In this document: one piece after another, positions 1 to 64,000 of the stretch
How positions within the stretch are numbered: position 1 is the first letter of the stretch
Layout: each line of letters opens with the position of its first letter
Origin: an uncultured Gemmatimonadales bacterium
GTDB taxonomy: Bacteria > Gemmatimonadota > Gemmatimonadetes > Gemmatimonadales > GWC2-71-9
Direction of reading: 5' to 3'
Length of the DNA stretch: 64,000 nt
Assembly: GCA_963842945.1 (NCBI GenBank)
Contig: CAWJIM010000023.1
Coordinates: forward strand, 288,001 to 352,000
Position numbers and translations under genes: made by a program
Notes under the pieces: generated by a model
What the model was told of the DNA's origin: nothing
The model's database searches: none
What the model saw: only the letters and a program-made list of their open reading frames with translations

Positions 1-22
1 GGGACGAGCTGCAGGAGCGGAC

Positions 23-469
23 ATGGCGGGCCGACTGGAAGCTATTTGGATCAAGCGCGCTCACCGGGGTCCTATGGATCCGGTGACTCGAGGAACCCTG
101 GTCGCCAGTCGAGGTCTCAGGGGCAACGCCGACCAGGGACGTCGCCGACAGGTGACGATCATCGCCCAAGAGAAATGGGCTGACCTGATGCGGGAGGTTG
201 GCGCGTCGATTACACCGTCAGCGCGGCGGGCAAACCTCATGGTCAGCGGGATAGAGCTGGCTCAGTCGCGCGACCGCATTCTCCGGATCGGTGGCACCCG
301 CCTCCGCATTGGAGGCGAGACCAAGCCCTGTGAACGGATGGATGAGGCGTTCGATGGATTGCGCCGGGCGATGGCCTCGAATTGGGGTGGCGGCGTGTAC
401 GCCGAGGTGCTGGAGAACGGCGAGATTGCCGTTGGGGACGAGGTGGCTTGGGATTCGAATGATGGATGA
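23..469 (+). CDS. MOSC domain-containing protein
   Basis: RQVTII, RRANLMVSG, ETKPCERMDE and GGVYAEVLENGEIAVGD motifs typical of MOSC proteins. Confidence 0.85.
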   Translation: MAGRLEAIWIKRAHRGPMDPVTRGTLVASRGLRGNADQGRRRQVTIIAQEKWADLMREVGASITPSARRANLMVSGIELAQSRDRILRIGGTRLRIGGETKPCERMDEAFDGLRRAMASNWGGGVYAEVLENGEIAVGDEVAWDSNDG

Positions 470-551
470 GGCCGCTACCATGAATAGTCCAGGCGGTCCC
501 GCTCTCGCGGTCCCGCCCGGGTTCTTTCACGACACAAGATCTGATTCTGCT

Positions 552-2024
552 TCAGACCTTCATTCGCTTGGCCTTTTGCCTCACAAACACGTAGTTCAGC
601 GTCGGCAGCGTGTTCTGGTTGGCCGCTTTCTCGAAGAGCTCAGCAGCCTTGGCCTGTTCACCCTTGCCCTGGTACGCCATTCCGAGCCGATACAGCGTAT
701 AGGGGTCCTGCTGGTTACCGAGCTTGAGCTCCTCGATGGCCCGGGGATAGTTCTTCTCACCCAGGGCAATGGTGCCGGCCAGCTCATGGGCCAGGCGGAT
801 CTGCCCATCGTTTTTCTTCGCCACTGCACCCTTCAGGAATACGTCCGCGTGACCTTTGGCAGCGGCGTCGTCTCCCGATCGCGCCGCAACCCGGCCCAGG
901 TTGTAGTGGTGAACCAGCCGGGCATTCTCCTTAACCTCGGATGAGAGGTCCGACTTTTCCTGGAGCTCCCGGGCACGGTCGTACTCACGCTGTGCCTCCT
1001 GGGATTTGCCGGCTTCCAGCAGAACATCCCCGATCGACGTGAGGTCGGCGGACATGGCCGCCGCATCGTTGATCTTCTCTGCCACTGCATACTCCCGGCG
1101 CAGCTCCTTCACCGCCTGCTCGTAGTTCGCCTCATCCGCGTACGTAACGGCGGTGCTGAACAGTGCCAGCCGGCGGTCGCCATCATTGCGAGCCGCCTCG
1201 TGCAGCTTCCATGATTCTGCCCGGGCGGCCTCGTGCTTGCCCTGGAACATCAGGTTGCTGGCGATGCCGAAGTGGGAGTTCGCGAAGTTCGGATCGGTCT
1301 GCAGCGCCTTACGGTACATGGCAATCGACTCGTCGAACCGCCCCATCTTCATCAACAGCTCGGCGTACGAGTCGTAAGGATTGGGATCGTTCGGGATCAG
1401 CTCGATGTATTTCTTGAAGGCCTCTTCGGCTTCCGGGAATTCTCCCTCCGCGCGCCGAGCATACCCCAGTAGGTTGTACGCCGGGGCATAGTCCGGCGCA
1501 AGATCGACCGACTTCTGATACTCCGATACTGCCTTGCCGTATTCCTGCTGGCCGAAATAGGCGCCCCCCAAGAGAAAGTGGGCTCGCTCATCCCGGGGAT
1601 AGGCGGCGACCAGTCGTTCGTAATAATCCCGTTGCGACTTGGGGTCGGCATTGGCACCCGCCTGCAGGCCGAGAATCATCAGCCGCTCGCCTTCGGAGGC
1701 TTTGTCGGCCAGACGGACCGCCTCGGCCAGGTGGGTAAAGAAGTCCTTTGCCGTGGGAGCGGTCAGAGCCAGGCTGTAGTGCGCCAGCGCAAAGGAGGGG
1801 TCCTTTGCGGCCGCAGCCTCCAGGAATCGACGGGAATCGTGGGCCCGCAGATTCTCGCCCAGAGTGCGTCCTTTCAGATACTGCTCTCTAGCTTCGGATG
1901 ACCTCGTGGTCACCGGAACCTTGGCCATTCCACCGGCGCTTTGCGCCGCCCCTTCATATGCGGACAACATCAGAGCGAGGACAGCGATGATCCCCACGCG
2001 CGATCCAGTCGATAGTTGCGACAT
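552..2024 (-). CDS. Exported tetratricopeptide-repeat protein
   Basis: Multiple TPR-like units (AHFLLG..Y, AYNLLG..R, PYDSYAELL); ATG at 2024 follows GGAGG; N-terminal signal peptide. Confidence 0.85.
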   Translation of the reverse strand: MSQLSTGSRVGIIAVLALMLSAYEGAAQSAGGMAKVPVTTRSSEAREQYLKGRTLGENLRAHDSRRFLEAAAAKDPSFALAHYSLALTAPTAKDFFTHLAEAVRLADKASEGERLMILGLQAGANADPKSQRDYYERLVAAYPRDERAHFLLGGAYFGQQEYGKAVSEYQKSVDLAPDYAPAYNLLGYARRAEGEFPEAEEAFKKYIELIPNDPNPYDSYAELLMKMGRFDESIAMYRKALQTDPNFANSHFGIASNLMFQGKHEAARAESWKLHEAARNDGDRRLALFSTAVTYADEANYEQAVKELRREYAVAEKINDAAAMSADLTSIGDVLLEAGKSQEAQREYDRARELQEKSDLSSEVKENARLVHHYNLGRVAARSGDDAAAKGHADVFLKGAVAKKNDGQIRLAHELAGTIALGEKNYPRAIEELKLGNQQDPYTLYRLGMAYQGKGEQAKAAELFEKAANQNTLPTLNYVFVRQKAKRMKV

Positions 2025-2140
2025 GAAACCTCCGGGTTGCTGGAAGCATGCGATGAGATGAGAGCAGGAGAGTCCAACCTGCCTACAGGCTCTACTCGGG
2101 CCTCCTGGGAAAAGATTCACCCTGGCGATAACCTTCCCCG

Positions 2141-3481
2141 ATGCCTGACCTTCTCGCCGCCCGCTCCCAGATGGCGGTCTCGCTCGCGTTTCACATCATC
2201 TTTGCCGTGGTTGGCATCGGCATGCCGGTGCTCATGGTCATCGCGGAACGCCGGTGGCAGAAGACCGGAGACCCGATCCACCTCGATCTCGCCAAACGTT
2301 GGTCCAAGGGCACGGCAATCCTCTTCGCCGTCGGCGCTGTATCGGGCACGGTTCTGTCATTCGAGCTGGGACTTCTCTGGCCCGGTTTCATGGAGCTGGC
2401 CGGTGGCATCATTGGCATGCCGTTTTCACTCGAAGGTTTCGCTTTCTTCACCGAGGCGATTTTCCTGGGGATCTACTTGTATGGGTGGGACCGGATCTCT
2501 CCCCGGGCACATCTCTGGGCCGGCATCGCCGTGGCTGTCAGCGGCGCGGCATCGGGCATCTTCGTCGTGACCGCAAATTCCTGGATGAACTCGCCGGCTG
2601 GATTCGATCTGGTGGGAGGCCAACCAGTCAACATCGATCCGGTTGCCGCCATGCTCAATCCAATGGCCTTTCAGCAGACCCTTCACATGACCCTGGCGGC
2701 CTACGCGGCCACCGGTTTTGCCGTTGGCGGAATTCATGCGTTTCTGTTGCTCTTTGACCCGGCCAACGCGTTTCATCGCCGGGCACTGACCGCTGCGCTG
2801 GCATTGGGAGCGCCGGCCGCGGTGCTGCAGCCGATCTCGGGCGATTTCAGCGCCCGTTCGGTTGCGGCTCGCCAGCCGATCAAGCTCGCAGCCATGGAAT
2901 CGCATTTCGAAACCATGGCAGAGGCGCCGTTGACGATCGGAGGCTTCCCCGACGTGGAGTCCGGGGAAATTCGTTATGCCATCAAAATTCCCTACGGACT
3001 GTCATTACTTGCCTTCCACGATCCCCACGCCGTCGTCCGCGGTCTGCAGGAGTTCCCCCGAGAGGATTGGCCGAACGTGCCGATCGTTCATACCGCCTTC
3101 CAGCTGATGGTGGCTCTGGGCACTTACCTGGCGCTGGTCTCTCTCTGGGTCGGTTGGACCTGGCTCCGCCGGAAAGACGTGGTTGGAAGCCGCTGGCGCT
3201 TGCGGGCAATTGCACTGGGAGCGCCAATGGGCTTTCTCGCCATCGAAGCAGGGTGGACGGTGACCGAGGTTGGCCGGCAGCCCTGGATCATCCAGGGCGT
3301 GCTACGCACGGCCGACGCCGTGACCCCGATGCCGGGCCTCGTCGTACCCTTCCTGCTCTTTACGCTGCTGTACTGTTTCCTCGGCGTTATGGTGGCCTGG
3401 CTCCTCTACCGGCAGATCATCCGTAGCCCCAAGTCCAGTGAATGGAGCCGGGTGTATGCCCCCATGGGCGTCCGTGCCTGA
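2141..3481 (+). CDS. cydA: Cytochrome bd-type quinol oxidase subunit I (short Q-loop)
   Basis: FHIIF, FAVGAVSGT, QPIKLAAME and TEVGRQPW motifs. Confidence 0.95.
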   Translation: MPDLLAARSQMAVSLAFHIIFAVVGIGMPVLMVIAERRWQKTGDPIHLDLAKRWSKGTAILFAVGAVSGTVLSFELGLLWPGFMELAGGIIGMPFSLEGFAFFTEAIFLGIYLYGWDRISPRAHLWAGIAVAVSGAASGIFVVTANSWMNSPAGFDLVGGQPVNIDPVAAMLNPMAFQQTLHMTLAAYAATGFAVGGIHAFLLLFDPANAFHRRALTAALALGAPAAVLQPISGDFSARSVAARQPIKLAAMESHFETMAEAPLTIGGFPDVESGEIRYAIKIPYGLSLLAFHDPHAVVRGLQEFPREDWPNVPIVHTAFQLMVALGTYLALVSLWVGWTWLRRKDVVGSRWRLRAIALGAPMGFLAIEAGWTVTEVGRQPWIIQGVLRTADAVTPMPGLVVPFLLFTLLYCFLGVMVAWLLYRQIIRSPKSSEWSRVYAPMGVRA

Positions 3482-4520
3482 GTTGGACTTGGCCGAGGTG
3501 CTGGCCGGGGTACTCGCGCTGTCGCTGAACGCCTACGTGTTGTTTGCCGGAGCCGACTTCGGTGGAGGTGTTTGGGACCTGCTCGCGTCCGGTCCCCGCC
3601 GGAACCGGCAACGCGAGGTGATTGCCCATGCCATTGGGCCGATCTGGGAAGCCAATCATGTCTGGCTCATCCTTGCCATCGTCCTGGCTTTTTCCTGCTT
3701 CCCACCGGTCTATGCCCGCCTCGGCACGGTGCTTCACATTCCGCTCACACTCATGCTGGTCGGCATCGTGCTCCGGGGCTCGGCATTCACCTTTCGCACC
3801 TACGACAGTCAGCACGATGCAACCCAGCGTCGCTGGGGAAGAATTTTTTCCAGCGCCAGTGTAATCACCCCTATCCTGCTCGGTGTGTCCATCGGGGCCG
3901 TGGCGTCGGGGCGGGTGGGAGGAGAGACTCGGGGCAGCTTTGTGCAACGGTTCGTCGAACCCTGGCTCACGCTGTTCGGGCTCAGCGTCGGCCTGTTGAC
4001 GCTGGTGCTGTTCGCCTTTCTGGCCGCTGTGTTCCTCACCCTGGAAAGCACGGACCGGGAGCTCTGTGAGGACTTCCGGCGGCGGGCCCTGACTTGCGGA
4101 GTTGTCGTCTTCTTCGCCTCTGCGCTGGTCTTGTTGCTGTCGCCGGAGTCGGCGCCACTGGTTCGAGGCGGATTGATGGACTCTCCCTGGGCTCTTCCTC
4201 TGCACCTCCTCACCGCCGCCGCGGCAATCTCGGTGCTGGCTTCTCTCTGGTATCGTCGTTATCGACTGGCACGTCTGGCGGTGGGCCTTCAGGTCTCGTT
4301 GATCTTCTGGGGCTGGGCCATGGCTCAGTATCCCTTCCTGCTTCCCCCGAACTTCACCATCCAGAATACCGCGGCGGCGGAGTCCACCCTACGGTTGACC
4401 TTGATCGTCCTGGCAGCCGGCGGTGTGATCCTGCTTCCGTCGCTCTGGTACCTCTTTCAAGTCTTCAAGACCACACCGGCCGACCCGGGTGCAGTCCCCG
4501 CAGAGAGAATGGGTCCCTAG
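3474..4520 (+). CDS. cydB: Cytochrome bd-type quinol oxidase subunit II
   Basis: GADFGGG and IGPIWEANHVWLI motifs; GTG start overlaps the cydA stop. Confidence 0.93.
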   Translation: MPELDLAEVLAGVLALSLNAYVLFAGADFGGGVWDLLASGPRRNRQREVIAHAIGPIWEANHVWLILAIVLAFSCFPPVYARLGTVLHIPLTLMLVGIVLRGSAFTFRTYDSQHDATQRRWGRIFSSASVITPILLGVSIGAVASGRVGGETRGSFVQRFVEPWLTLFGLSVGLLTLVLFAFLAAVFLTLESTDRELCEDFRRRALTCGVVVFFASALVLLLSPESAPLVRGGLMDSPWALPLHLLTAAAAISVLASLWYRRYRLARLAVGLQVSLIFWGWAMAQYPFLLPPNFTIQNTAAAESTLRLTLIVLAAGGVILLPSLWYLFQVFKTTPADPGAVPAERMGP

Positions 4521-6067
4521 GAGCGAGCCATCATCCGTCTGATTGGCTTGATTAACAGGGTGAGGATGAGAGCCGTGGCCAGAGCCGTAGCGGTCACGAT
4601 GGTGAACAAGGTCGTCAGCGGCAACGTCTCGTAGACGCTGGAAGCCATTCCGGCCAGGTAGTTGCCCACCGATAGGGCCAGGAACCAGACACCCATCACC
4701 AGTCCGGCGATACGGGCCGGAGCCAGGACACTCATCGCGCTCAGGCCAACCGGGCTGAGGCACAATTCACCCAGCGTCTGCAGCAGGTAGGAAAGGACCA
4801 GCCAGAGTGGGCTGACGCGGGCGCCTCCGGCTGCGGCCGCCGCGGCTCCGATCATTACGGCAAAGCCGAGACCGAGGAGCAGGAGCGCCAGCGCGAACTT
4901 GGCTGGGCTGGAGGGATTTCGGCGCCCCAGCCGAAGCCACAGGGCGGCAAAGACGGGGGCGAAGAGGATGATGAAGAGGGGCGGCAGTGACTGATACCAG
5001 CTGGGAGGAAAGCCGTGCCCGAGGACCGCATTATTGGTATTTCGAGCAGCAAACAGATTGAGGGTCGAGCCGGCTTGTTCGTAGGCCATCCAGAAAACCG
5101 TCGCAGCAGCAAATAGAACCGCTATCACTACCAGGCTCTTCCGTTCCTCTCTGGTCCACCCGCGGCTGAGGAAGAGCCAGGAGAAAAACGAAACGGTGAC
5201 TGCAATCAGCACCCAACTGAAGTTTCGCGAGATCGTCTCCGGATTGAGACGCAGCAGGCCAGTGAATACCAACACAGCCACGATCAGCACGACAGCCAGG
5301 GTTATCATCCCGACCAGCCGAACCTGGCGATCGACCCGTGCCGCAGCCGCGGGGTCGCTCGGCCGAGCCGGGTGCAGGCCGTCGGGAGACAGGTGCTTCC
5401 CTCCCAGAACGTATTGGACCAAGCCCAGGAACATGCCCACTGCCGCAGCGCCGAAACCCCAATGCCAGGACGAATCCGGCTGGAACCCGGCGGAAACCAG
5501 AATGCGCTTGAAGCCTTCTCCCTGGGCCAGCCAGCCGGTGATGAAAGGAGCGATGAAGGCCCCGCTGTTGATCCCCATGTAATAGATGGAATAGCCGGCA
5601 TCGCGCCGGGCATCTTCGGGCGGGTAGAGCTTGCCGACCAGAACGCTCACGTTGGATTTCAGCAGGCCAGTGCCAACCGCGATCAGAACCAGGCCGAGAT
5701 AAAAGGTGCTCAGCGATGGAAGGGCCAGACAGATGTGCCCCGCCATGATGATGACGCCGCCCACAAATACCGCGCGTCTCAGGCCCAGGATCCGATCCGC
5801 AATCCACCCGCCGGGAACCGAAAGCAGGTAGACCGAGCTGACGTACAGTGCGTAGATCGGGCCGGCCGTCGCGGTATCGAAGCCCAGCCCGCCGGCAGCT
5901 GCCGGAGCGGTCATGAACAGAATGAGCAACGCTCGCATCCCGTAGTAACTGAACCGCTCCCACATCTCGGTGAAGAAGAGGGTAGACAGTCCTCGGGGAT
6001 GCCCGAAGAATCGGGTGTCCTGTTCCCTCAGCTCGGGCTGGGGTGGGCGAACGGCGGCGGTGGCCAT
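4517..6067 (-). CDS. POT-family proton-dependent oligopeptide MFS transporter
   Basis: FFGHPRGL, EMWERFSYYGMR (ExxERFxYY) and GELCLSPVGLS motifs. Confidence 0.95.
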   Translation of the reverse strand: MATAAVRPPQPELREQDTRFFGHPRGLSTLFFTEMWERFSYYGMRALLILFMTAPAAAGGLGFDTATAGPIYALYVSSVYLLSVPGGWIADRILGLRRAVFVGGVIIMAGHICLALPSLSTFYLGLVLIAVGTGLLKSNVSVLVGKLYPPEDARRDAGYSIYYMGINSGAFIAPFITGWLAQGEGFKRILVSAGFQPDSSWHWGFGAAAVGMFLGLVQYVLGGKHLSPDGLHPARPSDPAAAARVDRQVRLVGMITLAVVLIVAVLVFTGLLRLNPETISRNFSWVLIAVTVSFFSWLFLSRGWTREERKSLVVIAVLFAAATVFWMAYEQAGSTLNLFAARNTNNAVLGHGFPPSWYQSLPPLFIILFAPVFAALWLRLGRRNPSSPAKFALALLLLGLGFAVMIGAAAAAAGGARVSPLWLVLSYLLQTLGELCLSPVGLSAMSVLAPARIAGLVMGVWFLALSVGNYLAGMASSVYETLPLTTLFTIVTATALATALILTLLIKPIRRMMARS

Positions 6068-6077
6068 TGGAGTCCGT

Positions 6078-7154
6078 TCAGCGATTGCGCTTCTTGAGGA
6101 TATCCTGCAGGACTACTCGGTCGATCTTTCCATCCATGCGAACCCGCACGTCGTAATTTTCCCAGTACATGAAGTTCTTCAGCGCCTCGAGGAACGTCGG
6201 CGTTGCGCTTCCCTGTTTGCTCTTGAGCCACTTGTCAGATTGCTTCACCGGTTCGTTCAGCAGGATCGGCTCCAGCTGGCTGACGATTGCAGGAGTGATG
6301 GGAACGACATCCTTCGGCTCGCTGGGGAAGAAGTGCAGCTTATGCAACGCGAGCAGCCGCTCGAGCTCAGCGATCGGATCGGGAGCATCGTAGACTCTGA
6401 TGTCGATGAAGCGGTCGTTCGCGCCGAGATAGCCCCCATTTTTCCGGACCACGAGCAAAGCGGCGGACTGCATGCCCCGCTTGTCCCCTCCACCAGCCTG
6501 ACCCGCCTTGAGCGCTGCCATGAGCCGGTCAGCCAGATTACCTGTGGTGCGCTCGAAGGTTTCGGCCAGGTTCTTCACCGTTTGATCCGACACCATGATG
6601 TTGGCCTGAGCGGCGTACCCTCGGCCCACGATGACCTCACCCTTACCGCCCAGGACGTTTCCCCGTCCAGACGGTGCACCTACCCTGCCCCCCGCCCAAT
6701 CGAAGGTGGTCTTCCCGGTGAAGCTCGCCGCATTACCGCGGGCATCCACTAACCCCACCTGGCGGTCCTGCAGCATCGTATCGGTGCGCATCACAATCCT
6801 GAGGGCCTCCTCCGCAGTAGCTCCCTGAGCGATGAGATCGAGGCCCCGTTCGCCGTATGCGGTGTTTCCCAGGCTCTGGGTGGCGACGGCTCCCACGCCG
6901 GCCCGGCCCCAGGGCACGATTCCACCGACGTTGGGAAACTTGGATTGCACCGCCACCCCGAGGTCGCCGGTGGCGGAGTCATAGGCAACGATGCTGTAGG
7001 TGTGCGCCAGCTTTTTCCCGTGAAGAGGAATGGAGAGTGGTTGCTGGGCGGCAAGAGGTGAGGGGTAAGAGGTGAGAAGGAACAGAAAAGCGACCGGCAG
7101 GCAGAGGTGCAGCCCGGGCCGCAATCGTTCACCGCAAGGGATCGATGTTTTCAC
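6078..7154 (-). CDS. DUF1028 family (Ntn-hydrolase-like) exported protein
   Basis: TYSIVAYD..TGDLGVAVQS, VGAVATQ and GGDKRGMQSAAL motifs after a signal-like segment. Confidence 0.85.
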   Translation of the reverse strand: MKTSIPCGERLRPGLHLCLPVAFLFLLTSYPSPLAAQQPLSIPLHGKKLAHTYSIVAYDSATGDLGVAVQSKFPNVGGIVPWGRAGVGAVATQSLGNTAYGERGLDLIAQGATAEEALRIVMRTDTMLQDRQVGLVDARGNAASFTGKTTFDWAGGRVGAPSGRGNVLGGKGEVIVGRGYAAQANIMVSDQTVKNLAETFERTTGNLADRLMAALKAGQAGGGDKRGMQSAALLVVRKNGGYLGANDRFIDIRVYDAPDPIAELERLLALHKLHFFPSEPKDVVPITPAIVSQLEPILLNEPVKQSDKWLKSKQGSATPTFLEALKNFMYWENYDVRVRMDGKIDRVVLQDILKKRNR

Positions 7155-7699
7155 GAGTCCTTTCCCAGCTTCCGCTTCAGGAATGCGAGCTGCTCTTCGA
7201 CTGCCTGCTTCAGCTTCCGGTCTGAATCGTCCGCGCTCCCATCCAACTCGAGTCCGGGACGGTCGGCGCCGGCGGCTTCGAGGTCGCGCCAGGCAGCATC
7301 GATCGAGTCGAAGACTGCCCCCGGTCGCGCCGACCGATATTCCTTGAGGATGTCGGCGGCCTCTCGCTCGGCGAGCGCCAGCTCATCGCGTTGGACCGCG
7401 AGCTTGCGCTCCAGAACCTGCACCCGGTCGCGGTGGCGCTGAGCAAATCGCTCGGCCACCGAAACGGTTTCCTGATCCGGCAACTGGGCGGCCAGCTGTC
7501 CCCGGCGTTCGGCATCGGCCAATTGCCGTCGCTCCAAGTCGAGCTCCCGTTCGGTGACCGCCAGGGCGCTGCGCATGGTGTGAATCCCCACCTTGGCTTC
7601 CAGCACCGCCTCCCGGAGGGCGGCGGCACGAGCCCGGGGGTCGGGACGCGAGTGATCCTGCAGCAGGCGCTCCAACCGGGCCTTTAGCCCCTCAAACAC
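7151..7699 (-). CDS. Coiled-coil protein, PspA/IM30-like
   Basis: Long helical heptad pattern and C-terminal VEEQLAFLKRKLG like PspA helix 5; overlaps the downstream gene start. Confidence 0.55.
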   Translation of the reverse strand: MFEGLKARLERLLQDHSRPDPRARAAALREAVLEAKVGIHTMRSALAVTERELDLERRQLADAERRGQLAAQLPDQETVSVAERFAQRHRDRVQVLERKLAVQRDELALAEREAADILKEYRSARPGAVFDSIDAAWRDLEAAGADRPGLELDGSADDSDRKLKQAVEEQLAFLKRKLGKDS

Positions 7700-7741
7700 A
7701 GCCGGGTTTGGTCATGGCGATGCATCCTTAAGGGGGAACAA

Positions 7742-7770
7742 ATGTTACGGACGCCGCTAGAGGAGGTCAA
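7742..7770 (-). promoter_or_regulatory. sigma70-type promoter TTGACC-N17-TAACAT
   Basis: Minus-strand -35 at 7765-7770 and -10 at 7742-7747, pointing at the 7699 gene. Confidence 0.6.
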
Positions 7771-7869
7771 GCGAAGCCCACCACTAGGCCTCGAGCCTGA
7801 TTTCGACTATTATCGAAAACTCCCTATCGAACATCCAAGAAGCACCTGCTGAGGCAGTGGAGGCTATCC

Positions 7870-8274
7870 ATGGCTCTGACGCTACCCGGTGTCCTTCAGA
7901 CCCTGGAGTTTCTGCGAAGCAAACATCGCCGGCGCCTGGCCTTCCTGGCGCCCCCGTTGGAGCGGCGGCGACCGGGCATCGCAGCGGAGGACTATGCGGC
8001 CCGCCATTCGATCGAGCATACGCTGGATCGAAAAGCCGAGCTCCGCCGGCTGGCGCCAAGCTCACCTCCGGCAGCCCGACGCTACCACGAGCTCCTATCC
8101 TACGAATTGAGCGGATTGCGGGAGCTGGTCCGCGCCTTGCACTCGGTGACGGAAGGCCGTGAGCTGGAGGAGGCGCTGGCCGAAGCGGCGGTGCAAATCG
8201 AGCGGCTCGAGATTGAGATTACCTGGTGCGCCGATCTGCTGCAGCGTGCAGTTCCGCGAGCCGTCATGAGGTAG
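7870..8274 (+). CDS. Hypothetical helical protein
   Basis: ATG after GGAGG; ends 2 nt before the next ATG. Confidence 0.6.
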   Translation: MALTLPGVLQTLEFLRSKHRRRLAFLAPPLERRRPGIAAEDYAARHSIEHTLDRKAELRRLAPSSPPAARRYHELLSYELSGLRELVRALHSVTEGRELEEALAEAAVQIERLEIEITWCADLLQRAVPRAVMR

Positions 8275-8276
8275 CC

Positions 8277-8938
8277 ATGGCTGAGCCGCCCGTCGCTCCC
8301 GACCAGACACGCTGGAGCCGGGTCTGGTCTCGATTGGGCGGCCGGGGAAATGGACGCCAGATCTTCGAACAGCTCGCTGCCGAGTACAATGAGCCCACCC
8401 GCACGTACCACAATATCGAACATCTGCGGCACTGTCTGACTGAGCTGGAGGAAAACATCGCCCTGGCTCATCGACCGGTAGAGGTCGAGGCAGCACTATG
8501 GTTTCATGACGCCGTATACGTTCCTGGAGATCCGGACAACGAGGACCAGAGTGCGCGCCTGGCGGAAACCGCACTCCGGGGCGGCGGAGTGGAGCCTGAG
8601 ACTGCCGCCGAATCGCGGCGCTGGTGCTGGCAACCCGGCACACCGGGTTGGCGCCGGACGATGACGCCAGGCTCGTCTGCGACATCGATCTCTCGATCTT
8701 GGGCGGGCCGCCGGCTTCCTTCGAGCTGTTCGAGCGGCGGATCAGGCAGGAGTATCGCTTGGTACCCGATGCTCTGTACCAGCAGGGACGACGGAGGTGC
8801 TACGAGAGATTTCTGCTTCGCCCGTCGATTTACCAGACCGCGCCGTTTCAGGCGCGATATGAGAACCAGGCCCGCCAGAATCTGGCAGGTGCTGTGGCGG
8901 CACTGAAGGGCTTGATGGGTCTACTTACTTCCTTTTAG
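8277..8938 (+). CDS. HD-superfamily metal-dependent phosphohydrolase (one frameshift near 8610)
   Basis: RTYHNIEH, WFHDAVY, DNEDQSA in one frame; ATRH, DIDLSILG, IRQEY in the next frame. Confidence 0.8.
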
Positions 8939-10135
8939 AGGACGTTCTCTTCGTTCGCCCGGTTGGCTTTCCGCTCCCTGCCACCTCCTCCTGCAGACGG
9001 ATGGTTTCGTCCGCCGTGCACTGGTTTGCTGGTCTTCCAACAGAGACTTGAGCCGCAGGAGATCCTCGTCCATGGCTCGCTTCGGATCCACCCCGAGTAG
9101 CGAGGCCAGCGTATGTCCGGCCGCCCCGGCAGGGGGAGTGTAGGTCAGCTGCACGTCGATCTGAGTCTCGCGGTCTGAGACCGGACGCAGGCGAACCTGT
9201 CCCGACGTCTCTACCGCCGAACCCTCCACGCTGCGCCATCCGATAAACTGGTTTGGTACCCAGTCGGTGACGACCGCTTCCCACTCCGCGGGAACTCCGG
9301 CAGGGCCTACGGCTATCCAGCGGGAGCGCCCTTCCTCGATCTTCTGGACCTCCCGAAGGTGGGCCATGAATCGAGGGAAGCTCTCAAAGTTGCTCCATAA
9401 CTCCCAAACCCGCTCTGCCGGGGCTCCGACGTGCAGCGTCTTCTCAACCGTGATCGCTCGTCCGCTCCAGCCGAGCGCAATCAGTCGACGCGGCGGAAGA
9501 TTGGCAGCCGCTCGAGCGACCAGACCCATTCCAACGAGGCTCAGCACCTGACTCTGCAAGCCTCTGGTTCGCATACCTTGGAGCGCCACCAGGCCTCCCA
9601 GGGTACCAACCACGAGCCGCGTCGCTGGAGGCCAGTTCCCTCCCGTGCCCTCAGCTTCCGATTCGGGATCCCGCGCGGACCCCTGCAAGGACGGTATGCC
9701 GGTCGCGCTTGGGTAGATCTCCAACTCATTCTGCACTTCCCGTACGCCGCGAACCCGACCGACACCCCGGAGAAGAGGATCCAACTGGTGCTCCCGCACC
9801 TTGCCGCCGAGGGTTACTTGGCCCTCGAACGCGGTGACGGTTATCGCCCCCGGGTGAAAAACCAGGCGGCCGAGGGCGGATCGTACCCGGTCTTGAAGCA
9901 CGTCATTGTCAGGCTCTTGGCGGCTGAATCGCCTGCGAAATTGGGCGGTTACCCCGAGCGAGCGGTTCCGGGTATCGCGTGCCGTTGCCGCAAGACCGTC
10001 CCCCAGCTTGTGTCCAACGTGAATGCCCTGGTCTCGCAGAAGCGATCGGCGGCGGGCACCCCGATCGGGATCCAGCAGGTACATCGCTCCCGCGCCCACA
10101 ATGACGCCGGTGAGAAGCTTGCCTTGTCCCTGCAT
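8921..10135 (-). CDS. BON + SRPBCC (cyclase/dehydrase) domain protein
   Basis: YLLDPDRGARRR; BON-like DRVRSALGR..VTLGG..VRGVREVQNEL; SRPBCC FESFPRFM..SRW..IGWRS; the tail may be frameshifted (alternative stop 8925). Confidence 0.8.
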   Translation of the reverse strand: MQGQGKLLTGVIVGAGAMYLLDPDRGARRRSLLRDQGIHVGHKLGDGLAATARDTRNRSLGVTAQFRRRFSRQEPDNDVLQDRVRSALGRLVFHPGAITVTAFEGQVTLGGKVREHQLDPLLRGVGRVRGVREVQNELEIYPSATGIPSLQGSARDPESEAEGTGGNWPPATRLVVGTLGGLVALQGMRTRGLQSQVLSLVGMGLVARAAANLPPRRLIALGWSGRAITVEKTLHVGAPAERVWELWSNFESFPRFMAHLREVQKIEEGRSRWIAVGPAGVPAEWEAVVTDWVPNQFIGWRSVEGSAVETSGQVRLRPVSDRETQIDVQLTYTPPAGAAGHTLASLLGVDPKRAMDEDLLRLKSLLEDQQTSARRTKPSVCRRRWQGAESQPGERRERPLKGSK

Positions 10136-10340
10136 GGCTGATCCTCCTCAAACTCCGCTCGGAAAGGTTTCAGGCGCCTCCCCTGACTCCCATCCCCGCC
10201 GTGTCCTCCCCCGAAACATACTCCGATAATTCCTCCGCGTTCTTCACCAGTCGAGCATTCTGCTCGGCGTGAAGGAACTCACCCGTGGGATGTTCCCCGT
10301 CGCGCCGCAACAGATCGCCAGCCTGCCGCGGGAGGGCTAC

Positions 10341-11024
10341 TCAGCGCCATAATCCGGCCATCGTCAGCGTGGCTCGCTCCAACAACTGGTGAACCTCGTC
10401 ATCGTCGACCTGGGCGAAATCTTCATACCAGTTGCCCACGGCAAAGAAGGGCTCGGGTGAGATCAAACAGATCACCTCATCGGCCTCGCGCTTGAGCGCG
10501 GCACAGGTCTCGGCCGGAGCGACCGGTACTGCCACTACCAGATGCGCTGGCTCCTGGACTCGAATGGCGACTGCCGCGGCGCGCATGGTGGACCCGGTGG
10601 CCAAGCCATCATCCACCAACACTACTGTCCGATCGCGTATGATCGGGTGCGGTCTGCCATCCCGGTATGCCTCTTCCCGGCGGTCCAGCTCCTCCTGCTC
10701 CCGGGCAGCAATGGCCGCGATGTCGCGTTCGGTGACGGCGAACGCCGCGATGACTTCATCACTGAGGATTCGGATTCCGCCAGGAGCGATCGCTCCCATG
10801 GCGAGCTCCTCATGTCCGGGAACGCCCAGCTTGCGGACCAGCATGACGTCGAGGGGAGCGTTGAGTGCGCGGGCCACCTGGTAGCCGACCGGGACGCCAC
10901 CCCGGGGCAGAGCCAGAACCAGCAGCTTCGAGCGGCCCGCGTATCGCTCGAGGGCGGCCGCCAGCCGGCGTCCAGCCTCTCCGCGATCGCGGAAGCGGAC
11001 AGATACTTTCATCGAACACTCCAC
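10341..11024 (-). CDS. Phosphoribosyltransferase family protein
   Basis: FRDRGEAG, LALPRGGVPV and VVLVDDGLATGST (PRPP loop); start may be ATG 11012. Confidence 0.9.
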   Translation of the reverse strand: MECSMKVSVRFRDRGEAGRRLAAALERYAGRSKLLVLALPRGGVPVGYQVARALNAPLDVMLVRKLGVPGHEELAMGAIAPGGIRILSDEVIAAFAVTERDIAAIAAREQEELDRREEAYRDGRPHPIIRDRTVVLVDDGLATGSTMRAAAVAIRVQEPAHLVVAVPVAPAETCAALKREADEVICLISPEPFFAVGNWYEDFAQVDDDEVHQLLERATLTMAGLWR

Positions 11025-11124
11025 CAGCCCGCGAGATGTGGTGGAACTTACACGTTTTGAAGCCGCGGACCCGAGCGTACATTGTGACTCCGGATTTCGA
11101 GGCGACCCCCAACCCCCGGAGCTT

Positions 11125-11439
11125 GTGACTGATCAAGGCATTCTCTATGAAGTCACCCTGCAGGTTGAGCCAGCCCTCGCGCCTGCGGTCGAGCACTACA
11201 TGAGAACCCATCATATTCCCGTCATCCTTCGGACCGGTTGCTTTTACCACATTCGGTTCGACTGGGCCGCCGAAGGAAAGTTTCGCACCAGTTATCGAGC
11301 CCACTCTCCTGCCGACCTCGAGCGTTACCTCCAGGACCACGCTCCCTCGGTTCGGGCCAAGTTTCAGGCCGATTTCCCGTCCGGCGTCGTCTTGACTCGG
11401 GAAACTTGGAACCCGCGCCAGGAATGGCAAACCGAGTAA
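11125..11439 (+). CDS. DUF4286 family protein
   Basis: ILYEVT, YMRTHHIP.IL.TGCF, LERYLQDHAP..RA.F pattern; start uncertain. Confidence 0.7.
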   Translation: MTDQGILYEVTLQVEPALAPAVEHYMRTHHIPVILRTGCFYHIRFDWAAEGKFRTSYRAHSPADLERYLQDHAPSVRAKFQADFPSGVVLTRETWNPRQEWQTE

Positions 11440-11465
11440 CTCCGATTTTGCGTTATCTTCTGAGG

Positions 11466-11958
11466 ATGCTGCGCCCCTGGCCCACCGCCCTGATTCTTCT
11501 CCTTGCTTGCGGCCGCTCTGCCGACCGACCCTCCGCCGGGGCGGCTGCCTGTGGGTTGGCGTCACTGGCCGGCCCCACGGCGCTGCTGGGCCAGTTCAGT
11601 CTGCCCGACCAGACCCTCGGCCAGCCCACCGAAGCATCTCCCCGAGAGGCTGGTGGTGCGACTGGTAGCGGGGCCCGCCTACCCGGCGATCGTGGGACGC
11701 TCCGATTCGTTGTGGGTGATTGGAGTCGAGGGCGCGTTGCCTTCCAATGTGAAGCCCGGGTTTGGCGTGTTGGTGCTGGACCGAAGCGGCAAGACGCTGG
11801 GTACCATGCTCTACGAGGGAACCCCGGTGGAAGGTGCACCCGAGATAGGCACGGTATCGGTGGGAAACACGACGGTGCCGCTGATCGGCATTCAGCTCGA
11901 CCCTGCCAGAATTGAAGATCCCCGCTGCCCGTTCTTCCCCGATTCGGTGATTCAGTGA
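11466..11958 (+). CDS. Hypothetical lipoprotein (frameshift near 11625)
   Basis: Lipobox LLAC after ATG 11466; continues in the 11503..11958 frame. Confidence 0.55.
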
Positions 11959-12690
11959 CGGCGCCGCGGATTGGCGGTGAGCGGCGTGGTGCGGAGCTGG
12001 GATGGGGCGGACCGTACCGGGGTCAACGCCGCCTACGTTCGAGCCGTCCTGATCGCCGGGGGTGTCCCGCTGGTGCTGTCGCCGCTGATGGGCACCACGA
12101 TGGCGGCTCGAGCGCTCGATGGGATCGACGGGCTGCTGCTTACCGGTGGTGAAGACATCGACCCGGCCTGGTACGGTGCCGATCCTTCTCCTCACCTCGA
12201 TCCGCCCAGCCGGGAGCGCGATCTGTTTGAGCTGGCGCTCTTTGCGGTGGCCCGGCAGCGCCGGATCCCCATTCTTGGCATCTGCCGCGGTATTCAGCTG
12301 ATCAATGTGGCGCTGGGTGGTACACTGTTTCAGGATCTCCCATCGGAGCGAGCTGGCCCGGTGGAGCACCGCCCTCAAGGCCCGCGCGACGCCCGGAGCC
12401 ATCGCGTTCGGCTGCTTCCCAAGAGCCGTGCGGCCCAGGCGTTGGGGACCAATGCGGTCAAGGTGAACTCATCTCACCATCAGGGTATCAAGGAGCTGGC
12501 GCCGGGCCTGGTGGCGAGTGGCTGGACCGATGACGACCTGATCGAGGCGGTGGAGAGTCCCGCCGGGACTCCCTGGCTGCTCGCCGTTCAGTGGCATCCG
12601 GAGGAGATGCACGCCGACGTCGAGGCCGCCGGACCACGGGCTGTTTGCCGCACTGATGCAGGAGGCGGAAGGAACTCGGAGTGGTTTAGT
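11955..12690 (+). CDS. Peptidase C26 / gamma-glutamyl-gamma-aminobutyrate hydrolase family (frameshifted, 3' end uncertain)
   Basis: LLLTGGEDIDP, ILGICRGIQL, VNSSHHQ and AVQWHPE (Cys-His-Glu triad). Confidence 0.85.
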
Positions 12691-13385
12691 GGACGAAGGA
12701 CGGGAAGAGGAGCGCGGTCACTCACGCCGTTCAGCGCACTCCGTAAGGCGGGAAAACGTTCGGCCGCGGTCCGCAGCACTTCGTCCAGTCCGTACTGGTG
12801 GGCCAACGCGTGGTCGGAGGCCAGACCAAACCCCCGGCTTCCCAGCGTCTCGTAGTAGCTGACATCCGGGCCAGCTTTGCGCAGGCGCCGGGCGGCGATA
12901 TAATCGGGAAAGAGGCCGGTCAGCCAGAGCGCGTAGTTGCCCAGGTGTACCATCACCTTGAAGCGACGATCTCCCACGGTCGCCTCAAGGTCGGCCAGAA
13001 TGTCTATCAGGTAGCGGTGGCGCTGGTCGTCGTTCCAATCGACGCGCCAGGCCCGGTCGCGCTGGCCAAACTCGAGCAGGAGCGCCGACAGATAGTCGGC
13101 CAGATCCCGGTCTTCGAGACCGGAACCGAGCAACGCATGGCGGATGACCACGTAAAAGAACAACGCTTCGGACGGCAGCAGCATCGAGCGGACGGTTAAC
13201 AGCCGCTCGAGAAGATCAGGAGCATCGAGCAGCGCGTCTGGACCTTCGGTGGTCAGGCGCCGCTCCAGGTAGGCCCGTCGATGAGCCGAACCCCGGCTCA
13301 AGAGCAGGATCACCAGCTGCAGGTCTGCCGCAGTCAGGCGGCCCCGCGTATTCGCACGGATCATGACGCACTCCTCCTTCAACAA
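12686..13385 (-). CDS. Hypothetical protein
   Basis: Long ORF with coding-like composition (LADYL..LL.EF, GNYALWLTGLFP.YI, YYE..G..G); likely frameshift near 12715 gives ...LLFPSFVH* at 12686. Confidence 0.65.
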
Positions 13386-13405
13386 AACTCGCGCCTCAGA
13401 CAGAG

Positions 13406-15400
13406 GTGCCTTCCTCCGCTGACACTGGTCTGGAGCTCGTCCGCCGGCTCACCGCGTTCGGTCAGGAGGTGGCGGGAACCCTGCGCCGGGCTTCCGTCAT
13501 CGATCTCCTGGTCCGCCACGTTCGGGAGAGTCTCGACGCCCAGCGAAATCGCCGTGGCCCTCTTTCAGCAGACGGAGACCATCGACTTCGTCCTGGGCTG
13601 GCCTCCGGGCCGGGCGAATCCACGGCCCCTGCTGGAGCTGGCCAGTCGCCGCGGCCCTCTGCTCATCAACGACGGACTGGAGACGCTCCTTCGGGAAGCC
13701 GGCCTTGCCTCTCCCGCTGTGACGGCTGGGAGCTGGTTGGTTGCACCCTTCATCGCCAAAGAATAGAGTAACCGGAGCCATTGCGGTGCGCGGTGAGGCA
13801 GGTCGCTATGCCCCTGCCGACCTGGTCCTGCTCGAAGGATTGGTATCGCAGGCCAGCATCGCCCTGGAGAGTGCCCGGCTGATCGATCTTCATGATGATG
13901 GCCGGCGAACCTGGCAGGAAGTGGTGGATGCCATCTCCCCCGCCCTCTGCATCGTGGACCGCAGCGGGGCCATCCGCCGCGCCAACCGAGCCTTTGCCGA
14001 TCTGGTGAACGCACCGCCCGCCAGCCTGATCGGCCGGCCCTGGCAGGCCTTTATTCCCCCGGAGTGGTCGCTGGAGCTCCAGCGGGCATTGGATCAGCAA
14101 GGAGCGGGCCGGGAGGTGGAACTGCGCACCGGCGAGCGGACCTATGCTGTTACAGCGGTGCCGATTAGCAGCACCGACCGGTCCGCGGTCGTCCTCCTGT
14201 TCGACGATCAAACCGAGCGACGCCGCTTGCAAGACCAGCTGATCCAATCGGAGAAAATGTCGGCCATCGGGCAGCTGATCGCCGGTATCGCCCACGACCT
14301 GAACAACCCGCTGGCCTCGGTGCTCGGCTTCGCCGACTTCCTGACCGAGGTCCCCAACGTGCCGCCCAACATCCGGGAGCCGCTCACCGTCGTACGGGAG
14401 GAGGCGGAACGCGCATCCAGTATCGTCAGAAATCTGCTGGGCTTTGCCCGGAAGCAGGAACACCAGCGCCGGCCCACCGCGCTGAAGCCGCTGCTGGACG
14501 GCACCTTCGTGCTGCTCCGCAATCAGCTCATGGCTCACCGGGTCGAGGCCGAGATCGAGGTCGAGCCCGATCTTCCCATGCCCGACATCGATCCCAACCA
14601 GATCCAGCAGGTCTTCGTGAATCTGATCAACAACGCGGCCCAGGCGATCGCCTCCACCGGGCGGCCCGGGAACATTCGTGGTCCGCGCCCGGCGTTGGCT
14701 CGACGGGGTGGCGGTTGACATCATCGACGATGGGCCGGGAATGTCCGAAGCCCTGGCCACTCAGGTGTTCGAGCCCTTCTTCACCACCAAGGCCGAGGGC
14801 GAAGGCACCGGCCTGGGACTCTCGATCAGCCAGGGCATCGTGAAGGAGCACGGCGGCCGCATCATGCTCTCCACCGAGGAGGGCAAGGGCTCCACCTTCA
14901 CCGTGCAGCTCCCGCTCTCCACCCGATCGGCCGCCCCTCCGGAGGACGTCGGCGCCCGGGTGCCCGAGCCGCCGGTTGCGGGTGCTTGGTGGTAGACGAT
15001 GAGCCGCACATCCTCCACTACATGCGGGCGACCTCGAGGCGTGGGGGCACATACCCGTCGTCGCCGGCGACGGAGAAGAGGCACTGGCCCGGGCGACCCG
15101 CGAGCAGTTCGATCTGATCATCTCGGATCTCCGGATGCCCCGCTTCGGGGGCCGGGAGTTCTACGAGGAGCTGGCTCGCCGGAACCCGCGGATGGCGGCG
15201 CGTCTCGTCTTCAGCACCGGCGACACCGTCCGGGGCGACACCCTGGCCTTCCTCGAGACCCTCGACCGTCCCTACCTGCATAAGCCTTTCAGTCTGGCCG
15301 AGCTCCGAACCTTGCTGGCGGACGTGGTGCGCGAGAGCGGCGCAGCCCATGCCGTGCGCGATGCGCCGGCGCTTGCGGGCGACGCACTCCCAGGACGTGA
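13406..15400 (+). CDS. Hybrid sensor histidine kinase GAF-PAS-HisKA-HATPase-REC (several frameshifts)
   Basis: SEKMSAIGQLIAGIAHDLNNPL (H box), QVFVNLINNA (N), DDGPG, FFTTK..GEGTGLGL, then VLVVDDE, DLRMP, HKPF in successive frames. Confidence 0.85.
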
Positions 15401-16474
15401 GTGCGGATCGTCCACGTCGCCTCGGGACGGGAGTGGCGCGGTGGACAACGACAGGTCTGGTTGCTCGCTCGCGAGCTGCAGGCCCGGGGGGTCGAGCCAG
15501 GTCGTCATCACAGCGCTCAGCCAGTGAGCTGTCCCATCGCCTGAGCCGGGCCGGGGTCCCCGTCCGGCCGGCGACTTGGAAGGCCGGGCTGGACCCCAGA
15601 GTTCTTCCCCCGCTATTGACCGGAGCTCCACCGCCCAGCACTGGTTCCACGCCCACGACGCCCATGCTCTCACCTTGGGCGGCGTGGGCGCGTGGCTGAC
15701 CAGCTGCCCTCTGGTGGTAACCCGGCGCGTCACCTTCCCTCTCCGGCGACGTTTGCTTCTGGGCTCGGGCCTGCCGGATCATCGTCATCTCTCGAGCCGT
15801 GAGAGACGCGCTGATCGGCGATGGGCTGGATGATTCGAAGCTGGTCCTGATCCCGTCCGCCCTGGATCCCGCCGGCTCCAGCTTCCCCGGCCGTAGACCT
15901 TCGCACACGTCTCAGAGTGTCCCAGAAAGGACAGTTGGCGGTGGCTCTGGGATCACTGACCCCCGAGAAGGACCACTTAACCCTGATTCAGGCCGCCTCG
16001 CGGCTGGTCCAGGACTTGCCCGACCTGCACTGGATCATTGTCGGGGAGGGTCCGATGAAAGAGCGGCTGCAGCAGCGGAGTCGCGAGCTGGGAGTGGAGG
16101 ATCGGATGCATCTGGTCGGGGGTCTGGAAGATCCCCATCAGGCGCTGGCCGAGGCCGACGTCTTCGTGCTCAGCTCCATCAGCGAGGGCTTCGGCAGCTC
16201 GGTGCTCGCGGCAATGGCCCGAGGCGTGCCGGTCGTGGCCACTCGAGTTGGAGGGGTTCCCGACCTCCTGGTCAATGGCTCCGGCATGCTGGTGGAACCG
16301 CAGAACCCAGAGGCGTTGGCTGCCAGTGTGCGGCTGGTGCTGAGTGACGCCGTCTTACGGAAAAGCCTTGCGCAGAAAGCGCGCGCGGAGCTGCCAAAGT
16401 ACACCGTGTCCGCCATGGCAGAGCGGGTACTCTCCGTGTATCGTTCCTGCGCTCATTCTCTTGACGGCGCATGA
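15401..16474 (+). CDS. GT4 family glycosyltransferase (several frameshifts)
   Basis: GTG 15401 reads VRIVHVASGREWRGGQRQV; C-terminal EGFGSSVLAAMARGVPVVATRVGG. Confidence 0.85.
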
Positions 16475-17266
16475 TTTACATCTGTATACCGAGCTACAAT
16501 GAAGCCCCGACCATCGGGCTTCTCCTCTGGAAAATCCGCCAGGTCTTTGCCGGGTTCCCTCGCGAGTACCACCTGCTGGTACTGGACGACGGATCCAGCG
16601 ATTCGACCGCAGAAGTCCTCGAGCGCTACACTCGCGTCCTTCCACTTACGGTCATCCGGCACCAGAGTCGCCTGGGGTACGCCGAAAGCGTTGAGGAGAT
16701 TCTGCGGCAGGCAGTACAGCGCACCGACCGCCCCAAGCGGGACGCGGCGATCCTCATGCATGCCGATTTCACCCACGGCCCTCACTTCATCCCCGATCTG
16801 GTCCGCCGAATCGAGAGCGGGGCCGACATCGTGATCGGTCAGGCCAAGCTGCAGGGCGAGCGCTCCCGCACCCGGCGGCTGGTCCGCCGGCTGGCCCCGG
16901 TGCTGCTGCGGGGGGTCGTTTCGGTTCCGGGGGTCTCCGACGTGGTGTCTGGGTTTGCCATTTTCCGGCTGGTTACGCTTCGCAACGCCTTCCGGAACGG
17001 AGCCTCGCCGGTTCTGCAGACCGAGGGATGGGCAGCCAATGCCGAGCTCTACGAACGCACCGCGAAATTTGCCCGCCGGGTCGAGACCCTTGCTACCGTG
17101 GAGCGTCATGACCTGCGGCAGCGGTCCAGCCGATCGGGCGCATGGGCGCCTGCGCTGACCGTCTGGAGAGCCCGTGAGCCGCTGCGCCACCTCAATCCGC
17201 CGGCCCACGAAGAGAGGCCTGACCCACCGGGACGCCAGTCCGCAGGCGGAGGTGGCGCCCTCGTGA
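16471..17266 (+). CDS. GT2 family glycosyltransferase
   Basis: CIPSYNEA, LDDGSSDST, HADFTH; probable true stop TGA 17264-17266 after an indel (track reads through to 17673). Confidence 0.8.
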
Positions 17267-18016
17267 TACGTCACCGGACTGCTCTTCCAGTTGGCCATTC
17301 AGGCACTTTCCCCTGCCACTCCGCCTCGGGACTACCCCTTTGGGGTAGGGGAAAAACTCTCGTACAGCGCCAAGCTCGGGATGCTTACTCTCGGCTCGGG
17401 TACCCTGGAGGTGGCCTCCGTCGACACGGTCAGGGGCGTGGAAAGCTTTCGGCTGCGCTTCAGGCTTCAGGGCAAGACCATGTTCTACTCGCTGGACGAT
17501 GTGCTCGAGTCCTGGATCGGCACCTCGGACCTGACCTCACGCCGGTTTGTCCAGGATTTCCTCGAGAACGACAAGACCACCAAGCGGAGCTACGAGATCT
17601 TCCCCGATTCGGGGTTCTACCGGGAGCATGGCAAGGAGGGAAAGCAGGAAACGCCGGCGGATCCGCTGGATGACGCGGCCTTCTTCTACTTTGTGCGCGT
17701 CACCCCTCTCGAGGTGGGTCAGAAATACACCTACGCGCGTTACTTCAGAAAAGAAAAGAACCCGGTCACCATCGAAGTCCTCAAGCGTGAAAACATGGAC
17801 CTGCCCGATGGCAGCAAGGTCAAATGTCTGGTCCTGCATCCGGTGATCGACACCAAGGGTCTCTTTTCCAAGCGTTCTGAAACCCGCATCTGGCTCACGG
17901 ATGACACTCGGCGGCTGCCGGTCCAGATCCGAACGAAATTCCCCTTCGGGACCATCACCCTCAGACTCAAGGACATGGTTCTGCCCGGAGCCGCTGCCTC
18001 GGCGATGAGCCGCTGA
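17263..18016 (+). CDS. DUF3108 domain-containing protein
   Basis: PFGVGEKLSY at the N-terminus and IWLTDDTRRLPVQIR..FGTITLRL at the C-terminus; start uncertain. Confidence 0.75.
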
Positions 18017-18018
18017 GC

Positions 18019-18975
18019 GTGCGCTATCGAGAGGCAGATCTTAGCCGCATCCGAACCGTCCCGGTGGGTGAGCGGCAGAACAAGGTAGACCCTCATCTTC
18101 TCGCCTCCGCCCCAGGATCCGATCGTTCGTTTTCCGCATTCCTTTCCAGCCTTCCCGACGTTCTCGCCGCCCGAGACCTCCGGCTCGTCATCGACGCGGT
18201 GCTCCACGCCAAACGCATCAGTCGCGGCGTTGTTCTCCTGATCGGTGGACACGTCATCAAGGTAGGTCTGGGGCCGCTGGTAAATGCCTGGCTGGAGCGG
18301 GGGATCGTCACTCACGTGGCGCTGAACGGGGCCGCTGCCATCCACGACTTCGAGCTCGCCGCCTATGGCGGGACCAGCGAAGACGTGGAGAGCGGATTGA
18401 AGGACGGTAGCTTCGGCATGGCCGAGGAAACCGGGGCTGAGATGAATGCCGCAATCACAGCGGCGGCTGGGGCGGGCCAAGGCATGGGCGAAGGCCTGGC
18501 CCGAGCATTATCGGAGCGGACGCGCCTTCCCGGAGGTGATGTCTCCATCTTGCTCCGATCCCACCGCGTCGGCGTTCCGGTGACCGTACATCCGACAATC
18601 GGAGCCGAAATCATTCATCAGCATCCCGCTGCTGACGGAGCGGCGCTGGGCGAAACCGCCCAGCGGGATTTTCGCCGGCTTGCAGGATCACTACCGGAGC
18701 TGGATCAGGGTGGCGTCGCCATGAACTGGGGCAGCGCCGTGGTACTGCCGGAGGTGTTTCTCAAGGCGCTCACAGTCGCCAGAAATCTTGGAGGCGGGCG
18801 CCCGACGCACTTTACGGCCGCCGACTTCGACATGCAGCGGCATTATCGCCCCCGCGTGAACGTGGTTCAGCGGCCGACCCAGGCAGGCGGCGCAGGGTAC
18901 CTCCTAACCGGTCATCACGAAATCCTTCTCCCCTTACTGGTCTGGGGAGTGCTGGAAAAACTCGGTGAAACGTGA
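18019..18975 (+). CDS. Deoxyhypusine-synthase-like fold protein of unknown function
   Basis: GGHVIKVGL, LNGAAAIHDFE, TSEDV, FGMAEETG, GSAVVLPEVFLKAL and TGHHEI; DHS-like assignment from recalled family resemblance. Confidence 0.6.
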   Translation: MRYREADLSRIRTVPVGERQNKVDPHLLASAPGSDRSFSAFLSSLPDVLAARDLRLVIDAVLHAKRISRGVVLLIGGHVIKVGLGPLVNAWLERGIVTHVALNGAAAIHDFELAAYGGTSEDVESGLKDGSFGMAEETGAEMNAAITAAAGAGQGMGEGLARALSERTRLPGGDVSILLRSHRVGVPVTVHPTIGAEIIHQHPAADGAALGETAQRDFRRLAGSLPELDQGGVAMNWGSAVVLPEVFLKALTVARNLGGGRPTHFTAADFDMQRHYRPRVNVVQRPTQAGGAGYLLTGHHEILLPLLVWGVLEKLGET

Positions 18976-18983
18976 CGATAAGA

Positions 18984-19199
18984 TCACCCCTGAGCCCCGG
19001 CGATCATCTCTCGAACTCGTGCGGCGGTTTCGGGGGCAAAAAGCCTCAGGATCTGATATATGATGAATCCCAGGAAGGCGAACCACAGCACAGCCCCGAG
19101 TAAGCCCAACACCAGCCCGAATAGGCCGAAGACGAGCTTGAGCACAAACATCGCCACTACGGCAAAGATCGCGAATCCCAGCAGGTTCCGGATCATCAC
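18984..19199 (-). CDS. Small membrane protein
   Basis: Two hydrophobic helices then APETAARVRE; GAGG upstream. Confidence 0.65.
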   Translation of the reverse strand: MMIRNLLGFAIFAVVAMFVLKLVFGLFGLVLGLLGAVLWFAFLGFIIYQILRLFAPETAARVREMIAGAQG

Positions 19200-19266
19200 A
19201 GTTTCCTCATCTGGACGAGACACGGCGCAGTACGCCTCCACGTTTCAAATAGTTTCATAGGTCCTC

Positions 19267-20385
19267 GTGGAGTCTACCCACGACATCGTCATCGTCGGCG
19301 GCGGCGCCGTGGGTGCTGCGTGCGCCAGGGAGCTGGCGATCAGGGGGCGCGAGGTCCTGATCATCGAGCCCGGCACGGCTATAGGCCAGGCATGGAGGGC
19401 GGCAGCCGGCATGCTGGCACCCCAGATCGAGGCCGATGGCAGCGACCCCTTGCTGCGTCTCGCGCTGCGCGCCCGCGATCACTACGACGGTCTGGCGGCC
19501 GACCTACTGGAGAACACCGGCGTAGACCTGGGACTCTGGCGCGAGGGCATCGCCCGGGTAGCCCTCGATCCGTCCGACGCCGAGGCTTTGCGGCTGAAGG
19601 TGGATTGGCAGCGAGGTCAGGGACTTCCCTGCGAGTGGCTGGACCCCGGCGAGCTGCGACACCGGTGGCCTTGGCTGGGACCGGCCATCGGCGCCTTGTG
19701 GGCTCCCCAGGACGGCGCGCTCGACCCGGAGCGATTGGTAGAGGCTTTGTTGGAGGATGCCCGGCGCCGCGGGGCCACCCTGATTCGCGATCGCATCGTC
19801 GGAATTGAAACCGGCGGAGACCGCGTCTCCGGCGTCATCGGCGAGCGGACGCACTATGGCGCTTCCCAGATTGTGATTGCCGCCGGCGCCTGGTCCGGGC
19901 AGATCCACGGACTGCCGCGCGCCATCCCGGTGCAGCCGGTCAGAGGTCAAATGGCATCGCTACAGTGGCCGCCGAGGATGGCGCGGGCCATCGTCTATCA
20001 CAAGGATTCCTATTTGTTGGCTCGGGGAGGCGAGGCGATCCTGGGCTCCACCATGGAGTACGTCGGCTTCGATCCGGAAGTCACCTCGGCCGGCCTGGCG
20101 CAGATCTTCTCGAATACGCTGGCACTGTGTCCGGGGCTGGTCCGGTCGAAGGTGCAGCGAACCTGGGCCGGCCTCCGCCCGGTGACGCCGGATGGCATGC
20201 CGGTCCTGGGAGCTGAGCCCAGACTGAGGGGTCTCTGGTATGCCTGCGGTCACGGGAGAAATGGGATCCTTCTGGCCGGGCTCACCGGGGTGGTAATGGC
20301 CCGGCTGATCTGCGGCGAGCCGGCAGGTCTCGAGTTGCGGGACTTGGGCCCGGAGCGGTTCGGAGGCGTGGAGTCCGCCGAATGA
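19267..20385 (+). CDS. thiO: Glycine oxidase ThiO-like FAD oxidoreductase
   Basis: GGGAVG, AAAGMLAP, PVRGQ, WAGLRP and GHGRNGILLA motifs. Confidence 0.8.
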   Translation: MESTHDIVIVGGGAVGAACARELAIRGREVLIIEPGTAIGQAWRAAAGMLAPQIEADGSDPLLRLALRARDHYDGLAADLLENTGVDLGLWREGIARVALDPSDAEALRLKVDWQRGQGLPCEWLDPGELRHRWPWLGPAIGALWAPQDGALDPERLVEALLEDARRRGATLIRDRIVGIETGGDRVSGVIGERTHYGASQIVIAAGAWSGQIHGLPRAIPVQPVRGQMASLQWPPRMARAIVYHKDSYLLARGGEAILGSTMEYVGFDPEVTSAGLAQIFSNTLALCPGLVRSKVQRTWAGLRPVTPDGMPVLGAEPRLRGLWYACGHGRNGILLAGLTGVVMARLICGEPAGLELRDLGPERFGGVESAE

Positions 20386-20391
20386 CGAAGG

Positions 20392-21024
20392 CTACCGTTC
20401 TTTGAGGTGCACGCTTCCGCTGTGAGCATCAGGACTCACCCGCAGCTCCACCCACTCGCCGTTGAGGGCGTGATTGGGAACGCCACACATCAACCAGTAC
20501 CAACCCGCCTCTTCAGCCTCGAACGTGGTCTGGTCCGTTTGACCGGTCGTCAGACCCTCCGTGACCGAGCGGCTCATCGCGTTGCTGAAGGATGCCCGGC
20601 CTCCCTCGAGCGGGACCTTCTCTCGTTGGGTCATGACCACCAAACTGTGCACCGCCCCCGGATCATCGTTTCGCCAGTTCCACTTGACGGTCCACTTAAG
20701 GGGAACCACGATCTGGGCCTGGCCTGAGCGGAGCCCGTTGATCAGAGCCGAGGGACTGGCAGTCGGTTTGGTGACCACCAGGGAGAGCGTGACGGTTCGC
20801 TCTGCACTATCCGATTTAATCCAGCCGGTATCCGTCGCGGCCGGCGAAGAATCCGCGGCCGGCGAAGAATCCGCGGCCGGAGGAGAGACCGCAGGAGCCG
20901 ATGGCGTGGGCGCAGACGAAGCGTTCTGGGACCTCCCGGAGCAGGCGATCCCGGCCGCCACGGTGGCGGTCAGAATGGACAGTCGGACGGCTCGCTCCAT
21001 GGATTTCCTCGCATGATCTGGCAA
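20392..21024 (-). CDS. Sulfocyanin-like cupredoxin lipoprotein
   Basis: Lipobox GIAC, Pro/Ala/Ser linker, VHSLVV and AGWYWLMCGVPNHALNGEW copper-loop motif. Confidence 0.8.
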   Translation of the reverse strand: MPDHARKSMERAVRLSILTATVAAGIACSGRSQNASSAPTPSAPAVSPPAADSSPAADSSPAATDTGWIKSDSAERTVTLSLVVTKPTASPSALINGLRSGQAQIVVPLKWTVKWNWRNDDPGAVHSLVVMTQREKVPLEGGRASFSNAMSRSVTEGLTTGQTDQTTFEAEEAGWYWLMCGVPNHALNGEWVELRVSPDAHSGSVHLKER

Positions 21025-21113
21025 TGAAATAACGTCACCTGTAGCTTGCTGCCGAACCCAGATGATTAAATCCCGCTCGCGCCAGCAGTAACCTAATCTC
21101 GGGAGACTCCCTC

Positions 21114-22466
21114 ATGGCGGGTCTGCTGTCCAAGGAGCGCATCATTGCCGGGCCGAACTTCAATCGCTGGTTGGTTCCACCCGCGGCGCTGGCGATCCAT
21201 CTCAGCATTGGTCAGGCTTACGCCTTCAGTGTCTTCAAGCTTCCGTTGACCAAGGTCATCGGTATAAGCCAATCCGTTCCCGGCGACTGGAAGCAGACCC
21301 AACTGGCCTGGATCTTCACCATCGCGATCGTGTTTCTGGGACTCTCGGCTGCGGTGTTCGGCCGCTGGTTGGACCATGCCGGCCCCCGCAAGAGCGGGGT
21401 TGTTGCCGCCTGCTGCTGGGGCCTGGGCTTCTTCATCTCCGCCCTCGGCGTGTCGCTGCATAACATTTGGCTGATATATCTGGGCTATGGGGTTCTCGGC
21501 GGGTGCGGGCTGGGTCTCGGTTACATCACTCCCGTCTCTACCTTGATCAAATGGTTTCCCGACCGGCGGGGGATGGCCACCGGTATGGCGATCATGGGGT
21601 TCGGCGGGGGGGCGCTGATCGCGAGTCCGCTTTCCCAGCTGCTGCTGGACCGGTACAAGTCTGCCACATCAGTTGGTGTAGCAGAGACGTTCGTCACTCT
21701 GGGTACCATTTATCTCGTCGCGATGCTCTCGGGTGCATTCCTGTTCCGAGTTCCGGCACCCGGCTGGCGACCGGCGGGCTGGCTGCCGCCGGCTCCGAAT
21801 GCCCGGGGACTCATCACCCACCGTCAAGTCCACGTGGACGACGCCATCAAGACGGTTTCGTTCTACCTGCTGTGGGCGGTCCTGTTCCTGAACGTGACCG
21901 CGGGGATCGGCATCCTCGAGCAGGCCTCCCCCATGATCCAGGAGATGTTCAAGGGCCGGGTAAGAGCGGACGCCGCCGCCGGGTTCGTGGGATTGCTCAG
22001 CTTGTTCAACATGGCGGGGAGGTTTGGCTGGTCCTCGTTATCCGACCGCATCGGCCGGAAGGCCACCTACGCCGTGTTCCTTTCCCTCGGGCCGATTCTC
22101 TATGTCATTCTTCCGTACGCGGGACGGATCGGCAGCGTGGTGCTCTTCGTTTCAGCCGCGGTGTTGATCCTGACGATGTACGGAGGGGGATTCGCCACTA
22201 TTCCGGCTTACCTGTCGGACATCTTCGGCACTCAATACGTCGGCGCCATTCACGGCCGGCTGCTCACCGCATGGTCGGCCGCCGGCGTGGCTGGTCCGGT
22301 TCTGGTCAACTACATCCGGGAGTATCAGATCGAGCACGGCACCCCGGCCGCGCAGGCTTACAACATCACGATGTATCTGATGGCGGCCCTCCTTGTGGTC
22401 GGCTTCCTTTGCAATCTGGCGGTACGGCCGGTTCCTGATCGCTACTACATGGCGGAGGTCAGCTGA
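21114..22466 (+). CDS. OFA family MFS transporter (oxalate/formate/monocarboxylate type)
   Basis: FNRWLVPPAALAIHL, KWFPDRRGMATG, MYGGGFATIPAYL and IHGRLLTAWS motifs. Confidence 0.92.
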   Translation: MAGLLSKERIIAGPNFNRWLVPPAALAIHLSIGQAYAFSVFKLPLTKVIGISQSVPGDWKQTQLAWIFTIAIVFLGLSAAVFGRWLDHAGPRKSGVVAACCWGLGFFISALGVSLHNIWLIYLGYGVLGGCGLGLGYITPVSTLIKWFPDRRGMATGMAIMGFGGGALIASPLSQLLLDRYKSATSVGVAETFVTLGTIYLVAMLSGAFLFRVPAPGWRPAGWLPPAPNARGLITHRQVHVDDAIKTVSFYLLWAVLFLNVTAGIGILEQASPMIQEMFKGRVRADAAAGFVGLLSLFNMAGRFGWSSLSDRIGRKATYAVFLSLGPILYVILPYAGRIGSVVLFVSAAVLILTMYGGGFATIPAYLSDIFGTQYVGAIHGRLLTAWSAAGVAGPVLVNYIREYQIEHGTPAAQAYNITMYLMAALLVVGFLCNLAVRPVPDRYYMAEVS

Positions 22467-22579
22467 CCGACCCAGCGATCGCCTCGGCCAGGTCGTCACG
22501 CTAGCGTTGCATAGATATAGATCGCACTGAATAAACTATGCCGGACGACCTTCAGTCTTCATTGAGCAGGAGCGATTGA

Positions 22580-22719
22580 ATGAGCCCAGTCAACAACAAT
22601 GAACCCGGGTCCGAGCGGGGGGTGTGGCGGTGGTGCTGGTCGCCTGGCTTCTGGTATCGGTGCCACTCATCTGGGGAGTATGGCAAACGATCAAGAAAGC
22701 GTCCGTCCTGTTTCGCTAG
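22580..22719 (+). CDS. MFS transporter small subunit (frameshift in G run 22617-22622)
   Basis: After the G run the alternative frame reads VAVVLVAWLLVSVPLIWGVWQTIKKASVLFR*; AGGAG upstream of ATG 22580. Confidence 0.7.
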
Positions 22720-23030
22720 TGCAACCTTTTGCATCTCATTAGGTTGCATGATTATTCCACACCAAAAGCCCCTCCGGCGGCCAATTTAGGACTTGACGCC
22801 AGAACCGACCTCGTCAGATTGTAACCCGGTAAATACTTACAGCCACTGAACTAATCGGCGCCCCGGCGTTGGGCACCTCCCCCTTCGCGGCCTTGGCGCC
22901 GCAGTCATGATCAACGCAATAGAGACTTCCCATTACTACCGAGCCAGGCCCATCGGACATGATGTGGGCCTCGGCCTGCCGCTTGGCGGTGGGCCACGTC
23001 TTTGACCCTGCCCCCGAGGAGAGTGTGCCC

Positions 23031-24731
23031 ATGAGGACCAGATCCGGTTGGTGGATGACCCCCGTGCTCCTGGCCATGGCGGCGCCGGTTGCCGCGCAAG
23101 GCACCGGAGACTGGACCACGTATGGGGGCAACGATTGGAATCAGCGGTACTCGAAACTGAAAGCCATCACCACCGCCAATGTGTCGCGACTGGTTCCCCG
23201 GATGGTCTTTCAGACCGGTATCGCCAAGCTCGGGTCGTTCGAGAACACGCCCATCGTCACCAACGGTGTCATGTATGTAACGACTCCGTATAACACGGCG
23301 ATGGCGTATGATCTCACCACCCGGAAGGAGCTCTGGCGCTACGAGCACAAGCTGGGCACCACGATTTACTGCTGCGGCCCGAATAATCGCGGCTTCGGAA
23401 TTCATGGGGGCGCCCACCTCTACATGGGCACCCTGGACGCCCACCTGGTGGCGCTCAACGCCAAGGACGGCAAGGTCCTCTGGGACAAGGAAGTGGCCGA
23501 TCCGGCAGCGGGATACAGCATCACCCATGCGCCGCTCATCATCGGCGACAATGTGATTGTGGGCGTGTCGGGAGGCGAATATGGTATTCGCGGCCATGTC
23601 ACCGCCTACAACGCCATGACCGGCGATCAGGTCTGGCGCTGGTACTCGATTCCAGCTCCCAAAGGTGACCCGACGTTCGATGAGAAGGCGCCTAACGGTT
23701 GGTGGGGCACCTGGGCCCCCAAGGCCGAGGACAGCGATCTGCATCGGGACGTCGCAAAGGAGAAGGCAGACAGTGGGAGGTATGCCGACGCCTGGAAAGT
23801 TGGCGGTGGCGGCGTCTGGACCACGCCGGCCTATGACAAGGACCTGAACCTGATCTTCGTCTCAGTTGGCAACCCCTCACCCGACCTCGACGGCAGCGTG
23901 CGGCCCGGCGACAACCTCTACACCGACGCGATCGTGGCAATTGACGCCACCAGCGGCAAGACCAAGTGGTACTACCAGACAGTTCCCCACGATGTCTGGG
24001 ACCTGGATGCTACTTCGCCGCCGCTCGTCACCACCCTGGGTGGAAAAAAGGTCGTGGTGCACGCCGGCAAGACCGCCTGGGTCTACGTCCTCGACGCGGC
24101 CACAGGGGAGCTGGTCCGCAAGACCGAAAACTTTACTCCGCAAGAGAACATGTTCGCCCTGCCGACGGACAAAGGGACTCGGATGCTGCCCGGCGCCAAT
24201 GGTGGCTCGGAATGGTCCCCCATGTCGGTTGATCCGAATACTGGCTATGGCTTCGTGGCGGGCCTACACCAGCCGATGAACTACATCACGCACAACGCCC
24301 CGCTGGAGAAGGGCAAGCTCTGGCTGGGCTCCGCTTTCGTGGCCATTCCGGGTGAGGAGCAGTATGGCCTCTTCTCCGCGGTCAACCTCAAGACCGGCAA
24401 GATCGCCTGGCAGAACAAGGTTCCCCAGCCGATGATGGGCGGGTCCCTGGCCACCGCCGGCGGGCTCACCTTCACCGGCGAAGGCAACGGTAACTTCAAC
24501 GCTTACGACTCCAAAAGCGGGAAGCTCCTCTGGCAGTTCAATGCCGGCGCGGGATGCAACTCGGCTCCGATGACGTTCATGCACAAGGGTGAGCAGTTCA
24601 TTGGGGTCGCGTGCGGCGGAAACTTCCAGATCAGCTATCCATTGGGCGACGCGGTGTTCGTCTTCGGGCTCCCGGGTAAGTCTCCCGTTTCCGGAGCGCC
24701 CGCGTCCAGCGGCACGAACAAGAATCAGTGA
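23031..24731 (+). CDS. Periplasmic PQQ-dependent dehydrogenase, methanol/ethanol family (no heme c domain)
   Basis: DWTTYGG..NQRYS.L, ENTPIV, YCCGPNNRG, GGEYGIRG, GNPSP, PHDVWDLD, Trp-docking repeats; GAGGAG RBS and signal peptide. Confidence 0.92.
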   Translation: MRTRSGWWMTPVLLAMAAPVAAQGTGDWTTYGGNDWNQRYSKLKAITTANVSRLVPRMVFQTGIAKLGSFENTPIVTNGVMYVTTPYNTAMAYDLTTRKELWRYEHKLGTTIYCCGPNNRGFGIHGGAHLYMGTLDAHLVALNAKDGKVLWDKEVADPAAGYSITHAPLIIGDNVIVGVSGGEYGIRGHVTAYNAMTGDQVWRWYSIPAPKGDPTFDEKAPNGWWGTWAPKAEDSDLHRDVAKEKADSGRYADAWKVGGGGVWTTPAYDKDLNLIFVSVGNPSPDLDGSVRPGDNLYTDAIVAIDATSGKTKWYYQTVPHDVWDLDATSPPLVTTLGGKKVVVHAGKTAWVYVLDAATGELVRKTENFTPQENMFALPTDKGTRMLPGANGGSEWSPMSVDPNTGYGFVAGLHQPMNYITHNAPLEKGKLWLGSAFVAIPGEEQYGLFSAVNLKTGKIAWQNKVPQPMMGGSLATAGGLTFTGEGNGNFNAYDSKSGKLLWQFNAGAGCNSAPMTFMHKGEQFIGVACGGNFQISYPLGDAVFVFGLPGKSPVSGAPASSGTNKNQ

Positions 24732-24742
24732 GCCACTCGCGC

Positions 24743-24786
24743 CGGCAGCGAGGCCTCCTCGTGAGGCCTCCTGCCGACCGTTTTTT
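24743..24786 (+). terminator. Putative intrinsic terminator after the PQQ dehydrogenase
   Basis: CGGCAG-C-GAGGCCTC / GAGGCCTC-CTGCCG stem followed 4 nt later by T6. Confidence 0.5.
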
Positions 24787-24792
24787 GAGACG

Positions 24793-25191
24793 ATGACCGT
24801 CGGCCAATGGGGATGGATGGTCTTGATTGCGGGATCCTTCGCAGCCAGCAGCCGGCTCCCGCTGGATCCGGGGCCTGAGTGGCTCAACGTCAACGGCAAC
24901 GACTGGCGAAAGATGGAGCCGAAGACGCGGCTGGCCTACATCGAGGGATTCCTGGCAGGAGCGGCGTTGGGCCAGGCCGCTCAAGGGGCTCGGGACACAG
25001 CAGCGGTCCGAACCGAGCTCGACGCGTTACGCCGAAGTGGAGGCCTGCGTTTTCCCTTCGGCGCCCATGTGTACGAGAGTCGGGTAAATGATTACTACTG
25101 GTGGAAAAACCACCTCCCCCTGCCCACGTGGTACGCTTTCCTGGAGGTGAATGCAACGTTCGGTCGTCATTTATCGGATTCAGTGCCTTGA
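24793..25191 (+). CDS. Hypothetical exported helical protein
   Basis: Hydrophobic N-terminus; NGNDWRKM...RLAYIEGFLAG segment. Confidence 0.55.
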   Translation: MTVGQWGWMVLIAGSFAASSRLPLDPGPEWLNVNGNDWRKMEPKTRLAYIEGFLAGAALGQAAQGARDTAAVRTELDALRRSGGLRFPFGAHVYESRVNDYYWWKNHLPLPTWYAFLEVNATFGRHLSDSVP

Positions 25192-25272
25192 ATGGATGTT
25201 GCTGGAACGACGGTTGGTTTCCGGGTTAGGCGGTCGTTGGCGGGTCATCCTTACTATGAGGGAGACGCACCT

Positions 25273-26496
25273 ATGAAGCGAGTCGCACTGTTGTGTTTGG
25301 GTCTGGCGGTGGGAGCGGCGAGCGTCGCCGAGGCACAGCTGACGATGCAAATGAGCAACGGCTGGTCCTTCACGTTTTCCGGCAACGTGAACGCGTTTGC
25401 GATTTACGAGTCCACCAGCGACGATGGCGGCACGCTGGGAGCCCCGGGTGGACTGATCGGTATCGGCGGCAAGGGCTTCAACGTGAGAACCGGCCTCCTG
25501 CCTGCCTTTGCCGTGTTCGATGCGAAGGGCAAGGAAGGGAACACCGACCTCGGCGTGCACTTCGGGTTTGCCCCGCAGATTCAGTGCGGTGGCCAGGCCC
25601 ATGACTGCTTCGGCGCCCAGATCGATATGCGTCAGGTGTACCTGACTGTCGGCGGAACCTGGGGCCAGATTCTGGCCGGCCGTGAAATCGGTCTGTTCAA
25701 CCGGCAGAACATCCTGACCGACCAGACCCTGTTCGGCGTCGGGGCCACCGGCGGCATCAATGGTGGCGGCACCACGCTGGGCCGCATCGGCTTCGGGTAT
25801 ATCTATCCGAATTTCGTGGCTCAGATGACCTACTCGACTCCGGCCGGCAGAAGCACACAGCTGTCGATCGGTTTGTTCCAGCCCTCGGCACTCAATAGCG
25901 ATGCCGGGACCGCCTACGGCCAGACCGAGGTTCCTCGGCTGGAAGCGGAGCTAACCCTGAAACCCGGCGACCTCCTGCTGTGGCTCAACGGGACCGCCCA
26001 GAATGCCAAGAATGCTGTGGCTGACGAGACCAAGACCGCGGTAGGCGCCGGCGGTGGGTTCCGCTTTGGCAAGACCAGGTTCTCCCTCACGGGCTCCGGC
26101 TACTTCGGCAAGGGCATCGGTACCACCCTGCAGTTCAACGGCGTGGGTGGCTGCGATGCGGTTGCCGGCTGCGGCCCGGTCCAGGGCATCGGCGTGGGGA
26201 GCGACGGCGAGCTCAGAGACTCCTACGGCTTCATCGGCCAGCTCACCTTTACGCCGTCGGACAGCAAGCTCACGGTTGCCGCCAGCTACGGTTCGAGCTT
26301 CCTCAAGTCAACCGACGGCGAGCCTATCGCCTTCAAGACGGAGAACACCCTGATCTCGGGTGGCCTCTATTACCAGGCTACCAAGTCCCTCAAGGTGGTC
26401 GGAGAGGGTAACTACGCCTGGACCAAGGAACACGAGAGCGGGGCCGACGAGAACAAGACCTTTGCCCCAGCGATCGGCCTGATGTTGTTCTTCTAG
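25273..26496 (+). CDS. Outer membrane porin
   Basis: Signal peptide AEA-Q, amphipathic beta strands, RQVYLTVGGTWGQILAGR, C-terminal Phe. Confidence 0.85.
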   Translation: MKRVALLCLGLAVGAASVAEAQLTMQMSNGWSFTFSGNVNAFAIYESTSDDGGTLGAPGGLIGIGGKGFNVRTGLLPAFAVFDAKGKEGNTDLGVHFGFAPQIQCGGQAHDCFGAQIDMRQVYLTVGGTWGQILAGREIGLFNRQNILTDQTLFGVGATGGINGGGTTLGRIGFGYIYPNFVAQMTYSTPAGRSTQLSIGLFQPSALNSDAGTAYGQTEVPRLEAELTLKPGDLLLWLNGTAQNAKNAVADETKTAVGAGGGFRFGKTRFSLTGSGYFGKGIGTTLQFNGVGGCDAVAGCGPVQGIGVGSDGELRDSYGFIGQLTFTPSDSKLTVAASYGSSFLKSTDGEPIAFKTENTLISGGLYYQATKSLKVVGEGNYAWTKEHESGADENKTFAPAIGLMLFF

Positions 26497-26518
26497 CTCC
26501 ATCGCGGGTGCGTCAGAG

Positions 26519-26549
26519 AACGGCCTCCCTCAGCGGAGGCCGTTTTTTT
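26519..26549 (+). terminator. Intrinsic terminator
   Basis: AACGGCCTCC / GGAGGCCGTT stem running into T7. Confidence 0.85.
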
Positions 26550-26604
26550 GTTCGATCTCGAGCCGCGTTACATTACGTCCAACCTTTGCCGATCGGAGCA
26601 CTGC

Positions 26605-27018
26605 ATGCGGTACCGCTGGTGGGTCGGGACCCTCCTGCTTTTGCCTGCCTGTAGCCAGCACTACGCAGCGCCTGACAGCGTCCAGACCTCCGCCGGTCCG
26701 GATGCGGCGTTCGACTGCGTGAAGCGCCAGCTGCCCACTCTAGACTACAAGCAGCGCTCGATCGATGTGGCGGAGCACCGGATTACCGCCCAGAAGTACG
26801 ACCTCGAAGCCCGTCGGTCTGACGTGCAGTTCCGACGGCTGATACACCGCATGGAAATCGAGGTCGGAGCCAACGCCGGAGGCCAGACCAGCATCGACGT
26901 GATAAGCCATACCATTGCGGAGTACACCACTCAGCGGGGACCCACCGAGGTGGAAGAGAAAGCCGCAGCAGATGTTAAGGAAGACGCGCAGAAGCTTTTG
27001 AAGGCCTGCCATGGCTAG
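26605..27018 (+). CDS. Hypothetical lipoprotein
   Basis: GGAG RBS; MRYRWW...LLLLPAC lipobox. Confidence 0.65.
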   Translation: MRYRWWVGTLLLLPACSQHYAAPDSVQTSAGPDAAFDCVKRQLPTLDYKQRSIDVAEHRITAQKYDLEARRSDVQFRRLIHRMEIEVGANAGGQTSIDVISHTIAEYTTQRGPTEVEEKAAADVKEDAQKLLKACHG

Positions 27019-27079
27019 CTCGGAGCCACGACTCTCGACTAGCTTCCTTTGATGCGATCTCGGCACCTAAGGAGATGAC

Positions 27080-28042
27080 GTGGCGGTTCCTCTGGTCCAA
27101 CTGACTCGATTCCCTTCCCCGTCAGGCACACTCGGCTCCGCGTCGGTCAATCCGGTGCGCAAGCCGAGCTGGCTCAAGGTCAAGGCGCCAGGGGGGCCGA
27201 ACTACGCGCACATCAAGAGTCTCATGCGTGAGCTGGAGCTTCACACGGTGTGCGAGGAAGCCCGTTGCCCCAACGTGGGCGAATGCTGGGAGCACAAGGC
27301 AGCCACCTTCATGATCCTGGGAGACGTGTGCACCCGGAACTGCACCTACTGCGCCGTTGCCCATGGAACTCCAAAGGCCTTCGATCCGCTGGAACCGGTT
27401 CGGTTGGCTGAAGCCGTCGCCCGAATGGAGCTCCAGCATGTGGTGATCACGTCGGTGGACCGCGACGATCTGCCCAACGGCGGAGCGGAGGCCTTTGCCG
27501 GCTGTATCACCGAAATCCGACGGCGGCTACCTGATACCACAGTCGAGGTATTGATCCCTGATTTCAAAGGCTCCGAACGCGCGCTTTCGATCGTGATGGA
27601 GGCTCGGCCCGATATTCTGAATCACAATCTGGAAACCGCCGAGCGGCTTTATCGACTGGCCCGACCCGGAGGCCGCTACCCCCGGGCGCTGGACCTGCTG
27701 GCCCGAGCGAGGCGGATGCGGCCCGACGGCCTCACCAAATCGGGCATCATCCTGGGAATGGGTGAGGAGTGGGACGAGGTGGTCGTCTGCATGCGGGACC
27801 TCCGTCGCAGCGACGTCAACATCCTGACGCTGGGACAATATCTTCGGCCGTCTGGAAGTCACATGCCTGTCGCGCGGTACTACACTCCAGCGGAATTCGA
27901 CGAGCTGAGAGACATCGGCCTCAACCTCGGCTTTACTCACGTGCAATCCAGTCCGCTCACCCGCTCCTCCTATCATGCGTGGGAACAGGCACGAGCCGCG
28001 ACGAAGGATCTCTCCGTTGTGAGCGGGGTCGATAGTGGCTGA
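27080..28042 (+). CDS. lipA: Lipoyl synthase
   Basis: CEEARCPNVGEC, CTRNCTYC and RSSYHA motifs. Confidence 0.97.
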   Translation: MAVPLVQLTRFPSPSGTLGSASVNPVRKPSWLKVKAPGGPNYAHIKSLMRELELHTVCEEARCPNVGECWEHKAATFMILGDVCTRNCTYCAVAHGTPKAFDPLEPVRLAEAVARMELQHVVITSVDRDDLPNGGAEAFAGCITEIRRRLPDTTVEVLIPDFKGSERALSIVMEARPDILNHNLETAERLYRLARPGGRYPRALDLLARARRMRPDGLTKSGIILGMGEEWDEVVVCMRDLRRSDVNILTLGQYLRPSGSHMPVARYYTPAEFDELRDIGLNLGFTHVQSSPLTRSSYHAWEQARAATKDLSVVSGVDSG

Positions 28043-29075
28043 GTCTACCGCAGCCCGGCCCAAGGCCAGGTCCAAGGGACTCGATCCCGCTCGAGCGGAC
28101 GAGTACCGCCGGTGGCTCCGCGAGATGATGCTGATTCGCCGGTTCGAGGAGAAGGCGGGTGAAGCCTACAGCCTCGGCAAGATCGGGGGCTTCTGTCATC
28201 TCTACATTGGACAGGAAGCTGTTGCGGTCGGCAGTCTGGCCGCTTTGGGCCCGGACGACTACATCACCTGCTCCTATCGCGAGCACGGGCACGCGCTGGC
28301 ACGAGGGATATCGGCCCGTGCAGTGATGGCTGAGCTGTTCGGCAAGGCCGACGGGTGCTCCGGCGGCAAGGGCGGCTCGATGCACCTGTTCGATGCCTCG
28401 CTCGGCTTTCTGGGTGGGCACGGGATCGTGGGAGGCCACATACCGCTCACCACCGGGATGGCGTTCGCCGCCAAATACCGCAACACCTCTCAGGTGGCGG
28501 TCTGCTACTTCGGCGAGGCGGCGGTCAACAACGGTGCCTTCCACGAAGCGCTCAACATGGCCGCGCTGTGGAAGCTCCCCGCGATCTACCTCTGCGAGAA
28601 CAATCGCTATGGCATGGGTACGGCTCTCGAGCGGGCCAGCGCCCTGTATGACATCTCCGAGCGGGCCTGCTCCTATGACATGGCCAACGAGGTGGTGGAC
28701 GGGCAGGATGTGCTCACCATGAACGCAGCCATGGAACGCGCGGTTCAGCGCGCCAGGACTGATAAGCACCCCACCCTGCTCGAGGTTCGCACCTACCGAT
28801 TCATGGGCCACTCCATGTCGGACCCGATTCACGGCCACTATCGCACCCGAGAAGAAGTCGAGGATCAGCGCAAGCGCGATCCCATCACGGTCTGGTCCCA
28901 CCGGCTGATAGAGGACGGTCTCATGGACGAGCCTGCGGTGCGGGCCATGGACAAGGAGGTGCTGGAAGAGGTGGACGACGCCTATCAGTTTGCCGATCAG
29001 GCACCAGATCCCGACCCGAATGAGTTGTATACCGATGTCTACGCGGGGGAGAACAGCGTAAACGGTAAACGGTAA
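28035..29075 (+). CDS. pdhA: Pyruvate dehydrogenase E1 alpha
   Basis: GFCHLYIGQEA, GKGGSMH, GEAAVNNG and TYRFMGHSMSDP motifs. Confidence 0.96.
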   Translation: MAESTAARPKARSKGLDPARADEYRRWLREMMLIRRFEEKAGEAYSLGKIGGFCHLYIGQEAVAVGSLAALGPDDYITCSYREHGHALARGISARAVMAELFGKADGCSGGKGGSMHLFDASLGFLGGHGIVGGHIPLTTGMAFAAKYRNTSQVAVCYFGEAAVNNGAFHEALNMAALWKLPAIYLCENNRYGMGTALERASALYDISERACSYDMANEVVDGQDVLTMNAAMERAVQRARTDKHPTLLEVRTYRFMGHSMSDPIHGHYRTREEVEDQRKRDPITVWSHRLIEDGLMDEPAVRAMDKEVLEEVDDAYQFADQAPDPDPNELYTDVYAGENSVNGKR

Positions 29076-29126
29076 ACGGTGAAGGGGCAGCAGCTCCCAT
29101 TCACTGTTCACCGTTCACCGTTCACC
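29058..29126. repeat. Inverted pair of heptamer tandem arrays
   Basis: (GTAAACG)3-GTGAAGG, spacer, then CATTCAC-TGTTCAC-(CGTTCAC)2. Confidence 0.85.
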
Positions 29127-29130
29127 TATC

Positions 29131-30111
29131 ATGGCCATCATCACCTATCGCGACGCGCTGAATCAGGCTCTCCGGGAGGAGATGCAGCGGGATGACTCGG
29201 TCTTCCTCATGGGCGAGGAGGTCGGGGTCTATCAGGGTGCCTACAAGGTCAGCCGTGGGCTGCTCGACGAATTCGGACCTAACCGCGTGGTCGACACCCC
29301 GATCACCGAGCTGGGGTTCGCCGGAGTCGGGGTTGGCGCTGCCATGGTGGGGCTCCGGCCGGTCATCGAGTTCATGACCTGGAACTTCGCGCTCCTCGCG
29401 GTGGATCAGCTGGTCAACTCCGCCGCCAAGATGCGCTACATGTCCAACGGTCAGGTGGGAGTGCCTGCCGTGTTCCGTGGCCCTGGTGGATCGGCGCTGC
29501 AGCTGGCCGCCCAGCACTCCCAGGCATTCGAGAGCTGGTATTCCCACGTGCCGGGGCTCAAAGTGGTGATGCCCGCGACGCCGGCAGATGCAAAGGGCCT
29601 GCTCAAAAGCGCCATTCGGGATGATGATCCCATCGTGTTCATCGAGGGCGAGATGCTGTACAACACCAAGGGCGAAGTGCCCGAGGGAGAGCACATCGTG
29701 CCCATCGGCCAGGCGGACGTCAAGCGTGAAGGGGCCGACGTCACCCTCATCTGCCACTCCAAGACGGTGAGTGTCGCTCTGAAGGCAGCCGACCAGCTCG
29801 CGGCAGATGGCATCAACGCCGAGGTAATCGACCTGCGCACCATCAGACCCTTGGACGGCGAATCGATTTTGAACTCGGTGGCCAAGACTCACCGCTGCGT
29901 CGTGGTAGAAGAAGGCTGGCCCTTCGCCGGCGTCGGGGCTCAGGTGGTTGACACGATTCAACGCGAGGCCTTTGACGAGCTCGACGCGCCCATTCTCCGG
30001 GTAACCGGCGCCGACGTCCCCATGCCGTATAACAAGCAATTGGAGAAGGCGGCCAAGGCGGATCCGGCCAAAGTCGTGGCCGCGGTCAATCAGGTGTTGT
30101 ATAGGGAGTGA
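29131..30111 (+). CDS. pdhB: Pyruvate dehydrogenase E1 beta
   Basis: GEEVG.YQGAYKVS, DTPITE, AAQHSQ and IDLRTIRPLD motifs. Confidence 0.96.
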   Translation: MAIITYRDALNQALREEMQRDDSVFLMGEEVGVYQGAYKVSRGLLDEFGPNRVVDTPITELGFAGVGVGAAMVGLRPVIEFMTWNFALLAVDQLVNSAAKMRYMSNGQVGVPAVFRGPGGSALQLAAQHSQAFESWYSHVPGLKVVMPATPADAKGLLKSAIRDDDPIVFIEGEMLYNTKGEVPEGEHIVPIGQADVKREGADVTLICHSKTVSVALKAADQLAADGINAEVIDLRTIRPLDGESILNSVAKTHRCVVVEEGWPFAGVGAQVVDTIQREAFDELDAPILRVTGADVPMPYNKQLEKAAKADPAKVVAAVNQVLYRE

Positions 30112-30114
30112 TCA

Positions 30115-31518
30115 ATGGCCACAAAGGTCGTCATGGAGGCCCTCTCTCCCACCATGGAAGAGGGGCGTCTGGTCGAATGGAAAAAGCAGGAGGGCGAGCC
30201 GGTTACCGTCGGCGATGTCCTGGCTGAGGTCGAGACTGACAAGGCGGTGATGGAGTTGGTGGCCCGCGCCGGCGGGACGCTGCTCAAGCACATCGTCGAG
30301 GCCGGAGCCACGGTTCCGGTGTCGGAGCCCGTGGCGGTGATTGGGGAGCCGGGAGAGGACGGGGGGGAAGTGGGGAAGCAGGGAGGCGGGGATGGTGGGA
30401 AGCGAGACGGCGGGGCCGCGGGGCAGCGGGACGGCGGGGCAGATGGACAGCGCGCCGGCAAAACGCAGTCTCAACCGGCCCGATCACAGGCGACCCAGCC
30501 TGCCCCAGCTCGGGATCAGCCCACATCCATGCCGCCGGCCCCCCCAGCTCGGGCCGCGACCGAGACGTCCGGGGCGGTGGCCCAACCGTCTCCTGCTGCA
30601 CGCACCGCCGGTTCCCCGGCAGCAGCGGGAGGTCGGGTCAAGGCATCGCCTCTGGCCAAGCGAATGGCCGCTGAGCGTGGGGTCGATCTTACTGCGCTGG
30701 CCGGCTCCGGTCCGGAAGGACGGATCATTGCACGAGATCTAGCCAGTATGCCCGAGGCCACCTCCGGCGCAGTGGCCCCCGCATCCCTGCCCCGCCGCCC
30801 CGCCGCCCCGCTCACACCCTATACAGATGTTCCCCTCACTCAGATCCGAAAGACCATCGCCCGGCGTCTGGCCCAATCCATCGGGCCCATTCCCACGTTC
30901 TATCTCACCAGCGAAGTAGACATGGAACGGCTCTGGGACTCGAGGGAAGCGCTGGCGGCCGGGCAGCGCGGCGGCGGTGAAGCGGGACAGCAGGTCAAGG
31001 TCTCGTTCAACGACATCATCATCAAGGCGGTGGCCATGGCTCTCCGCCAGCACCCGGCGTGCAATGCCTGGTGGCAGGAGGACCATATCCGCTACTGGAA
31101 CGAAGTCCACGTCAGCATGGCTGTCGCGATCGAGGAGGGGCTCATCACGCCGGTGATCCGGCATGCCGATCAAAAGGGGTTGCGGGAGATTGCCGCGGAA
31201 ACGAGGGACTTGGCCGGCCGGGCACGCGAGCGGCGGCTCAAACCTGAGGAGTACACCGGTGGCACCTTCTCCGTCTCCAATCTGGGCATGCTGGACATCG
31301 ACGAGTTCACCGCGGTAATCAATCCGCCGGAAGCGGGAATTCTGGCGGTGGGTCGGATCGTGCGGAAGCCGGTAGCCGAACAGGAGCAGGTGGTCCTGCG
31401 CCGGCGCATGCGCATCACCATGTCGTGCGACCACCGGGTGATCGACGGGGCCACGGGTGCGCAGTTTCTCCAGACCTTGAAGGGGATGCTGGAAAATCCG
31501 CTGGCGCTGGTGTGGTAA
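30115..31518 (+). CDS. pdhC: Dihydrolipoamide acetyltransferase E2
   Basis: Lipoyl domain VETDKA, binding domain ASPLAKR..GSGPEGRI, catalytic DHRVIDG. Confidence 0.96.
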   Translation: MATKVVMEALSPTMEEGRLVEWKKQEGEPVTVGDVLAEVETDKAVMELVARAGGTLLKHIVEAGATVPVSEPVAVIGEPGEDGGEVGKQGGGDGGKRDGGAAGQRDGGADGQRAGKTQSQPARSQATQPAPARDQPTSMPPAPPARAATETSGAVAQPSPAARTAGSPAAAGGRVKASPLAKRMAAERGVDLTALAGSGPEGRIIARDLASMPEATSGAVAPASLPRRPAAPLTPYTDVPLTQIRKTIARRLAQSIGPIPTFYLTSEVDMERLWDSREALAAGQRGGGEAGQQVKVSFNDIIIKAVAMALRQHPACNAWWQEDHIRYWNEVHVSMAVAIEEGLITPVIRHADQKGLREIAAETRDLAGRARERRLKPEEYTGGTFSVSNLGMLDIDEFTAVINPPEAGILAVGRIVRKPVAEQEQVVLRRRMRITMSCDHRVIDGATGAQFLQTLKGMLENPLALVW

Positions 31519-31521
31519 AAG

Positions 31522-31600
31522 CGTGAACAGTAAACGGTCAACAGTGAACGGGGCCTGCGATCTGGACAGCCCGTTTACTGTTCACCGTTCACCGTTCACG
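31522..31600. repeat. Inverted pair of heptamer tandem arrays
   Basis: GTGAACA-GTAAACG-GTCAACA-GTGAACG, spacer, then CGTTTAC-TGTTCAC-(CGTTCAC)2. Confidence 0.85.
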
Positions 31601-31625
31601 CTTTTTCTAACCGAAGAGGGAGTCC

Positions 31626-33023
31626 GTGGCAAATACGTACGACGTGATCATCGTTGGCGGAGGACCGGCAGGCTATGTCTGCGCCATCCGGGCGGCCCAG
31701 CTCGGCCTTGCTACGGCCGTCATCGAGCGAGACAAGCTCGGAGGGGTATGCGTCAACATCGGCTGCATCCCCACCAAGGCGCTGCTGCACAGCGCGTATG
31801 TCGCCAACCTCGTGAGTCACGATGCCAAGGAACTGGGTGTCGAGGTCGGGACCGTTAAGACCGACTACGGTGTCGCCATGCGTCGTTCCCGCCGGGTCTC
31901 GGAGCAGAACTCCAAGGGCGTCGAGTTTCTCATGAAGAAGCACAAGGTTGCCGTGATCAAGGGCAGCGGCGTGCTCGGGCCCAATCGCACAGTCAAGGTG
32001 GGCAAGGACGAGTATCAGGCCAAGAAAGCGCTGGTCATCGCCACCGGATCCCGAGTCAAGGGCATACCTCAAATCGGCCTCGAGATCGACAAGAACTCAG
32101 TGATCAGCTCGGATGAAGCGCTCTTCCTGGAGAAGACGCCTGCCAGCATGGCCATCGTGGGGGCCGGTGCGGTCGGCTGCGAGTTCGCCGACATCTTCCA
32201 CGCGTTCGGCACCAAGGTCACCTTGATCGAGGTGCTTCCGCGGATCCTTCCCCTGGAAGACGTCGAAGCCTCCGACGCCCTGACCAAGAGCTACAAGAAG
32301 CGTGGAATCGAGGTGCGGGCGGGCGTCAAGGTCAAGAAGGCCACTGTCGGCAAGGACAAGGTGTCGCTCGAGCTGGAGAGCAACGGGAAAAGCGAGTCCA
32401 TCCAGGCCGAGAAGGTGCTGATGGCCGCGGGCCGGGCGGTGAATACGGAGAATCTGGGGCTGAAGGAGGCGGGCGTGCAGCTCACCGACCGCGGCTTCAT
32501 CAAGGTGAACCCGGCGACGCTGGAGACCAGCGCGGCGGGCATCTACGCCATCGGCGACGTGGCCGGTCCGCCGATGCTGGCCCACAAGGGCAGCCGCGAG
32601 GGTATCGTGGTGGCCGAGCTGGTGGCCGGCCATCACCCGCAGCCGATCATGTACGACAACGTGCCCAGCGTCACCTACTGCCACCCGGAGGTGGCCAGCA
32701 TCGGGCTGACCGAAGATCAAGCCAAAGAGCGCAAGCTGGACTACCAGGTCGGACGCTTTCCCTTCAGCGCCAATGGCCGAGCCCGCACCGCGAATGAGAC
32801 CGAAGGGTTCGTGAAGATCATCCGGGACCGGAAGTACGGCGAAATCCTGGGAGCTCACATCGTCGGCAGCCACGCTTCCGAGATCATCCACGAACTGGCC
32901 GTGGCCCGGCAGAACGAATACACCGTCGAGGAAGTGGATCTGGCCATCCACGCGCACCCCACCCTGTCCGAAGCGATCGCCGAAGCGGCCCTCGATTCGA
33001 TGGGGCGGGTGCTCCACATCTAG
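31626..33023 (+). CDS. lpdA: Dihydrolipoyl dehydrogenase E3
   Basis: GGGPAGY, GGVCVNIGCIPTK and HAHPTLSE motifs. Confidence 0.97.
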   Translation: MANTYDVIIVGGGPAGYVCAIRAAQLGLATAVIERDKLGGVCVNIGCIPTKALLHSAYVANLVSHDAKELGVEVGTVKTDYGVAMRRSRRVSEQNSKGVEFLMKKHKVAVIKGSGVLGPNRTVKVGKDEYQAKKALVIATGSRVKGIPQIGLEIDKNSVISSDEALFLEKTPASMAIVGAGAVGCEFADIFHAFGTKVTLIEVLPRILPLEDVEASDALTKSYKKRGIEVRAGVKVKKATVGKDKVSLELESNGKSESIQAEKVLMAAGRAVNTENLGLKEAGVQLTDRGFIKVNPATLETSAAGIYAIGDVAGPPMLAHKGSREGIVVAELVAGHHPQPIMYDNVPSVTYCHPEVASIGLTEDQAKERKLDYQVGRFPFSANGRARTANETEGFVKIIRDRKYGEILGAHIVGSHASEIIHELAVARQNEYTVEEVDLAIHAHPTLSEAIAEAALDSMGRVLHI

Positions 33024-33043
33024 GCCGGACGAACCGAGGGCGA

Positions 33044-33444
33044 GTGAGCGGTCCTTTTGCTTTCGTCGTGAGCGGCGTTGGGGCCGGCGCGTTGACTGGC
33101 CTGGCCATCATCAGCGGGATCGTTCTGGGCGTGGACTCGCTTCGTTCCGGCAGTCAGGCTCCCCACGCTGAATGCCTCGTTCTACCTGCTGGTGGTCGGA
33201 ACGCTCGCCGGGATTCTCGCAGCCGCGTTCTCCGCCTGGCGCTTGCTGGCGCCGGTCGGATCGGCTTACCGCCGGGGGGCCCTATCGATCGTTTGCTCCT
33301 TCGCCACCGTCCTGCTCATGCTGGTCTGCATCCCCGTCCATCAGCTGCTCGGCCGCATCGGCTTGCTCTGCCTCATAATCATCTCCGGTACTGACCGCTG
33401 CGCTCCTCGCGCATCGGGCCAGGCGTTTGGCGGTCGGCTCATGA
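33044..33444 (+). CDS. Hypothetical membrane protein (frameshifted)
   Basis: Hydrophobic segments split over frames 33044 and 33192; stop overlaps the lipB ATG. Confidence 0.5.
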
Positions 33445-34123
33445 GTCGCCGGCTGGTCGTGCAGGAGCTGGGCATCGAGGCCCTATGCCGAGGTGCTGGA
33501 GCTGCAGCGAAGCCTGGCCCGCCAGCGTATCACCGGGGAGCTGGCACGACGACCTGCTGCTTCTGGTCGAGCACGAGCCGGTGGTCACGCTGGGTCGCGG
33601 AACCCGTCCCCAGAGCCTCCGCCGCTCAGTGCGGCCGACTTGAGCCGCCGCGGCGTTCAGCAGTATCGAGGTCGAGCGAGGCGGAGATGCCACCTTCCAT
33701 GGTCCCGGACAACTGGTCGGGTACCCCATTCTCGACTTGCGGGAGTACCGGGAAGACCTGCACTGGTATCTGCGCACGCTGGAGGAAGCGCTGATCCGAG
33801 GGCTCGATGCGCTGGGTATTGCCGCGGCCCGGAATCCCGGGTTGACGGGGGTCTGGACCAGAGGCCGGAAGATCGCGAGCATCGGCATCCACGTGAAGCA
33901 GTGGGTGACCTTCCATGGTTTTGCCCTGAACATCAATACCGACCTGTCCTACTTCGATCTGATCGTTCCCTGCGGAATTCAAGACGTTGTCATGACAAGC
34001 GTTGCGATGGAGCTCGGACGCACCGACGCGGCCCTTTGGAGTGAGACCCGCCGGGCTGTGGTGGAGGGATTTGCCCGGGCCTTTGATGCCGCCCCGGTCG
34101 AGCCTTCATCGTCGCTGATATAG
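33441..34123 (+). CDS. lipB: Lipoyl(octanoyl) transferase (several frameshifts)
   Basis: LLLVEHEPVVTLGR, ERGGDATFHGPGQLVGYP, KIASIG, TFHGFALN, IVPCG across frames. Confidence 0.9.
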
Positions 34124-34173
34124 CCCACCGGCCCCGGTTGCCTTTAGGGGAGCAATCAGCTTTTCTCCCTAAC

Positions 34174-34725
34174 ATGTCTGATTCGTCCCGCCGGCCCTCC
34201 CCGGATGCCCAGGCCGAGCAGCGGATCCGGGAGATTCTCCGGGCCGCAGACAGCTGGTCCCGAGAGGCGCCCCGGTCCCTGATGCCTCCCATCAGGGCGG
34301 TATGTATCCGTTTGGCGGAAATGGTGGCGGATCAGCGACACTACCTCGCCCCGCTGCCGGAGCCTCAGGAAACCGAGCGCCGCACCGTGTTGTCGCTGGT
34401 AGCGGACCGGCTTCGGTCAAAGCCGGTGATGGAAGGCGTGGAGCATCACTTGAAGGAGTTGGAGGAGCTGGAGCTGCGCTCGACCGGGTCGTGGGCTGTG
34501 GTGGCCACCGCCCAGACGGAGTGGATCACGACGGCGATCCGCTACCTGGAGAGCTGCGCCGGACGACTCCCACCGGGCGAGCGGCCCGATCCCTACTGGG
34601 CGGACGACGTGGTGGCCGGGATTATCGCGTCAGTCAGGGCGCTCATCGGGGTCGACGAGCTGCACGCCCGCACCGAGGCGCGCTATTCCGGGCCGATCAA
34701 GCGGATCTCACCGGACGAGGAGTAG
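34174..34725 (+). CDS. Hypothetical helical protein
   Basis: ~183-aa ORF with coding-like composition filling the gap. Confidence 0.55.
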   Translation: MSDSSRRPSPDAQAEQRIREILRAADSWSREAPRSLMPPIRAVCIRLAEMVADQRHYLAPLPEPQETERRTVLSLVADRLRSKPVMEGVEHHLKELEELELRSTGSWAVVATAQTEWITTAIRYLESCAGRLPPGERPDPYWADDVVAGIIASVRALIGVDELHARTEARYSGPIKRISPDEE

Positions 34726-36094
34726 GGCTTCCCGCCCCCGATCGGGCAAACATCTCGAAAAACCGTCCGAAGATTTCAATCCCGCTCCACAATTGCGACA
34801 GATCCAGCTTCTCGTTGGGGGAGTGCAGCCCATCGTCCGGCAATCCGATGCCGGTCAGAATGACCGGCGCGCCGGTGAGGCCAAGCTCCGGGACGATCGG
34901 GATGGAGCCACCGGACCGGATCTGCACGGCGGTTCGGCCCACCACCGACTCGAAGGCCTGATTCAAGACATCGAACGCCGGCGCGCTGACGTCGACCTGT
35001 ACCGGATCGCCCCCATGCAGCAGGTTGACCTTGGCGTCGGCCCATTTGGGTGCTAGCCCGGCAACTGCGCGCTCGAGCGCCTGCCCCACTTTTTCGAGCT
35101 CCTGGCCCGGCACCAATCGCAAGCTCACCTTTGCGGTAGCCTGGGCCGGGATTACGGTCTTGGCTCCCTCGCCGACGAAGCCCCCGCGGATTCCGTGGAT
35201 CTCGAACGTCGGCAGCGCCCAGACCCGCTCGAGCACCGTGTAGTCCTTGAGCCCGGTGAGCGCCTTTCCGGTGACCTCTCCTCGCATGAAACCCTCCCGG
35301 TCGAAGGGCAAGCGCTTCCAGGTGGCAAGCTCGGTTTCGCTGGGAGGCTTGACGGCTTCGTAGAGCCCCGGGATGCGGATCTCTCCGGTTTCCGACTTGA
35401 GCTGGCAGAGGATACGGGTGAGTGTCTCTATCGCATTGGGAGCCACGCCTCCGTAGCTGCCGGAGTGAAGATCCCGCTCGAGAGTCCGCACTGAGATTTC
35501 GGCGTAGCAGATTCCGCGCAGGGCGGTGTACACAGCTGGAAGCTCAGGGCCGTAGAATGACATGTCGCACACCAGCGCCGCATCGGCCCGGGTGCGCTCG
35601 GGCTCCCGGTGCAGCAGATCATAGATCACCTTGCCGCCGGACTCCTCCTCTCCTTCGAAGATGAAGTGCACGTTCAGCGGCGGCTGACCTCGGGCATCCA
35701 ATACAGCCTGGTACGCCTTGAGCAGGCAGTACACTTGTCCCTTGTCGTCAGACGCGCCTCGGGCAAAGAGCTTTCCGTCCCGGATGGTAGGGCTGAACGG
35801 CGGAGTGAGCCATTCATCCAGGGGATCCGGCGGCTGTACGTCGTAGTGTCCGTAGATCAGGAGGGTCGGCTTTCCTGGCAGCTTGGGGCTTTCGGCCCAG
35901 ACCACCGGATGACCCGGTCCCTCGATGATCTGCACCACGGGACAGCCGAGTTCCGTCAACTGATGCTTGAGCCATTCCGCCGCGCGTCGACAATCGGCGG
36001 TGTGGGCCGGCAGCGCGCTGACACTGGGGATGGCCAGAAACTCGGAGAGCTCCTGAATCAGCCGTGGCCGGTTCGAAACGAGGTCCTGGTTCAT
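34697..36094 (-). CDS. M20 family dipeptidase
   Basis: YGHYDVQP, ARGASDDKG, EGEEESG, DLHSG.YGG and HSPNEK motifs. Confidence 0.92.
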   Translation of the reverse strand: MNQDLVSNRPRLIQELSEFLAIPSVSALPAHTADCRRAAEWLKHQLTELGCPVVQIIEGPGHPVVWAESPKLPGKPTLLIYGHYDVQPPDPLDEWLTPPFSPTIRDGKLFARGASDDKGQVYCLLKAYQAVLDARGQPPLNVHFIFEGEEESGGKVIYDLLHREPERTRADAALVCDMSFYGPELPAVYTALRGICYAEISVRTLERDLHSGSYGGVAPNAIETLTRILCQLKSETGEIRIPGLYEAVKPPSETELATWKRLPFDREGFMRGEVTGKALTGLKDYTVLERVWALPTFEIHGIRGGFVGEGAKTVIPAQATAKVSLRLVPGQELEKVGQALERAVAGLAPKWADAKVNLLHGGDPVQVDVSAPAFDVLNQAFESVVGRTAVQIRSGGSIPIVPELGLTGAPVILTGIGLPDDGLHSPNEKLDLSQLWSGIEIFGRFFEMFARSGAGSPTPRPVRSA

Positions 36095-36107
36095 ATGAGA
36101 TCCCGGG

Positions 36108-37178
36108 TTAACGATGTTCTCCCACGGCGCGCCCCAGACGGGCGTACGCGCTGTCACCCTCTACTCCAGACATCAGCTCCTTCAGAGCGCTGACGCTCCG
36201 GCGAATGTCCTGGCCGTGCTGCTGGTACCATCGCTCAAACAGATCGAGCCGCGTGCGGTAGATCCGAGCCCCAATCAGGCGGGCGTTATTGATCGGCCGG
36301 TCCGATAGCCGCCCCACTCGCAGAGTACGGAGCCGTTGTCCGACGGGCCCCTCGAGCTCAGCGCGGGCCCAGGCCGCGGCCTCCCGCCTGCCCTGCTCCA
36401 GCGCCGCGGAATCAGGTTTGGTGGCGTAGAGGATTTCCAGCCGATCGACCAGGGACGCGTAGTAGTCACCCAGCACCATCTCGTCGTGCCAGCGATCGGC
36501 CGCCTGAGTCGCTCCTGCCCGATCTCCCCTCTCCTGAAAGAATGCCTCCGCCGACCGGTAGCCTACCAGCTGCGCAAAGCTCTCGTTGAATGGAGTGGCG
36601 CTCTTTACGTACAGGGTGTTGTGGGCGATTTCATGAAACACGGTTGCGGCGAGCTCCACCGAATCCGGTGTCAGCGCGGTGGAGAGGAGCGGGTCGTTGA
36701 ACCAGCCCAGGGTGGAGAAGGCGCCGGAGGGTCGGAGGTAGGTGTCGAAGCCGCGGGCGGCAAAGCGGGATTCCTCGCGGCGAGCGGCCTCGGCGTCGAA
36801 GAACCCCTTGTAGGGAATTCGTCCCACCACCGGGTACTTCCAGGTGTAGGGACAGATGCAGTCCCTGGGTGCGGCCTGAAGGACCAGCAGCAGGGTGTCT
36901 CGACCCACATCGGCGTAGGTGGTGTAGGTCTCTTTGGCTTCGAGCCCCAGCCGGGCTGCATAGTCTCGCGCATCGAGCACCAGCCGCAGCGAACGACGCA
37001 CTGCCGGATCGACCGCACTGTCTCGCGCCATGCGGCCGATGGGCTGCCTGGACTTGAGAATCCGGGTCTCCTCGAATCCCGCCCGAGTCAGGTAACGGAC
37101 ATCGTCGCTAGCCAGGTAGGCGGTGCCATATCCGGCGAACAGAGCAGCCACCATCACGAAGAAGACCATGCGCCTCAA
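36108..37178 (-). CDS. Putative zinc aminopeptidase
   Basis: W.YPVVGR.PYKGFF, AFSTLGWFNDP, FHEIAH and FNESFA motifs. Confidence 0.85.
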   Translation of the reverse strand: MRRMVFFVMVAALFAGYGTAYLASDDVRYLTRAGFEETRILKSRQPIGRMARDSAVDPAVRRSLRLVLDARDYAARLGLEAKETYTTYADVGRDTLLLVLQAAPRDCICPYTWKYPVVGRIPYKGFFDAEAARREESRFAARGFDTYLRPSGAFSTLGWFNDPLLSTALTPDSVELAATVFHEIAHNTLYVKSATPFNESFAQLVGYRSAEAFFQERGDRAGATQAADRWHDEMVLGDYYASLVDRLEILYATKPDSAALEQGRREAAAWARAELEGPVGQRLRTLRVGRLSDRPINNARLIGARIYRTRLDLFERWYQQHGQDIRRSVSALKELMSGVEGDSAYARLGRAVGEHR

Positions 37179-38839
37179 CGAATCCGGACCAGCGCAATTC
37201 GAGGCACAATCGACGTGGGCAATGCGGCGCCGGCCGTGCCGGTTACTCTCAGGTCGACTGCCGCCGCATTCGGCTGTTGGACCACGAGGACGTGGTGGCC
37301 GGACCCGGCGCGCAATGTCCCGCTGTGGCCGTACGCGGTGCCGTCGGTGTTGTCGGGCACCAAGGGAAATCCTCCGTTTAGGTCCCCCACCTCACGGAAG
37401 TTCCAGCTGGTGTAGCTCAGCCGGCTACCATCGGGAGAAAACCCAGGCAGGTCGTCCAGATAGTTGGTGAGCTGCCATTCACCCACCAGGGTGGAGAAGT
37501 CCACGCCGGTCCGTGCAGTCACGTTGGCGCTGCCCACCTGACTGGTCGCGAGCAGGTTTCGGGTGAGCACGGTTCCGAGCACGGTGCTCCCCCCGAAATG
37601 ATCGGCGAGCCAGCGAACGAAGAGCCAGTTGGCGCCGCGTTCCTCCAGCTGGCCGGTCGAACTACCCGGCTCGATTAGGTAGAAATCTTCGGGCGAGGCC
37701 AGATACTCCAGCGCGTTGAGCAGGTTTCCCTGGCTCAGGAACTCCTCTTCGCAGGAGGTGGCCGACGGGCACTGCACATCAGGGACCTCCCGCGCGCCCA
37801 ACTCCTCGGCAAAGTGCGACAGACCCTCGTTCAGCCAAGTGTCCTCCGAGCTTCCGTGCCGCAGCAGCACGTGCTGGTTGAAGCTGATCATGTGCTGAAA
37901 TTCGTGGATGAACGTAGCCGGCAGCTTGCTGGTGGCCTCGTCCTTCGAGACCTGGCAGCGGGAATTGTTGACGTCGGGAACCAGGCCGTAGAACACCTCC
38001 CCGTCGTTGGACCCGGGATTACTGGGCCCCGGGGGCAGCAGATCGGCACCGAAGAAGTAACCCAGGATGATTCGCCCGGTGCTGCTGCAGTCCGGACTGA
38101 GCGCGTTCACCAGCTGGGTCAGCAGAACGACCACTACGCCATTCCCGTCCACATCCGACTCTCGGCCGAAGGCCACCGTATCGATAGGATAGAGGTACTG
38201 GTCGAAGAGGGTCCGCACTTGGTCGAGGTCGCCGTCGGTGTATCCACCGTCCGGCGCAGCATTGTCGACGTAAATCGCGACCCGGGCGCCCACCGATCGG
38301 GCCGTAGCCGTCGACTGAGTGAACCCGGTGCAGCTCGAGGAGGCGCAGACATTGAACGTGCGTTGATCGCCGACGACAGGAGGAGCCTCCTGCGCAGCAA
38401 TGCGCGCCTGGTCGAAGAGCGCCCGGGAACCATCTTCCGCCAAGGACTTCTCCCGGGCGCGCAGCAGACTGTGGAATGCTTCGGCGGCCATCGGGGCCTG
38501 AAAAGCGGAGAGCCGAGGTGCCGGCAACTGAGGCGCAGAGGCCATGGGAACCGCTGTCCCGCTCAGCAGATAGGGGGCGGAAACTCCATCCGGCGTCTCC
38601 TGGCCGGCCGTGGCAAGGGGAATATATAGATGCTCCGCTCCGCTCGAGCCCGCCGCCGGAAGCCGCACGCAGGCACCGGTCGAGTTCGGATCCAGAATCT
38701 CGTATTCCCCAACCTGGAGGGTCCGGGTGCTCGCCTCAGAGCAGTCCAGGGAAGGCGGGACGCCCGGCCCCGTGCTGTCGCCACAGCCGGCCAGGATGGC
38801 TCCATAGAGCACAAGGAAGAAAGAGCGCGAATTTCGCAC
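37175..38839 (-). CDS. M30-like zinc metallopeptidase lipoprotein
   Basis: Lipobox LAGC; FGRESDVDGNG, GYF...DL, HEFQHMI, WLNEGLS. Confidence 0.8.
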   Translation of the reverse strand: MRNSRSFFLVLYGAILAGCGDSTGPGVPPSLDCSEASTRTLQVGEYEILDPNSTGACVRLPAAGSSGAEHLYIPLATAGQETPDGVSAPYLLSGTAVPMASAPQLPAPRLSAFQAPMAAEAFHSLLRAREKSLAEDGSRALFDQARIAAQEAPPVVGDQRTFNVCASSSCTGFTQSTATARSVGARVAIYVDNAAPDGGYTDGDLDQVRTLFDQYLYPIDTVAFGRESDVDGNGVVVVLLTQLVNALSPDCSSTGRIILGYFFGADLLPPGPSNPGSNDGEVFYGLVPDVNNSRCQVSKDEATSKLPATFIHEFQHMISFNQHVLLRHGSSEDTWLNEGLSHFAEELGAREVPDVQCPSATSCEEEFLSQGNLLNALEYLASPEDFYLIEPGSSTGQLEERGANWLFVRWLADHFGGSTVLGTVLTRNLLATSQVGSANVTARTGVDFSTLVGEWQLTNYLDDLPGFSPDGSRLSYTSWNFREVGDLNGGFPLVPDNTDGTAYGHSGTLRAGSGHHVLVVQQPNAAAVDLRVTGTAGAALPTSIVPRIALVRIR

Positions 38840-38931
38840 TTGCCAACCACTCCACCGGTAGTGAAAGCAGGGAGAACAGGGCACCGGGAGAACCGCGTAG
38901 ATTTTAGCAAGATAAGATGCGGCAACGGCTT

Positions 38932-38960
38932 TTGACAATCGCTTCACCTGCCGGTACTTT
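38932..38960 (+). promoter_or_regulatory. sigma70-type promoter TTGACA-N17-TACTTT upstream of dnaE
   Basis: Consensus -35, 17-nt spacer, -10 retaining TA...T. Confidence 0.7.
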
Positions 38961-39201
38961 CACTCGGTGTCCGAATACATTCGACTGTCGGCGGTCGGGT
39001 TCGGTGCTGACGGATTGGCCGGCTCGCTGGCGACAATCAGGACGCGCTCGACCGCAGATCTTCACCGCCTGGCCCCACTTTTCCCATCGCGCCGCGGGAC
39101 CTTGTTGCCCAGGGCACACCCGCGGCCTGTCCAGTGCACGCGTCGAAACCAGACTGGTGAGCGGCGGGTTGATGAATACTGACTCATGATCCGCGACTGA
39201 T

Positions 39202-42200
39202 ATGCCATTCGTCCATCTCCACACCCATAGCGAGTACTCTCTTCTCGACGGGGCCAATCGGATTCCCGAACTGGTCAGCCACGTCAAGAAGCTCGGCATG
39301 GACAGTCTGGCGGTAACCGATCACGGGAACATGCACTCCGCCTGGACCTTCTACGACCAGGCCAAGGCGCAGCATATCCGGCCCATTCTGGGGTTCGAGG
39401 CTTATCTCGCCTTCGGTCCCCGTACCCTGCGGGAAAAGCCCCAGTGGGCGCCCGCCGCGTACAGCCATCTCGTTCTCCTGGCCCGGAACCGGACGGGCTA
39501 CCGGAACCTGGTCCGACTGACCTCGATTGGATTCGTAGAGGGATTTTACCGCCGGCCGCGTATCGATAAAGAGGTGCTCGCCGCACACTCGGAGGGCCTG
39601 GTTTGTCTGGCAGCCTGCCTCTCGGGAGAGGTGGCGCTCTATCTCCGGCAGGGCAAGTTCGACGAGGCCAGGAAGAGTGCCGAGTGGTTCAGCCAAACTT
39701 TCGGCCCCGAGGGATTCTGGCTCGAGATTCAGCAGCATGGAATCGGCGAAGAACGCCAGGTCACCGAAGGCATGCTGCGCCTGGGGCGGGAGCTGGGTAT
39801 CGGCGTGGTGGCCACGAACGACGCGCATTATCTCCGGCGGGAGGACGCCGAAGCGCACGACGTCCTGCTGGCCATCGGCACGGGGAGTGATCTGGATGAC
39901 CCCAAGCGTTTCCGCTTCCTCGGCCAGGAGTCCTACGTCAAGTCCGAGGCGGAAATGCGGGCGCTCTTCCCCGAGCACCCGGAGACGCTCGAGAACACGG
40001 CCCTGGTGGCCGACCGGTGCGAGTTCGACTTCGAGAAGCGCTACTTTCTGCCCGTCTTCCCCCGCCCGGCCGAGTATCAAAGCGATGAAGCGCTGCTCCA
40101 GCATCTCGCCCACACCGGCGCTGAGCGGCGGTATGGATCACCCCTTCCTGCGGAGGTGCGGGAGCGGCTGGAGTATGAGCTAGGGGTCATCGAGCGCGCC
40201 GGCTACGCCGGCTACTTCCTGATCGTCCAGGATTTCATCGCCGCCGCACGTGCGCGCGGGATTCCGGTGGGCCCTGGACGCGGGTCTGCCGCCGGCTCGC
40301 TGGTGGCGTATTCGCTCGGTATCACTGACGTCTGTCCCCTCAAGTTCGATCTCCTCTTCGAGCGGTTCCTCAATCCCGAGCGGGTGTCGATGCCCGATAT
40401 CGACGTGGACTTCTGCTTCGAGCGCCGCGGCGAAGTAATCGAATACGTCCGGGAACGGTACGGTAGGAACAGTGTGGGACAGATCGTGACCTTTGGAACG
40501 ATGAAGGCCCGCGCGGCGGTCAAGGACGTGGCCCGGGTGCTCCGCATTCCTCCCGGTGAGGCCGACCGGATCACGAAGCTGATTCCCTCGGGCCCGGCCT
40601 ACAGCCTCAACATTCGCGATGCGGAAAAGAAGATCGACGAGCTTCGGGAGCTGGTCCGGAGCAACCCGGTTTACCGTCGGTTGGTCGATCTGAGCTCCCG
40701 GATCGAAGGCATATCCCGTCACATGTCGGTGCATGCCGCGGGCGTGGTAATCGCTCCGGGGCCGCTGTCGGATTACGTACCGGTCTGCGTGGCTCCCACC
40801 AACCGGGTCAAGAGCGATGTCGCCGGGACTCCGGCGGAGGGCGATGAGTCCATCATCACCCAGTATGAGATGGGCGCGCTGGAGAAGGTCGGCATGCTCA
40901 AGATGGACATGCTCGGCCTCAAGACCTTGACCGTGATTCACGACGCCGTGGCGATGATCGAGGCATTGCACGGGACCCGACCCGACATGGCCACGCTGGA
41001 GCTGGATGACCCCAAGGTCTACGACCTGCTGCGCCAGGGCCGAACCGCCGGAATCTTCCAGTTCGAGTCACCGCTGGCCACCGATACCCTGCGGTCGATG
41101 AAGTGCGACCGCTTCGACGATCTCGTCGCCAGTAACGCCCTGCTGCGCCCCGGACCACTCGATGCGGGAATGCATCTCGTTTTCATCCGGCGGAAGCTGG
41201 GACAGGAGCGGGTGACCTATCCTCACCCATCCCTCACCGACATCCTGGCCCCCACCTACGGCGTCATCACCTATCAGGAACAGGTGATGCGCATCGCCAA
41301 TGTGCTCGCCGGATTCACCCTGGCCGAAGCCGACGTGCTGCGAAAGGCGGTGGGCAAGAAGGATCAGGAGCTGGCAAACCGGGAGGTCGCAAAGTTCGTC
41401 GAGCGGGCCGTTGCCCTGGGACACTCCAGAGGCATGATCGAGGAGCTGGGCCGCCAGATCGTCACCTTCGGCCGCTACGGGTTCAACAAGTCCCACTCCG
41501 TGGCATACTCGATCCTGTCCTATCAGACGGCATGGCTCAAGGCTCACTACCCTGCCGAGTTCATGGCCGCCCTGCTCTCGTCCGAAATCGGAAACACCGA
41601 CAAGGTGGTGCAGTACATCAACGAGGCCAGAGAGCTGGAGCTGGAGATTCTCCCCCCCGATGTGAACGAGTCTGGATTCAAGTTTACCGTCGTGGGCGAT
41701 CGGAGGATTCGCTTCGGCCTGGGAGCTGTGCGCAACGTGGGCGAGGGCGCGATCGCATCGATCATTGCCGGCCGCGCCGAGGGCCCGTATCAGACCATGG
41801 CCGAGCTGGTCGAGCGCATCGACCTCCGGTTGTGCAACAAACGGGTGCTCGAGTCACTGGTGGCCGCCGGAGCCTGCGACACACTCGATGGCCATCGCAA
41901 ACAGCTGATCGAGGCGCTCGATGCGGCCCTGGCCGAGGCGCAGTTGCTTCAGGCCGAGCGGGAGGCGGGCCAGGGATCGCTGTTTGGAGAGGTCGGGAAG
42001 GACGGCAAGGACGGGAATGACGCCGAACGGAATGGTCACCCGGCCCTCCCCGATATCCCGGCATGGACCGAGGCGGAACGGCTGGCCAAGGAAAAGGAGG
42101 TCCTCGGGTTCTTCATTTCGGGCCATCCTCTGGAACGGTTCAGACAGGAGGTCGAGCTGTTCGGCACTCGTACCACCGCCACACTGAGTGAGTGGGGAGA

Positions 42201-42720
42201 ACACCAGGTGAGCGTGGCCGCCGTCGTCACCGCGGTCAAGCGCCAGATCTCGAAGAAGACCGGAAAGGAATACGCCCGGCTGGTTCTCGAGGATTTCCAC
42301 GGAACCGCGGAGGCCATCGTCTTCCCCGAGGCCTGGGCCAAGCTCAATCAGATCATCCTTCCTGACTCGGCACTGCTCCTGACCGGGGGCTACAGCGACC
42401 GGGATCGGGGAGACGATCAGGCGCCCTTCATCGTGGAAGTCGCCCGACCCCTGGCTGAGCTCAAGAGCTCGGGTGCGCTGGCGCTGAGTCTCCGCTGGAG
42501 AGCGCCCTCCGCTCCCGAGCCGGGCGCCGTCAAAGAGGTGGCGGCCATCTGCTCGGCCCACCCGGGCCCGACGCCGGTCTATATCGAATGGAGCGATGGT
42601 AATGGCGAGGCCGTTCGGTTACGATCGCGCCGCATTCGAGTGGCCGCTGAGGACGACCTGGTTCGCGCCCTGCGCGATCTGCTGGGATCCGAGTCCGTCA
42701 GTTACGTGAAGGCCAACTGA
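39202..42720 (+). CDS. dnaE: DNA polymerase III alpha subunit
   Basis: PHP HLHTHSEYSLLDG, GPGRGSAAGS, MPDIDVDF and YGFNKSHS motifs. Confidence 0.98.
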   Translation: MPFVHLHTHSEYSLLDGANRIPELVSHVKKLGMDSLAVTDHGNMHSAWTFYDQAKAQHIRPILGFEAYLAFGPRTLREKPQWAPAAYSHLVLLARNRTGYRNLVRLTSIGFVEGFYRRPRIDKEVLAAHSEGLVCLAACLSGEVALYLRQGKFDEARKSAEWFSQTFGPEGFWLEIQQHGIGEERQVTEGMLRLGRELGIGVVATNDAHYLRREDAEAHDVLLAIGTGSDLDDPKRFRFLGQESYVKSEAEMRALFPEHPETLENTALVADRCEFDFEKRYFLPVFPRPAEYQSDEALLQHLAHTGAERRYGSPLPAEVRERLEYELGVIERAGYAGYFLIVQDFIAAARARGIPVGPGRGSAAGSLVAYSLGITDVCPLKFDLLFERFLNPERVSMPDIDVDFCFERRGEVIEYVRERYGRNSVGQIVTFGTMKARAAVKDVARVLRIPPGEADRITKLIPSGPAYSLNIRDAEKKIDELRELVRSNPVYRRLVDLSSRIEGISRHMSVHAAGVVIAPGPLSDYVPVCVAPTNRVKSDVAGTPAEGDESIITQYEMGALEKVGMLKMDMLGLKTLTVIHDAVAMIEALHGTRPDMATLELDDPKVYDLLRQGRTAGIFQFESPLATDTLRSMKCDRFDDLVASNALLRPGPLDAGMHLVFIRRKLGQERVTYPHPSLTDILAPTYGVITYQEQVMRIANVLAGFTLAEADVLRKAVGKKDQELANREVAKFVERAVALGHSRGMIEELGRQIVTFGRYGFNKSHSVAYSILSYQTAWLKAHYPAEFMAALLSSEIGNTDKVVQYINEARELELEILPPDVNESGFKFTVVGDRRIRFGLGAVRNVGEGAIASIIAGRAEGPYQTMAELVERIDLRLCNKRVLESLVAAGACDTLDGHRKQLIEALDAALAEAQLLQAEREAGQGSLFGEVGKDGKDGNDAERNGHPALPDIPAWTEAERLAKEKEVLGFFISGHPLERFRQEVELFGTRTTATLSEWGEHQVSVAAVVTAVKRQISKKTGKEYARLVLEDFHGTAEAIVFPEAWAKLNQIILPDSALLLTGGYSDRDRGDDQAPFIVEVARPLAELKSSGALALSLRWRAPSAPEPGAVKEVAAICSAHPGPTPVYIEWSDGNGEAVRLRSRRIRVAAEDDLVRALRDLLGSESVSYVKAN

Positions 42721-42724
42721 CCCC

Positions 42725-43687
42725 ATGGCCTCCGCCTACACCCTGGATTTCGAGAAGCCTCTGCTGGAGCTGGAGCGTCAGATCGACGACCTGAAGCGGA
42801 TCGGCAGCGAGCGGCAAATCGACATCGATGGGGAGCTCGAGGGACTCAACGGCAAGCTGGAGTCACTCAGGGCGGATATTTACCGGAATCTCACCCCGCT
42901 CCAGCGGGTGATGGTTGCCCGGCACCCGCGGCGGCCGTATACCCTGGATTATCTCAGCACCATCTTCACCGATTTCATCGAGCTCCATGGCGACCGGCTC
43001 TACATGGACGACCCGGCGATCGTCGGCGGATGGGCCCGTTTGGCCGGCATTTCGGTGATGGTGATTGGACACCAGAAGGGGCGAGACACCAAGGAAAATC
43101 TCAAGCGCAACTTCGGCATGCCTCACCCTGAGGGATACCGCAAGGCGCTCAGGCTGATGAAGCTCGCCGCCAAGTTCGGTGCCGGCGTCATTACCCTGAT
43201 CGACACGCCGGGGGCGTATCCCGGTCTGGGAGCCGAGGAGCGGGGGCAATCGGAAGCGCTGGCGCGAAACATTATAGAAATGTCCTCGTTGCCCACACCC
43301 TGCATCGCCGTGGTGATCGGTGAGGGAGGCTCCGGCGGTGCACTGGCGTTGGGCGTGGCCGACCGGGTGCTCATGCTGGAAAATTCGGTGTACTCGGTGA
43401 TCTCCCCCGAAGGATGCGCCGCCATTCTGTGGAAGGATGCCAGTCAAAGGGAGCGGGCCGCCGAGGCGCTCAAGATCACGGCGGACGACCTGCTGCGGCT
43501 CAAGGTGATCGACGAGATCATCAAGGAGCCGGTGGGAGGAGCGCACATCGATCCTGACTCGGCCGGTGAAGCGCTACGGGAAGCCTTGATCCGACATCTC
43601 ACCGAGTTGCGCAAGATTCGGCCGGAGAAGCTGGTCCGGCGCCGGGCCGAGAAGTACGCCGCTATGGGGGCGTTCACCGAGGACTGA
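42725..43687 (+). CDS. accA: Acetyl-CoA carboxylase carboxyltransferase alpha
   Basis: LDFEKP, ARHPRRP, NFGMPHPEGYRKA and GEGGSGGA motifs. Confidence 0.97.
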   Translation: MASAYTLDFEKPLLELERQIDDLKRIGSERQIDIDGELEGLNGKLESLRADIYRNLTPLQRVMVARHPRRPYTLDYLSTIFTDFIELHGDRLYMDDPAIVGGWARLAGISVMVIGHQKGRDTKENLKRNFGMPHPEGYRKALRLMKLAAKFGAGVITLIDTPGAYPGLGAEERGQSEALARNIIEMSSLPTPCIAVVIGEGGSGGALALGVADRVLMLENSVYSVISPEGCAAILWKDASQRERAAEALKITADDLLRLKVIDEIIKEPVGGAHIDPDSAGEALREALIRHLTELRKIRPEKLVRRRAEKYAAMGAFTED

Positions 43688-44613
43688 TGAGTCAAACGAT
43701 CGAAGTCCGCTTCAAGGGCACCCGCAAGGCCTACTTCATGTGGGAGAATGATGCCGATCCCCTTCACCTGAAGGAGCCGGTGATCGTGGAGGTGGAGCGC
43801 GGCCGCGACCTGGGCCGAGTCAGCGCAGTGGGCGAGACCGCCGCGAAGAAGTGCGGTGGGTGCACCAGCTGCGCGACCGGCGACGCCAGCCCTGACCCGG
43901 GTGCGCTCAAATCCGTGGTGCGCCGAGCCACGGCGGAGGACTGCAAGACCCATCAGGAGCTTCGGATGGGCGAGGAGGAAGTGCGGCAGAAAGTCATCCA
44001 GCGGGCCCGGGCCCACGAGCTGCTGATGAAAATCAGCGACACCGAGTGGCAGTGGGACCGGAACAAGCTGACCATCTATTTCACGGCCGACAAACGGGTC
44101 GACTTCAGAGCGCTGGTGCGCGACCTGGCCTCGTTGTTTCGCACCAGAATCGAGCTGCGGCAGATTGGAGTACGGGATGAGTCGGCCCGGCTCTCCGGCG
44201 TGGGCCGCTGTGGCCGGGAATACTGCTGCTCGACCTGGCTCAAGGAGCTTTCGCCCGTCAACCTCGGCCTCGCCAAGGACCAGCATCTGTCCCTCAATCC
44301 GTCACAGATCTCGGGCGGCTGCGGCCGCCTGCTCTGCTGCCTCAAGTACGAGCACGAGTTCTACGTTACCGCTCGAAAGCGTTTTCCCAAGGAGGGGAAG
44401 ACATTGAAGACCGCAGTGGGCGCCGAAAAGGTGATTGCGGTCGACATCTTCCGCGAGCGGGTGTTCCTCAGACACGACGATCTGGGATCTCGCATCATCC
44501 CGCTGGCTCAGCTTCGGAGCGAGGTCGAGGCCCTGGGCGAAGTCTTTCCTACGGCCGAGGTTCGCAACCGCCGGGGTCGTGGTGGGGCCTCCGAGTCGAG
44601 CCCCCGGAACTAG
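43687..44613 (+). CDS. ricT: PSP1-domain protein RicT/YaaT
   Basis: YFTADKRVDFR.LVRDL, RIELRQIGVRDE, GRCGREYCC and GGCGRLLCCLKYE motifs. Confidence 0.9.
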   Translation: MSQTIEVRFKGTRKAYFMWENDADPLHLKEPVIVEVERGRDLGRVSAVGETAAKKCGGCTSCATGDASPDPGALKSVVRRATAEDCKTHQELRMGEEEVRQKVIQRARAHELLMKISDTEWQWDRNKLTIYFTADKRVDFRALVRDLASLFRTRIELRQIGVRDESARLSGVGRCGREYCCSTWLKELSPVNLGLAKDQHLSLNPSQISGGCGRLLCCLKYEHEFYVTARKRFPKEGKTLKTAVGAEKVIAVDIFRERVFLRHDDLGSRIIPLAQLRSEVEALGEVFPTAEVRNRRGRGGASESSPRN

Positions 44614-44653
44614 CCAACCGCGACTTACCCTTTATACTCCCCAGCTGAAGTCG

Positions 44654-44750
44654 GCCGCAGATAAACGCATGCACCCGCCAGGGCGGGTACCGACGCAAGA
44701 TTCATCGTATTGCGTCACCCGCCTCAGCGGGTGCTGCGTTCATCTGCGGC
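44654..44750. other. 97-nt nested inverted-repeat element upstream of metG
   Basis: Outer stem GCCGCAGATAAACGCA / TGCGTTCATCTGCGGC enclosing three hairpins. Confidence 0.7.
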
Positions 44751-44779
44751 TAAAGTTTGCTCCCTTTTGGAGACAATAG

Positions 44780-46296
44780 TTGCCCAAGTTTTTTCTGACC
44801 ACAGCGATTGACTACTCCAACGGCGATCCGCATTTGGGGCACGCCCTCGAGAAGGTGGGCGCGGATGCCATTGCCCGCTATCGGCGACTCCGCGGCGACC
44901 AGGTTCATTTCCTCATGGGAATGGACGAGCACAGCCAGTCGGTGCTGCAGGCGGCGGCCCGGGCTGGGGTCCAGCCGCAGGAGTGGGTGGACCGGATGGC
45001 CGGCCGGTTCGAGGAGTTCTGGCGGCGGCTGGAGTGCAGCAATGACGATTGGATCCGTACTACCGAGTCGCGCCATGCCCGCTCGGTCACCGAGCTCCTG
45101 CGCCGGATCCAGCAGTTTCATCCTGACGATCTCTATGTCGCCGAATACGAGGGACTCTACTGCACCGGCTGCGAGGAGTTCAAGCAGGAGAGTCAGATCG
45201 TCAACGGACGCTGCATCGAGCATCCCACCCTGGAGCTCATCCGGACCCGGGAGCGGAATCACTTCTTCAGGCTGAGTCGCTACCGCGACCCGGTGCTGGA
45301 CCTGATCCGAACCGGAAAGTTCCTGGTGGAGCCGGCAATCCGGCGCAATGAGGTGCTACGGCTACTCGAGGGAGGACTGCAGGATATCTCGGTCTCCCGC
45401 CTGCGGCAGCCCTGGGGAATCCCGTTTCCCGGTGATCCGGAACAGACGGTGTACGTCTGGTTCGACGCCCTGATCAACTACCTCTCCGCCACCGGCTTTC
45501 CCGATGCCGGATACGAGCGGCTCTGGCCTGCAGATCTCCACGTGATCGGAAAGGGAATCACCCGGTTTCACTGCGTGATCTGGCCGGCCATGCTGCTGAG
45601 TGCCCGGCTGGATGTTCCCCGCGAGGTGTGGGCCCACGGTTACGTACAGTGGGAGGGCACCAAGATGTCAAAGACGAGTGGAACGGCGGTAACGCTGGAC
45701 GAAGCCATCGAGCGCCACGGTCCCGATCCGCTGCGGTACTTCCTGCTCCGCGAAGTGGGCTTCGAGTCCGACGGCAACTTCACCTGGGAGCGCTTCGACG
45801 AGCGATACACCGCCGACCTGGCCGATGGGCTGGGCAATCTCGCCTCCAGAACCATCGCGATGTTATTGAAGTACCGGGACGGAGTGGTGCCGCGATCGGC
45901 TGCATCGACGGCGCTGGATCGAGCCGGAGCTGAGTCGCGTCCGGCAGTACGCCAGCGGCAATGGACGCCCTCGATCTTCGGACCGGGGCGGAGGCAGCCT
46001 GGTCCCTGGTTTCGGCGGCAAACCTGTTCGTGCAGCAGACCGCACCTTGGGGACTGGCAAAGTCGCATCGCGACGCCGAGTTGGATGATGCCCTGGCGGC
46101 GCTGGCCCGCGCCCTGGCTCGCCTGGCGGTGCTGGTGAGCCCGTTCATTCCAGCCAAAGCCCAGCAGTTGTGGCACATGCTGGGGATGAAAGGGGCGGTG
46201 GCAGAAGCGGATTGGTCGGCCGGAGAGCAGCCCGAGGTGGAGGGACGCAAAGTCGAGCGCGCCGACGTGCTCTTTCCCAAGCCCGCCAGTGTCTAG
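44780..46296 (+). CDS. metG: Methionine--tRNA ligase, short form (frameshift near 45940)
   Basis: HLGH, GMDEH, CTGC knuckle, YVWFDALINY, KMSKT; C-terminus in frame 45961..46296 ends LFPKP. Confidence 0.92.
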
Positions 46297-46324
46297 AACT
46301 TACCGCGAACACCTGCGAAACTTC

Positions 46325-46354
46325 TTGACAGTGAAAGAGTTATCACTCTAAGAT
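46325..46354 (+). promoter_or_regulatory. Putative sigma70 promoter TTGACA-N18-TAAGAT for the M23 gene
   Basis: AT-rich intergenic; spacer holds AGTGA-N8-TCACT; second TTGACA at 46359. Confidence 0.45.
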
Positions 46355-46492
46355 CTACTTGACAATCCTTATCCGCCTGAGCCACCTTAACTTTGCAGCC
46401 ATGACTCCGGGCTCCCCACGAGCGCGGAGTTATTGTCAGATTGGAGCGCAGACTCGCAGAGTTTTTGACCATGCTGTACGAGGTGCAACGTC

Positions 46493-47418
46493 ATGCCCAA
46501 ACGCCGCTGGACCCTGGTTCTTGTCCCTCACGGGTCGGAGCCCTCGCGTATAGTCGAGGTCTCCTATAACCTGTTGCGCGGCGTCGTGGCTGTTATCGGC
46601 TGTTTCGTTGTTCTCGGATTGCTTGTCGGGTACCTCACCGTCAGTCACACCACCGACCTCTCTCGCGCTGCACGGCTCCAGCAGGAAAACGCATCCCTCG
46701 CCCGGCGAAATTGGTGAGCTGCACGGACGGCTGAGCAGCCTGGCCGATACTCTGAGCACGATCTCACAGCGCGATGCCCGCATTCGGGTGCTGGCCAACC
46801 TCGACCCGATCGATCCCCAGGTACAGAAGGCCGGCATCGGCGGACCCGGCAGTTCGGATCTCGATATCACCGGCCTCAGCGGGCTGGCCCGCCGCTCCGC
46901 GGAGGTACGCGTGGATCTCGGCGCGCTGATTCGCCGGGCCAACCTGCTGGCCTCGTCGTTCAAGGAGGCAGCTGACAGCCTGGCTTTCCACCGGGCACGC
47001 CTGGCTGCCACCCCATCCATCATGCCGACGCAGGGCTGGCTCTCCAGCGCGTTCTCCGCCATGCGCGCCCATCCGATCCTGCATCTGGCTCGTCCGCACG
47101 AGGGGATCGACGTCTCCGCCCCCATGGGCAGTCCCGATCGAGGCGCCCGCGGCTGGGGTTGTGAGCGAGGCAGGCTGGGAAACGGGCTACGGCAATACGA
47201 TCACGATCAATCACGGCTACGGCATCGTCACCAAGTTCGCTCACGCGTCCAAGCTGCTGGTGAAGACCGGCCAACGGGTGGCCCGGGGTCAGCGCATCGC
47301 GCTGGTGGGGAACTCGGGCCTCGCCACCGGCCCTCATCTGCACTATGAGGTCCACGTGAACGGCCGCCCGGTGGATCCGCTGAAGTACGTCTTGCCCGAA
47401 GGAGTGGTGACGGACTAG
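46493..47418 (+). CDS. M23 family peptidoglycan metallopeptidase (two frameshifts)
   Basis: TM helix plus coiled coil, TPSIMP..GWLSS, HEGID, GYGN, ATGPHLHYEV. Confidence 0.9.
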
Positions 47419-47547
47419 GCGGGGCAGCGGGGCAGCGGGGCAGGAGCACAAAGGACAGCGGCCTTCGGATACACATCCGAGGGCCGCTTTGCTTTTGTTG
47501 CTCCCAATCCGCTACCCGCTGCCCCAGCCTGCCCCGCTGCCCCGCGC
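47419..47547. repeat. Inverted octamer arrays (GCGGGGCA)3 ... (TGCCCCGC)n flanking a terminator
   Basis: Direct reading of 47419-47442 and about 47513-47545. Confidence 0.8.
47457..47496 (+). terminator. Intrinsic terminator between convergent M23 and lemA genes
   Basis: AGCGGCCTTCGGAT-ACAC-ATCCGAGGGCCGCT stem plus T-rich tail. Confidence 0.75.
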
Positions 47548-47549
47548 GC

Positions 47550-48116
47550 CTAAAACTTTACGGTTGGCGCCTGGGCGGCTCCCTGCGAGGCCTCGAAGTA
47601 TTCCCGCGGCTTGCCCATTCCGAACACCTTGGCGGTGAGATTGTAGGGAAAGCGGCGAATGTAGGCGTTGTACTCATTCACGGCATTGTTGTAATCCTGC
47701 CGGGCCACCGAAATCCGGTTCTCGGTGCCCTCGAGCTGGTCCTGCAGCTGGCGGAAATTCTGACTGGATTGCAGCTGAGGATAGTTCTCGGCGATGGCCA
47801 GCAGGCGGCCCAGGCCCTGGGACAGCACCGAATCGGCGGCAGCCATTTGGCGGACGTTGCCCGACTGGATGGCACCGCCGAGTCGCGCTCGCGCATTGGC
47901 GATCGAGATGAACACAGTGTCCTCCTGCTTGGTCACGCCCTTCACCGTGTTCACCAGATTGGGAATCAGATCAGCCCGCCGCTGCAACTGGGTCTGGATC
48001 TGCCCCTGAGCCTGGTTCACCCGCTCATCCAGCGTCTGGATCTGATTGTATCCGCAGCCGGCCAGGAACAGGGCCGAGGCGAGGAGCGACAAATACATTC
48101 TGGAGGCGCGCTGCAT
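47550..48116 (-). CDS. lemA: LemA family protein
   Basis: GCGYN, QRRADLIPNLV, ENYPQL and QLEGTENRISVAR..YN motifs. Confidence 0.95.
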   Translation of the reverse strand: MQRASRMYLSLLASALFLAGCGYNQIQTLDERVNQAQGQIQTQLQRRADLIPNLVNTVKGVTKQEDTVFISIANARARLGGAIQSGNVRQMAAADSVLSQGLGRLLAIAENYPQLQSSQNFRQLQDQLEGTENRISVARQDYNNAVNEYNAYIRRFPYNLTAKVFGMGKPREYFEASQGAAQAPTVKF

Positions 48117-48130
48117 TCCTGATCTCCCTG

Positions 48131-48836
48131 CTAGAGTTGATCGACGAACTGTGCCGTCTGCTCCACAGCGTTCATATAGTTCTCGAACTCGGGTGCCCCG
48201 CAACGCCACTCCCGGTCGGCCCGATGTTGCACAACATGCAGCAGGTGCTCGGGCTCGAAGCCGATCGCTCCGGCAGCTGCGGTGCTCAGCTCGGTCGAAT
48301 CCACCGGAACCGGACGGCCCATGACCGCGAGGACTCCGCGGAGGAGCACGAGAATCGTGGCCGCGCTCTCCAGCCCCAACCTTCCCAGCGCCGCGGGCTC
48401 CGGGGCAAAGGTGGCATAGCCCTGCCGAAGCCGGAGCAGCTTCCCCCGGAACTCACGTTCCAGCGCCTTGCGCAGGTCACCGGTATCCACCTGGACTCCC
48501 TGAAGCGGATCGGCCCCGCGCAGCACCTGGTAGGAAAGGCGCATATCGGTGATCTCGATGGGAAAAGCATCCGAGGCGCGGGTCCACTCGGCCCGGCTGA
48601 TCAGCAGCGGTGGCTCCGGGGTCGACTTGCGCCAGCACGGCAAACGCGCGTCCCAGCGCGCGCAGCGTGGGCGTGGTTACCTCGTCGAGCACCAGCATCA
48701 GATTGACATCGGAGCGTCCCGGGATGTAGTCGCCCCGGGCCGCTGAGCCGTAGAGCACTGCACTGTACCCGGCTCCGGCCACCCGATCGACCTCGGTGAG
48801 GAACGGGTCAACCACCCGTGAGACCGTAGTCCGCAT
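48131..48836 (-). CDS. Nucleotidyltransferase-domain protein (frameshift near 48645)
   Basis: VLYGSAARGDY.PGRSDVNL, then DAFPIE..DM and LR..LE.E.RGKLLRLRQ. Confidence 0.75.
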
Positions 48837-49645
48837 CAGAATCTTCCCCCGGCACCACCGCCGCTAAATCCACCTCCGCCACCAAATCCACCGAAACCGC
48901 CTCCGCCCCCGCCGAAGCCGCCGCCGCCGCCCCAGCCGCCGCCGATCCACGGGCCACCCCAATATATCCCGCTCCTTCTACGCCGACCGCCGCGAAATGC
49001 GCCGGATATCGATCAGCAGAAAAAGATCAGAAGGAACAAGCGGCAGCAGGATGCTCCGCCCAGGTGTGACTACCCCTCCCGAACCGACGGCGGCTGGTAA
49101 TGCGGTGAGCGTCGTATCGGATACGCCGTACCCCGCGCGATGCGGCTCAGCCAGCGCCCGAACCCCCAGCACAGCCGTCCCGTAGTTGCCTTGTGAAGCT
49201 CCGGCCGCATGACGTCATCCCGAATCCGGCCGGCAGCAGCATCGGTAACGATGCCTTCAAGCCCCTGACCCGACTTCGATGCGGACTGGCCGAGTCCGGG
49301 TCTGCCTGATCCGTTCGGGGCACGACCAGCAGAACGACCCGCATTTCTGCCGCGGAATCTCCGATATCAGCCTTGGCGCCAACCTTCCATCTCCGGCCGA
49401 TGGCGAGCGCCACTTCGGAGGCTTCCCGATCGCCGATGGGGGTAGGGTGACCACTGCCAGCTCGGCGCCGGTCGCCCCTTCAGCCGCCGGATCAGGTATC
49501 CATCTCCTGGGCGGCGTCGGACCGGGATCACCGAAGCAAAGTCATTCACATATCCCACCGGCTGGGCGTGGGACCAGCGAGTCCAGAGCGGTGGCCTGCG
49601 CGCCCAGGCCACGGCTGTGCAGCCGCCGGAGAGAAGACCGAGCAT
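48836..49645 (-). CDS. TPM domain-containing protein (many frameshifts)
   Basis: GYVNDFA, AIGRRWKVG, EVG.G.EG fragments; Gly-rich tail GGFGGFGGGGGFSGGGAGGRF*. Confidence 0.75.
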
Positions 49646-49735
49646 CAGTTGAAGCGCTTCCGGAGGGCGATAGCTTTGGCCCGTGTGCCTCTCAAACTGT
49701 CTCCCTGCGCCGGCGCGTTCACCGTTTCCACACCC

Positions 49736-50477
49736 ATGAGCCTCCTGATGCTGCGAAGCGCGGTGGCACTATGTCTAGGAGCCGCCTGCCTGGGCGCCTG
49801 CCATACCGACCGCGACGTCGCGGTTAGAGTCTCGATTCCCGACGCAGAGTCAGAGGAGACGCCGGCTGCGGGAGTGGGCATCATCGCCCTGCCCTACGAT
49901 CGAGACAGCATTCTCGCCAGCCTGGAGGCCAGAGCGCGAACCCCCCGACCACAAACCGCGACCCTCGACACGCTCTTCGCCCGGTTTCGTGGACCGTTTA
50001 CTCGCTATACCGATGCCTCCTACCGAGCTTCGCAGCTTCGGGATTCGCTCGATCAGCTGCGCCGCGGGCCTCGACAGCGGCTCGAGCTCCGCTCAGCTTA
50101 AGCGGCTGGCCGACTCCATTCGATTGCTCGAGCGGCAAGTCGATCGCGCCCGGAGCGAGCTCGACCGCGCGCGGGCCGAGTTCGTCAGCCGGAGCGAGGG
50201 CCCGCGCGCCGCGGTTCGACGCTGGGAAGATAGCACTTACCGAGGATACGACAGCATCGTCGAAAATTTGGCCCGAGCCCGGGGCCGGGAGCCCGTCACC
50301 GACACGACCGGCGCGACCGGATGGGCCCACCTCACACTGCCGGCCGGCCGCTGGTGGATTTATGCCCGGGCGTGGGACACCAGCGACCCCAACGCCGAGT
50401 GGTACTGGAACCTCCCGGTTCAGGAGGATACCGTCCTGTTGTCCAGCCGGACCGGCCGGCGTCGACCGCGATATTAG
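49736..50477 (+). CDS. Hypothetical lipoprotein (frameshift near 50065)
   Basis: Lipobox LGAC; LPYDRDS; C-terminal GRWWIYARAW...EWYWNLPV. Confidence 0.65.
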
Positions 50478-50480
50478 GAG

Positions 50481-51131
50481 ATGGTAATGGCGGTGTTCTC
50501 AACGACCTGCGCTTTAGCCCTGGCTCTCGCCGCCGCGGCACCCATCTGTGCCCAGACCGCCCCGGCGCTGAATGCTCGGAGCAAGGGATCGACCAAGGCA
50601 CCGGTCACGGTGTACGAGATGTCCGACTTCCAGTGCCCCTACTGTCGCCAGTTCGTGGAGGAGACTTTCCCCGGGCTTGAGCACGACTATATCGCCACCG
50701 GGAAGGTGCGCTGGATCTTCATCAACTATCCCCTCACCAGCATCCACCAGCATGCTGCGGCCGCGGCCCAGCTGGGGATGTGCGCTGCGCAGCAGCAGGG
50801 GTTTTGGCGGGTTCACGATCTGCTCTTCAAGTATCAGGAGACCTGGGCACCGCTCAAGGAGCCGGCCCCCTTCTTCGTATCGCTGGCCGATTCGGCCAAA
50901 CTGTCGAAGCCGGCCCTGCTCAACTGCCTCGAGTCTCCCGAGACGGTGAACAGCGTTCGGGCCGATGCCGAAGGCGCGGCACGGTCCGGCGCCACCAGCA
51001 CCCCGACGTTCTATATCGAGGGTGGTCTGCTGGAAGGTGCGCTGCCGATCGAGGTGTTTCGGCAGGTACTGGATTCGGTGTATGGTGTTAAGTCGGGAAA
51101 GACGGGAAAGGCGGGAAAGACTGGAAGGTAA
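50481..51131 (+). CDS. DsbA family thioredoxin-fold protein
   Basis: APVTVYEMSDFQCPYC and STPTFYI motifs. Confidence 0.9.
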   Translation: MVMAVFSTTCALALALAAAAPICAQTAPALNARSKGSTKAPVTVYEMSDFQCPYCRQFVEETFPGLEHDYIATGKVRWIFINYPLTSIHQHAAAAAQLGMCAAQQQGFWRVHDLLFKYQETWAPLKEPAPFFVSLADSAKLSKPALLNCLESPETVNSVRADAEGAARSGATSTPTFYIEGGLLEGALPIEVFRQVLDSVYGVKSGKTGKAGKTGR

Positions 51132-51225
51132 GCAGACAGGGAGATAAGGCGGTTAGGCGCGAACCCTTTCTGCTTTCCTCCTTATCCTCATACGTTCCCG
51201 ACCTTCCCGACCGTCTTCCCGTCTC
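51092..51225. repeat. Inverted nonamer arrays (G-CGGGAA-type) between convergent genes
   Basis: GTCGGGAAA-GACGGGAAA-GGCGGGAAA-GACTGGAAG versus TTCCCGACC-TTCCCGACC...TTCCCGTCT. Confidence 0.7.
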
Positions 51226-51238
51226 TTAATCCCCGCCC

Positions 51239-51973
51239 CTACAATGCCAGAAAAACATCATACAACGCATGCGTCCATGCGGTGATCCCGAACCCGCGCA
51301 GCAGGTAGAGCGCACTGAAGAGGAGACCGGCGATAGCGCGGAAGGTGAACGAGCCCAAGGCGAACCGCTCGCCGTAGGCGCCCACATAGTGGAAGGCCGC
51401 GAAGATGAGGGCGCCCAGGATTACCGCGAAGAGGCTTGCGCTCTGCCGCGACCAGCCGAAGCCTTTCCTCGCAATCAGCATGAGCCCTGAGACGAGCAGT
51501 ACGCGGAACACAAGCTCTTCGTAGATGCCGGCTCCGAGCGACACCATCACCTGAGCGGGAAGGCCGAGGGGCGCCGGGGCGATGGCCAGACGGGGAAGGA
51601 GCAGACCGGTAAGCGTCCCCGCGACAAGGCCAAACACCAGCCCGTAGGCGACCGATTCCGCCGCCATGAATCCAAAGTATCGGAGCCGAATTCCACCCGA
51701 GCCGCGAATATCTCTCCAGACCAGCGCGGCTCCTCCACCCACCAGGAGCAACCCAAACACGGCCAATCCGTATCGGCCACCGAAGCCAACGAACAGTTGC
51801 TTCAGCAGCACGTCCGCGCCGTTTCGAACCCGCACCATTTCGAGCCGGGAAAGCAGAAACGCTAACGCTTCGTACGTGACCAGGAGCGGGAAGGCAAAGC
51901 TCAAGCTGTAGCGTGGCGACCGTGAGACGCGCCAGTAGTTGGCGGGAAGGGCGAGGCGGGTTGAGGCGGTCAT
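51239..51973 (-). CDS. CPBP (Abi/CAAX) family intramembrane metalloprotease
   Basis: YEELVFR, FAAFHY and WTHALYD motifs; multiple TM helices. Confidence 0.9.
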   Translation of the reverse strand: MTASTRLALPANYWRVSRSPRYSLSFAFPLLVTYEALAFLLSRLEMVRVRNGADVLLKQLFVGFGGRYGLAVFGLLLVGGGAALVWRDIRGSGGIRLRYFGFMAAESVAYGLVFGLVAGTLTGLLLPRLAIAPAPLGLPAQVMVSLGAGIYEELVFRVLLVSGLMLIARKGFGWSRQSASLFAVILGALIFAAFHYVGAYGERFALGSFTFRAIAGLLFSALYLLRGFGITAWTHALYDVFLAL

Positions 51974-51974
51974 G

Positions 51975-52001
51975 AAAAAAAGGGGCCGCTTGAGCGGCCC
52001 C
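51975..52001 (-). terminator. Intrinsic terminator
   Basis: Minus strand GGGGCCGC-TCAA-GCGGCCCC followed by T7. Confidence 0.85.
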
Positions 52002-52120
52002 CCCAGGTTCGAAGTGTCGCCTGGGTCTTAGCTTGCAGCGTTAACTAGCGGCCGCAGGCGACCCTTGACTCTGTAGACAATGGATCACCTCCTCGGTTGC
52101 AGGTGGAACATGGTATTGCG
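51975..52120 (-). ncRNA. Candidate small RNA / micro-ORF transcript with an extended Shine-Dalgarno
   Basis: Bounded by promoter and terminator; contains AGGAGGTGATCCA directly before an 11-codon TTG ORF (52080-52045). Confidence 0.55.
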
Positions 52121-52126
52121 GTAATA

Positions 52127-52156
52127 ATTGTAGCAACATCCGCCGGCGCGTTGCAA
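52127..52156 (-). promoter_or_regulatory. sigma70 promoter TTGCAA-N18-TACAAT with extended -10
   Basis: -10 at 52127-52132 preceded by TGc; -35 at 52151-52156. Confidence 0.65.
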
Positions 52157-52195
52157 GCCTCTTCCGTTTGGAATGGACGCCCGCAACATTGCGCC

Positions 52196-53518
52196 ATGCC
52201 GTCCACCTCGGGGGCCTATCGGGCTGTCATTCGGATCGGCACAGCGGTGGCTCCCGCACTGGGCCTTCTTCGTCCCCGAATCCGGGCCGGGCTGCGGGCC
52301 CGACTGAATGCCGGTGAACGGCTCCTGGACTGGTCCCGATCGCACCGGGACCTGAACCGAGCCCTCGTCTGGTTCCACGCGGCCTCGGTGGGAGAGGGCC
52401 GCCAGGCCGAGAGCGTGCTGCTCGCGCTGCGTCGACGCTGCCCCGAGTGCCAGATCGTGTATACCCATTTCAGTCCGTCTGCGGAGCAGCTGGCGGAGGG
52501 AATGGCCTCCGATGCTTCGGACTACCTCCCGTACGATCTCCCCGAGAACGTGGATCGGCTGCTGCGGGCACTCCAGCCCGACCTGCTGGTCTTTGCCAAG
52601 CTCGACGTCTGGCCCGAGCTGTCCACCCGAGCGGCCGGCAGCGGGGTCGACGTAGCTCTCATCGCGGCCACGGTAAGCCGTGGGAGCAGCCGTCTTGGCT
52701 GGCTCGCTCGGCGGCTGCTGGAAGCCGGTTACCGCGCCATCACTGCCGCCGCCGCGGTCGCGCCCGACGACGCGTCCCGGCTCGAGCTGTTGGGCGTTGC
52801 TCCGGAGCGGATCCAGATCCTGGGCGATCCACGCTTCGACAGCGTGGTCGCGCGAGTCAAGGCAGTCGCCTCCGACGACCCACTGCTCCGGCTGGGGGGC
52901 GGAGCGCCCACCCTGGTGGCCGGGTCGACCTGGCCCAAAGATGAGGCCGTTCTGCTCCGTGCCTTTGCCGGGGTGGTTCGAGAACGGCCCGATGCGAGAC
53001 TGATCCTGGTTCCCCACGAGCCCACCACCGCGCACCTGGCCCGGATCGAGCGGAGCACGCAGTCTCTCAAACTTCCGTCGCCGGTGCGGCTCAGTAACGC
53101 AACCGGAAGCGATTCCATCGTGCTGGGAGATCGAGTCGGGGTACTCGCGGCCCTGTATGGTGCGGGCACTATGGCGTACGTCGGGGGAGGCTTTGGGCGA
53201 GCCGGTCTCCACTCCGTGCTCGAGCCCGCTGCCTGGGGACTGCCGGTGCTGTTTGGTCCCCGCTGGCGGAACAGTCGTGACGCGGAGCTACTACTTCAGG
53301 CCGGCGCAGCCCGGTCTCTGACGCACGGCCGGGTGGGGCCGGCGGCTCAGGGGCTTCAGCGGCAGTGGCAGAGCTGGATCAGCGATGAAGGCGCTCGGGA
53401 GACCCAAGGCGCAATGGCGCGGGAGGTGGTGAATTCAGGAGTGGGTGCTTCGGAGCAAACCGCCGACCTGCTCGCCCAGCTTATTTCACGACGACGCCCT
53501 CGAAAGTTACGCTCCTAG
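52196..53518 (+). CDS. waaA: 3-deoxy-D-manno-octulosonic acid (Kdo) transferase
   Basis: WFHAASVGE, YLPYD, GDPRFD, VAGSTW, AYVGGGF and HSVLEPAA..PVLFGP motifs. Confidence 0.92.
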   Translation: MPSTSGAYRAVIRIGTAVAPALGLLRPRIRAGLRARLNAGERLLDWSRSHRDLNRALVWFHAASVGEGRQAESVLLALRRRCPECQIVYTHFSPSAEQLAEGMASDASDYLPYDLPENVDRLLRALQPDLLVFAKLDVWPELSTRAAGSGVDVALIAATVSRGSSRLGWLARRLLEAGYRAITAAAAVAPDDASRLELLGVAPERIQILGDPRFDSVVARVKAVASDDPLLRLGGGAPTLVAGSTWPKDEAVLLRAFAGVVRERPDARLILVPHEPTTAHLARIERSTQSLKLPSPVRLSNATGSDSIVLGDRVGVLAALYGAGTMAYVGGGFGRAGLHSVLEPAAWGLPVLFGPRWRNSRDAELLLQAGAARSLTHGRVGPAAQGLQRQWQSWISDEGARETQGAMAREVVNSGVGASEQTADLLAQLISRRRPRKLRS

Positions 53519-53864
53519 GTACCAACAGACCTGCAGTCAAAATTGTGACCAGCACGTCGGGAAAGCGGCTGTGCACTGTGATCCGGAGATTTCCGACGGC
53601 GCTGCCTCCGGCCAGTTGGGCCGCAAGCGCTTTCCTTAACGAGGGTTCTTTAATCTTGGCCACACCCCATAAGGCAAACACGGCGTGAGACCTCACCTTG
53701 AAGTTTGCTCCTTGTAACGGTTGGTCGGCTGATGCAGCCATCGTAATCGGCACACCGAGCCTGGCAGCGTCGAACGTCTGGGAGCAGGCGGTCAGCGTGC
53801 CGACCAGGAGCAGGGCGGTAAGGATGAGGATCGAGAATGCCGGCCGGGCCCTCCGAACGATCAC
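53481..53864 (-). CDS. Small lipoprotein, Bor-like
   Basis: Lipobox LTAC; FALWG and D.LV..LTAGL..PRSVTFEG. Confidence 0.6.
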   Translation of the reverse strand: MIVRRARPAFSILILTALLLVGTLTACSQTFDAARLGVPITMAASADQPLQGANFKVRSHAVFALWGVAKIKEPSLRKALAAQLAGGSAVGNLRITVHSRFPDVLVTILTAGLLVPRSVTFEGVVVK

Positions 53865-54539
53865 AGACCGGGAATCCGAAAGGCGTAGTGTGCACCCACG
53901 CCGAACACGCTGGGGTCGCCTCCATCGAGGAAGAGGCGGTCGTAGGCCGCGTGCAGCCCGAAGCCATTCAGCAGATTGAACTCGACTCCGCCGCCCAGGC
54001 CGAAATTGGTTTCCGTTTCGGACACGCCGCCTCCGGATACCTTCACCACATCTACCCGGGGAGCGATCCAGGGACGGATGGCCAACGCCGGGTTGGGAAT
54101 GGTAAGCGCGAACCCCAGACCTACGGGGAACCGCAGCTCCGTTTCATCGTCGGGAAGAATGGTGAGGTCGGGCTTGGAGTAGCCTATTCCGCCCTGAAGC
54201 GTCACCGAGAGCGGGACGAGCGGGCCGCCGATCACCCGGTAATTCAGCGTAGCGCCAAGCGAGACGTCGTTCTCACCGTTTCCTTCGGGATCGAAGGTGG
54301 AGACCATTGCGGTGGCGCCGAAAGCTCCGAATCCGGCCCGGCCGGTCAGCGCCATAGCCGGTGCCTTTGCCCGCCTCCTCATCCGGGAAGCCCACATCGC
54401 CATAGAGCGCGATGCCCGAGGCAACGCCGCTGTTGTACACGGGGATGCCGCGAACCTGGGCCACTGCTACTGGGCTGCCAGCGGTGAGGCACAGCGTCAG
54501 GCTCGCGATCGCGAGAGCCGCCTGGGCGCATTGTCTCAT
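53861..54539 (-). CDS. Outer membrane beta-barrel protein (frameshift near 54350)
   Basis: Signal peptide; beta-strand pattern NFGLGGGVEF..GFGLHAAYD..FGVGAHYAF. Confidence 0.7.
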
Positions 54540-54618
54540 CGTCGTCTCCAGAGTTAGCGGAACTCCGCCGGATGGGGCGGCGCGCCAGAAGCTAGTCCGG
54601 GCTCTGCCCCAATGCAAA

Positions 54619-54646
54619 CGCCCGCCCGCGATATCGCGGACGGGCG
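54619..54646 (-). terminator. Hairpin, possible weak terminator
   Basis: CGCCCGCCCGCGA / TCGCGGACGGGCG stem with short T tail on the minus strand. Confidence 0.4.
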
Positions 54647-54662
54647 GAGGCTCACAGCGGAG

Positions 54663-55293
54663 TTATTTGATGTACGTTGCTGCTATGCCGAGACCTTCGA
54701 TGTCACCCACACCACCACTGACCCGCACTCCGAAGTTCTGGCTGAACCGCATGTCCACACCCAGACCCAGCGCGAAATCCACATTGCTGTCGCCGCCGCC
54801 GAAGGTCGGGACGAGTACCGGATGGGCGTAGGGAGTAAAGGTGGTTTTCGAATTTTCCAAATCGAAGCGCCGGCCAAGCGAGAAGCCGACCGGAATGTAA
54901 TAGGCATCATCGCCATCACCCACGTTGGCGCCGAGGCCCACGGTGAGAGCCCCATCCAGGGGGAAGCTTTCACTGTACTGGACAATGCGGGTGCGGAAAT
55001 CTCCGCCGAGGAGGACCCGGGTACCGCCCCCGATTTCTGTCCCGCTAAAGGTCTCATCGGACAACTCAGACCAGCCACCACGAATGCTGAAGTCGTAGGG
55101 TCCCTTCCCGTAGGAATAGAACCCTTCCATTGCGTAGGACACTCCTTCGCCCGGATCAGAAAACGCAGCGCCGAACTCATGATTGGTGAACGCCCGGTAC
55201 GGCGCCTTGAACATCGGCGTTCCGGTCTCCTGCGCCGCCGAATCGGTCACCCACAACGCGACCGCCGCTGCCACCAGGATCCCGCCGCAGAGC

Positions 55294-55304
<11 letters not shown>
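54663..55304 (-). CDS. Putative outer membrane beta-barrel protein
   Basis: Signal peptide SAA-Q, amphipathic strands, terminal ATYIK; start overlaps the atpC end. Confidence 0.7.
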
Positions 55305-57029
<1,725 letters not shown>

Positions 57030-57072
57030 TCAGTGTGATTGTCGTCCTGCTTTTCTCGCCTCGCTGCCCCGC

Positions 57073-58014
57073 CTATCCTTGCAACGCCGCCGCGCCGCCG
57101 ACGATCTCCGAGATCTCCTGAGTGATCTGCGCCTGCCGTTGGCGGTTGTAGGTGCGCTTCAGAAGCTCGAGGATCTCGCCCGCGTTGTCGGTGGCGTTCT
57201 TCATGGCGGTGCGGCGGGCGCCGTGTTCGGCCGCCGCCGTCTCGACCAACCCGCGATACACCATGTTCTTCACATATAGCGGAAGCAGCTCCTGCAGAAT
57301 CGCCTCGGCACTCGGCGCCAGGATGTAATTCGCCACCATCTTGCTCTGCCCCTCTGCCTCGCCGCCCCGCTGCCCCGCGGATATCCCCCCTTCCCCACCT
57401 CCCCGCTTCCCTAGCACTTGTTCTACCGGAAGGATTCGCACCGTCGTGGGAGGCGTCTGCAGCGCGCTGATGAACCGGGCCTGAACCAGCTCGACGCTTC
57501 CCAGTTCCCCCGCGGCGTATGCCTCGATGAGCGGGGCCACGATCTCCGCCGCATGCTCTGCGGTGGGGCGGTCGCCGATATCCATCCGTTCCAGGGAGAG
57601 CTTCCGCCCCAGATACTTGAAGAACCCGATCCCCTTCTTGCCGATCCCGTAGAGGTCGACCGTGTACCCCTGCTCTTCCAGCGCCTCGATCCGGCGGCGT
57701 GCTTCCTTGATGAGATTGGAATTGAAACCGCCGGCCAGCCCGCGGTTCGAGGTGAGCAGAATGAGGGCGGCCCGCTGCGGACCTCCCTTGGACGGAGGGG
57801 CGGGCTGCCGCAGCAAGGGAAACTGGTCGGCTAGATCAGGAGTGAAGAGATCGGCGATGACCTCGCGCAGAGCCTCGGCGTAGGGACGCGCAGCCACCAC
57901 CCGGTCCTGAGCCCGCTTCAACCTCGAGGTGGCGACCAGCTCCATCGTCCTGGTGATCTTGCGGGTGTTCTGGACGGAGCGAATCCGCCCCTTGAGCTGC
58001 CGGCTCTTAGCCAT
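57073..58014 (-). CDS. atpG: ATP synthase F1 gamma
   Basis: [18 protein letters not shown] and [16 protein letters not shown] motifs. Confidence 0.97.
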
Positions 58015-59590
58015 GCTCGGGCGCGAACATCGGCTTGAACGCGGTTATCGCCGACTTGAGCCGGTTGGTCAAGTCGTCATCCAGTGCCTTCTTGGTCCGG
58101 ATGTCGTTTAGGACCGCTGGATGGTTCGCCTCGAGGTAATCCAGGAAGTCCTGTTCCCACTGCCGGATGTGCGCCACGTCTACGTCGTCCAGGTAGCCGT
58201 TGGTCACGGCGAAGATGATCACGACCTGCTTTTCGACCGGCACCGGACGATACTGGGGCTGCTTCAGCACCTCGACCAGACGGGCCCCGCGCTGGAGCTG
58301 ACGCTGCGTTGCAGCGTCGAGATCCGATCCGAACTGCGCAAACGCCTCCAGCTCGCGATACTGGGCCAGGCTGAGCCGAAGCGGTCCGGCCACCTGCTTC
58401 ATCGCCTTGATCTGCGCGTTTCCACCGACCCGGCTCACGCTGATGCCGGCATCCACCGCCGGCCGCACGTTGGAGTAGAACAGGTCGGTGGTCAGGAAGA
58501 TCTGACCATCGGTGATGGAGATGACGTTGGTGGGGATGTACGCCGAGACGTCGCCCGCCTGGGTCTCGATGATGGGAAGCGCGGTGAGCGAGCCCCCCGG
58601 CTTCTTGATTCGGGGGTCGAACCGGATCGTCTCCGCGTTCTCGTTGATCTTGGCGGCCCGCTCCAGCAGCCGGCTGTGGAGGTAGAACACGTCGCCGGGA
58701 TAAGCCTCGCGGCCCGGGGGGCGGCGGAGAATCAGGGAGAGCTGCCGGTACGCCGCCGCCTGCTTGGATAGGTCGTCGTACACGCAGAGCGTCGCTTTCC
58801 CTTCCTCATACATGAAGTACTCGGCGAGGGCGCAGCCCGCGTAAGGCGCGATGTACTGTAGCGGCGCGGGGTCGGACGCAGAGGCGACCACCACAATGCT
58901 GAATTCCATGGCGCCGGCATTCCGGAGCTTTTCCACCACGTTGGCCACGGTCGAACGCTTCTGCCCGATGGCGACGTACACGCACACCACACCGGTGCCC
59001 TTCTGGTTGATGATCGTGTCCACCGCGATGGCCGTCTTTCCGGTGCCCCGATCGCCGATGATCAGCTCGCGCTGGCCTCGGCCGATCGGGATCATGGCGT
59101 CGATGGCCTTGATGCCGGTCTGCAGCGGCTCCTTCACCGGCTGCCGTACGATGATGCCCGGCGCGACCATCTCGACCTGACGGCGGCCGGTGGTCTGGAT
59201 CGGTCCCCGGCCGTCAACCGGCTCACCGAGAGCGTTCACCACCCGGCCCAGCATGGCCGGGCCCACTGGCACGTCGAGCAGGCGTCCGGTCCGGCGAACC
59301 TCATCGCCTTCTTTCAGCTTGAGGTAGTCGCCCATGATGGCAGCGCCGACGTTGTCTTCTTCGAGGTTCAGCACCAGGCCGGCCACGGTCTCCCCGGTTT
59401 CCTGGGCAGTGAACTCCAGCATCTCGCTGGCGATGGCGCTCTTGAGGCCATAAATGCGGGCGACGCCGTCGCGAACTTCGAGCACGGTGCCGACTTCGCT
59501 GACATCTTCGGTGGTGAGGTCCGCAGAGGCGATCTCGCGCAGCAGGATCTCCTTGAGCTCGCCGGGACGCAGAATGGATTCAGTGGCCAT
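58007..59590 (-). CDS. atpA: ATP synthase F1 alpha
   Basis: [31 protein letters not shown] and FAQFGSDLD motifs. Confidence 0.99.
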
Positions 59591-59629
59591 GGGTCTCGAA
59601 CAGGGCTAAAGGTAGGCTTCTAAGATAGC

Positions 59630-59647
59630 TTGTGAAAATAGTCACAA
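59630..59647. promoter_or_regulatory. Rex- or CRP-type operator TTGTGAAAATAGTCACAA
   Basis: Perfect TTGTGA-N6-TCACAA palindrome about 40 nt upstream of the atpA start. Confidence 0.7.
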
Positions 59648-59684
59648 TGGTAGGCGCGCGGTAGACGGAAGACAGATGGGCAGA

Positions 59685-59760
59685 GCGGGGCAGCGGGGCA
59701 GCGGGGCAGCGGGGCAGAAGCTGAGTCCTTCGTCAGCTCACTGCTGCCTTGCTGCCCCGC
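59685..59760. repeat. (GCGGGGCA)4 with a degenerate inverted partner
   Basis: 59685-59716 and CTGCTGCCTTGCTGCCCCGC at 59741-59760. Confidence 0.8.
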
Positions 59761-60535
59761 TTACCCTCAGGCCCTGCTTCTTGTATTCCCTCGGGCAAAC
59801 GCCGACAAGCACACCTCGCGGTCCCAATTTGCCAAGCTCCGGAATTGATGCGTTCGCTATCCGGCGCGCGGTGCTGGCGAGGTGATCGGCGGACGCGAAG
59901 TTCAGCACCCGCACCACCATGGGGACCGTGTAGCCGGGGTTGCCGAGCAGCTGGGCCGCGCAGGCAATCCGGTTCAGATCGATCACCCGCTTCAGATTCG
60001 GCGCGCCCCCTGCCCCAAACTGCCGAGACAGGTGTTCGCGGCTGACCCGGAGCCGGCTGGCGAGCGCGCTGGTGCGAATGGGGCGCTCCACCTCTCCCAG
60101 CAGGAGGTCCCAGGCCGCCCGCTGGATCTTCTCAGTCAGCCGGAGCACCCGGGGTCCGTCGGCCAGCGCGCGTCGGCGCTCTGCGGTCATGGAAGCGCGC
60201 ACCACCAGCTCACCGACAATGGGATCGTCCACCCCCTCCACTGCGACGGCGGCAACCGCATTGCGGCAGGCCAAGAGCAACTCGCCGTCGTCGGGGCGAA
60301 AGGGTGCGTAGGCGACCAGAGGGACCAGAGGAAGTCGAGCTCGCCACTGAGAGAGCTCGGGCAGGAGGACGGGTTGAGGCGCCAGGACCACAGCGTCGAT
60401 CAACCGCTTTTCCATCAGAAGCTGAAGGGCCTTGGCGCTCCGGCAGGTCACCACCCGGGGCCCGCCTTTGGGAAGACTTCTTCGCAGCGATGTCAGCGCG
60501 GCCCGGCTTTCCAGCAACGCGGCAATCGCGGGCAT
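59738..60535 (-). CDS. AraC-type HTH transcriptional regulator
   Basis: LASRLRVSREHLSRQF and VVRVLNFASADHL HTH pair; tail likely frameshifted (alternative stop 59767). Confidence 0.75.
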   Translation of the reverse strand: MPAIAALLESRAALTSLRRSLPKGGPRVVTCRSAKALQLLMEKRLIDAVVLAPQPVLLPELSQWRARLPLVPLVAYAPFRPDDGELLLACRNAVAAVAVEGVDDPIVGELVVRASMTAERRRALADGPRVLRLTEKIQRAAWDLLLGEVERPIRTSALASRLRVSREHLSRQFGAGGAPNLKRVIDLNRIACAAQLLGNPGYTVPMVVRVLNFASADHLASTARRIANASIPELGKLGPRGVLVGVCPREYKKQGLRVSGAARQQ

Positions 60536-60536
60536 G

Positions 60537-61196
60537 CTAGTCGGCGGTACGGCGGTACGGCGGTAAGGCGGTAGTTCCGGGGGAAAGCGCCTCCTGATTC
60601 ACACCTTCCGTCGTTCCGTCATTGTCCTTCCGCGTCCCGTCGTTCCGTCGTCCCGTCGTCCCGTCGTTCCGTCCTTCCGTCGTCCCGTCGTCCCGTCCCT
60701 CCGCCCCCTGATCGACTGACCGCCTGACCGCCTGACCGCCTGCCCCGGCCCCCACCGCTACCAGAGTCCGCACCATCTCCCCGGCCCGCTTGAGCACGCC
60801 CCGCGCGTTATCGTAGCTCAGGATCTCCAGCGCCTCAGGCAGCGGCCTCCACTGGCAGGCGGTGATCCCCTCATCGACCTGGGGACACACCTCGCCTTCC
60901 GGACTCTCGAACAGAAAAAAGTGACAGTACTTGTGGATGTGGCGGCCGCGGAAGCGGAAGTGCCAGTCGATCACCCTGATCGGTCCCTGCAGCACGAGTT
61001 GCTGGAGCCCGGTTTCCTCGGCGGTTTCCCGCAGAGCAGCCTCCGCGGGCGACTCGTCTCCTTCGAGGTGTCCCTTGGGGAAACCCCAGTTGTTGTAGGA
61101 ATCGCGAATCAGCAGGTATCGCGGTACCTCCCCCGGAACCCGGCGGAACACGATGCCTCCGGCGCTCACCTCCAGCTCGGCGCGACGTTTACTCAT
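60537..61196 (-). CDS. NUDIX hydrolase with repeat-derived C-terminal tail
   Basis: SAGGIV and WGFPKGHLEGDESPAEAALRETAEETGL (Nudix box). Confidence 0.9.
   Translation of the reverse strand: MSKRRAELEVSAGGIVFRRVPGEVPRYLLIRDSYNNWGFPKGHLEGDESPAEAALRETAEETGLQQLVLQGPIRVIDWHFRFRGRHIHKYCHFFLFESPEGEVCPQVDEGITACQWRPLPEALEILSYDNARGVLKRAGEMVRTLVAVGAGAGGQAVRRSVDQGAEGRDDGTTEGRNDGTTGRRNDGTRKDNDGTTEGVNQEALSPGTTALPPYRRTAD
60543..60742. repeat. Octamer tandem arrays (GGCGGTAC, CGTYCCGT, CCGCCTGA types)
   Basis: Direct reading; arrays of opposite orientation within the NUDIX 3' end. Confidence 0.8.
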
Positions 61197-62203
61197 CAGA
61201 ACACGGAGATCTTGAGATACTTCTTGGGGTCGGCCTCGATGGCCTTGATCAGCTCGCGGAATTGCACCACGGTTTTCGTGGTTTCCAGGTACAAGGTAGA
61301 ATCGCTGGTCAGCAACCCGATCGTCCCGCTGCCGGTCTGCAAGCGGGTCATCAGCGAGTCAGCTGCCTGGACCACCCGCACCAGGCTGGCTTCGTTCGAT
61401 CGGGCCGCGGCCATGACCGAGCGCAGATCGGCAGCCGCGGCGCGAACGTCCGCGCTGGAGTTCCGGGAGTTTTCCAGGATATCGCGCAGCTGGTTGTCAT
61501 TGGTTGCGCTGTCCAGCCGGGCCACTGCACCCTCAAATGTCCGCGCTACGCCGGAGAACGCATCCGAAGTATTCGCGACGTTCTGCCCTACCCGTTCCAT
61601 CCGAACGGTTTGAGCGTGGGCAAACTTCACCAGACGGGCCGAGATGGCCGCCAGATCCTTCACGCTCTGCTGCAGATTCTTGAGCGCGGTGCTGTCGAAC
61701 GCCTGCCCGATGCGCTGGGTCACGTCGGCCACGTCTCCCGCGATCCGGCTGGCCTGGGCGGTGAGCTGCCCGATGTCCGGCAGGGTGGCTCCGGGCCAGG
61801 CCTCCCCGCCGGCGCGATCCGATTCAATCAGCGCATTCCGCAGGTTGGGGTCAACCGGCAACGGCTCGAAGGGAACGATATTGGCCGTCCATTCGCCGAA
61901 GAGACTGGCTGAAGCGGAGATCACCGCCGGATTGCGGGGCAGCACGACGCTCCGGTCGATGCTGAACTCGGTCTCGACCCACTCGTTCTCTACCAGGCGA
62001 ATGGCCTCCACCCGTCCGACCTTGACGCCCCGGAGCGTCACCGGTCCGCCCACCCCCAGACCGCCCACGGTCCGGAAACGGGCGGCATAGGTGGTCTGCT
62101 TCTGGTTGACGTCGGTCTCGCTCAGCCAGAGCGCTCCGCCGATCACCAGCGCCAGCGCTGCGAGCACGGCGAGCCCGACGGCAAATTCGTTGCTGCGCTT
62201 CAC
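61196..62203 (-). CDS. mlaD: MlaD/MCE family protein
   Basis: N-terminal TM helix; F..VGGL.VG.PV.LRGVKVGRV; long helical tail ending IEADPKKYLKISVF. Confidence 0.9.
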   Translation of the reverse strand: MKRSNEFAVGLAVLAALALVIGGALWLSETDVNQKQTTYAARFRTVGGLGVGGPVTLRGVKVGRVEAIRLVENEWVETEFSIDRSVVLPRNPAVISASASLFGEWTANIVPFEPLPVDPNLRNALIESDRAGGEAWPGATLPDIGQLTAQASRIAGDVADVTQRIGQAFDSTALKNLQQSVKDLAAISARLVKFAHAQTVRMERVGQNVANTSDAFSGVARTFEGAVARLDSATNDNQLRDILENSRNSSADVRAAAADLRSVMAAARSNEASLVRVVQAADSLMTRLQTGSGTIGLLTSDSTLYLETTKTVVQFRELIKAIEADPKKYLKISVF

Positions 62204-62965
62204 CCGACGGACCTCCGCAACGTGGGCTCGACCAGAGCAGGGCCGGGTCGCCCCTCGATGAACTGGCGCACCACAGGATCGTCCGAGGCTCGCACCTCGT
62301 CAACGGAACCGGTGTGCCGGATGGCTGCCCTGATGCAGCAGGGCGATGCGGTCGCCCACGGTGAAGGCGCTCCGCATGTCGTGAGTGACCACGAGCCCGG
62401 TGACGCCGAGATCGCGCGTCCGAATGATGAGTTGGTCCATCACCGCGGCGGTGATGGGGTCGAGACCGGTAGTGGGTTCGTCATATAGAATGTAGCGCGG
62501 CTTGAGGGCGATCGCCCGCGCGATGCCCACCCGCTTCCGCATGCCGCCGGAGAGCTCGCTGGGCAGCTTGTCCTCAGTCCCGCTGAGCTCCACCACCCTG
62601 AGGCTCTCCTCCACCCGGGCCCGGATCTCCGCCGAACCATAGCCCCGGCGTACCAGCCCCAGGCCGATGTTCTCGGCCACGGTCATGGAGTCGAAGCAGC
62701 GCGGCGAACTGGAAGACGTACCCGATCCGGCCCCGGAGCGCCGCCAGTTGCTCCCGGTCGAGCTCCTGCACGTCTTCACTGTCGACCAGACACCCGGCCG
62801 CCATCGGGCTCGATGCAGCCCCACGATCAGCTTGAGCGTGACGCTCTTCCCCGCTCCGGACGCCCCGATGATGACGGTGTTCTGCCCGTCGGGCACCTCG
62901 AGCGACACGCCGTTCAGGACGGTGCGGGCGCCGAAGCACTTGGTGAGGTGGTCGAGGAGGATCAT
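62200..62965 (-). CDS. mlaF: MlaF-type ABC ATPase (several frameshifts)
   Basis: GASGAGKS, IGYVFQFAAL, LSGGMRKRVGIARA, YDEPTTGLDP, VTHD across frames. Confidence 0.88.
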
Positions 62966-62967
62966 GG

Positions 62968-63075
62968 GAGGGGGCAGCGAGGCAGCGGGGCTGCTGGGCA
63001 GTAACAGCACACCACCCGAGTATGATTAAGCTTGCAATCTACCGCCCCGCCGCCCTGCTGCCCCTCTGCCCCGCC
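62968..63075. repeat. Degenerate inverted GCGGGGCA-type arrays between mlaE and mlaF
   Basis: GGGGGCAGCGAGGCAGCGGGGCTGCTGGGCAG versus CCGCCCCGCCGCCCTGCTGCCCCTCTGCCCCGC. Confidence 0.65.
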
Positions 63076-63840
63076 TCATAGCAGCACCAGCGCCCAGAAC
63101 GCGTCCAGCACCAGAATCGCTTCGCAGCCCAGCACCACCGCGCGGGTGGTGGACTGCCCGACTCCCTCGGCTCCACCCTCGGCGGCGAGGCCGCGCAAGC
63201 ATCCCATCAGCGCCACGGCGCCGCCGAAGCTGGCGCTCTTGACCAGTCCGAACCAGATGTCCTTGAAGCGGTAGAACAGCTTCAGCCCCTTGAAGAAGTC
63301 GGGACTGGAGAGATCGAGCAGATTGATGGCGGTGATCCAGCCGGAGGCGACGCCCACCGCCCATGGCAAAGGCGGTGACCACCGGAAACATCAGGTGGCG
63401 GCCAGCACCCGGGGGACGACGAGGTAGGCATAGCGGTCGTAGGCCAGCGTCTCCAGCGCATCCACCTGTTCGGTCACCTTCATCGTTCCCAGCTCGGCGG
63501 CAATGCTGGCCCCCACCCGTCCGGCCAGGGCCATCCCGGTCAGCACCGGCCCCAGCTCCATCATGATGGTTTTCCCCACCAGCGCTCCCACGAAGTAGAG
63601 CGGAACGGTACCGGTGAAGATGTAGGAGGAGAGGAGCGAGAGGACGATGCCGGTGAAGACCGCGATGAAAAGCGCGATCGGCACCGAATCCACGCCCAGC
63701 CGCCGCATCTGGTTGGCCAGCAGCGGGGGCCAGGTCCGCGACATCCGCCAGCGCGCGACCCGCTTCGATGCTGCGGCGGCCCACGATGCGCAATGAAGCC
63801 CTGCCGCGGCGGGAGGCCGAGGAGCCACGGGTGCAATCAC
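63076..63840 (-). CDS. mlaE: MlaE-type ABC permease (frameshifted, start uncertain)
   Basis: ELGPVLTG, GRVGASIAAELGTMKVTEQVDAL and GGAEGVGQSTTRAVV motifs. Confidence 0.9.
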
Positions 63841-63850
63841 GGCGGAAGCT

Positions 63851-63958
63851 AAGCGGGGAGGCTGTGGGCAGCAGGGCAGCGGGTAGTGGCAGTGACAAAG
63901 CTCGACCCGATGTCGCCGTGGCTGCCCAGCTGCCCCGCATGCCCCGCTGCCCCGCCTT
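63851..63958. repeat. Degenerate inverted GCGGGGCA-type arrays upstream of mlaE
   Basis: GGGCAGCAGGGCAGCGGG versus CTGCCCCGCATGCCCCGCTGCCCCGC. Confidence 0.6.
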
Positions 63959-64000
63959 CGTCATGCCGCAAAGCTCGCCAGCGCGCGTCCGACCTCGCCC

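What the first reader, a model, noticed from the sequence alone, without database searches (positions are those of the whole stretch)
51975..52156. Self-contained small transcription unit carrying a 13-nt perfect complement of the 16S rRNA 3' tail
Seen: on the minus strand, TTGCAA-N18-(TGc)TACAAT is followed by ~145 nt and then a GC stem with U7. The RNA contains AGGAGGUGAUCCA (52093-52081), directly abutting a UUG start for MSTESRVACGR* (52080-52045). An upstream micro-ORF MFHLQPRR* (52111-52085) ends inside the same motif on tandem AGG codons. Established: bacterial 16S ends in ...UGGAUCACCUCCUU, ordinary SD duplexes are much shorter, and very strong SD pairing can hold 30S subunits and stabilise RNAs (STAB-SD). 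Inference: an unannotated small RNA or micropeptide gene built to capture ribosomes, as a 30S decoy, a stabilised peptide message or a ribosome-sensing leader. I do not recognise it as a named family.
Basis: partly seen in the sequence, partly recalled or inferred. Interest (0 to 1): 0.78.

Follow-up and report, generated by a model that had tools for sequence, protein, structure and literature searches.

The report
Ribosome-docking mini-mRNA, Gemmatimonadota variant
This is a real, conserved small RNA gene of about 145 bases whose start pairs with the tail of the ribosome's 16S RNA in front of an 11-codon frame. It is a variant, in another bacterial phylum, of the published but still unexplained 'rre' mini-mRNAs of Alphaproteobacteria.

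Summary
The 13-mer is the exact complement of this genome's own 16S 3' end. The unit is conserved: 20 of 24 same-genus genomes keep window 52112-51975 at 81-94% identity. A stricter hallmark motif occurs once per genome in 124 of 401 sampled genomes of the phylum, against 1 reversed-control match.

It is not a new kind. It has the architecture of the rreB/rreR small mRNAs (PMC5711450) and of Rfam CC2171: own promoter, extended Shine-Dalgarno, non-AUG start, tiny ORF, hairpin over the start, terminator. It fails formal membership: 25.9 bits against a cut-off of 75, and 13 rather than at least 16 complementary bases.

Selection acts on the RNA. Across 34 relatives, 40 of the 42 bases from 52093 to 52052 are invariant and 2 nearly so. 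The peptides differ between three sub-types. The in-frame stop is always kept.

Likely mechanism: a free toehold lets the 30S tail displace internal 16S-tail mimics, and translation stays weak. The physiological role is unknown. The upstream micro-ORF is not conserved.

This scan had already found the same variant in another genome (e1-3556339).

The parts
52127..52156 (-). Sigma-70-type promoter: -35 TTGCAA (52156-52151), 18-base spacer, extended -10 TG-n-TACAAT (52135-52127). The inferred start of the RNA is near 52122-52119.
   Evidence: One search found 1 site, with 0.1 expected from shuffles. A TTGC.. -35 and a TA...T -10 are kept at the same distance in most genus relatives although the spacer differs (alignment). 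The start of the RNA is inferred, not mapped.
52101..52106 (-). Leader segment CCACCU, an upstream look-alike of the 16S tail. It can pair with AGGUG of the Shine-Dalgarno region.
   Evidence: It is paired in the minimum-free-energy fold of the window RNA and in the type B consensus fold (cols 19-24 with 33-39). It is nearly invariant in 31 of 34 type A sequences and replaced in L018, L024 and L026.
52081..52093 (-). Extended Shine-Dalgarno sequence AGGAGGUGAUCCA. It makes 13 Watson-Crick pairs with the 16S 3' tail, plus one possible G-U pair at 52094.
   Evidence: It is invariant in 34 of 34 type A sequences. The computed duplex with the own 16S tail is -30.7 kcal/mol, against -12.2 for a plain AAGGAGGA control.
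52045..52080 (-). Small ORF: UUG start, 10 further sense codons (STESRVACGR), UAG stop. Codons 2, 3, 5 and 6 (UCU, ACA, UCA, AGG) are rare in this genome.
   Evidence: The stop is at the same codon in 34 of 34 type A sequences: TAG 21, TGA 12, TAA 1, TGG 0 (my count). Each of the four rare codons makes up 6.3% or less of its synonymous set in 26 long ORFs of the window.
52056..52064 (-). Internal 16S-tail mimic GGGUCGCCU, inside the ORF. It can pair either with AGGUGAUCC of the Shine-Dalgarno region or with CAGGCGAC downstream.
   Evidence: The RNAalifold consensus of type A pairs it with the Shine-Dalgarno region. The window's minimum-free-energy fold pairs it with 52023-52016. The two folds differ by 2.8 kcal/mol. 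The motif G[AG]U[CU][AG]CC lies inside the ORF in 52 of 53 Gemmatimonadota elements.
52016..52023 (-). 3' partner CAGGCGAC of the mimic; an alternative helix.
   Evidence: Invariant apart from an A/G change that keeps pairing. The homologous helix in type B shows 2 compensatory pairs.
51975..52004 (-). Intrinsic terminator: GC-rich stem-loop 52004-51982 followed by U7 at 51981-51975.
   Evidence: The stem is kept in all type A sequences with variable loops. In type B, 10 of 14 terminator pairs show compensatory changes.
52085..52111 (-). Upstream micro-ORF MFHLQPRR-stop. It is present here but not conserved, and is probably not a gene.
   Evidence: The ATG reads CTG in L013, L014 and L028, and the region is replaced in L018, L024 and L026.
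51239..51973 (-). Downstream neighbour: Rce1-like/CPBP membrane protease ORF. Its ATG follows the U-tract after one base.
   Evidence: Pfam PF02517, E 1.3e-09. An orthologue lies downstream in 24 of 35 type A loci.
52196..53518 (+). Divergent upstream neighbour: Kdo transferase (waaA).
   Evidence: Pfam PF04413, E 1.2e-39. An orthologue lies divergently upstream in 27 of 35 type A loci, 1 of 9 type B and 1 of 9 type C.

Best explanation
Window 52156-51975 (minus strand) is a stand-alone gene for a structured RNA of about 145 bases. It belongs to the 'extended Shine-Dalgarno mini-mRNA' kind, whose characterised examples are rreB and rreR of Alphaproteobacteria. This is a Gemmatimonadota variant.

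Proposed mechanism:
1. In the free RNA, most of the extended Shine-Dalgarno sequence and the UUG start are buried. Two internal look-alikes of the 16S tail do this: CCACCU upstream and GGGUCGCCU inside the ORF. A few bases (ACCGA, plus one G of the motif) stay single-stranded.
2. These free bases act as a toehold. The 16S 3' tail pairs perfectly where the mimic needs G-U wobbles, so it displaces the mimics and docks the 30S subunit.
3. The freed mimic can then pair with CAGGCGAC downstream, so docking changes the fold.
4. The over-long pairing that runs up to the start codon, the UUG start and rare early codons keep translation of the 11-codon frame weak. Ribosomes that do translate stop at a conserved stop codon in a hairpin loop.

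The conserved product is the RNA and its engagement with the ribosome, not a particular peptide.

Shown here: the sequence features, their conservation, and the predicted folds. Inferred by analogy with rreB experiments: 30S binding and weak translation. The physiological role is unknown; the most likely is ribosome-dependent control of the RNA's own fate.
For: - Exact complement of the own 16S tail.
- Promoter and terminator predicted and kept in position in relatives.
- 20 of 24 same-genus genomes keep the block.
- GGAGGTGATCCNKTGTC matches 124 of 401 phylum genomes (125 matches), against 1 reversed-control match. 111 of the 125 starts are TTG and 14 are GTG (my tally).
- The 42 bases 52093-52052 are invariant or nearly so in 34 sequences, including every synonymous site. 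Flanking proteins are only 47-87% identical.
- Three sub-types carry different peptides of 11, 14 and 20-21 residues but share the Shine-Dalgarno sequence, the start, the UCU codon and the mimic. The mimic sits in a different reading frame in type C.
- Folds: window RNA -60.3 kcal/mol, z -3.82, 0 of 200 shuffles as stable. The Shine-Dalgarno/mimic hairpin is the consensus in types A and C. The type B internal helices are 98.9% paired with 2 compensatory pairs, against 33-52% for slid controls.
- The duplex with the 16S tail is -30.7 kcal/mol, against 11.5 kcal/mol to open the site.
- Rare codons UCU, ACA, UCA and AGG.
- The stop codon is always kept, using three different stop codons.
- Weak but consistent hits to RF01867: 25.9 bits in the window and 27.8-36.5 bits in 9 of 18 type B and C loci.
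- rreB experiments show 30S co-sedimentation, weak translation limited by the long Shine-Dalgarno sequence and GTG, and a hairpin leaving only the 5' bases free (PMC5711450, abstract and sections 13, 18, 19).
Against: - No direct evidence of transcription, 30S binding or translation in any Gemmatimonadota. Public RNA runs gave only low-depth contigs from relatives, which also cover flanking DNA.
- Complementarity is 13 bases, not 16-17. In rreB the 5' extension was crucial for efficient ribosome association (PMC5711450, section 19), so docking may be weaker here.
- All Rfam scores are far below the cut-off. They could come from the Shine-Dalgarno motif and the terminator alone, so common descent with the alphaproteobacterial family is not shown.
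- Within type A the hairpin positions never vary, so they carry no covariation. The two compensatory pairs in type B come from one sequence (L032).
- Two alternative folds are nearly isoenergetic, so the toehold-switch picture is a model and not a result.
Confidence: 0.8

Rival explanations
1. Micropeptide gene. The 11-residue peptide MSTESRVACGR is the functional product, and the long Shine-Dalgarno sequence only tunes its synthesis.
For: The start, the frame and the stop position are kept in all 34 type A sequences. Stops switch between TAG, TAA and TGA but never TGG. Each sub-type keeps its own ORF length. Hahn et al. treat RreB and RreR as conserved small proteins (PMC5711450, sections 13, 18).
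Against: Codons 1-10 show no synonymous change in 34 sequences but 2 kinds of amino-acid change, E to A and R to G. That is the opposite of a coding signature. Peptides of types A, B and C are unrelated in length and sequence, and the shared RNA motif is read in another frame in type C. Four of the first five sense codons are rare. Synthetic RreB and RreR were unstructured, and overproduction gave no phenotype (PMC5711450, sections 13, 18, 19).
Confidence: 0.12
2. Cis-acting leader of the CPBP gene. 30S occupancy of the small RNA controls read-through of the terminator into the downstream protease gene, whose ATG follows the U-tract after one base and has no Shine-Dalgarno sequence of its own.
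For: The U7 tract ends at 51975 and the ATG is at 51973. A CPBP orthologue lies directly downstream in 24 of 35 type A loci and in one distant type C locus, L046, which also has waaA upstream. RNA contig X4, from a relative, spans the terminator into the downstream gene.
Against: CPBP is absent downstream in 11 of 35 type A loci, 9 of 9 type B and 8 of 9 type C; some of these loci have short flanks. The distance and sequence between terminator and ATG vary widely. The terminator is strong and conserved, and the predicted alternative folds leave it intact. The alphaproteobacterial rre genes have no conserved context (PMC5711450, section 18). Contigs cannot show a single transcript.
Confidence: 0.1
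3. Non-coding trans-acting RNA. It would be a 30S decoy or sponge that titrates ribosomes, or a base-pairing regulator that uses its 16S-like segments against the Shine-Dalgarno sequences of other mRNAs.
For: Selection is on the RNA sequence. The RNA carries two 16S-tail look-alikes, CCACCU and GGGUCGCCU, that could in principle mask Shine-Dalgarno sequences in trans.
Against: The strict conservation of an in-frame start and stop is not explained. Overexpression of ribosome-binding rreB did not slow growth, and ribosomes far outnumber the RNA (PMC5711450, section 19). No target search was made here.
Confidence: 0.1
4. Chance match, or merely a very strong ordinary ribosome-binding site.
For: A third exact copy of the 13-mer lies in a coding region of the same genome. 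9 of 100 window shuffles give a match with up to 1 mismatch.
Against: Conservation across the genus and the class at a single copy per genome, with 1 control match in 401 genomes. The 42-base invariant block.
Confidence: 0.01

Closest known systems
rre small mRNAs (rreB of Bradyrhizobiaceae, rreR of Rhodobacterales); Hahn et al., RNA Biol 2016;14:1353, PMC5711450 (abstract and sections 13, 18 and 19 read)
   Same: - A stand-alone transcript of about 150-165 bases with its own sigma-70-type promoter and intrinsic terminator.
- A Shine-Dalgarno sequence extended in the 3' direction up to the start codon.
- A non-AUG start.
- An ORF of 11-18 codons.
- The 3' part of the Shine-Dalgarno sequence and the start buried in a conserved hairpin, with only the 5' bases free.
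- One copy per genome and a variable genomic context.
- Peptides unrelated between clades.
   Different: - Phylum: Gemmatimonadota, not Alphaproteobacteria.
- 13 complementary bases here (12-16 across the phylum's sub-types) instead of 16-17.
- UUG start in 111 of 125 matches, not GUG, so the first base of the start codon does not pair with 16S.
- An 11-codon frame.
- No experimental data.
Rfam RF01867, CC2171 (Caulobacter sRNA; the alphaproteobacterial family that includes the rre RNAs)
   Same: The consensus 5' end carries the same AGGAGGUGAUCCA followed by a start codon and UCU. It also has a long-range closing stem, internal hairpins and a terminator (alignments). A Northern band in Methylorubrum and an unknown function are reported in 10.1101/2022.01.24.477521 (passages read).
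   Different: The score is 25.9 bits here and 27.8-36.5 bits in types B and C, against a gathering score of 75. The internal helices do not align.
STAB-SD / 5' mRNA stabilisers of Bacillus (cry3A and others); recalled, not looked up here
   Same: A Shine-Dalgarno-like sequence near the 5' end that binds the 30S subunit and protects the RNA.
   Different: STAB-SD lies in the leader of a long mRNA and is not coupled to a start codon. Here the site sits at optimal spacing before a conserved start, a mini-ORF and a terminator.
Rfam RF02471, Ms_IGR-5 (actinobacterial sRNA); a lead from earlier notes of this scan (e1-6728785, e1-6728784)
   Same: According to those notes: a small RNA with a 16-base complement of the 16S tail and a 12-codon frame.
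   Different: No match to RF02471 at E up to 10 in window 51700-52500. Its consensus was not inspected here.

Membership tests
rre small mRNAs (Hahn et al. 2016) | At least 16 bases of perfect complementarity to the 16S 3' end, including the first base of the start codon | tested here: not met
   13 Watson-Crick pairs plus 1 possible G-U. The U of UUG faces a C in 16S. Some type C relatives reach 14-16.
rre small mRNAs (Hahn et al. 2016) | A small ORF starting directly after the complementarity region with a non-AUG start codon | tested here: met
   UUG at 52080, 11 codons.
rre small mRNAs (Hahn et al. 2016) | A stand-alone small transcript with its own promoter and terminator | tested here: inconclusive
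   Both are predicted and positionally conserved. Transcript ends are not mapped, and the RNA contigs are uninformative.
rre small mRNAs (Hahn et al. 2016) | The 3' part of the extended Shine-Dalgarno sequence and the start held in a conserved hairpin, with the 5' bases free | tested here: met
   Consensus folds of types A and C and unpaired probabilities. These are predictions only.
rre small mRNAs (Hahn et al. 2016) | Association with 30S subunits and weak translation | not testable with these tools
   Needs gradient fractionation, toeprinting and reporter fusions.
Rfam RF01867 CC2171 | Covariance-model score at or above the gathering score of 75 bits | tested here: not met
   25.9 bits. Types B and C score 27.8-36.5 bits. 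The same model exceeded its cut-off in 1 of 14 control genomes.
Rfam RF02471 Ms_IGR-5 | Any covariance-model match | tested here: not met
   No match at E up to 10 in 51700-52500, and none at gathering score in the whole window.
Riboswitch or attenuator leader of the CPBP gene | Obligatory linkage to the regulated downstream gene, and a fold that competes with the terminator | tested here: not met
   CPBP is downstream in 24 of 35 type A, 0 of 9 type B and 1 of 9 type C loci. The predicted alternative folds leave the terminator intact.

The most novel reading that the evidence does not exclude
Extended Shine-Dalgarno mini-mRNAs may be a ribosome-triggered RNA switch shared by at least two phyla. 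The free 16S tail of an idle 30S subunit would invade through a toehold, displace built-in 16S-tail mimics and refold the RNA, so that the RNA reports the pool of free subunits. In Gemmatimonadota the element seems to have an ancestral home between waaA and a CPBP protease gene whose ATG abuts the terminator. Ribosome occupancy could therefore tune read-through into an envelope gene.
Probability: 0.12. Interest if true: 0.7.

Novelty: new variant of a known kind. Interest (0 to 1): 0.3.

Why it matters
The rre/CC2171 RNAs carry the longest natural Shine-Dalgarno pairings known, and no function has been assigned to them. The held library holds only three papers that cite the 2016 description, all from the same laboratory, and none on function.

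The same architecture is kept at one copy per genome in about a third of sampled Gemmatimonadota. There, selection is clearly on the RNA rather than on the peptide. This widens the family beyond Alphaproteobacteria.

It also points future work at the RNA-ribosome interaction (toehold, internal 16S mimics, weak start) rather than at a micropeptide. In practice it is a recurring unannotated gene that annotation pipelines and Rfam's current model miss.

Tried and rejected
- **Public RNA data.** Four metatranscriptome runs held 5-12% of the words of 51500-52700. When laid, they gave one or two contigs each at depth 2-3. X3 covers 51994-52221 at about 93% identity. X4 covers 51930-52109. X1 and X2 cover only parts of waaA and CPBP. 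Contigs show neither strand, ends nor level, and DNA carry-over is possible, so this is neither support for nor evidence against transcription.
- **Rfam at gathering score over the whole window.** No match.
- **RF02471 lead from earlier notes.** No match.
- **Upstream micro-ORF.** Rejected as a gene.
- **Chance.** Rejected.
- **Peptide homology searches.** Not possible: 11 residues is below every tool's minimum length.
- **A covariance model of the Gemmatimonadota family.** Not built. The three sub-types differ too much in their middle parts for one alignment, so the phylum counts rest on exact patterns and are lower bounds.
- **Literature.** CC2171; the motif with sRNA (only an unrelated YbeY paper); rreB/rreR; Gemmatimonad with Shine-Dalgarno and small RNA; the title phrase of Hahn et al.. 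I found no report of the element outside Alphaproteobacteria and no functional follow-up. The library lacks most subscription journals. The supplements of PMC5711450 (its extended alignments) were not opened.
- **Complex prediction, structure prediction and protein searches.** Not used; they do not apply to an RNA element.

Full report
**1. The observation**

- The promoter-like site is TTGCAA, 18 bases, TG-n-TACAAT at 52156-52127. It is the only such site in 51500-52700; shuffles gave 0.1.
- The 13-mer AGGAGGTGATCCA is at 52093-52081.
- TTG at 52080 opens STESRVACGR-stop, ending at 52045.
- ATG at 52111 opens MFHLQPRR-stop, ending at 52085.
- The terminator stem at 52004-51982 is followed by seven T.
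- The ATG of an Rce1-like/CPBP ORF at 51973 comes one base after the T-run.
- A Kdo transferase gene (waaA) starts divergently at 52196, so the 223-base intergenic region is filled by this unit.

The genome's own 16S gene (L001) ends ...GGCTGGATCACCTCCTTTCTGG. The 13-mer is therefore its exact complement, with one more G-U pair possible upstream.

The genome holds three copies of the 13-mer: the 16S gene, this site, and one inside a coding region. A single site would therefore not exclude chance. With up to one mismatch, 9 of 100 window shuffles match.

**2. Conservation**

A BLAST of 52170-51960 against 40 relatives found the block 52112-51975 at 81-94% identity in 20 of 24 same-genus genomes. 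The four without it are 63-84% complete. The 5' part was also found in two genomes of another family of the order.

In an alignment of 34 distinct type A sequences, 40 of the 42 bases from 52093 to 52052 are invariant, and the other 2 are at least 90% conserved. This block covers the Shine-Dalgarno sequence, the start and codons 2-10. The flanking waaA and CPBP proteins are only 47-87% identical.

- Among the 80 with titles, 11 are Gemmatimonadota MAGs and nearly all others are Alphaproteobacteria.
- Exceptions are one Planctomycetaceae MAG and two Lachnospiraceae MAGs; the latter two have long ORFs and look like chance hits.
- I assigned eight further loci without displayed titles to Gemmatimonadota by sequence type only.

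The window's organism is therefore most likely a member of Gemmatimonadota.

In 401 sampled genomes of the phylum:
- The loose pattern GGAGGTGATCCNNTG matched 194 genomes.
- The stricter GGAGGTGATCCNKTGTC matched 124 genomes, 123 of 395 at high quality. There were 125 matches, so essentially one copy per genome, against 1 match for the reversed control.
- By family: f1 76/166, f2 19/93, f4 2/7, f6 9/30, f7 17/70. None was found in 46 genomes of the seven remaining families (f3, f5, f8, f9, f10-f12), among them all 19 genomes from outside the window's class (f10-f12).
- By my tally of the 125 matches, 111 starts are TTG and 14 are GTG.
- These are exact-pattern lower bounds.

Two genomes flagged unpublished (G003 = L022, G089 = L187) are among the rows.

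**3. What is conserved: the RNA, not a peptide**

The Gemmatimonadota elements fall into three sub-types.
- Type A: 35 distinct sequences, including the window. MSTESRVACG plus one variable residue, 11 codons.
- Type B: 9 sequences. MSTDPRTARIAGSR-like, 14 codons.
- Type C: 9 sequences. 20-21 codons containing [RW]ASDR.

All three share the following:
- a leader with CCACC;
- the extended Shine-Dalgarno sequence;
- a TTG or GTG start, then TCT;
- a segment G[AG]U[CU][AG]CC inside the ORF. This is present in 52 of 53 elements, against 12 of 53 for the reversed control.

That segment is read in the same frame in types A and B but in another frame in type C.

Within type A, codons 1-10 show no synonymous change at all, yet two kinds of amino-acid change occur: E to A in L013 and L026, and R to G in L019.

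Codons 2, 3, 5 and 6 (UCU, ACA, UCA, AGG) each make up 6.3% or less of their synonymous sets in 26 long ORFs of the window.

Against a purely non-coding reading, codon 11 varies freely (R, C, H, L, N), yet the next codon is always a stop. The counts are TAG 21, TGA 12, TAA 1 and TGG 0. About 7 TGG would be expected if the two purine positions varied independently, though related sequences are not independent (my count). Types B and C also keep their stops. Ribosomes therefore probably do enter and leave this frame.

**4. Structure**

The window RNA (52120-51975) folds to -60.3 kcal/mol, z -3.82, and 0 of 200 shuffles are as stable.

In that fold:
- CACCU of the leader pairs with AGGUG of the Shine-Dalgarno sequence.
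- The UUG sits in a small hairpin.
- GUCGCCUG pairs with CAGGCGAC.

The consensus fold of type A instead pairs AGGUGAUCC with GGGUCGCCU, and UUG with CAA. Enforced on the window RNA, this costs only 2.8 kcal/mol more. GGGUCGCCU copies the 16S tail apart from two A-to-G changes, which turn A-U pairs into G-U pairs.

Type C shows the same pairing across a 28-base variable loop: GGUGAUC with GAUCGCC, and UUGUCU with GGGCAA. Only pair-preserving one-sided changes occur.

Type B shows the leader/Shine-Dalgarno hairpin, a closing stem and the mimic/partner helix. 98.9% of cells are paired, against 33-52% for slid controls. There are 2 compensatory pairs, both from L032, and 7 of 500 shuffles reach the observed value. 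In type B, 10 of 14 terminator pairs covary.

Only ACCGA, one G, AU and A of the docking region are predicted unpaired. The computed duplex with the own 16S tail is -30.7 kcal/mol, against -12.2 for a plain control. Opening the site costs 11.5 kcal/mol.

**5. Comparison with what is known**

cmscan gave a sub-threshold match to RF01867 (CC2171): 25.9 bits, E 0.002, gathering score 75. The consensus of that family begins with the same motif followed by GUG UCU. Nine of 18 type B and C loci score 27.8-36.5 bits.

Earlier notes of this scan pointed me to Hahn et al. 2016 (PMC5711450). I read its abstract and sections 13, 18 and 19. It reports the following:
- rreB is a 165-base mRNA with a 17-base Shine-Dalgarno sequence, a GTG start and a 14-codon ORF.
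- It co-sediments with 30S subunits.
- It is translated weakly because of the long pairing and the GTG start.
- It is predicted to expose only its 5' five bases.
- It becomes more stable when the start codon is replaced by a stop.
- It gives no growth phenotype on overexpression.
- Analogues with at least 16 complementary bases were reported only in four alphaproteobacterial orders.

The element here shares the architecture. It fails the two formal criteria, the 16-base rule and the Rfam cut-off. It also differs in phylum and in using UUG. I therefore file it as a new variant of a known kind, not as a member.

Whether it shares descent with the alphaproteobacterial RNAs is open. The docking sequence is dictated by 16S, so it could arise by convergence.

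I found no report outside Alphaproteobacteria and no functional follow-up in the held library. The same Gemmatimonadota variant was already noted by this scan in another genome (e1-3556339).

**6. Rivals**
- A micropeptide gene is unlikely, for the reasons in section 3.
- A leader of the CPBP gene is not general. CPBP follows in 24 of 35 type A loci, 0 of 9 type B and 1 of 9 type C; waaA precedes in 27, 1 and 1. The waaA-element-CPBP order recurs in one distant type C locus (L046). In this genome the CPBP ATG abuts the terminator, so read-through remains possible locally.
- A decoy is disfavoured by the rreB overexpression result.
- Public RNA data were uninformative.

**7. Verdict**

The kind of element is already described, and its role remains unknown. 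Interest is modest.

Noticed in passing
L018, L024, L026 (about 60-25 bases upstream of the Shine-Dalgarno sequence; alignment): In three genus relatives the sigma-70-like promoter and the CCACCU leader are replaced by a different segment. It carries a tandem direct repeat of about 13 bases (…CTGAACCA… twice, or …TGTTACCA… twice). This looks like a binding site for an activator, or an alternative-sigma promoter driving the same RNA.
   Followed up: no
L178 (G112, contig 129, about 4.3 kb from that genome's normal copy): A second, diverged copy of the element in one genus relative. The leader and Shine-Dalgarno sequence are the same, with CCG before the TTG. It is followed by a different 10-codon frame that begins with a CACCUCC stretch, the core of the 16S tail itself.
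   Followed up: no
window 51971-51981: The CPBP start codon follows the terminator's U-tract after one base. There is no Shine-Dalgarno sequence and no room for a promoter. The gene must be expressed by read-through, or as a leaderless or otherwise unusual transcript.
   Followed up: partly
G000 contig 19, 300012-300024 (L002): A third exact copy of the 13-mer lies inside what reads as a long coding region. It is most likely a chance occurrence.
   Followed up: partly
families f7 and f6: The base before the start codon is lineage-specific. CCCTTG dominates in family f7 and CCAGTG in f6, against CCATTG in the window's family. The length of pairing with 16S therefore differs by lineage.
   Followed up: partly
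L030 (G005): One genus relative carries an extra C inside the docking sequence (…GATCCCATTG…). It was therefore missed by the exact-pattern counts.
   Followed up: no
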